A stretch of DNA of 64,000 bases from Pavona decussata (taxonomy: Eukaryota): positions 124,001 through 188,000 of the forward strand of contig CDRNST010000028.1 in assembly GCA_977016875.1 (NCBI GenBank), written 5' to 3'. The translations under genes were made by a program, and so were the position numbers. A model generated the notes under the pieces. The model saw nothing but the letters and a program-made list of their open reading frames with translations. It had not been told where the DNA came from and searched no databases. Within the stretch, counting starts at the first letter, position 1. The number at the start of each line of letters is the position of its first letter. Positions 1 through 64,000 of this stretch are shown piece after piece.

Positions 1-38219: not shown

Positions 38220-38975
38220 GAAGAGGATAGGTGCTGCCACTGTGGGTGAGACCCAAGACATTGGGGCTTGATACAGACATGGTCGTATCGACAAGAAGAG
38301 CCAAATCGACATCCCTCTCGTCTCTAGAATTCATAGCACACTTGCTTCCCTGTGGCCTGGTTGATGACGGGGCGAGGTGTCTTGCTATTGGTCTGGCGAG
38401 AGGGGTAGCAGTGGTGGGTTCCGGTCTGTGCAAAGTTTGTTGGGAAATAAACTGGCTGTCAATGCGCCATTTGCACTTAGTGGCAAACTGCATTCTTCTA
38501 AAGAAGTCATCATACTGCATAACCCTTGGCAAAGGGTAGCATTTTGCCAATTCGGAGATCTTGGCAATGTACATAATGTAGTCGAGCACCTCTTCAGTAG
38601 TTGAAAGGGACCCTTCTTTCATCAAGGTATGCATAATTCTTAAATTGGCAGCTGACCACTGAGGAAAGGTTATTTTGTCGAGGGACAGCTTCTTTTCGTT
38701 TGACGATTTTAAGATAATTTTTGCATCGCCAGACGTTCCCAGTATGGTTTCCCGGTCCTCATGAAGCACAAGGGGAAGGGTGCTAATAAAATCAGGGATG
38801 AGCAACGGATGTTTACGTCGAACTGCAGTTGCTTCAGGTTCCAGCAATTGCTGTGCTGGGTCTTGCTCTGCATCTGTCAAACCAAGTAATAATGGCTCTC
38901 CCAAGGACTTCATTAAGTCTGACATCTCTGTTTGCACGGCAGGATCCTGCTGGAGAGTTTTCAGAGTTGGCTTTA
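38220..38975 (-). pseudogene. gag-like ORF with C-terminal CCCH zinc finger, 5'-truncated
   Basis: YDDFFRRMQ helix; shifted frame reads VCYEF*RREGCRFGSSCRYDHVCIKPQCLGSH. Confidence 0.75.
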
Positions 38976-40304
38976 CGTCAGTTATATTCTAAATGGATTT
39001 ATATGAGCTTATTTACCTTACTTCATGGCACATTTTTGGAAACAAAATCGGTATATTCACATTTTTCATCAGTTGATGACAATAACGGGTGGCTTGTAGA
39101 AATAATCGAGGCAGGCAGACGATGCGATCAAGCCGGCTAATTGGATTCTACGGTGTCTGTGAGATAAAACGCTAGCTAGGATGGAGCCTGAAACACTGAG
39201 AAGACATGTATGTATCAGCCAATACCGATTTTAGCTCTAACTATGCTCAATGTGCGATTATTTGAAAGAGATTGACTCTTTAGATACGCTTTCTTGGAGG
39301 TAAATATTTGTATGAAAAGAGGGGAAACATCGGGAAATCTAGCTATTAATAGCTTAGTTAAACTAATCTTAACCCACTGATATCGCCAATTTTGTCATTT
39401 TTATTGTTAGGAAACATTCGTTGAATATTTCGTGCCTTTTCATGTTCAGTCAGAAGATTGAAACATTTTTTTTTTTTGCAACATGAATTTAGATGAAATC
39501 GACGAAATCGTTCAGGTGGTAATACATATTTGCTTCATACAAACAAACTATTCATTTGCCCAAAAATTTTATTCCATATTTTGAAGGTTGTGATATTCCT
39601 CTTCAATCTTATAGTAAGTTACATAGTTAGGTTGTTGGCCATTAGAGATATTTGGGTACAAAAAAGTCAAATTTGAGGTTCTCGTGAAAATGACTTAAAC
39701 AGCCTCTTACTTCAGGTTCAGGCAAATAACGAAATCGCAGGTACCGATTGAAAAAACACACTGTGCTACAAGCCTGGTAAATGGGGAATACAATTCAGTG
39801 GGTTTTATTCACAGATCACAATTACATTTGTCTAAACACTCAATTGAGTTTGGCTAATCAATATGCATAATTGGTGCCAAAATGGCCATTTTTCAGGTTT
39901 TACCTATAACTCTGGTAAAATGGAATATTTTGACTTGATGTTTAGCGCATGAATATGTTTATGACACTCAATCTTTCTGCCATGTTTGAGCCAAATCGGT
40001 GATTTGAGTATTATCACCTCCTGCCTGGTCCTATCGTGGACACGCACTTAAAAGGTTCCATTTTGCCTGCCAACATGTCGTGAGGCTATTTAACTTCCAA
40101 GTTCTTGAACCATATTTACTTTTACCTAGCTCAATCAGTCATTTTGCAAAATTTTATTTAAAATCATGTAATAAAACGTTGGTTGTAGAGGTTAGGCAAA
40201 TCATAATAAAATAAACAATTTCCACATCAACAGTATTAAACATGTACGAACGCATAATAAATTACGTTTGCAAACTAACCAATCTACGAACGTGGTCAAA
40301 TCAT

Positions 40305-41198
40305 TTAGTTTTCTTCAATAACAACATTTTTACAAGTTATCTTTCTTACTTTCTTTATAACTGCTACTCGTAGTTCACGAAGACGCCAGCAGTATAAAAA
40401 TGGATTTATTGACGAATTAGCAAATACCAAATTTGCTGTAAAGGACCACGCTTTCGGCACTAACTTGGTTTTAGCGACATCAATCTCACTGTAATAAATT
40501 CTACAAATGAACCAAGGAAAATAGCAAAGTAAAGTGCAAATATAAAATATAAAAGTGTTAACAGCAGTGCGCTTTAATGACACCACTCTCATATGATGTT
40601 CAGTGTCTATTTGCACTGCTTGTTGTTGAACATGAATGTGCAACTGATGCCGACGAACGATTCGATAAATACCAGTGTACGAGATGCTGGAGGTGATAGT
40701 ATAAAGGATTATTAACACATAGACAGCATGAAAATTTGAAGAGATATTAAGAAGTATAAGAGTCGAGAAAAGAACGTGAAGGAGCCAAATAATACTGATA
40801 GTAAAAACAACGCGAGGTGTAGTAACTACATTGTTATAAGTCATGTGATATTGAAGGGCCAAATATCGATCCACACTTATCACCGCCATTGTAGACAGAG
40901 AAATTCCGCATAAAGCAGTCGCCGTTGATCCTGATAAACGCATGAGGAAGTCAGCCGAGGAAAATTGTCTGGCGATATACAGTGGTTGTGCTATTAGGCC
41001 AACAGCAACATCTGAGAGAGCGAGACAAGACAGCAAAATAATGGAAGAAGACCGAAGGGAAGAAGTAGTAAAGATGGCTGCTAATACAAAGCTATTGCTT
41101 ATAATGGAAGTCAACATCAATGGAACATTGAAAGCACAGGTAACAATGGCAGTCAGAAACGAAGCATTAGTTGCGTTTTCATGTACTGATCCGTTCAT
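40305..41198 (-). CDS. Single-exon class A GPCR, expanded subfamily
   Basis: 297 aa; LALSD, DRY, CYFP, NPFLY. Confidence 0.95.
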   Translation of the reverse strand: MNGSVHENATNASFLTAIVTCAFNVPLMLTSIISNSFVLAAIFTTSSLRSSSIILLSCLALSDVAVGLIAQPLYIARQFSSADFLMRLSGSTATALCGISLSTMAVISVDRYLALQYHMTYNNVVTTPRVVFTISIIWLLHVLFSTLILLNISSNFHAVYVLIILYTITSSISYTGIYRIVRRHQLHIHVQQQAVQIDTEHHMRVVSLKRTAVNTFIFYICTLLCYFPWFICRIYYSEIDVAKTKLVPKAWSFTANLVFANSSINPFLYCWRLRELRVAVIKKVRKITCKNVVIEEN

Positions 41199-43578
41199 CC
41201 TCTGAACTAAGTTTCCTTCCGTTAGGTTAAAATTAGTTGAACGCCGTCAAAATTCTGAGACTTCCTTTCAAACCTGCTGTATTCTTCGACTTCAGGAAAC
41301 TGCCGGGTAAGCCAGTAAACACCACGTGATAACGAAACGATTTTCTTCCCGTATTAGTTTAGTTTGTCTGCTGCGAGAAACGTAATATGTTTAGCTGTGA
41401 AGTATGTCTTCGTCGCGATCGCTTAACTTGTAATAAATACGAAGTTTTAAAAACAAGCCGTGAAGAGATGAACAATATCAGCAGAAAGCACCTGTCATCT
41501 AACAAGTACATCATCCTTCAGTAGGAAATATGGAAATACAATGAGCAGTTGACAATTTTCACCTGTAACTTTTAAAATATTTTGCAAAGAAGAGTGACTG
41601 TTTATGTTATAAATGTTATTACAGGAAAACCCCACAAATAATCGCGCCTAACGATGTGTAGTTGGCTTGTTTTTATTTTAAGGTAAATTTTTGGTTATCC
41701 TTTGGTGCTGATATTAGCACTCCTGATCACTTTTAAAGCTGCCATCCCCATTTCTCCAGTAGGCTCAATATACAAATCCCTCGTAGAACATGAGGATACC
41801 GTTTACATTTATCTCGAACACAGCCGCATGCATTCATTAGTATGTTTGATTCTGACAAGGCCCTGTTTATCTATCTCGAAACTGACTCGTTTCCCTTAAA
41901 TGTTGTAATACAGGAGTAATTTACTTTGGCCTACCTGAACTTCCCACTATTTCAAATTATGCGCATATAAATTCGAAATTTTAACATCCCTCTCCTCAGA
42001 ATACCCTCCAGGGCATTTCAAAACTAGCGTTTTCTCAAACTTGCGCGACGCTGAAACTCTGGTTTTTTGGACAGGAAAAAACGTCCGTAAAAGTACTAAA
42101 AATAGGCCACCTAGCATTTTAGGAAAGCCAACAGCATCTTTTAAAGTCGGGGAATAACATTCCTTTCCCTATGATTTTTGGCAACTGTTTAAAATTTAAT
42201 TTCAGCTGAAGAATCCGACCATACTCGGAGACCATGGGCAGATTAAGTTGGGTCAGGAGGAAGTCAAAACTGTAAACCTACCAGTTTTGACTTCCTCTTG
42301 ACACAACAACCTGCCACTGGATCTCCGAGGATAGAATCTGATACCATTAAACCGTGTTATTTTACACAAATTCCCCTTTTAAAAGGATATAAAATGAAAT
42401 GGAAATGCCAGAAGCCCTTGAATTTCCCCCTTTATGACCTTCCAGCTTATTTCCAAGAAGTTTATTTTCTGCGGCTTTCGTTTTTCTCTTCTCATATCTA
42501 AAAATCATTGACAGACGTATTTGGCCTGTAATAGACCAATCTCGGCATATTAAAATTCGTACTTGGCTACGAGCTTAGAGGTGCAAAACAACAGAAATTA
42601 CTTTGGAGGCTCAGAGATGAATAATTAATGTTTTTCGTTTTTTATTCCCCTAAGCCTCGAAACCAAGCTAGAATTTTAATATATCCAGATTGCTTTATAA
42701 ACGAAAGGTAAAAGATTCAGCTTCTGCTAAACTCGAGGACGCGTAAGAGTCCCTCGAGGCGTCGCTTGGAACGACTCTAGCTTCTTGAGTGCTTAGCAAA
42801 ACCTCCAGGTGCATTCACACAACTCAATAGTACACGCTGATCGCATGAGGTCATTTACCATTTGTCCTATAACATATAATGACTATGAAATCTATTTGTT
42901 AAGTAATGGCGGAATCTTCACATTGGTTTGTCAGAAAGATGCAAAATTTCGATAAAAGAAACTAGATGTAGTTACAAATCTTTTCACCAGAGTCTGTCAA
43001 AGTACACCAAATATAAAGGACAGGACGAGCTGCCAGGCCAGGTTTCCTTTGTATGCGAGTTTACTTTTTTTTTTGTCCTAATTTTTTTTCTTTTTTTCTC
43101 TCTGTGACGCACTCCGGTAAAAACGTTTTTTGTTATATCGTCAGAGAAAGTATTAAAGCAAACGATTGAACCCACTTTGAATGCTGATTCGTTCTCCTCA
43201 AAATGGCTGTGACGTCGCCCCTTTAAAATTCCTTCTTAATTTTAAATCTCTTATTTTATACATTTATTTTTCGCAGATTATAGATAGAGGAGGTTGTTAC
43301 TTAACTTTCAAAAGGTTCCATTTTGTCTACCAATATGTCGTGAAGCTATTTGACTTTCATATTTTTGGACCATGTACCTTCACCTAGCTCAAGCAGTCAT
43401 ATTGCAATATTTTATCCTACATTATGTAATAAAACGTTGGTTGTACACGTTAGGCAAATCGCAGTAAAATATACAATTTCAACTTCAACGTATTAAGCAT
43501 GCGCGAAGGCATCTTAAATAATAAAATATGATAAATTACGTTTCTTAACTAACCCATCCACGAACGTGGTCAAATCAT

Positions 43579-44472
43579 TTAGTTTTCTTCAATGACAACG
43601 TTTTTACACTTTATCTTTCTTACTTTCTTTGTAACTGCTACTCGTAGTTCACGAAGACGCCAGCAGTACAAAAATGGATTTATCGACGAATTAGCAAATA
43701 CCAAAGTTACTGTAAATGACCACGCTTTCGGCACCAACTTGGTTTTAACGACATCAATCTCACTGTAATAAATTCTACAAACGAACCAAGGAAAATAACA
43801 AAGTAAAGTGCACATATAAAATATAAAAGTGTTAACAGCAGTGCGCTTTAATGACACCACTCTCATATGATGTTCAGTGTCTATTTGCAATGCTTGTTGT
43901 TGAACATGAATGTGCAACTGATGCCGACGAACGATTCGATAAATACCAGTGTACGAGATGCTGGCGGTGATAGTATAAAGGATTATTAACACATAGACAG
44001 CATAAAAATTTGAAGAGATATTAAGAAGTGTAAGAGTCGAGAAAAGAACGTGAAGAAGCCAAATAATACTGATGGTAAAAACAACGCGAGGTGTAGTAAC
44101 TACATTGTTATAAGTCATGTGATATTGAAGGGCCAAATATCGATCCACGCTTATCACCGCCATTGTAGATAGAGAAATTCCACATAAAGCAGTCGCCGTT
44201 GATCCCGATAAACGCATGAGGAAGTCAGCCGAGGAAAATTGTCTGGCGATATACAGTGGTTGTGCTATTAGGCCAACAGCAACATCTGAGAGAGCGAGAC
44301 ATGACAGCAAAATAATGGAAGGCGACCGGAGGGAAAAATTAGTAAAGATGGCTGCTAATACAAAGCTATTGCTTATAATGGAAGTCAACATCAATGGAAC
44401 ATTGAAAGCACAGGTAACAATGGCAGTCAGAAACGAAGCATTAGTTGCGTTTTCATGTACTGATCCGTTCAT
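43579..44472 (-). CDS. Single-exon class A GPCR, recent tandem duplicate of 40305-41198
   Basis: 297 aa; only about a dozen residue differences; flanks also duplicated (offset 3274 bp). Confidence 0.95.
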   Translation of the reverse strand: MNGSVHENATNASFLTAIVTCAFNVPLMLTSIISNSFVLAAIFTNFSLRSPSIILLSCLALSDVAVGLIAQPLYIARQFSSADFLMRLSGSTATALCGISLSTMAVISVDRYLALQYHMTYNNVVTTPRVVFTISIIWLLHVLFSTLTLLNISSNFYAVYVLIILYTITASISYTGIYRIVRRHQLHIHVQQQALQIDTEHHMRVVSLKRTAVNTFIFYMCTLLCYFPWFVCRIYYSEIDVVKTKLVPKAWSFTVTLVFANSSINPFLYCWRLRELRVAVTKKVRKIKCKNVVIEEN

Positions 44473-46307
44473 CCTCTGAACTAAGTTTCCTTCCGTAAGG
44501 TTAAAATTAGTTGAACGCCGTCAAAATTCTGAGAGTTCCTTTCAGACCTGCTGTATTCTTCGACTTCAGGAAACTGCCGGGTAAGCCAGTAAACACCACG
44601 TGATAACGAAACGATTTTCTTCACGTATTAGTTTAGTTTGTCTGCTACAAGAAACGTAATATGTTTAGCTGTGAAGTAATTCTTTGTCGCGATCGCTTAA
44701 CTTGTAATAAATAAGAAGTTTTTAAAAAAAAGCCGTGAAGAGATGAACAATATCAGCAGAAAGCACCTGGCATCTAGCAAATACATTATGCTCCAGTAGG
44801 AAATATGGAAATACAATAAGCAGTTGACAATTTTCACCTGTAACTTTTAAAATATTTTGAAAAGAAGAGTGACTGTGTCATAAATGTTATTACAAGAAAG
44901 GCCCACAAATAATCGTACCTAACGATGTATAGTTGGCTTGTTTTTATTTTAAGATAAATTTTTGGTTATCCTTTGGTGCTGATATTAGCACTCCTGATCA
45001 CTTTTAAAGCTGCCATCCCCAATTCTCCAGTAGGGTCAATATACAAATCCCTCGTAGAACATAAGGATACCGTTGACATTTATCTCGAACACAGCCGCAT
45101 GCGTTCATTAGTATGTTTGATTCTGACAAGGCCCTGTTTATCTATCTCGAAACTGACTTGTTTCCCTTGAATGTTGTAAAAGTACAGGAGTAATTTACTT
45201 TGCCCACCTGAACTTCCCAATATTTCGAATAAGCGCATATAAATTAAAAATTTTAACATCCCTCTCCTCAGGGTACCCTCCAGGGCATTTCAAAACTAGC
45301 GTTTTCTCAAACTTTCTCGACGTTGAAACTCTGGTATGTTTTTGTTTTGTTTTTTTTTGAAGAGGAAAAGACGTCCGTAAAAGTACTAAAAATAGGCCAC
45401 CTAGCATTTTAGGAAAGCCAACAGCATCTTTTAAAGTCGGGGAATAACATTCCTTTCCCTAAGATTTTTGGCAACTGTTTGAATTTTAATTTCAGCTGAA
45501 GAACCCAACAATACTCGGAGACCCATGGGCAGATTAAGTTGGGTCAGGAGGAAGTCAAAACTGTAAACTTACCTGGTTTGACTTCCTTTTAACACAACAA
45601 TCTGCCTCTGGGTTTCCGAGGATGAAATCAGACGCCATTAAACCGTGTTAGCTTACGCAAATGCGCCTTTTCAAAGGCCATAAAATGAAGTGGAAATGAA
45701 GGAAGCCCTTGAATTTCCCCCTTTTCAACCTTTCAGCTTATCCCAAGAAGTTTACACTCTACGGCCCTTGTCCTTCCCTTGTCATATTTAAAATACAATG
45801 ACAGAAACATTTGGCCTGTAATAGACCAATCCCGATTTATTAAAATTCATACTTGGCTACGAGGTAAGAGGTGCAAAACAACAGAAATTACCTTCAGCGG
45901 CTCAGAGATGAATAATTATGCGAGCGACTCTAGCTTCTTGAGTGCTTAGCAAAACCTCCCAAGTGCATTTACAACTCAAGGGTGTACGCTGATCGCATGA
46001 GCCATTTTCCATTTGTCCTATAACATATAATAAATATGAAACTTTAACGTTCCCCTCCCCCTCCCTTTCCCCCTTCCCGGGGTAGTCGGGGAATAACTTT
46101 CCGTCACCCTAAAATTTCCAGGAAATGTTTTTGAAAATTTTCAGCTAAAATGATCCGAACAACTGACTAGCTGGTTAACTGTGTTAGCTTACGCAAATTT
46201 GCTTTTAAAGGCCATATAATAATGTAGCAATGGTGGTGAACAAGCAACATTTTAAACTATTTTGGTTTAATGTTCCCGTCGTGTGCCCCTACAATCCCCC
46301 TCCTTTT

Positions 46308-46670
46308 TGCCTACTTTTCTTTCTGTGTATTCGTCAGTTCAGCACATCTTGCGATACTCGGGTTTCCTTGCTCGGTTTAAAACTAGGCAGATAAAGCAGA
46401 AGTTAGCAAGTGCTCTTTGTGTTTTAAAAGAAAATTGGGGGTAAACATGCATTTTTCAGAGATTATAAAGCTTCAATTTGAAAAAAAAAACGCCATACAT
46501 TGCTTTGTATTTTACTGCTTTTTAGAATAATTTTTGCTTAATTATCACCAAAAAAATGCCCTGCTACCCCGGATTTTCTTTCTGGATTTCAGTATCCCAT
46601 GCTTAAATCTGCTTTTCCCGCATAGTCATAAACTATGGAAAAATACTTCTGTATTAGGAGGCACCGTCCT
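46308..46670. mobile_element. Kolobok-like MITE remnant
   Basis: Right end taggaggcaccgtcct|taa; left end eroded, with a fuller form ggacggtgcctact at the paralogous site ~51870. Confidence 0.5.
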
Positions 46671-47661
46671 TAAGCCTCTCCCCAAGAAACCTATTTTCTG
46701 CGGCTCTTACCTTGAGTCTGTACTCGCACAGAGAACGTCAAAACGTGGTAAGAAAATTAGCCACGCTACTCGCCTGCAGCTCGTAGCGTACTTCCCGTTC
46801 TTCTCACCACGTTTTGTCTTCATCTGTGCGTTATCGGAGTACTATGCGTTATCGGAGTACAGACGCACCTCAAAATGAAATTTATTTGTGAAGTAATGGC
46901 AAAATCTAAACATTGGTATAATGGGGTTGACAGGCCTACGCGACTCTCATGTGCGTGTTTAGCCTAAATAAGAGTTTTGCCCTCACGGGTTATGTTTTCC
47001 AAAGAACACCCTTTTCTTTATGAAAAGAGCGGTGCTCCCGGTAAAATTTTCTTTTAGCGCTGGATTTTCTTCTTTTTAAATGCCATCTATGATTTGGAGG
47101 ATTTGCGCGATAGACACTGAACAAAGCTATGTGTTTAACTGTCGCATGTGTTGTAATTGATCTCAAAGGTCATTTTGACCTCTTGTTGTTACGTTTCCGT
47201 TTAGCGACTGTCGTTCTTATGCCGTTTGTGGCATTTAGTTTAGGCTTGGTATGGCTCATTTCAGTGCGTCTGGTGGCAGTATAGCCTCTCTTTTTATCGT
47301 TGTAAGGATAGGAGTTGAACCGTGTAATAACTATACATTATCTTGCAGCTTTTGTCAGATTGCCGGGCCCGGCTATTTGCTTTTGGTGCAAGATGCTGTG
47401 CTTCTTATCACGGTTATTTGTCCCTTGATCCGTTCTTAAGCATTGTAGCTTCTTTGAAAGCTATGCAATGCGTTAAATTGAGGGCTAAAGGCCGCTTAAG
47501 TTACGGCTGTGTGTTTTGTTGTCGCTCCGCTAAGCTCTGTAACTGTGAGGTTTGTGTTGCGGGAGCTTAGTATTTTCCTCCTGTGTTTACGTGCTCTGGC
47601 CAGGGGCTGCTTCTAGTCCTTCGGCCGTAAGTAAATTCTGTAGCATTTAAGGCAATGGTCA

Positions 47662-47709
47662 GGCAAGACCGCGGTTTCGATCCTAATCTTGTGGATCTCA
47701 TCAGTTGCC
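47662..47709 (-). ncRNA. Type I hammerhead ribozyme with minimal palindromic helix III
   Basis: Minus strand: GGCAA-CUGAUGA-GAUCC-acaagauua-GGAUC-GAAA-CCGCGG-UC^UUGCC. Core intact, helices I and II perfectly paired, GUC cleavage triplet. Confidence 0.93.
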
Positions 47710-47749
47710 GATTCTTCAGAAATGATAGAGATGAGTTCTCGGTATCATT

Positions 47750-48115
47750 TCAACAAACGCGCTCTCTTGTCAAATTATAAACCCATTGTTCGGATCGAAA
47801 ACCCTGCAATTCAATTGGCTCCTTGGTTTGAGCCAATCTGGTGGCTGCGAGTTCGATCCATGGTGGGGCTAAGCTTGACGCTGTGTTTTCTATGATGGCT
47901 AAAACGTTAAATTTTGTACATGAACTGTCGTTTTGTTCGCGGATAGGTGTTTCCGTAGAACTGTGCATATGTGTTGCAGCATATAGCTCACTATGGAGAC
48001 TGTATAAAGCTCTATACACCGCCAGGAGTGCGATTTTCGTCTTTGTTTTTTCGGAGTTCATGTACAGTATGTCTTTCACGACATGAGACGGGGCCTGTCT
48101 GTAATTAATCAACAT
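47750..48115 (-). CDS. Hypothetical 121-aa ORF inside the hammerhead element
   Basis: ATG-initiated, same polarity as the ribozyme, stops ~40 nt before it; no recognisable domain. Confidence 0.25.
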   Translation of the reverse strand: MLINYRQAPSHVVKDILYMNSEKTKTKIALLAVYRALYSLHSELYAATHMHSSTETPIREQNDSSCTKFNVLAIIENTASSLAPPWIELAATRLAQTKEPIELQGFRSEQWVYNLTRERVC

Positions 48116-48190
48116 GGCATAATGGGGTTGACAGGCCTACGCGACTCTCATGTGCGTGTTTAGCCTAAATAAGAGTTTTGCCCTCACGGG

Positions 48191-48730
48191 TTATGTTTTC
48201 CAAAGAACACCCTTTTCTTTATGAAAAGAGCGGTGCTCCCGGTAAAATTTTCTTTTAGCGCTGGATTTTCTTCTTTTTAAATGCCATCTAAGAGTCGAAA
48301 TAAGAACCTGAAAGAGCCAAATAATAATGATTAGGAAAAAAACACGAGATGTAGTAACTAAATTGTCATGAGTCATGTGATATTGAAGGGCTAAAAATCG
48401 ATCCACGCTTATCAGCGCCATTGTAGAGAGAGCAATTCCACAAAACACACTCCCCATTGTATCCCCTACACGCATGAGGAGGTCAGCCGAGGAAAATAGT
48501 CTTGCAATATACAGTGGTTGTGCTATTAGGCCAACAGCAACATCTGAGACAGCGAGATAAGGCAACAAAATAATGGAAGGCGACCGGAGGGAAGAAGTAG
48601 TAAAGATGGCTGCTAATACAAAGCTATTGCTGATAATGGCAGTCAACATTAATGGAACATTGAAAGCACAGGTAACAATGGCAGTCAGAAACGAAGCATT
48701 AGTTGCGTTTTCATGTACTGATCCGTTCAT
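48191..48730 (-). pseudogene. Truncated GPCR (TM1-TM4) fused in frame to ~32 insert-derived residues
   Basis: Homology ends at ..QVLISTL(R); the tail WHLKRRKSSAKRKFY.. comes from the terminal repeat of the insert. Confidence 0.9.
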
Positions 48731-50766
48731 CTTCTCAACCAAGTTTCCTTGCGTTAGGTTTAAAATTAGTTTTACGCCGTCAAAATTCTGAGTCTTCCTT
48801 TCAGACCTGCTGTATTCTTCCACTTTAGGAAACTGCCGGGTAAGCCAGTAAACACCACGTGGTAACCCGCAGCAAGGCTAAAACAACTGAAGAGGCTTAG
48901 CAAAATGGTTAAACAAAACTACACCCCCCCCCCCTCCCCCCGTCCCGTTACTTAAAGAAACAGAGTATTATGTATAGTTTGCTTGTTTTTACTTTAAATA
49001 ATTTTTTGGATATCCTTTGGTGCTGATCTTAGCACTCTCGTTCCCTTTTAAAGCTGCCATCCCCAATTCTTTATAAGGTTCAATATAAAAACATTGAAAA
49101 AACAAGCGACTCGTAGAACATAAGGATACCGTTTGCATTTACCTCGAACACAGCTGTGTTTACTAGTATGTTTGATTCTGACAAGGCCCTGTTTATCTAT
49201 CTCGAAACTGACTCGTTTCCCTTGAATGTTATAAAAGTACAGGAGTAATTTACTTTGGCCCACCTGGATTTCTCACTATTTCGAATAATTAATGCCCATG
49301 TAAATTCGAAACTTTAACATCCCTCTGCTCAGGGTTTCCTCCAGGGCATTTCAAAATTAGCGCTTTCTCAAACTTCCGCAACGCTACAACTCTAGTAATT
49401 TTCGTTTTCGGAGAGGAAAAGTCATCCGTAATACTACCAAAATTAGGCCTCCTAACATTTTCGGAAACCCAACAGCGGCTCGTAAATTCGGGGAATAACA
49501 TTCCTTTCCCTAAGATTTTCGGCAACTGATTAAATTTTAATTTCAGCTGAAGAATCAGACCATATACTCGGAGACCCATGGGCAGATTAAGTTTTGTCAG
49601 GAGGAAGTCAAAACTGTAAACTTACCCGCTTTGACTTCCTCTTGACACAACCATCTGCCTCTGGGTCTCCGAGGATAGAATTCGAGCCCATTAAACCGTG
49701 TTATTTTACACAAATTCCCCTTTTAAAAGGATATAAAATGAAATGGAAATGCAGGAATCCCTTCAATTTCCCCCTTTACGACCTTCCAGCTTATTCCCAA
49801 AAAGTTTATTTTCTGCGGCTCTTGTTTTTCTCTTCTTATATCTTAAAATCGTTGACAGAAATATTTGGCCTGTAATAGACCAATCTCGATATATTAAAAA
49901 TCATACTTGGCTACGAGCTAAGAGGTGCAAAACAACAGAAATTAACTTCAGAGGCTCAGAGATAAATAATTCTGTTTTTCGTTTATTATTCCCCTAAGCC
50001 TCGAAGCCAAGCTAGAATTTTAATATATCCAAATTGCTTTATGAACAAAAGGTAATTGATTCATCGTCTGCTCAGCTCAAAAGAAGCGTAAGAGTCGCTC
50101 GAGGCGACGCCTTGAGCGACTCTAGCTTCTCGAGTGCTTAGTAAAACATCCCAAGTGCATTTACAACTCAATAGTGCACGCTGATCGCATGAGCTATCTA
50201 CCATTTGTCCTATAACATATAATAAATCAGAAACTTCAAAGTTCTCTTCCCCCTCCCCCTCCCGGGGCAGTCGCGGGTAATCACATTCCGTCGCCCTAAA
50301 ATTTCCAGCAAATGTTTTGAAAATTTTCAGCTAAAGAATCCGAACAACTGACTAACTAGCTAACTGTGTAAGCTTGCACCAATTTGCTTTTAAAGGCCAT
50401 AAAATAATGTAAGAATAGTGGTAATGTTTAAATATAGAAGGTGGGCTGGCACTAAAGCTTGAGCAAAGCAATTGATTAATCATTAAAAAAGGAAAAGAAT
50501 AAATAAATAAATGATTAAATAAATACCAGTTGAAAACTCATGAACAGTAAGACTGTAAGATGTTTAACTTGACTTTTGTTTTGAAACGTTTTGAGTGGTT
50601 GACAATTTTACCTGAAACCGTTCAATTATTTTGCAAAAAGAATGACTGTTTATGTCATAATTATTATAACAGGAAAGGCCCACAAATAATCGAAAATTTT
50701 CAGCTGAAGAATCCGAACAACTGACTAACTAGCTCATTGTGTAAGCTTACACAAATTTGCTTTTAA

Positions 50767-51764
50767 CCCATTTCATCCCATGCAACAAGACATATTTGCG
50801 ACGAAAACACCGTTCTCAGTTGCTTCTATGAATTGCTCCTTGTTAAACTTAAGCTACAACGTCATGATAATGTGTGAATGGCACCAGCTGATGTATACTG
50901 CCATCATCAAACCCAGCAAACCGACTACACCTCCCGATTTTCGCTGCATATCACCGTTCGTTTGGCAACAAAGTCCTAAATTCCAATTTTTCGGCTAAAT
51001 AATAACACGAAAAATTACACGTATTTATCATCAATTTTTAATCCAAATAATTTGTTCAAAAAGGAAAACTCTACATTTACAGCAAACCTCAAGGTCAGAC
51101 CTTGGTATCTGACTTGAAGTTTTCCTCTCAACGCTTTCGGAGGGCTATACTTCAGCCATTTTATCAGACCCAGCCTTGCGTATCTCACGTTGCCTCGTTT
51201 ACACCCGAAAAGAATTCTGGGTAATTCAGCCATAGCGCGGGCGTATAACTCCTGCTCTTTCCATTTCATAGTTTTTTATATAAGTGTCGAGCAACCCAGT
51301 ACTACCAGCAAAATTTCGAATCCATTGAATATTTTACTACTCCAAACTCGCCTAAATTGCCTTGGTAGGTCCTGGAATCCAGCCACAACTGAACGGCCAG
51401 AGAGACAACTTCACTCGTTGGCCTCCATGTCTGCTATACAGCATGTTTGGCGACTCAGTCAGCATGAAACCACCTCTCACCTCTGTTTTCTTTCAGAGGA
51501 TTGCCTCTACCCACATTCCAGCTTAATGATACCAGAATGGTGGCTTCTGCAGAGGAAAATAGCTCGAAAAATACTTATAAAGCGATGATTTTACCAGATT
51601 CGTGCTTGTGCACTCGCTTGAACAAACAACAACCGTCACTTGCATCACGTGACAATTTAGCCTGAGCCCACAGTTTCCTTAGACCGCAGATATTTTTATT
51701 TCATCTCCATTTATGGAGAAATTAAGTGGTTCAGACTATTTATTGCCAAAAAGTCATTAAAGGA
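50767..51764. mobile_element. ~1-kb TTAA insertion, piggyBac-like ends (CCC..GGA), non-coding
   Basis: tttgctt-ttaa|ccc...agga|ttaa-aggccataaaat; empty paralog tttgcttttaaaggccataaaat at ~50383. Confidence 0.8.
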
Positions 51765-51899
51765 TTAAAGGCCATAAAATAATGTAGGAATAGTGGTAAA
51801 CAGGCAACAGCTTAAACTATTTTAATTTAATGTTCTTGTCGGGTGCCCCTCAATCTCCCTCCTTTTTATGGACGGTGCCTACTTTTGTTTCTTAGCATA

Positions 51900-52480
51900 C
51901 GTTCTACGTAATATTTATTGTTCGGATGGCAAACTAATACATTGTTTGACTCTCTGAGTGCATGATTTTAAATTAATTGGCTGAAAATATTAACGATTAG
52001 ATTGCCTAAAACTTAAAATTCGTTATGACTGAACTTTAAAGAGTTTATGTCAAGGTAATTCCTTAGTTTTATGAAATATTTATTGTTTTGCTGTCAAACT
52101 AATACATTGTTTGACTATCCAAGTGATTTTAAATTGGTTGAAGATATTAACGATTAAATTGCCTAAAACACAAATTCGTTATGACTGAAATTCAAGAGTT
52201 TATGTCCAGGTAATTCCTTACTTTTATGAAATATTTATCGTTTTGCTGTCAAACTAATACATTGTTTGACTATCTGAAGGATTTTAAATTGGTTGAAAAT
52301 ATTAACGATTAGATTGCCTAAAATGCAAATTCGTTATGACTGAACTTTAAGAGTTTATGTCAAGATACCAACTCCTAAGATATACATGATATTTATTGTT
52401 TTGCTGTCAAACTAATACACTGTTTGGCTATCTGAGTGAATTAAATTGGTTGAAAAATATTAATGATTGATTGGATTGCA
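51900..52480. repeat. Tandem repeat, ~4 units of ~155-165 bp
   Basis: atatttattgttttgctgtcaaactaatac recurs at ~51911, 52076, 52231 and 52390. Confidence 0.85.
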
Positions 52481-53061
52481 TTGAAATTTTGAAAATATTA
52501 ATTTAACATTCGTTGCCAGATGGGACTATAACGTGGCCCGTCCTTGGCGCCTGACTGGGCCTCTCCGAGATAATATACCAGATAAACTGTATAGGGAATT
52601 GTAACTTAAGATTTAATTAATGGAAAAATGTTTTCCAAATAACAAAGATATTGTTACATAAGAGATAAGATGAAACGTGACTTACAACTTAAGATAATAC
52701 ACGTGAATCGGCATGAAACATAAAAATCCTATTTGTGCCAAATGTTCCATTAATTTACTGATCTATTTTTCTCATATTATGGAGGTGGTTGTTAATTAAC
52801 TTTTAATAGGTTCCATTTTGTCTGCCAACATGACGTGACATCAACTTTCAAGTTCTTGAATCATATGTACCTTTACCTAGCTCAATCAGTCATATTGCAA
52901 AATTTTATTTAAAATAATGCAATAAAACGTTGGTTGTGGAGGTTAGGCAAATCAAATTTTTACATCAACAGTATTAAACATGTACGAACGCATCTTAAAT
53001 AATATGATAAAATAAAAATTACGTTTGCAAACTAACCCATCCACGAACGTGGTCAAATCAT

Positions 53062-53955
53062 TTAGTTTTCTTCAATGACAACGTTTTTACAAGTTATCTT
53101 TCTTACTTCCTTTATAACTGCTACTCGTAGTTCACGAAGACGCCAGCAGTACAGAAATGGATTTATCGACGAATTAGCAAATACCAAAGTTACTGTAAAT
53201 GACCACGCTTTCGGCACTAACTTGGTTTTAGCAACATCAATCTCACTGTAATAAATTCTACAAATGAACCAAGGTAAATAACAAAGCAACGTGCAAATGA
53301 AAAATATAAAAGTGTTAACAGCAGTGCGCTTTAATGACAACACTCTCAAATGATGTTCAGTGTCCATTTGCACTGCCTGTTGTTGAGTATGAATAAGCAA
53401 CTGATGCCGACGAACAACTCGATAAACACCAGTGTACGAAATGCTGCCAGCGATAGTGTAAAGGATGATAAACACATAGACAGCATAAAAATTTGAAGAG
53501 ATATTAAGAAGTCTAAGAGTCGAGATGAGAACATGAAAGAGCCAAATAATAATGATAGTAAAAACAACACGACATGTAGTAACTATATTGTTATAAGTCA
53601 TGTGATATTGAAGGGCCAAATATCGATCCACGCTTATCACGGCCATTGTAGACAGAGAAATTCCACATAACACAGTCGCCATTGTTCCTGATAAACGTAC
53701 GAGGAAGTCAGATAAGGAAAATTGTCTGGCGATATACAGTGGTTGTACTATTAGGCCAACAGCAACATCTGAGACAGCGAGACAAGACAGTAAAATAATG
53801 GAAGGCGACCGAAGGGAAGAATTAGTAAAGATGGCTGCTAATACAAAGCTATTGCTAATAATGGAAGTCAACATCAATGGAACATTGAAAGCACAGGTAA
53901 CAATGGCGGTCAGAAACGAAGCATTAGTTGCGTTTTCATGTACTGATCCGTTCAT
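53062..53955 (-). CDS. Single-exon class A GPCR, expanded subfamily
   Basis: ATG at 53955; LAVSD, DRY, CYLP, NPFLY. Confidence 0.95.
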   Translation of the reverse strand: MNGSVHENATNASFLTAIVTCAFNVPLMLTSIISNSFVLAAIFTNSSLRSPSIILLSCLAVSDVAVGLIVQPLYIARQFSLSDFLVRLSGTMATVLCGISLSTMAVISVDRYLALQYHMTYNNIVTTCRVVFTIIIIWLFHVLISTLRLLNISSNFYAVYVFIILYTIAGSISYTGVYRVVRRHQLLIHTQQQAVQMDTEHHLRVLSLKRTAVNTFIFFICTLLCYLPWFICRIYYSEIDVAKTKLVPKAWSFTVTLVFANSSINPFLYCWRLRELRVAVIKEVRKITCKNVVIEEN

Positions 53956-54108
53956 TTTCTGAATATTCTTCAAACAAGTTTAATTCCGTTAGGTTTGAAT
54001 TAGTTGAACGCAGTCAAAATTCTGAGAGTTCCTTTCAGACTTGCTGTATTCTTCGACTTTAGGAAAGCCGAGTAAGCCAGTAAACACCAAGTGCTTACGA
54101 AACGATTT

Positions 54109-54662
54109 CGTAATGACCGCAACAACAATCAAACGTTCCACATTTTGAGTTCGTTTAATACAATAAAGTCATGAAGAAAAACGGCAAAACAACCAAACGG
54201 CGAAAACGCCCAAACGGAGAAAACGGAGCAAACGATGTAAACGAAGTAAACGATTCAACTGAAAAATAACAAGCAAAATACACGGGTGTTACATAAACTA
54301 ATTAACAACAAAATAAACGGAACGAAGTCTACAACGACAGAAACGAAAATAGCAAATACTTACAAACTATGGAACGGCTAGGAACATAAGAGATGAAAAT
54401 TCGCCGAGAACAGCAAAAAATATTAAATACACCGAGAATAGCGTACGTCTACGACTCGCCGAAACAGCGCAGAACTAGTCGCAAAAAAGAGGCCGACAAC
54501 AGTTAAACAGGACTATTTATGGGAGAAATGTGTGGCAAACGCTAAAGGGTGCTAATGAGTAGAATAGGCGCGCCAGAACGGCGTAAATTAAGCGCAATGA
54601 AAATGCAATTGGCAACGCTAAAGTCGCGGTGTTCATTGCCCATTGACAGATTACTTGCTACA
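54109..54662 (-). repeat. 3' LTR of the BEL/Pao element
   Basis: Direct repeat of 60893-61482, lacking 9-bp and 27-bp segments. Confidence 0.93.
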
Positions 54663-54816
54663 TTTCCGGCCCCTGAACTTTAAGGAAAGTTCACAAATAA
54701 ATTCACTGAGCAACTAGAAGACCTAATACTGTAAATAGGTTCCCAAAAATGTTCCTTAAAAATGTTCAACAAAGAGTCATGAAACTTAAATCATCCAAGT
54801 TCAATGTTCAGTCATT

Positions 54817-57800
54817 TCACGGTAGTACTCCACTCTCGAGGAGACACAGTTTAGTAATAGGTCTTGATAAAATGGTAGACCTCGTTGCAACCTTGGCAGA
54901 TCTTATGAATCCATCCTTTCCTGGGTGGACTTCAACGATACGCCCCAAAGGCCATTGACCTCGGTGAACTCTCTCGTCTGCAATAAGTACAAGATCACCA
55001 ACAGCAAACTTCCGACGTGGGTTGATCCATTTCTGTCGTTCTTGTAGAGAGGGCAAGTATTCTGCTAGCCATCTCTTCCAAAAGACATCAGTGAGGTACT
55101 GGACTTGTTTCCAGCGAATCCGACAATACAAATCTCCTTCACGAACACACCAGGAGGCAAATTAAGATTTGATCTCTGAAGAAGCAGGCGATTCGGAGTC
55201 AAAGGTTCTAGATCAGTGGGGTTGTCACTGTTAGGAGTTAACGGGCGGCTGTTAAGGATCCCTTCGATTTCGGCCATCAGGGAAGGCAGGGTTTCTCCAG
55301 AAATCAGTTGTTCACGTAGGAGACTTCTGAGGATCTTTCGTATGGAGCGTATGACTCGTTCCCATACCCCTCCCATGTGAGAGGCCCCACGGGGGTTGAA
55401 TTTCCATTCGATATTCCTCTGGCGAAGGAAGGTCTTCGTTTTCTTCTGGTTCCAATTCTCTAACGCTTCCTTTAACTCTCTTTCTGCACCGCGAAGGTTG
55501 GTTCCATTGTCGCTTCTTGCAACCTTGGGGTTTCCTTTTCGGCTGATAAACCTTCGTAAGGCATTAATAAGTGAAACTGTCTGGAGAGACTCGGTTACTA
55601 CAATATGGGTGGCCCTCATCGTAAGACACGAGAAAAGACATCCGTAATGTTTCACGGTACTTCTTCCCTGCTTTACGTACAGCGGACCAAAAAAGTCGAT
55701 GCCCACATTGGAAAATGGTGGCTCCCCAGGAATCAATCTATCTGCGGGAAGATTTGCCATAACTTGCTGGCCACGAACTGCATTTTGCTTTCGACACGTT
55801 AAACAACCACCCAGCACTTTACGAACGGCTGCTCGTCCTTTGACGATCCAGTATTTCTGCCGCAAACGCGAGAGAACATATTCTTGTCCAAAATGGCCGA
55901 CGGACTTGTGATGTTCCATAATGAGCAATTTGGAAATGTGATGATTGTGTGGCAACAACAATTGGTGTTTTGACTCGTAGGCCAGTGGTGCGTTCTCAAG
56001 TCTTCCGCCAACCCTTAACATCCCTTCCTTGTCAAGAAATGGCTTCAACTTGTAAATAGAACCAAGCGAACCGGTATTCCTCAGCATAACTTTCTCTTGC
56101 CTTGTAGACTTTGCACTTCGGAGGACATCAATTACCTCAGGAAAGGACACTTTCTGCACGTAGCTTATGATCGACCTCTCAGCGGACTTCAAATTCTCCA
56201 GGGATAATTCTCCAGGCGGATGCGGAACATCGAGCTCAACCGTGGGGTCCCCCTTGAAATGGAGTTTCCTCTGGATGTAATCCTTGAATTGCAAGATCCA
56301 GGCCACCCTCTTCTTAAGGGCATACCACGAGGAATATCGCTGAATCATCAGGTCTAATATGCACACGTCTGTCACCTTGGTTACTTGATTCGCTTGAACT
56401 TGTCTTTTAATCTCCGGATCTTGATCCGAAAATGGTGCCAAAGGATCTGGGAAGATTGGCCAAGATGTTTGTTCACTCCACAGGAATTTAGATCCTTGAT
56501 ACCATCTGTCCTGACTTAGCAGTCTTTCAACAGTCAACCCCCTACTTGCATCATCAGCAGGGTTACTGTTTGAATCCAAAAAGTTCCATTTAGAAGGCTT
56601 CGAACCATCATGAATAACTGCTAATCGGTTCGCAACAAAGGTTTGGAATCTTTTGTTTTCGTTCCGGATGTACTGGAGCACTGCTGTAGAGTCCGTCCAA
56701 AGGACTGATCTGTCGATGCTTATTTATAATTCTTCTCTCAACGTTCGGTCCAGTCTGACTGCAAGTACTGCTGCTGATAGTTCGAGCTTAGGTACGGTCA
56801 TGGGCTTGACATGAGCCAAACGTGTTTTCGCTGTAACGAAACTGCAGTGGATCTCTTTGGCTTCGTTGATGAATCTCAAGTACGAAACCGCACCGTACGC
56901 CATCTGGGACGCATACGCGAAGTGGTGGATCTCTGTAACTGTTGGAGAACCAAAATATATCGGCTTAAAGCTGAGTGGAATCGCAATGTACGAGAGCTGT
57001 TGCAGTTCTGAAAGCCATCCGTTCCAGCGTAAGCTTTCGTCTTGGCCTATGTGCTCGTCCCAGTCATAGCCTTTCTTGCAAAGGTCTTGGATCAGCTTCT
57101 TCGCTAGAAGAATAAACGGTGCCAGAATACCAAGCGGGTCATATACAGAACTGTTTGCGGACAAAATGCCTCTGCGAGGTGGGGGCTTGTCTCTTGCAGT
57201 AATCTTGAGGGTTAGCGTATCTGCATTCACATTCCATTGGACCCCTAGGGTACGTTCAACCGGAAGGACCCCAGCATTCAAATCGAGGTCCAAGACTGAC
57301 GACGCTCTCTTGGACCTTGGGATACTATCCAAGACATCTTTGTCGTTGCATAACCATTTTGTCAACCTGAATCCTCCCTTGGACAGCAGTTCTGTGAGTT
57401 CCTTTCTCAAATTTCTGGCCACACTTGAAGACGCCACGGACTTTAAACAGTCGTCCACATAAAAATTCTTCAGTACAGTGCTGATAACCTCTGAGGAGAA
57501 ATCTCCACTCTGGTCTTGAGCAGTCTTTCTGAGGCTAAAGCTAGCGCAACTTGGTGAAGACGTACTCCCAAAGAGGTGTACCTCCATCCGATATTCGATT
57601 GGCTGCTTTGATAAATCATCATCAGGCAACCATAAAAATCTCAAGGCGTCATGATCTTTCGGATCTACTCTGACTTGGTGGAACATAGCTTCTATATCAG
57701 AAACCAGGGCCACCGATTCTTGGCGAAATCTTTCAAGTACCCCCAAAGATGTTATTGGTTAAATCTGGGCCATGCAACAGTTGGTCATTCAGGGAGACAC

Positions 57801-60800
57801 CTCGATAACGAGGGGCACAATCAAACACAACTCTGAGCTTGGCCTTGTGAGCATGCTAAACGGCGTGATGAGGCAGGTACCACAACGGTTTTCCCTTGGG
57901 GTGAAGCTGTTCTTCCGGAACTTTTCTAGCATAACCCTTGTTGATGTAGTCGTTAATGGATGCCTTGTACGATGCAAAGAACCCAGGCTCTCTCAAGAAT
58001 CTCTTCTTCAACGGATACAACCTTTGGTCAGCTGCAACGCGATTATTAGGGAGAAAGGGAGGTATGTGTCTCCAAGGAAGGGCCACTTGATAACGTCCTG
58101 ACACTTTCTGAACAGAATTCTCAATGATCCTAAGCGCCCTCTGATCTTCAATGGACATGGATACCTTGGAACTGGATATGGAATCCGCAAAATCATTCTT
58201 CCAAAATTGCTTCACTTGACGTAGTAAAGGATCTTCTTCACTCCCGACTTCCGATCTCACAAAGTTCATATGAAAAATGCTCTGTCGCTCAACTCTCTCG
58301 GCCGGTCCTATGAGAGTCCAACCTAACAGGGATCTGATAGCGACAGGCTCTCCTCTTCCGCCACGCCTTTCGTCCATCACCCAGAACGCTTCAGGAACGT
58401 CACATCCTATGAGCAACTTGACTTCCTTGCTTTTGAGCTCTGGGAATTCGATGTCACTTAGATGGGGCCAGGAGTTCACGTCTCCATGTTTAGGAATACT
58501 GCTTTCAGATATGTTTAGGTGGTCGACAGTCCAGGCTTTTGGTACATCCAGACTTAAGTCACCGCGAATTGATTCGATAGACAGCTGCACTTCTAGGCCA
58601 TTTTTCGGACTGTTCTTCATTTCTTGAGTCGTCAAGAAGAAGTTTCTTGGTTTTCCCTCTAACTCCAACTGCTCAACCAAACTTCTGTCGCACAGAGTCA
58701 CATCCGATCCGTTATCCAACAACGCGTAGGTTTCGATCACCTTGTCCTTTTCCACGTACTCTAACGGGGACGATCCTTAAACGTACTCTGTTGGCTGAAT
58801 TTCTCTTTGAATCGTGCTCGCCGGCCCCAATCACGTGATTCTGAGCAGCAATGATATCGGAACGGACGTTGTCGCTACCACTGGGATCTATTGCAGGATG
58901 ATCTGCTGCTTGGGAAGGCGAAGAGGCCGAGGGAGGACTTGGAGGATGTAGAACTGTCGTGTGCTTCATACTGCAGCCTTCGACGTAACAGCCACTTCTT
59001 AGCATACATCCCTCGGCCATGTGACCGACTTTAAAGCAATTCTCACAGAGCTTAGCGCCGTATTATCTTAATACGATCAACATACGACTTCCTCTTGAAT
59101 TGTTCACAGTTCCACAACTGATGCGTCCCGTTGCAAACGAGACATTTTCTTGGAGTGGAAGTAGTCTTGTCTTTGATAGGCAGTCTCTGCTCCTCCCTTA
59201 CTCTTTCATAACGTGGAGTAGTAGCTTCTAGATTTCTGGGACTTCCTTGAGTCGCAAGGGTAGTCATCTTCGTCGCTGTGCTTGGATGCCTCATACTGGG
59301 GTTACTTTCTCCTTTCCGTCATTTAGCGAAACTCAAAACACTGGATTATTGGCAACTCGAGCTTTAGTAGTGACAAACTGGGAAATATGACTGATTTTGG
59401 GTCGCTGCCCGGATTGCTGAATACTATCTGCAACCTCAAGCCACTTTGTCTTCAAGTGAAACGGGAGCCTATTAACAATTCGTCGCAGATTGTCGGCGCT
59501 ATTTATTTCCTCTAAGTATCCAATAGATTCCAGGCCATTCGTACAGTCTCTGAGCTTGTCTGCAAAAGCCAGCAATGCTCTCGAGTCATGGGGTCTCACT
59601 GGCGGTCCGTTGGTCACTTCATTCAAGTAGGCCGTAGCGACCTTAAATGGGTTTCCAAATCGATCTTCTAACAAGACTTTAGCGTTTTTGTAACCAAGAA
59701 GTGGATCCATTGAAACACAGCTCTTGATAGCGTTTCTTGCAGCCCCAGAACAATACTGAAGAAGAAACGATAACTTCTCACTTTCGTCTGTTGTATTTCT
59801 TCCTATGTTGCCCTCAAAGGTTCTAATAAAGTTCCAAAACTTAAGGGGATTTCCATCAAACTTGCTTAGTTCATGCTTAGGCAAGGCAAATCCTTGTCTT
59901 ATTATGTTTGCTGCTGAAGTTGTATTGTTCGTTGTTGCTGCCGCAATAACTCTTGAATCTTTTCGTCATGTGACGGAACGTCTTCGTGAGGTTTAGCAGC
60001 TGGAATACTAAGATGAGGAACTCCTTTCCACTCGGAAGCTGCAGGATTTAAGAAGACACGAGTGTCCGGGACGGTTTTCGTATCCTCAGAGTCACTGGAG
60101 AACGTATGCAAAGGAGGACGCTTATCGGGACAAGGTGATTCCTGTGGAGCCGATACCGGTGTCGGGTCACATCCCTTATCCCTCTCATGGCGGTAGAGTT
60201 GACTTTGACTGTCATCTTCTTCTAGGATATGGGCTTTAAGCGTCGCTCGCTCCAATTGGTTTTCTGCTTCTAGTAGCTCTCGTTCTCGATGTACAGCTGC
60301 AACTCCAGCTTTCTCCCGAGTTACGTAACTTGAGTTGGGCGATCGCTTTTTCCGCCTTCGCTACCTTGATTTTGACACTTAAGCGTGAAGAAGAGCTTCC
60401 ATCAGAAAGATGACTCTTATTGGCGGCTGATGGAGCGTTGTGTTGGCTGACAGAGTCACCTGGTTGAACGGCAGATGCCATCTGATCGGCTGTTGCAGAG
60501 GTTAGCCATTCTTTTATGCGCTCTCCAAACTCGTAATATTTCTGAAATTCGGCCTCGAAACTAGCAGACAACGCTTGTAACTCTTCAGGACTATCCGCGC
60601 CGTCAACACACGCGATATGTGCCCGTCAAATCTATCGAAGGCCGACTCAAAACTAGAAACCTCAGTTCAACGATTTTTAAATTTCCACTGTTCACTAGCA
60701 GCGGCTCGATTTCTTGACAAATTCTGGTCAAATGTCCTTTGTATGCTGCACACGATCTTTTCAAAGCGTGATATTCTTTACTTGTCGGGACTTCTGAGAA

Positions 60801-60851
60801 CGGTTCGTCAACGCCACGACCAATTTTTCCAGAACCAACATTAGCTTCCAT
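54817..60851 (-). pseudogene. BEL/Pao gag-pol, broken by several frameshifts and stops
   Basis: gag LSKFDGNP..; three Zn knuckles (CLVCNGTHQLWNC, CENCFKVGHMAEGC, CYVEGCSMKHTTVLH); protease LLDNGS; RT FYVDD; RNase H HHFAYAS (D lost) and WTDS; integrase GIDFFGP, SDNGT, GGVWER. Confidence 0.95.
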
Positions 60852-60892
60852 TGTTCACGGCACAGTTCAGTCAGCCATAGTTTTTGAATGAA

Positions 60893-61482
60893 TCTAATGA
60901 CCGCAACAACAATCAAACGTTCCACATTTTGAGTTCGTTTAATACAATAAAGTCATGAAGAAAAACGGCGAAACAACCAAACGGCGAAAACGCTCAAACG
61001 GAGAAAACGGAGAAAACGGAGCAAACGATGTAAACGAAATAAACATAGTAAACGGGGTAAACGAAGTAAACGATTCAACTGAAAAATAACAAGCAAAATA
61101 TACGGGTGTTACATAAGCTAATTAACAACAAAATAAACGGAACGAAGCCTACAACGACAGAAACGAAAATAGCAAATACTTACAAACTATGGAACGGCTA
61201 GAAACATAAGAGATGAAAATCTGCCGAGAACAGCAAATAATATTAAATATACCGAGAATAGCGTACGTCTACGACTCGCCGAAACAGCGCAGAACTAGTC
61301 GCAAAAAAGAGGCCGACAACAGTTAAACAGGACTATTTATGGGAGAAATGTGTAGCAAACGCTAAAGGGTGCTAATGAGTAGAATAGGCGCGCCAGAAGG
61401 GCGTAAATTAAGCGCAATGAAAATGCAATTGGCAACGCTAAAGTCGTGGTGTTGATTGCCCAATGACAGATTAGTTGCTACA
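60893..61482 (-). repeat. 5' LTR of the BEL/Pao element
   Basis: Direct repeat of 54109-54662; ends ..gctaca|gattt. Confidence 0.93.
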
Positions 61483-61822
61483 GATTTTCTTGCCGTAATA
61501 GTTTATTTTGTCTTCTGCAACAAATTTAATGTGATTAGCTGTGAAGTAATTCTTTGTCGCGATCGTTTAATTTGCGATAAGTAGGAAGTTGTAAAAACAA
61601 GCCGTCAAGAGATAAACAATATCAATAGAAAGCACCTGGTAGCTAGCAAATACATTATGCTCAAGTAGGTTATTACAAATGGAAATACAATAAGTAGTCA
61701 GCGACAATTTTCACCTGAAACTATTAAATTATCTTGCAAAAAAGAGTGACTGTTTATGTCATAAAGTTATTACAGGAAAGGCCCACAAATAATGGCGCCT
61801 AACTATGGTATAGCTTGTTTTT

Positions 61823-62415
61823 TCCTCGCGAAGCGAGGTTAACAAATTTGTCGGGCCGAGCTGGCCCGAGCGGAGCTAAGCCGCGCGAATTCGAGCGAAA
61901 AATAAATTTATATATATAGATATTTCGTTGAAGACCTCCGCACTGTAGCCTAGAAACAGTGAAAAACAAAGTATGAATGACGTCAGACTGTCTGGCGTCG
62001 TCTGGAGCAAAATTTGCATACATCGGGAAAGTTTGCGTGCCGGATCAAATGTCAACTGCAATGTTCATCAATATTCACTGGATACAGAACTATCTCTCCA
62101 GAATCTCTTCCCTTTCTTCCAGAAATCTTTTTTGTGAAAGATTGCATTGAAGAAATTCCACGTTTTGTGTCCGCGGTAAAATAATTTTGCGTGGGAAATA
62201 AATTCATCAAACACGACAGCGCTTCACGCAAGTTGTACATTTCATCACGTCAGAAATAGATTTTCAAACACAAACTATCCTGTGGAACCTCAAAAAGACC
62301 ATGCTTATCAAAATAGTTGCTATGTTCAGAAACCTTTTAATCCCCTCATTTGATGCTACAATACGAGTAAAGAGGGCTTTCCACCCAGCCCCATTTGCGA
62401 GTCACGTATTTCTAG
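61823..62415 (+). mobile_element. Helitron-like non-autonomous insertion
   Basis: Absent from the paralog (gcttgtttttatttttag, ~29161); TC..CTAG ends; no clear TSD; terminal hairpins cctcgc-gaa-gcgagg and gggct..agccc. Confidence 0.55.
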
Positions 62416-63526
62416 TATTTTTAGATAAAATAAATTTTTAGATATCCTTTGGTGCTGATCTTAGCACTCCCGTTTCCTTTTAAAGCTGCCATCCGTAGGT
62501 TCAATATAAAAACATTGGAAAAACAAACGACTCGTAAAACATAAGGATACCCTTTGCATTTATCTCGAACACAGCTGTGTTCACTAGTATGTTTGATTCT
62601 GACAAGGCCCTGTATATCTATCTCGAAACTGACTCGTTTCCCTTGAATGTTATAAAAGTACGGGAGTGATTTACTTTGGCCCACCTGAACTTCTCATTAT
62701 TTCGAATAATGCGCATATAAATTCGAAACTTTAACATCCCTCTCCACAGGGTATCCTCCAGGGCATTTCAAAACTAGCGCCTTCTCAAACTTTCGCAACG
62801 CTACAAATCTAGTAATTTTTGTTTTCGGAGAGGAAAAGTCATCCGTAAAACCACTAAAAATAGGTCACCTAGCATTTTAGGAAAGCCAACAGCAGCTCGT
62901 AAAGTCGGGAAATAACATTCCTTTCCCTAAGATTTTTGGCGACTGTTTAAATTTTAATTTCACCCGAAGAATCCGACCATACTCGGAGACCCAGGTGCAG
63001 ATTAAGTTGGGTCAGGAGGAAGTCAAAACTGTAAACGTACTCGCTTTGACTTCCTTTTTACCCAACCATCTGCCTCTGGGTCTCCGAGGATAGAATCCAA
63101 TACCATTAAACCGTGTTATTTTACACAAGTTCGCCTTTTAAAAGGATATACTAGTAGTAATCAAAGATTATAGAGTGCGTTCGACAGCCCTAAGTTGTGC
63201 GATTGTACGGCCTGCTGCGTGACTTTTTTTAGGTAGCTTAGTTTCGTCCTTTTATATCTTTACGTATTGTGTAACTACCAAGGTGAAATATTTGCAATAA
63301 ACAAAGCTGAGTTTAAAATTTCAGCGGCTACGTTGTTGAACTTAAAAATAATAGAAAGTATTTTTAGTCCGCCTGTTGCGTGACACTGCCGAACTTTAAA
63401 ATAATGCACATTATTTTCGGTAAAACGCTTTTTACCAAAATGCCGCGAAACTTACGCGACTATAAAGCCGTAAAAATGTCAAACTGAAGCAAGCTAATTT
63501 GCATACAGTTTTGAAAGACATCTCTG

Positions 63527-63656
63527 GGCCAAGGTTAACCAGAGAGCGGATAACTCTATCCAGTGGATAGAATGTTCTCCAACCAATAGATTTTATCCGC
63601 TGGAGAGCGAATTATCCGCTGGATAAAATAATCTGCTCTTGGAACAACCGGGACCT
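63527..63656. mobile_element. Short MITE-like repeat with tatcc(a/g)..ggata palindromes; related fragment at ~1125-1260
   Basis: Repeated tatccagtggata / tatccgctggata motifs. Confidence 0.5.
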
Positions 63657-64000
63657 GATGTCAGTTTCTGATGCGTGTATATTTCAGATATTTTTGTATT
63701 TCGATTTTATACTAACGTAATACGTGACTCGCAAAACCTCGCGAACCTAGGGCTGGGAGAAAAGCCCTCTTTACTCGTATTGTAAAAGGTTTCTGAACAT
63801 AGCAACGATTTTGATGAGGATGGTCTTTTCATAGTTCCACAGGCTACTTTGCGGTTGAAATCTATTTCCGACCAGAGGAAATGTACAACGGGCGTGCAGC
63901 GCTGTCGTGTTCGATGGATTTATTTCCCACGGAAAATTATTTTACCGCAGCCACAAAACGTGTTATTTTTTTCTTCAATGCAATCTTTCACAAAAAAGAT

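Follow-up and report, generated by a model that had tools for sequence, protein, structure and literature searches.

A young family of 1201-nt hammerhead-bearing repeats in the coral Pavona decussata, probably copied by Penelope-like retrotransposon enzymes

In a 64,000-nt stretch of Pavona decussata DNA (contig CDRNST010000028.1, positions 124,001 to 188,000; hereafter the window), positions 46918-48290 of the minus strand hold a 1373-bp insertion. Quite probably, it is a young member of a family of non-coding, non-autonomous retrotransposons that have a 1201-nt unit and are moved in trans by the RT/GIY-YIG machinery of Penelope-like elements (PLEs). Our verdict is that the feature is a large non-LTR retrozyme of the known animal kind and not a new class, and that its copying was probably performed by Penelope-like retrotransposon enzymes.

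The insertion, its ribozyme and its target

The sense (i.e., ribozyme) strand of the insertion is the minus strand, along which it runs from unit position ~1026 (at 48290) to unit position 1197 (at 46918), thus forming a 1.14-mer of the 1201-bp unit. Alignment with paralogous flanks places its left boundary at 46917|46918 and its right boundary at 48288-48290. A repeat search returned direct repeats of 179 nt (46914-47092 and 48115-48293, 99% identical, spacing 1201), within which the 172-bp core (46918-47089 and 48119-48290) is strictly identical, as the initial annotation had read it by eye. Repeats this long and this identical cannot be chance. The insertion holds a single complete unit (46918-48118, minus strand; 1201 bp, non-coding, GC 43.5%), which is more structured than shuffled sequence. 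Upstream of it lies a partial unit (48119-48290, minus strand, unit positions ~1026-1197) that forms a 5' redundancy resembling a pseudo-LTR, and the 3'-terminal copy of the same 172 bp (46918-47089, minus strand) ends in ...CCCCATTAT, which is the fixed 3' end of the family.

Neither an ORF longer than 121 aa nor a credible Pfam domain was found in the 1201-bp unit (ORF list and Pfam), in line with the earlier statement that RT and endonuclease coding are absent. Since the unit carries no ORF combining RT and GIY-YIG, it can be at most a non-autonomous dependant. TG..CA ends and a target-site duplication (TSD) are missing at the window copy too, as had been noted. ARAGORN found no tRNA, and a stretch resembling GGTTCGATCC at ~47850-47870 (plus strand) was dropped as a candidate on that basis.

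Rfam RF00163 matches the type I hammerhead on the minus strand, at 47661-47710 (24.8 bits, E=0.004 over 2.2 kb), with a score below the gathering score of 34; it was seen solely in the E-value search, and Rfam at the gathering threshold returned nothing across the whole window. Its core is complete (CUGAUGA, GAAA, and C17 are all present), helix I is GGCAA/UUGCC, helix II has 5 bp, and helix III consists of 2 bp plus the palindromic loop CGCG (ACCGCGGU), which is prone to dimerise. Cleavage is predicted between 47667 and 47666, i.e., at 448|449 of the unit. The motif occupies unit positions 405-454, outside the redundancy (1026-1197 in the window copy), and both the RF00163 match and the core positions bear out the initial description of a complete type I hammerhead in mid-unit, outside the repeat, with this cleavage site. 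In 33 of 56 sampled sequences the motif is unchanged, and a common variant falls at the free position N7. Folded in isolation, the hammerhead has a minimum-energy structure that differs from the ribozyme fold. Covariation gives the motif no support, as the copies are too alike and the changes in older copies look like neutral decay. An Rfam search at E up to 10 found no second ribozyme, the minus-strand hammerhead being the only one; with this lone hammerhead, the window copy alone is unable to release RNA of unit length or in circular form.

Directly upstream of the element and in the same orientation lies the 5' part (~150 codons) of an interrupted rhodopsin-like GPCR paralog (48291-48823, minus strand). 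The window copy inserted in sense within the coding part of one of the tandem duplicates of a GPCR gene and, judged by the paralogs, replaced ~1.1 kb. Since the gene is not continued in the left flank, the GPCR paralog was rejected as a plain empty site. Sensitive BLAST placed the homologues of that flank ~650 bp past the paralog stop codon, hence the replacement; the ~1.1 kb missing at the insertion corresponds to paralog positions 42928-44030. On the target side (46909-46917, minus strand), the native flank AACATTGGT resembles the unit junction CAACATGGC, a microhomology established by alignment with the paralogous flanks 30379-30421 and 42885-42927, which implies priming on a template that ran past the unit end. 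In all else the window copy is a commonplace insertion that disrupts a gene in a redundant GPCR array.

Copy ends across the genome

The family comprises ~700 copies genome-wide (703 first-look candidates, best hits 89-100% identical) and is young, at 97-99% identity. Ends were mapped in ~36 of the ~700 copies, a sample biased to long, well-matching ones. In the ribozyme sense, all 36 independent copies have a fixed 3' end, at unit positions 1197-1201 and up to +6, with the family sequence ...CCCCATTATGCCA. Their 5' ends differ, giving heavily truncated copies, copies of 1.03-1.6 units, and arrays of 4-5 units; 15 of the 36 are longer than one unit. Most copies are single and truncated, not arrayed. 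The array C181 holds 4.15 units with a period of 1198, and the array C46 holds ~5 units with irregular junctions (1185|1, 1201|31, and 1201|927). Across arrays the period is 1198-1201, in agreement with the constant ~1201-nt period that had been expected, and they carry no ORF, which speaks against the alternative that the unit is just the end of a longer autonomous Penelope element.

Varying permutation points had also been predicted; none were seen, with the 36 copies sharing one 3' end and differing at the 5' end alone. The initial reading of the insertion as a circularly permuted ~1.14-mer thus holds in part: a greater-than-unit copy of a 1201-nt repeating template, recently inserted, is supported, and random permutation is at odds with the fixed 3' end.

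The terminal redundancy has a different length each time (36 to 582 nt) and is missing from many copies. These lengths weigh against the idea that the insertion is an LTR-type element (a TRIM or a plant-style LTR retrozyme) or a cDNA integrated from an exogenous circular RNA replicon of viroid-like or delta-like type. The 172-bp terminal direct redundancy, the ribozyme, and the lack of coding capacity would suit it; still, we consider it highly improbable, given an "LTR" of such inconstant length, the absence of TG..CA ends, PBS, PPT, and TSD, the ~700 genomic copies with one fixed 3' end, the single ribozyme polarity, and a unit without ORF. Neither is the fold rod-like: at minimum energy the circular monomer is branched, with 55% of positions paired and a median pair span of 41 nt. 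The variable 5' ends by themselves already contradict this reading, and together with the variable redundancy and the near absence of TSDs (one convincing case in 28 copies, 8 bp at L008) they count against the ordinary LTR/TRIM element that had been listed as an alternative. The undescribed viroid-like class that the initial annotation had suggested is unlikely as well, given the branched circular monomer and a ribozyme in one polarity only.

The 5' ends fall into clusters. Five of the 36 copies start at 448-458, within 10 nt of the cleavage site 448|449 (p about 2e-5); these retrocopy ends indirectly support in vivo cleavage by the ribozyme and reverse transcription of the cut RNAs. Six of the 15 longer copies start at 1004-1026 (p about 3e-7), and within this cluster the window copy has the same 5' end (~1026) as the C181 array, whose flanks are independent. 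A further cluster lies at 328-337, and some of the 5'-end clustering may therefore represent RT pausing, not RNA ends. None of the 36 sampled copies starts at unit position 1, which implies that the unit junction was internal to the template. At the other end, 14 of 20 copies have a 3' flank that begins with T, and in 9 of these 14 it begins with TG (p about 2e-4 and 5e-4, respectively), matching the start of the next unit. As both the 3' ends and the target microhomology overrun the unit boundary, the template ran on into a further unit copy, being either multimeric or circular.

The mobiliser and the RNA template

Two independent copies, L020 and L050, are chimeras with one and the same Neptune-like PLE family (RT, CxxC linker, GIY-YIG). 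In L020 the order is inverted PLE, unit positions 93-1197, and the last 236 nt of the PLE 3' UTR. In L050 the C46 array begins with unit position 1014, to which a PLE RT fragment is fused directly, and an inverted PLE copy with the RT C-terminus, CxxC linker, and GIY-YIG (at the Pfam cut-off) lies upstream. Two such adjacencies among ~37 copies have a chance probability of about 1e-4 to 1e-3. Both fusions are base-exact and involve one PLE family, which indicates that unit and PLE RNAs were copied in the same events. Furthermore, inverted 5'-truncated unit copies stand head-to-head at the 5' end of others (L021/L031 and L009). PLEs typically show truncated 5' ends, partial tandems, and a 5' copy that is inverted (PMC8557442), and animal retrozymes have been proposed earlier as PLE dependants (PMC7229834; bioRxiv 10.64898/2026.07.22.740005). 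The genome holds at least 933 GIY-YIG candidates, and the Neptune-like family keeps open frames of 1100 aa. The copy geometry is that of 5'-truncating target-primed reverse transcription with partial tandems of the Penelope type, and not that of a randomly permuted circle.

Under the mechanism we favor, a transcript of more than one unit, coming from tandem master copies or from a circle, would serve target-primed reverse transcription. Synthesis would be primed by microhomology at the AUUAUGCCAUGUUGA region and proceed toward the 5' end, with full-length products ending at a preferred RNA 5' end (unit positions 1004-1026). Such a stop would yield the window's 1.14-1.17-mer, which would correspond to a PLE plus pseudo-LTR. 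RNAs cut by the hammerhead would give copies starting at the cleavage site, and template switching to other RNAs could produce the tandems, inversions, and PLE chimeras.

Not everything sits comfortably with PLE mobilisation. The unit does not resemble the one readable PLE family (zero sequence similarity to its 3' UTR), and the hammerhead lies 750 nt from the 3' end and outside the redundancy, whereas PLE hammerheads sit in the pseudo-LTR. Rfam found no hammerhead in the PLE 3' UTR or in L034, where hammerhead-like motifs picked out by eye went unconfirmed. TSDs are missing save for the one copy, the family's hammerhead is under the Rfam gathering threshold and is not the minimum-energy fold on its own, and 5' ends cluster at 328-337 as well. 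The sampling of ~36 of ~700 copies, favoring long, well-matching ones, and RNA evidence that consists of contigs alone likewise count against the reading.

The poly(A) tails are the remaining objection. Older relatives (91-93% identity) and a sister family carry 15-30 nt of poly(A) at the same 3' end, pointing to polyadenylated templates and possibly to LINE-type mobilisation in the past. Taken further, these tails, together with the 5' truncation, could make the family a SINE-like element moved by a LINE and not by a PLE, the partial tandems and PLE neighbors being secondary rearrangements or coincidences. We deem this improbable. Poly(A) is absent from the young copies, the window's included; neither partial tandems nor inverted 5' partners belong to the features of LINEs and SINEs; the two independent base-exact fusions both involve the same PLE family; and ARAGORN and Rfam found no tRNA, 5S, or 7SL head.

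With mobilisation by PLEs as the preferred reading, the shape of the template can be considered further. In a circular-RNA retrozyme cycle, a tandem transcript would release a 1201-nt monomer through its hammerheads, tRNA ligase would close the circle, and the PLE RT would copy it in rolling-circle fashion from a fixed site. The family would then be the largest animal retrozyme yet, with a hammerhead monomer that is circularised and rolling-circle copied by a Neptune-like PLE RT from a fixed internal site; we hold both the cycle and this portrayal of the family to be possible, though doubtful. That the template continues beyond the unit end and that no copy begins at position 1 would follow naturally, and so would retrocopy 5' ends at the cleavage site. 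Some arrays could supply a transcript with two hammerheads, the circular monomer folds much more stably than shuffled sequences (z = -8.7), and smaller coral retrozymes form circRNAs (PMC7229834). The family also occurs in RNA libraries: metatranscriptome-library contigs cover the unit (contigs only, with DNA carry-over possible), one of them crossing the unit junction with 386 nt upstream included, and related sequence is present in coral metatranscriptomes.

However, linear multimeric transcripts from genomic arrays would explain these supporting points equally well. The poly(A) of the older relatives stands at the same 3' site, which was thus once a real linear RNA end. Moreover, the recurrent 5' end at 1004-1026 resembles a transcription start more than a stop on a circle, template switching accounts for the irregular C46 junctions better than faithful rolling would, helix III is weak, and dimerisation is poor for hammerheads that lie 1.2 kb apart.

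Relation to known ribozyme-bearing elements and significance

The closest likeness is to metazoan non-LTR retrozymes, with which the family shares a non-coding repeat of low GC (43.5%), a single type I hammerhead in each unit (catalytic core intact, helix III short with a palindromic loop), head-to-tail multimers, TSDs that are absent or irregular, the lack of LTR, PBS, and PPT, a PLE-rich host genome, and presence in RNA libraries. It differs in size. Metazoan retrozyme monomers are typically 150-450 nt, and 220-240 nt in the coral studied (Cervera & de la Pena 2020, PMC7229834), and animal retrozyme consensus lengths span 51-972 bp (bioRxiv 10.64898/2026.07.22.740005; Li, Clavereau & Pollet 2026). 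The 1201-nt unit thus exceeds both the typical range and the reported maximum; the earlier phrase "several times larger" than animal retrozymes was overstated given the published 972 bp. The copies differ as well: instead of long arrays, most are scattered monomers truncated at the 5' end, or 1.x-mers, and their 3' end is fixed. No similarity was found between the unit and the single readable PLE pseudo-LTR.

Neptune-type PLEs (PMC8557442; PMC4209133) resemble the family in their strong 5' truncation, a partial tandem as pseudo-LTR, a fixed 3' end, a 5'-truncated copy placed in inverted orientation at the 5' end, and a sense-strand hammerhead, and physical chimerism at two loci ties the two together. 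The family, on the other hand, has no RT or GIY-YIG ORF, and its hammerhead is of canonical metazoan style, in mid-unit and outside the terminal redundancy, whereas that of PLEs is minimal and lies inside the pseudo-LTR (Craig et al. 2021, PMC8557442; Cervera & de la Pena 2014, PMC4209133). Plant LTR retrozymes (Cervera et al. 2016, PMC4918200) are of comparable size class (their circRNAs measure 600-1000 nt) and are also non-autonomous, hammerhead-carrying, and bounded by terminal direct repeats, but they have type III hammerheads in true LTRs, a PBS, a PPT, 4-bp TSDs, and Ty3/Gypsy machinery, all absent here. Unlike viroid-like or delta-like replicons, the family carries a ribozyme in one polarity only and has no rod-like or quasi-rod fold, and unlike a SINE, it has no tRNA-, 5S-, or 7SL-derived head, its young copies being without poly(A).

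Both the mobiliser and the ribozyme role of animal hammerhead repeats have so far been argued mainly via co-occurrence and sequence similarity. This family gives direct genomic footprints on both, and since it is young (97-99%) and its likely helper retains intact 1100-aa ORFs, the system should be experimentally tractable. If a circle copied by a PLE RT in rolling-circle mode is indeed the template, the genome would have recorded its cleavage-site starts, its copies of more than one unit, and its PLE-unit chimeric cDNAs. These would then be the first junction-level evidence on the mobiliser of animal retrozymes.

Structure and setting of the window copy

The 172-bp identical direct repeats, 1201 bp apart, that the initial annotation had read by eye are borne out by a repeat search of the window and by the sequence: a 179-nt direct repeat (46914-47092 and 48115-48293, 99%, spacing 1201) holds a strictly identical core of 172 bp at 46918-47089 and 48119-48290. 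At gathering thresholds Rfam reports no match in the whole window, and an E-value search of 46500-48700 yields a full-length match to RF00163 (type I hammerhead) at 47661-47710(-), which at 24.8 bits (E 0.004) scores under the gathering score of 34. Its core is intact (CUGAUGA, GAAA, and C17), so the complete type I hammerhead noted earlier stands, and the predicted cleavage site (47667/47666) is the one already proposed. Helix II has 5 bp, and helix III consists only of A-U and C-G with a palindromic CGCG loop. This is the architecture of metazoan type I hammerheads, which usually have a short helix III and a palindromic loop and are thought to act as dimers (PMC4209133). Folded alone, the 62-nt motif has a minimum-energy structure other than the hammerhead; helices I and II do appear when the complete unit is folded as a circle. 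No open frame within the unit exceeds 121 aa and there is no credible Pfam match, in keeping with the absence of reverse transcriptase (RT) or endonuclease coding in the initial annotation. Because it has only one hammerhead, the window copy cannot release unit-length RNA.

The insertion sits among tandemly arrayed intronless rhodopsin-like GPCR genes. At least 10 such paralogs (~305-313 aa) lie over 2776-58776, with open frames at 2776, 11746, 14318, 18809, 23403, 27783, 40308, 43582, 53065, and 57859 and repeat periods of ~3.3 kb near the element. Similarity to the adjoining paralog (43579-44472) covers 48866 down to 48289 and no further, and homologues of the left flank (to 46917) lie in other units of the array, ~650 bp past the stop codon (30379-30421 and 42885-42927). 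By these homologies the element extends from 46918 to 48288-48290, with a TA common to the target, and takes the place of ~1.1 kb equivalent to paralog positions 42928-44030. Element and interrupted gene share the same orientation, and an open frame at 48191-48823(-) joins element sequence to the N-terminal ~150 codons of one paralog. Other repeats lie nearby. A very abundant palindromic MITE at 46368-46674, unrelated to the element, is ~305 bp long, matches both strands, and has >5000 first-look genome candidates; the same MITE-like family interrupts a Penelope-like element (PLE) copy at genome locus L020 (78-372). Pol fragments of a BEL/Pao-type LTR retrotransposon (Peptidase_A17, RVT_1, and an integrase zinc-binding domain) occupy 55068-57758(-).

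Ends and geometry of the family

The 602-Mb genome holds 703 first-look unit candidates, the best being 89-100% identical. Fifty loci were fetched, oriented by the ribozyme strand, and numbered 1-1201 (1201 being window 46914); the end analysis covers ~36 independent copies among ~700, picked by score. Every sampled copy has its 3' end at 1197-1201 (up to 1201+6), and 5' ends vary: 21 independent copies are shorter than the unit and begin between 42 and 772, and 15 cross the unit junction into a second unit, beginning from 1166 back to 620. The latter include an array of 4.15 units (contig C181, period 1198) and an irregular one of ~5 units (contig C46). None of the sampled copies starts at position 1; the unit junction is therefore internal to the copied template. 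Head-to-head inverted copies with abutting 5' ends occur at two loci (L021/L031 and L009). The family thus shows all four published hallmarks of PLE insertions, namely a fixed 3' end, strong 5' truncation, a pseudo-LTR from a partial tandem, and an inverted 5'-truncated partner (PMC8557442). The initial annotation had proposed copying from a 1201-nt circular (or tandem) template, a circle to be recognised by genome copies with differing permutation points, whereas the sampled copies have a fixed 3' end. An LTR element is rejected on inconstant ends and on target site duplications that are convincing in only 1 of 28 copies.

The 3' ends spread over 1197 to 1201+6, and the flank base next to them is T in 14/20 copies (p ~2e-4), followed by G in 9/14 (p ~5e-4). 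This is the start of the next unit, matched far above composition expectation, and the sequence at the window target, AACATTGGT, is similar to that of the unit junction, CAACATGGC. Such ends indicate a template that ran beyond the nominal unit end, hence multimeric or circular, and point to priming by microhomology. Older copies (91-93% identity) have a poly(A) of 15-30 nt at this same 3' site, as does a ~1.1-kb sister family made of its own 195-nt head (starting CAGGCGCGGATCCAGG) and unit positions 290-1197, with a mostly decayed hammerhead (L051:9184-10000, L052:9095-10000, L053, and L054, on contigs C2, C28, C436, and C148). The site was therefore once a genuine polyadenylated RNA end, and the same tails leave room for a LINE-type phase earlier in the family history.

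Of the independent 5' ends, 5/36 fall at 448-458, where cleavage is predicted at 448|449 (binomial p ~2e-5, a priori window), and a metatranscriptome contig joins the unit 3' end via 8 extra letters to position 450. Though indirect, this evidence is specific: it argues that the RNA is cut by its ribozyme in vivo and that RT copies the 3' product of the cut. Among long copies, 6/15 begin at 1004-1026 (p ~3e-7), and the very same base opens both the window copy and the C181 array, whose flanks are unrelated. We infer that the full-length RNA preferentially begins at 1004-1026, which would liken this position to the transcription start within the PLE pseudo-LTR (PMC8557442). RT pausing, too, may shape 5' ends, since a small additional cluster lies at 328-337.

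By eye, loci L034 and L035 hold a unit fragment beginning at the cleavage site (448) and preceded by another candidate type I hammerhead, which shares the unit's helix I and differs in helices II and III, and next by an A-rich end; Rfam reports no hammerhead on L034 at E up to 1. Beyond the unit fragment, L034 continues with part of a second PLE family (33-37% aa identity). These composites, present on two contigs (C250 and C224), lie at L034 1560-1607, 915-1085, and 2349-2519 and L035 306-500, counted on reverse complements.

Junctions with a Neptune-like PLE

Two copies are joined to one Neptune-like PLE family. At L020 (contig C519), a 320-aa open frame with PLE-type RT motifs (FIDD) and a CxxC linker lies inverted, at most 6 bp from the 5' end of a unit copy whose 3' side carries, in sense, the terminal 236 nt of this PLE's 3' UTR. 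At L050, the head of the C46 array, ~330 nt of RT coding of this PLE is fused in sense, without spacer, to unit position 1014; directly upstream lies an inverted 5'-truncated PLE copy with the RT C-terminus, CxxC linker, GIY-YIG domain (at the Pfam cut-off), and 3' UTR. Two such adjacencies among ~37 copies would be very improbable by chance (p ~1e-4 to 1e-3). The genome contains at least 933 GIY-YIG candidates. The junctions themselves are seen directly in the sequence; we interpret them as places where synthesis switched between unit RNA and PLE RNA in the course of one integration event each, which would point to the PLE RT. Copies of this PLE have open frames of 1000-1100 aa, and a tandem array (G000:C36:2795454-2863322, period ~3.78 kb) includes several with 1100-aa frames.

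The turn between the two PLE pieces of L050 contains a 15-bp snap-back inverted repeat (2406-2420/2461-2475), which may have been left by hairpin-primed second-strand synthesis. The unit is not a recent deletion derivative of this PLE, because it has no detectable similarity to the PLE's 3' UTR. That UTR has by eye a minimal hammerhead-like core (L050:1205-1262(-); CUGAAGA, 7-bp helix II, GAAA) ~100 nt from the PLE 3' end, which Rfam does not report at E up to 1.

Transcripts, circularity, and class

Most of the unit is covered by contigs from metatranscriptome libraries of two studies (runs X15 and X16; X17), and X3 (RNA by guess) adds a 781-nt contig that crosses the unit junction and includes 386 nt upstream of it. 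Such contigs carry no information on RNA ends or circularity, the same junction occurring in genomic arrays, and DNA carry-over of a 700-copy repeat into RNA libraries is possible. Summed contig depth in X15-X17 is several- to >100-fold higher over unit ~358-1023 (window 47092-47757) than elsewhere (46918-47091 and 47758-48127), and only ~3-7-fold higher in X3, contig depth being no measure of expression; this core is probably shared by related families. Coral metatranscriptomes contain related sequence, and runs X7, X12, and X14, assigned to three further organisms, contain 46-58% of the unit's 31-mers; near-identical copies thus occur beyond the source organism.

The circularised unit folds at -322.5 kcal/mol, against -257 ± 7.5 in dinucleotide shuffles (z = -8.7), 55% paired and locally branched; the antisense strand folds better (-377). 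By analogy with coral retrozymes of 220-240 nt, for which a circular intermediate was shown (PMC7229834), a circular RNA of the 1201-nt unit is possible, though less likely than not. In the E-value search of 46500-48700 the ribozyme appears in one polarity only, and with its branched fold the element is not viroid-like, contrary to the class first suggested. Viroid-like RNA, LTR/TRIM element, and plant-type retrozyme are all rejected as its class. In how it works and in most of its traits the element matches metazoan non-LTR retrozymes, although its 1201 nt lie outside the reported 51-972 bp; unlike in PLE pseudo-LTRs, its hammerhead falls outside the pseudo-LTR-like redundancy. Its main value lies in the evidence, at the level of single junctions, for in vivo ribozyme cleavage and for co-reverse-transcription with a Neptune-like PLE.

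Follow-up and report, generated by a model that had tools for sequence, protein, structure and literature searches.

The window analysed here, a stretch of 64,000 nt of Pavona decussata DNA, carries on its minus strand at 47661-47710 a predicted hammerhead motif that, judged by its sequence, is a genuine minimal type I hammerhead. We consider it likely that the motif sits in a 1201-nt non-coding, retrozyme-like retroelement that is a non-autonomous passenger of Penelope-like elements (PLEs), with cleavage as a dimer and copying of the PLE type. This mobile-element setting, which the original prediction of the hammerhead had missed, is the real explanation of the motif.

The hammerhead motif

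The bounds of the motif were set by direct reading of the sequence, by the Rfam model RF00163 and by the copies found in the genome. On the minus strand, helix I is formed by GGCAA (47709-47705) paired with UUGCC (47666-47662) over 5 bp and is followed by the core CUGAUGA (47704-47698, with N7 at 47700), by helix II (47697-47679), in which GAUCC (47697-47693) pairs with GGAUC (47683-47679) over 5 bp and encloses a 9-nt loop (ACAAGAUUA, 47692-47684), and by GAAA (47678-47675). The CCGCGG of helix III (47674-47669) and its flanking A and U make up the 8-nt palindrome ACCGCGGU (47675-47668), which is its own reverse complement and can pair between two motifs. U16.1 is at 47668 and C17 at 47667, and the hammerhead rule therefore places the predicted cut at 47667|47666. 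Direct reading finds all the invariant hammerhead nucleotides intact and the G10.1-C11.1 and A15.1-U16.1 pairs both present. Every part of the type I core (C3 U4 G5 A6 N7 G8 A9, G12 A13 A14, A15.1-U16.1 and H17) is in place, and the three helices are arranged as in type I, with helix I open at its ends, helix II closed by a loop and helix III closed and palindromic. The intact CUGAUGA and GAAA cores, the 5-bp helices I and II, the 9-nt loop and the GUC cut site are as the original prediction had described them.

The Rfam Hammerhead_1 search that had been suggested as a check gave a mixed result: all 45 positions of the model (RF00163) were aligned to 47661-47710 of the minus strand, with E-values of 0.0015 on 801 nt and 0.003 on 1601 nt, at a score of 24.8 bits that is under the gathering score of 34 bits. 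Consequently, the scan of the whole window at the gathering level returned no match. The motif falls outside RF00163 on the score threshold only, and the shortfall is due to the long loop 2 and to sequence differences in the helices; the core is not to blame. A simple hammerhead descriptor matched the window once, vs 0.05 matches expected from shuffles. The Rfam search found no second ribozyme at the unit junction, elsewhere in the unit or on the other strand.

The insertion, its target and its family

Comparison of the window with itself delimits the hammerhead-bearing repeat as a minus-strand insertion of 1385 nt at 46909-48293, for which we use element coordinates q1 (48293) to q1385 (46909). 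The first 179-184 nt of the insertion are a direct repeat of its last 179-184 nt, with 98-99% identity and a spacing of 1201. The insertion thus consists of one 1201-nt unit (46914-48114, q180-1380) and a 179-nt partial tandem copy upstream of it, or pseudo-LTR (48115-48293, q1-179), whose twin is the 3' end of the unit (46914-47092). The period of 1201 is close to that of a tandem array on C181 (~1198), and the full unit is taken as q180-1380 because copies with 5' ends at q1-179 share the identical junction sequence. No ORF longer than 121 aa is found in the insertion, and the 121-aa ORF has no significant Pfam match.

The target is a rhodopsin-type GPCR paralog on the same strand as the element. 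Its N-terminal half is encoded by an ORF at 48191-48823 of the minus strand, which matches Pfam 7tm_1 (E 4e-15, profile positions 2-127 of 260) and reads in frame into the element; this ORF belongs to the target gene rather than to the element. Self-comparison shows the homology to the other GPCR paralogs resuming at 48289, and the element interrupts one unit in a tandem array of ~3.27-kb paralogs and truncates the gene. About 680 nt of the GPCR unit are absent where the element is inserted, which indicates that the insertion was accompanied by a deletion or replacement. Tandem and dispersed ~3.27-kb units of this GPCR type occupy 40092-54100, 23860-30425, 14267-14773 and 3290-3631 of the window, and a further tandem repeat of ~155-165 nt, with 3-4 copies of 61-92% identity, lies between two of them at 51898-52503.

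A search of the genome (602 Mb) with the element gave 703 first-look candidates and 60 scored matches of 89-100% identity. At two or fewer mismatches, the genome has 127 matches (58 of them exact) to the 33-nt stretch that runs from helix II to the cut and 113 to the 29 nt after it, vs none for the reversed control in either case. With 72 further copies retrieved, identity to the window copy differs by subfamily, from 99% to as little as ~73%. Most of the copies seen consist of a single unit, or of 1.15 units that include a pseudo-LTR, rather than of long arrays. Two arrays carry an exact hammerhead in each unit, one on C181 with at least 4 units and a period of ~1198, and one on C46 with 4 units and a period of ~1165. 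All units of the C46 array (G000:C46:4100772-4105881, copies L007 and L010-L012) are without the same 36 nt at the junction, where the 3' end GCCA is joined to q216; this common gap suggests that the array expanded from a single variant unit instead of arising through independent insertions.

The two ends of the copies behave differently. The 5' ends vary from q1 to q1130, as expected of 5' truncation, and the upstream partial copies are of differing length in L013-L023. The 3' ends of independent copies are at q1376, q1379-1381 or q1385 (...CCCCAUUAU, GCCA and UGUU, respectively), and across ~30 copy 3' junctions the flanks are unrelated and without poly(A). A long hairpin (48077-48158, q136-217, -30.1 kcal/mol) is predicted across the unit junction, formed by the final 45 nt of one unit together with the initial 38 nt of the unit that follows, and the insertion 3' ends (q1376/1380/1385, equivalent to q175/179/184) fall in its apical loop. 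At this locus the 3' end of the insertion (46909-46957) likewise holds only the 5' arm and loop of that hairpin and no poly(A). Copies L021, L009 and L036 are 5'-truncated and arranged head-to-head in inverted orientation. No consistent target-site duplication was found at 26 junction pairs, some of which show filler or microhomology. The tandem arrays, the 3' ends fixed in a hairpin loop, the 5' truncation and the head-to-head inverted copies together point to PLE-type retrotransposition. Since the only complete junction hairpin of the window copy is near its 5' end, we infer that this insertion is a dead-end product.

Two apparent truncation points were rejected: a 5' end at q680 on C176, where the copy is interrupted, and a cluster at q467-470, which mostly represents a subfamily with another 5' module. 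In that older subfamily (L031, L034, L059 and L070), homology to the window copy is lost at q469-470 and replaced by a different upstream sequence that its members share; by sequence comparison, this is the second time that the family has exchanged its 5' module.

The hammerhead is unchanged in all subfamilies (73-99% identity) except for a few deletions of helix II and for scattered changes confined to single copies, many of the latter being CG-dinucleotide transitions (C-to-T or G-to-A). N7 is the one hammerhead core position that is free to vary, and it is also the sole position of the 50-nt motif that changes at the subfamily level, being U in the youngest subfamily, to which the window copy belongs, A in most of the older ones and C in a few. 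Comparison with the most divergent subfamily shows 96 fixed differences over 876 positions, from which ~5.5 would be expected in the 50-nt motif; the motif has 1. The motif lies within a conserved block (q541-780), neighbouring blocks are equally conserved, and its conservation is only moderately above the element average. No base-pair covariation was found in the hammerhead stems within the family, as the stems do not vary. The conservation of the motif is supportive of, though not strong evidence for, retention of the ribozyme.

Copy boundaries at the predicted cut and predicted folds

In element coordinates the predicted cut is q627|628, and several copies begin at or just after it. Homology is lost exactly at q628 in L047, and copies L009, L021, L101 and L100 start at q631-633, q634, q635 and q637, respectively. 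A contig from a true RNA-seq library joins the 3' end of the element through 8 other letters to q629. In a list compiled by hand from copies gathered in two ways, with BLAST boundaries good to a few nt, six genomic 5' boundaries fall in the 11 nt of q627-637 vs ~0.4 expected from ~32 independent truncation points over ~950 nt. The 35 nt before the 5' end of L047 (G000:C20:3375323) hold a partial, imperfect repeat of the first letters of the copy (CCUGACCAUUG...), which may be the trace of slippage or re-copying at a template end. A second concentration of 5' ends was noticed post hoc: five copies with unrelated flanks (L028, L030, L049, L054 and G000:C259:16226) start within 7 nt, at q510-516 (window 47778-47784), at a TATA-like UUUAUAAU ~115 nt upstream of the hammerhead cut. 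This hot spot, which might mark a site where transcription starts or where reverse transcriptase stops, means that the 5' ends are not uniform.

The predicted cut is also the joint at which a chimeric family, family B, departs from the element. Its members (L039, L041-L044, L048, L061 and L102) are dispersed on at least 8 contigs and also form arrays (G000:C1:1026553-1029301, period 1360); they are 96% identical to q627-1324 and carry unrelated sequence upstream, joined at q627/628. Read by eye and folded, this upstream module has its own hammerhead of the same design, with CUGACGA, a 5-bp helix II, GAAA, the 8-nt palindrome ACUGCAGU and GUC followed by UUGC, so that its predicted cut is 15 nt before the junction with the sequence shared with the element. 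A copy on C48 (L050/L051) starts exactly at this second predicted cut, separated by only ~8 nt from the 3' end of the copy before it. Rfam searches of the family B and PLE loci returned no match at E up to 0.1. Read from sequence, the copy boundaries at the predicted cuts are indirect evidence of cleavage in vivo.

ViennaRNA folding favours the action of two motifs. The predicted minimum-energy fold of the 50-nt monomer (-13.8 kcal/mol) is not catalytic, and the catalytic fold is at -9.2 kcal/mol. For two copies, the predicted minimum is a double hammerhead, joined through an intermolecular helix III of 8 bp, at -36.3 kcal/mol vs 2 x -13.8 kcal/mol for the monomers, and a pair of family B motifs is also predicted to form a double hammerhead (-30.9 kcal/mol). 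Both palindromes (ACCGCGGU and ACUGCAGU) are perfect despite their different sequences. Such predicted folding agrees with the published short palindromic helix III hammerheads of PLEs and amphibians, which are reported to be active as dimers (PMC4209133, PMC7229834), and the background given with the original prediction is in line with the same reports.

From that background it had been suggested that the motif, as a single copy, may cleave poorly alone but efficiently in multimeric transcripts, with release of unit-length monomers. The motif is indeed single within the window, but it has hundreds of family copies genome-wide. The dimer part of the suggestion is favoured by the predicted fold and by the existence of tandem arrays (C181 and C46), but no such array is present at this locus, and release of unit-length RNA does not apply here, as the locus holds 1.15 units with one ribozyme. 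At most, the ribozyme of this locus could make one cut in a transcript that reads through from the disrupted GPCR gene. Poor cleavage alone is not established, because a 2-bp helix III with a tetraloop has been likened to the helix III of invertebrate hammerheads, and most hammerheads of invertebrate retrozymes are reported to self-cleave efficiently (PMC7229834). By this analogy a single motif could cut efficiently through a helix III of two base pairs (A-U and C-G) closed by the tetraloop CGCG, with no need of a dimer, and the copies that start at the cut are silent on whether one or two motifs acted. We nevertheless think that this is unlikely to be how the motif works: the catalytic fold of the monomer is predicted to be 4.6 kcal/mol above its minimum, whereas the double hammerhead is itself the predicted minimum of the dimer; in each of the two unrelated hammerheads the central four letters (CGCG and UGCA) form a palindrome, which a hairpin loop does not require; and no contacts between loop 1 and loop 2 are evident in the motif.

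We propose that in multi-unit transcripts two hammerheads would form a double hammerhead through ACCGCGGU and be cut after C17, and that a PLE reverse transcriptase would start inside the junction hairpin and copy the RNA into a nicked target. Copying of uncut, multimeric or re-circularised RNA would then yield copies longer than one unit, as at this locus, copying of cut RNA would run off at the new 5' end and yield copies starting at the cut site, and template switching at that new end would yield chimeric families. Because the junction hairpin exists only in RNA that spans a junction, the fully competent template would be multimeric or circular. It is possible, and we put it forward only tentatively, that the genomic copies are a fossil record of hammerhead cleavage in vivo, that cut RNAs have served as PLE templates, that a switch created family B and that only multimeric or re-circularised RNA is fully competent for transposition.

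The hammerhead could instead be an inherited passenger motif that is inactive in vivo, with mobility independent of cutting and with the nearby 5' ends produced by stalling of reverse transcriptase at structure. For a vertebrate PLE, hammerhead cleavage was found to be dispensable for insertion in vitro, where hammerhead mutants had no effect; none of the reads terminated at the cut, and RNA ends produced by cleavage were not seen in vivo (PMC11167929). Naiad PLEs also thrive without hammerheads (PMC8557442). Further 5' ends lie inside the motif, at q588, 595, 603, 612 and 618. Stalling, however, would stop synthesis 3' of the structure and not at C17|U, and the exact predicted nucleotide is a breakpoint in two different hammerheads (in L047, at the family B junction and in L050/L051), so that stalling is hard to invoke. 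In addition, the core has been retained through subfamily turnover with N7 alone changing, and family B swapped its 5' module and yet has an intact hammerhead again. An inactive passenger therefore appears improbable to us.

It is very improbable that the insertion derives from a viroid-like or delta-like RNA, a ribozyme-bearing circle with autonomous replication, that became integrated as a DNA copy. Such an origin would account for terminal redundancy beyond one unit and for a highly structured RNA, but the unit has one ribozyme of one polarity, the Rfam search having given no other on either strand, and no ORF above 121 aa, and its hundreds of genomic copies bear the marks of retrotransposition, namely 5' truncation, a 3' end that is fixed and copies in inverted pairs. 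The Rfam score under the gathering threshold might suggest that the motif resembles the hammerhead consensus by chance, but this is already refuted by the family data, given 0.05 matches expected per window, 127 family copies vs none for the reversed control, conservation of the motif across subfamilies and the presence in the genome of type I hammerheads above the Rfam threshold.

Penelope-like elements, known systems and significance

The genome contains 933 GIY-YIG candidates, of which 150 are over the Pfam cut-off, with open frames of up to 1041 aa and many inverted pairs. Ten GIY-YIG PLE loci, all of one family, share no sequence with the element, and no hammerhead of the type found in the element was detected near any of the 150 best GIY-YIG matches. 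The module specific to family B weakly matches one of the ten loci (L105), which was rejected as a partner because the match is in non-coding, decayed sequence. In all ten loci (L103-L112), CUGAAGA, a GC-rich hairpin and GAAAUAUAG are found ~200-500 nt 3' of the endonuclease domain. In L104, GCUAUAUA is present in the upstream flank, by which the putative hammerhead of these loci looks open at helix III and not of type I. Across the genome, 50 of 74 scored candidates, from 82,792 first-look candidates, are type I hammerheads above the Rfam threshold. Type I hammerheads that score 39.4 bits, above this threshold, also form inverted pairs with a spacing of 280-490 nt (G000:C8:760893/761378, C19:942334/942721, C44:356323/356605 and C47:1929663/1929954), which is the arrangement described for truncated PLEs.

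The stretch or part of it is present in 19 public runs, all as assembled contigs, in which RNA ends, strand and circles are not visible. When aligned to 46700-48500, contigs from four runs of RNA or probable RNA cover the element and leave the GPCR flank (48286-48500) almost bare; the depth profile reflects the number of subfamilies that map rather than RNA processing, and DNA carry-over is possible. Most of the contig depth has A at N7, and one contig shows a 1201-nt head-to-tail joint. The coverage is compatible with expression of the family.

Among known systems, the class of retrozymes and non-autonomous PLE derivatives goes back to reports of 2014-2020, and its tie to PLEs is drawn again in a recent preprint (Li et al., 2026, 10.64898/2026.07.22.740005). 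Animal non-LTR retrozymes (Cervera and de la Pena, 2020, PMC7229834; Li et al., 2026) resemble the element in being non-coding, with a type I hammerhead in each unit, in occurring as tandem arrays and dispersed monomers, in their tie to PLEs, in the absence of an LTR, a primer-binding site and a polypurine tract, and in a GC content of <50%. They differ in unit size, which is 170-400 nt (PMC7229834) or 51-972 bp (the 2026 preprint) vs 1201 nt, and in forming long arrays, whereas the element, known here from DNA copies and contigs, is mostly found as single or 1.15-unit copies.

The minimal hammerheads in PLE pseudo-LTRs (Cervera and de la Pena, 2014, PMC4209133) share with the motif a short helix I, a palindromic helix III suited to dimers and the lack of evident loop-loop contacts; their helix II is of 6-8 bp vs 5 bp with a 9-nt loop in the motif. 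Like the element, PLEs have pseudo-LTRs, 5' truncation and inverted copies (PMC4209133), and such marks are listed as PLE hallmarks in PMC8557442. Unlike PLEs, the element has no RT/GIY-YIG ORF in its unit (PMC4209133). A PLE reverse transcriptase was found to start at adjacent sites within an internal stem-loop of a multi-copy RNA (Frangieh et al., 2024, PMC11167929), and the insertion 3' ends of the element likewise lie at adjacent sites in a stem-loop of this kind, with target homology unneeded in both. The 3' ends spread over 4-9 nt in the element vs a 30-40 nt tail in that system, in which no use of cut RNA was seen, whereas some genomic copies here start at the predicted cut.

The hammerheads of newt satellite 2 and Schistosoma Sm-alpha, which are the basis of RF00163, share the type I topology of the motif. 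The helix III of RF00163 is drawn as a loopless 4 bp (ACGCGCGU), a palindrome that works in dimers, which is a further likeness; helix II and its loop are different, and the motif scores 24.8 bits vs the cut-off of 34. Plant LTR retrozymes (PMC4918200) are also non-autonomous and processed by hammerheads, with RNAs of 600-1000 nt for which circular-RNA movement is proposed, but they have type III hammerheads in true LTRs, a primer-binding site and a polypurine tract and are moved by Ty3-gypsy elements.

In the features that were tested, the element thus conforms to an animal non-LTR retrozyme or a non-autonomous PLE derivative, and it is a good new example of a class that is already known. It is ordinary for a marine invertebrate genome, and the insertion is an example of truncation of a gene, here a GPCR paralog, by such an element. 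The copy boundaries at the cut site, the junction hairpin and the swapped hammerhead module add modestly to what is known of the class. If the genomic copies are indeed a record of cleavage in vivo, the family would represent a 1.2-kb circular-RNA retrozyme, above the unit sizes of the animal retrozymes in the papers compared here (51-972 bp), and would reveal a role for PLE-type hammerheads that was not found in vitro. For the role of hammerheads in PLEs and their passengers, the family provides a tractable case, being a young, many-copy element with an intact ribozyme, a defined stem-loop at the insertion end and 5' boundaries on the predicted cut, both in genomic copies and in a chimeric sister family.
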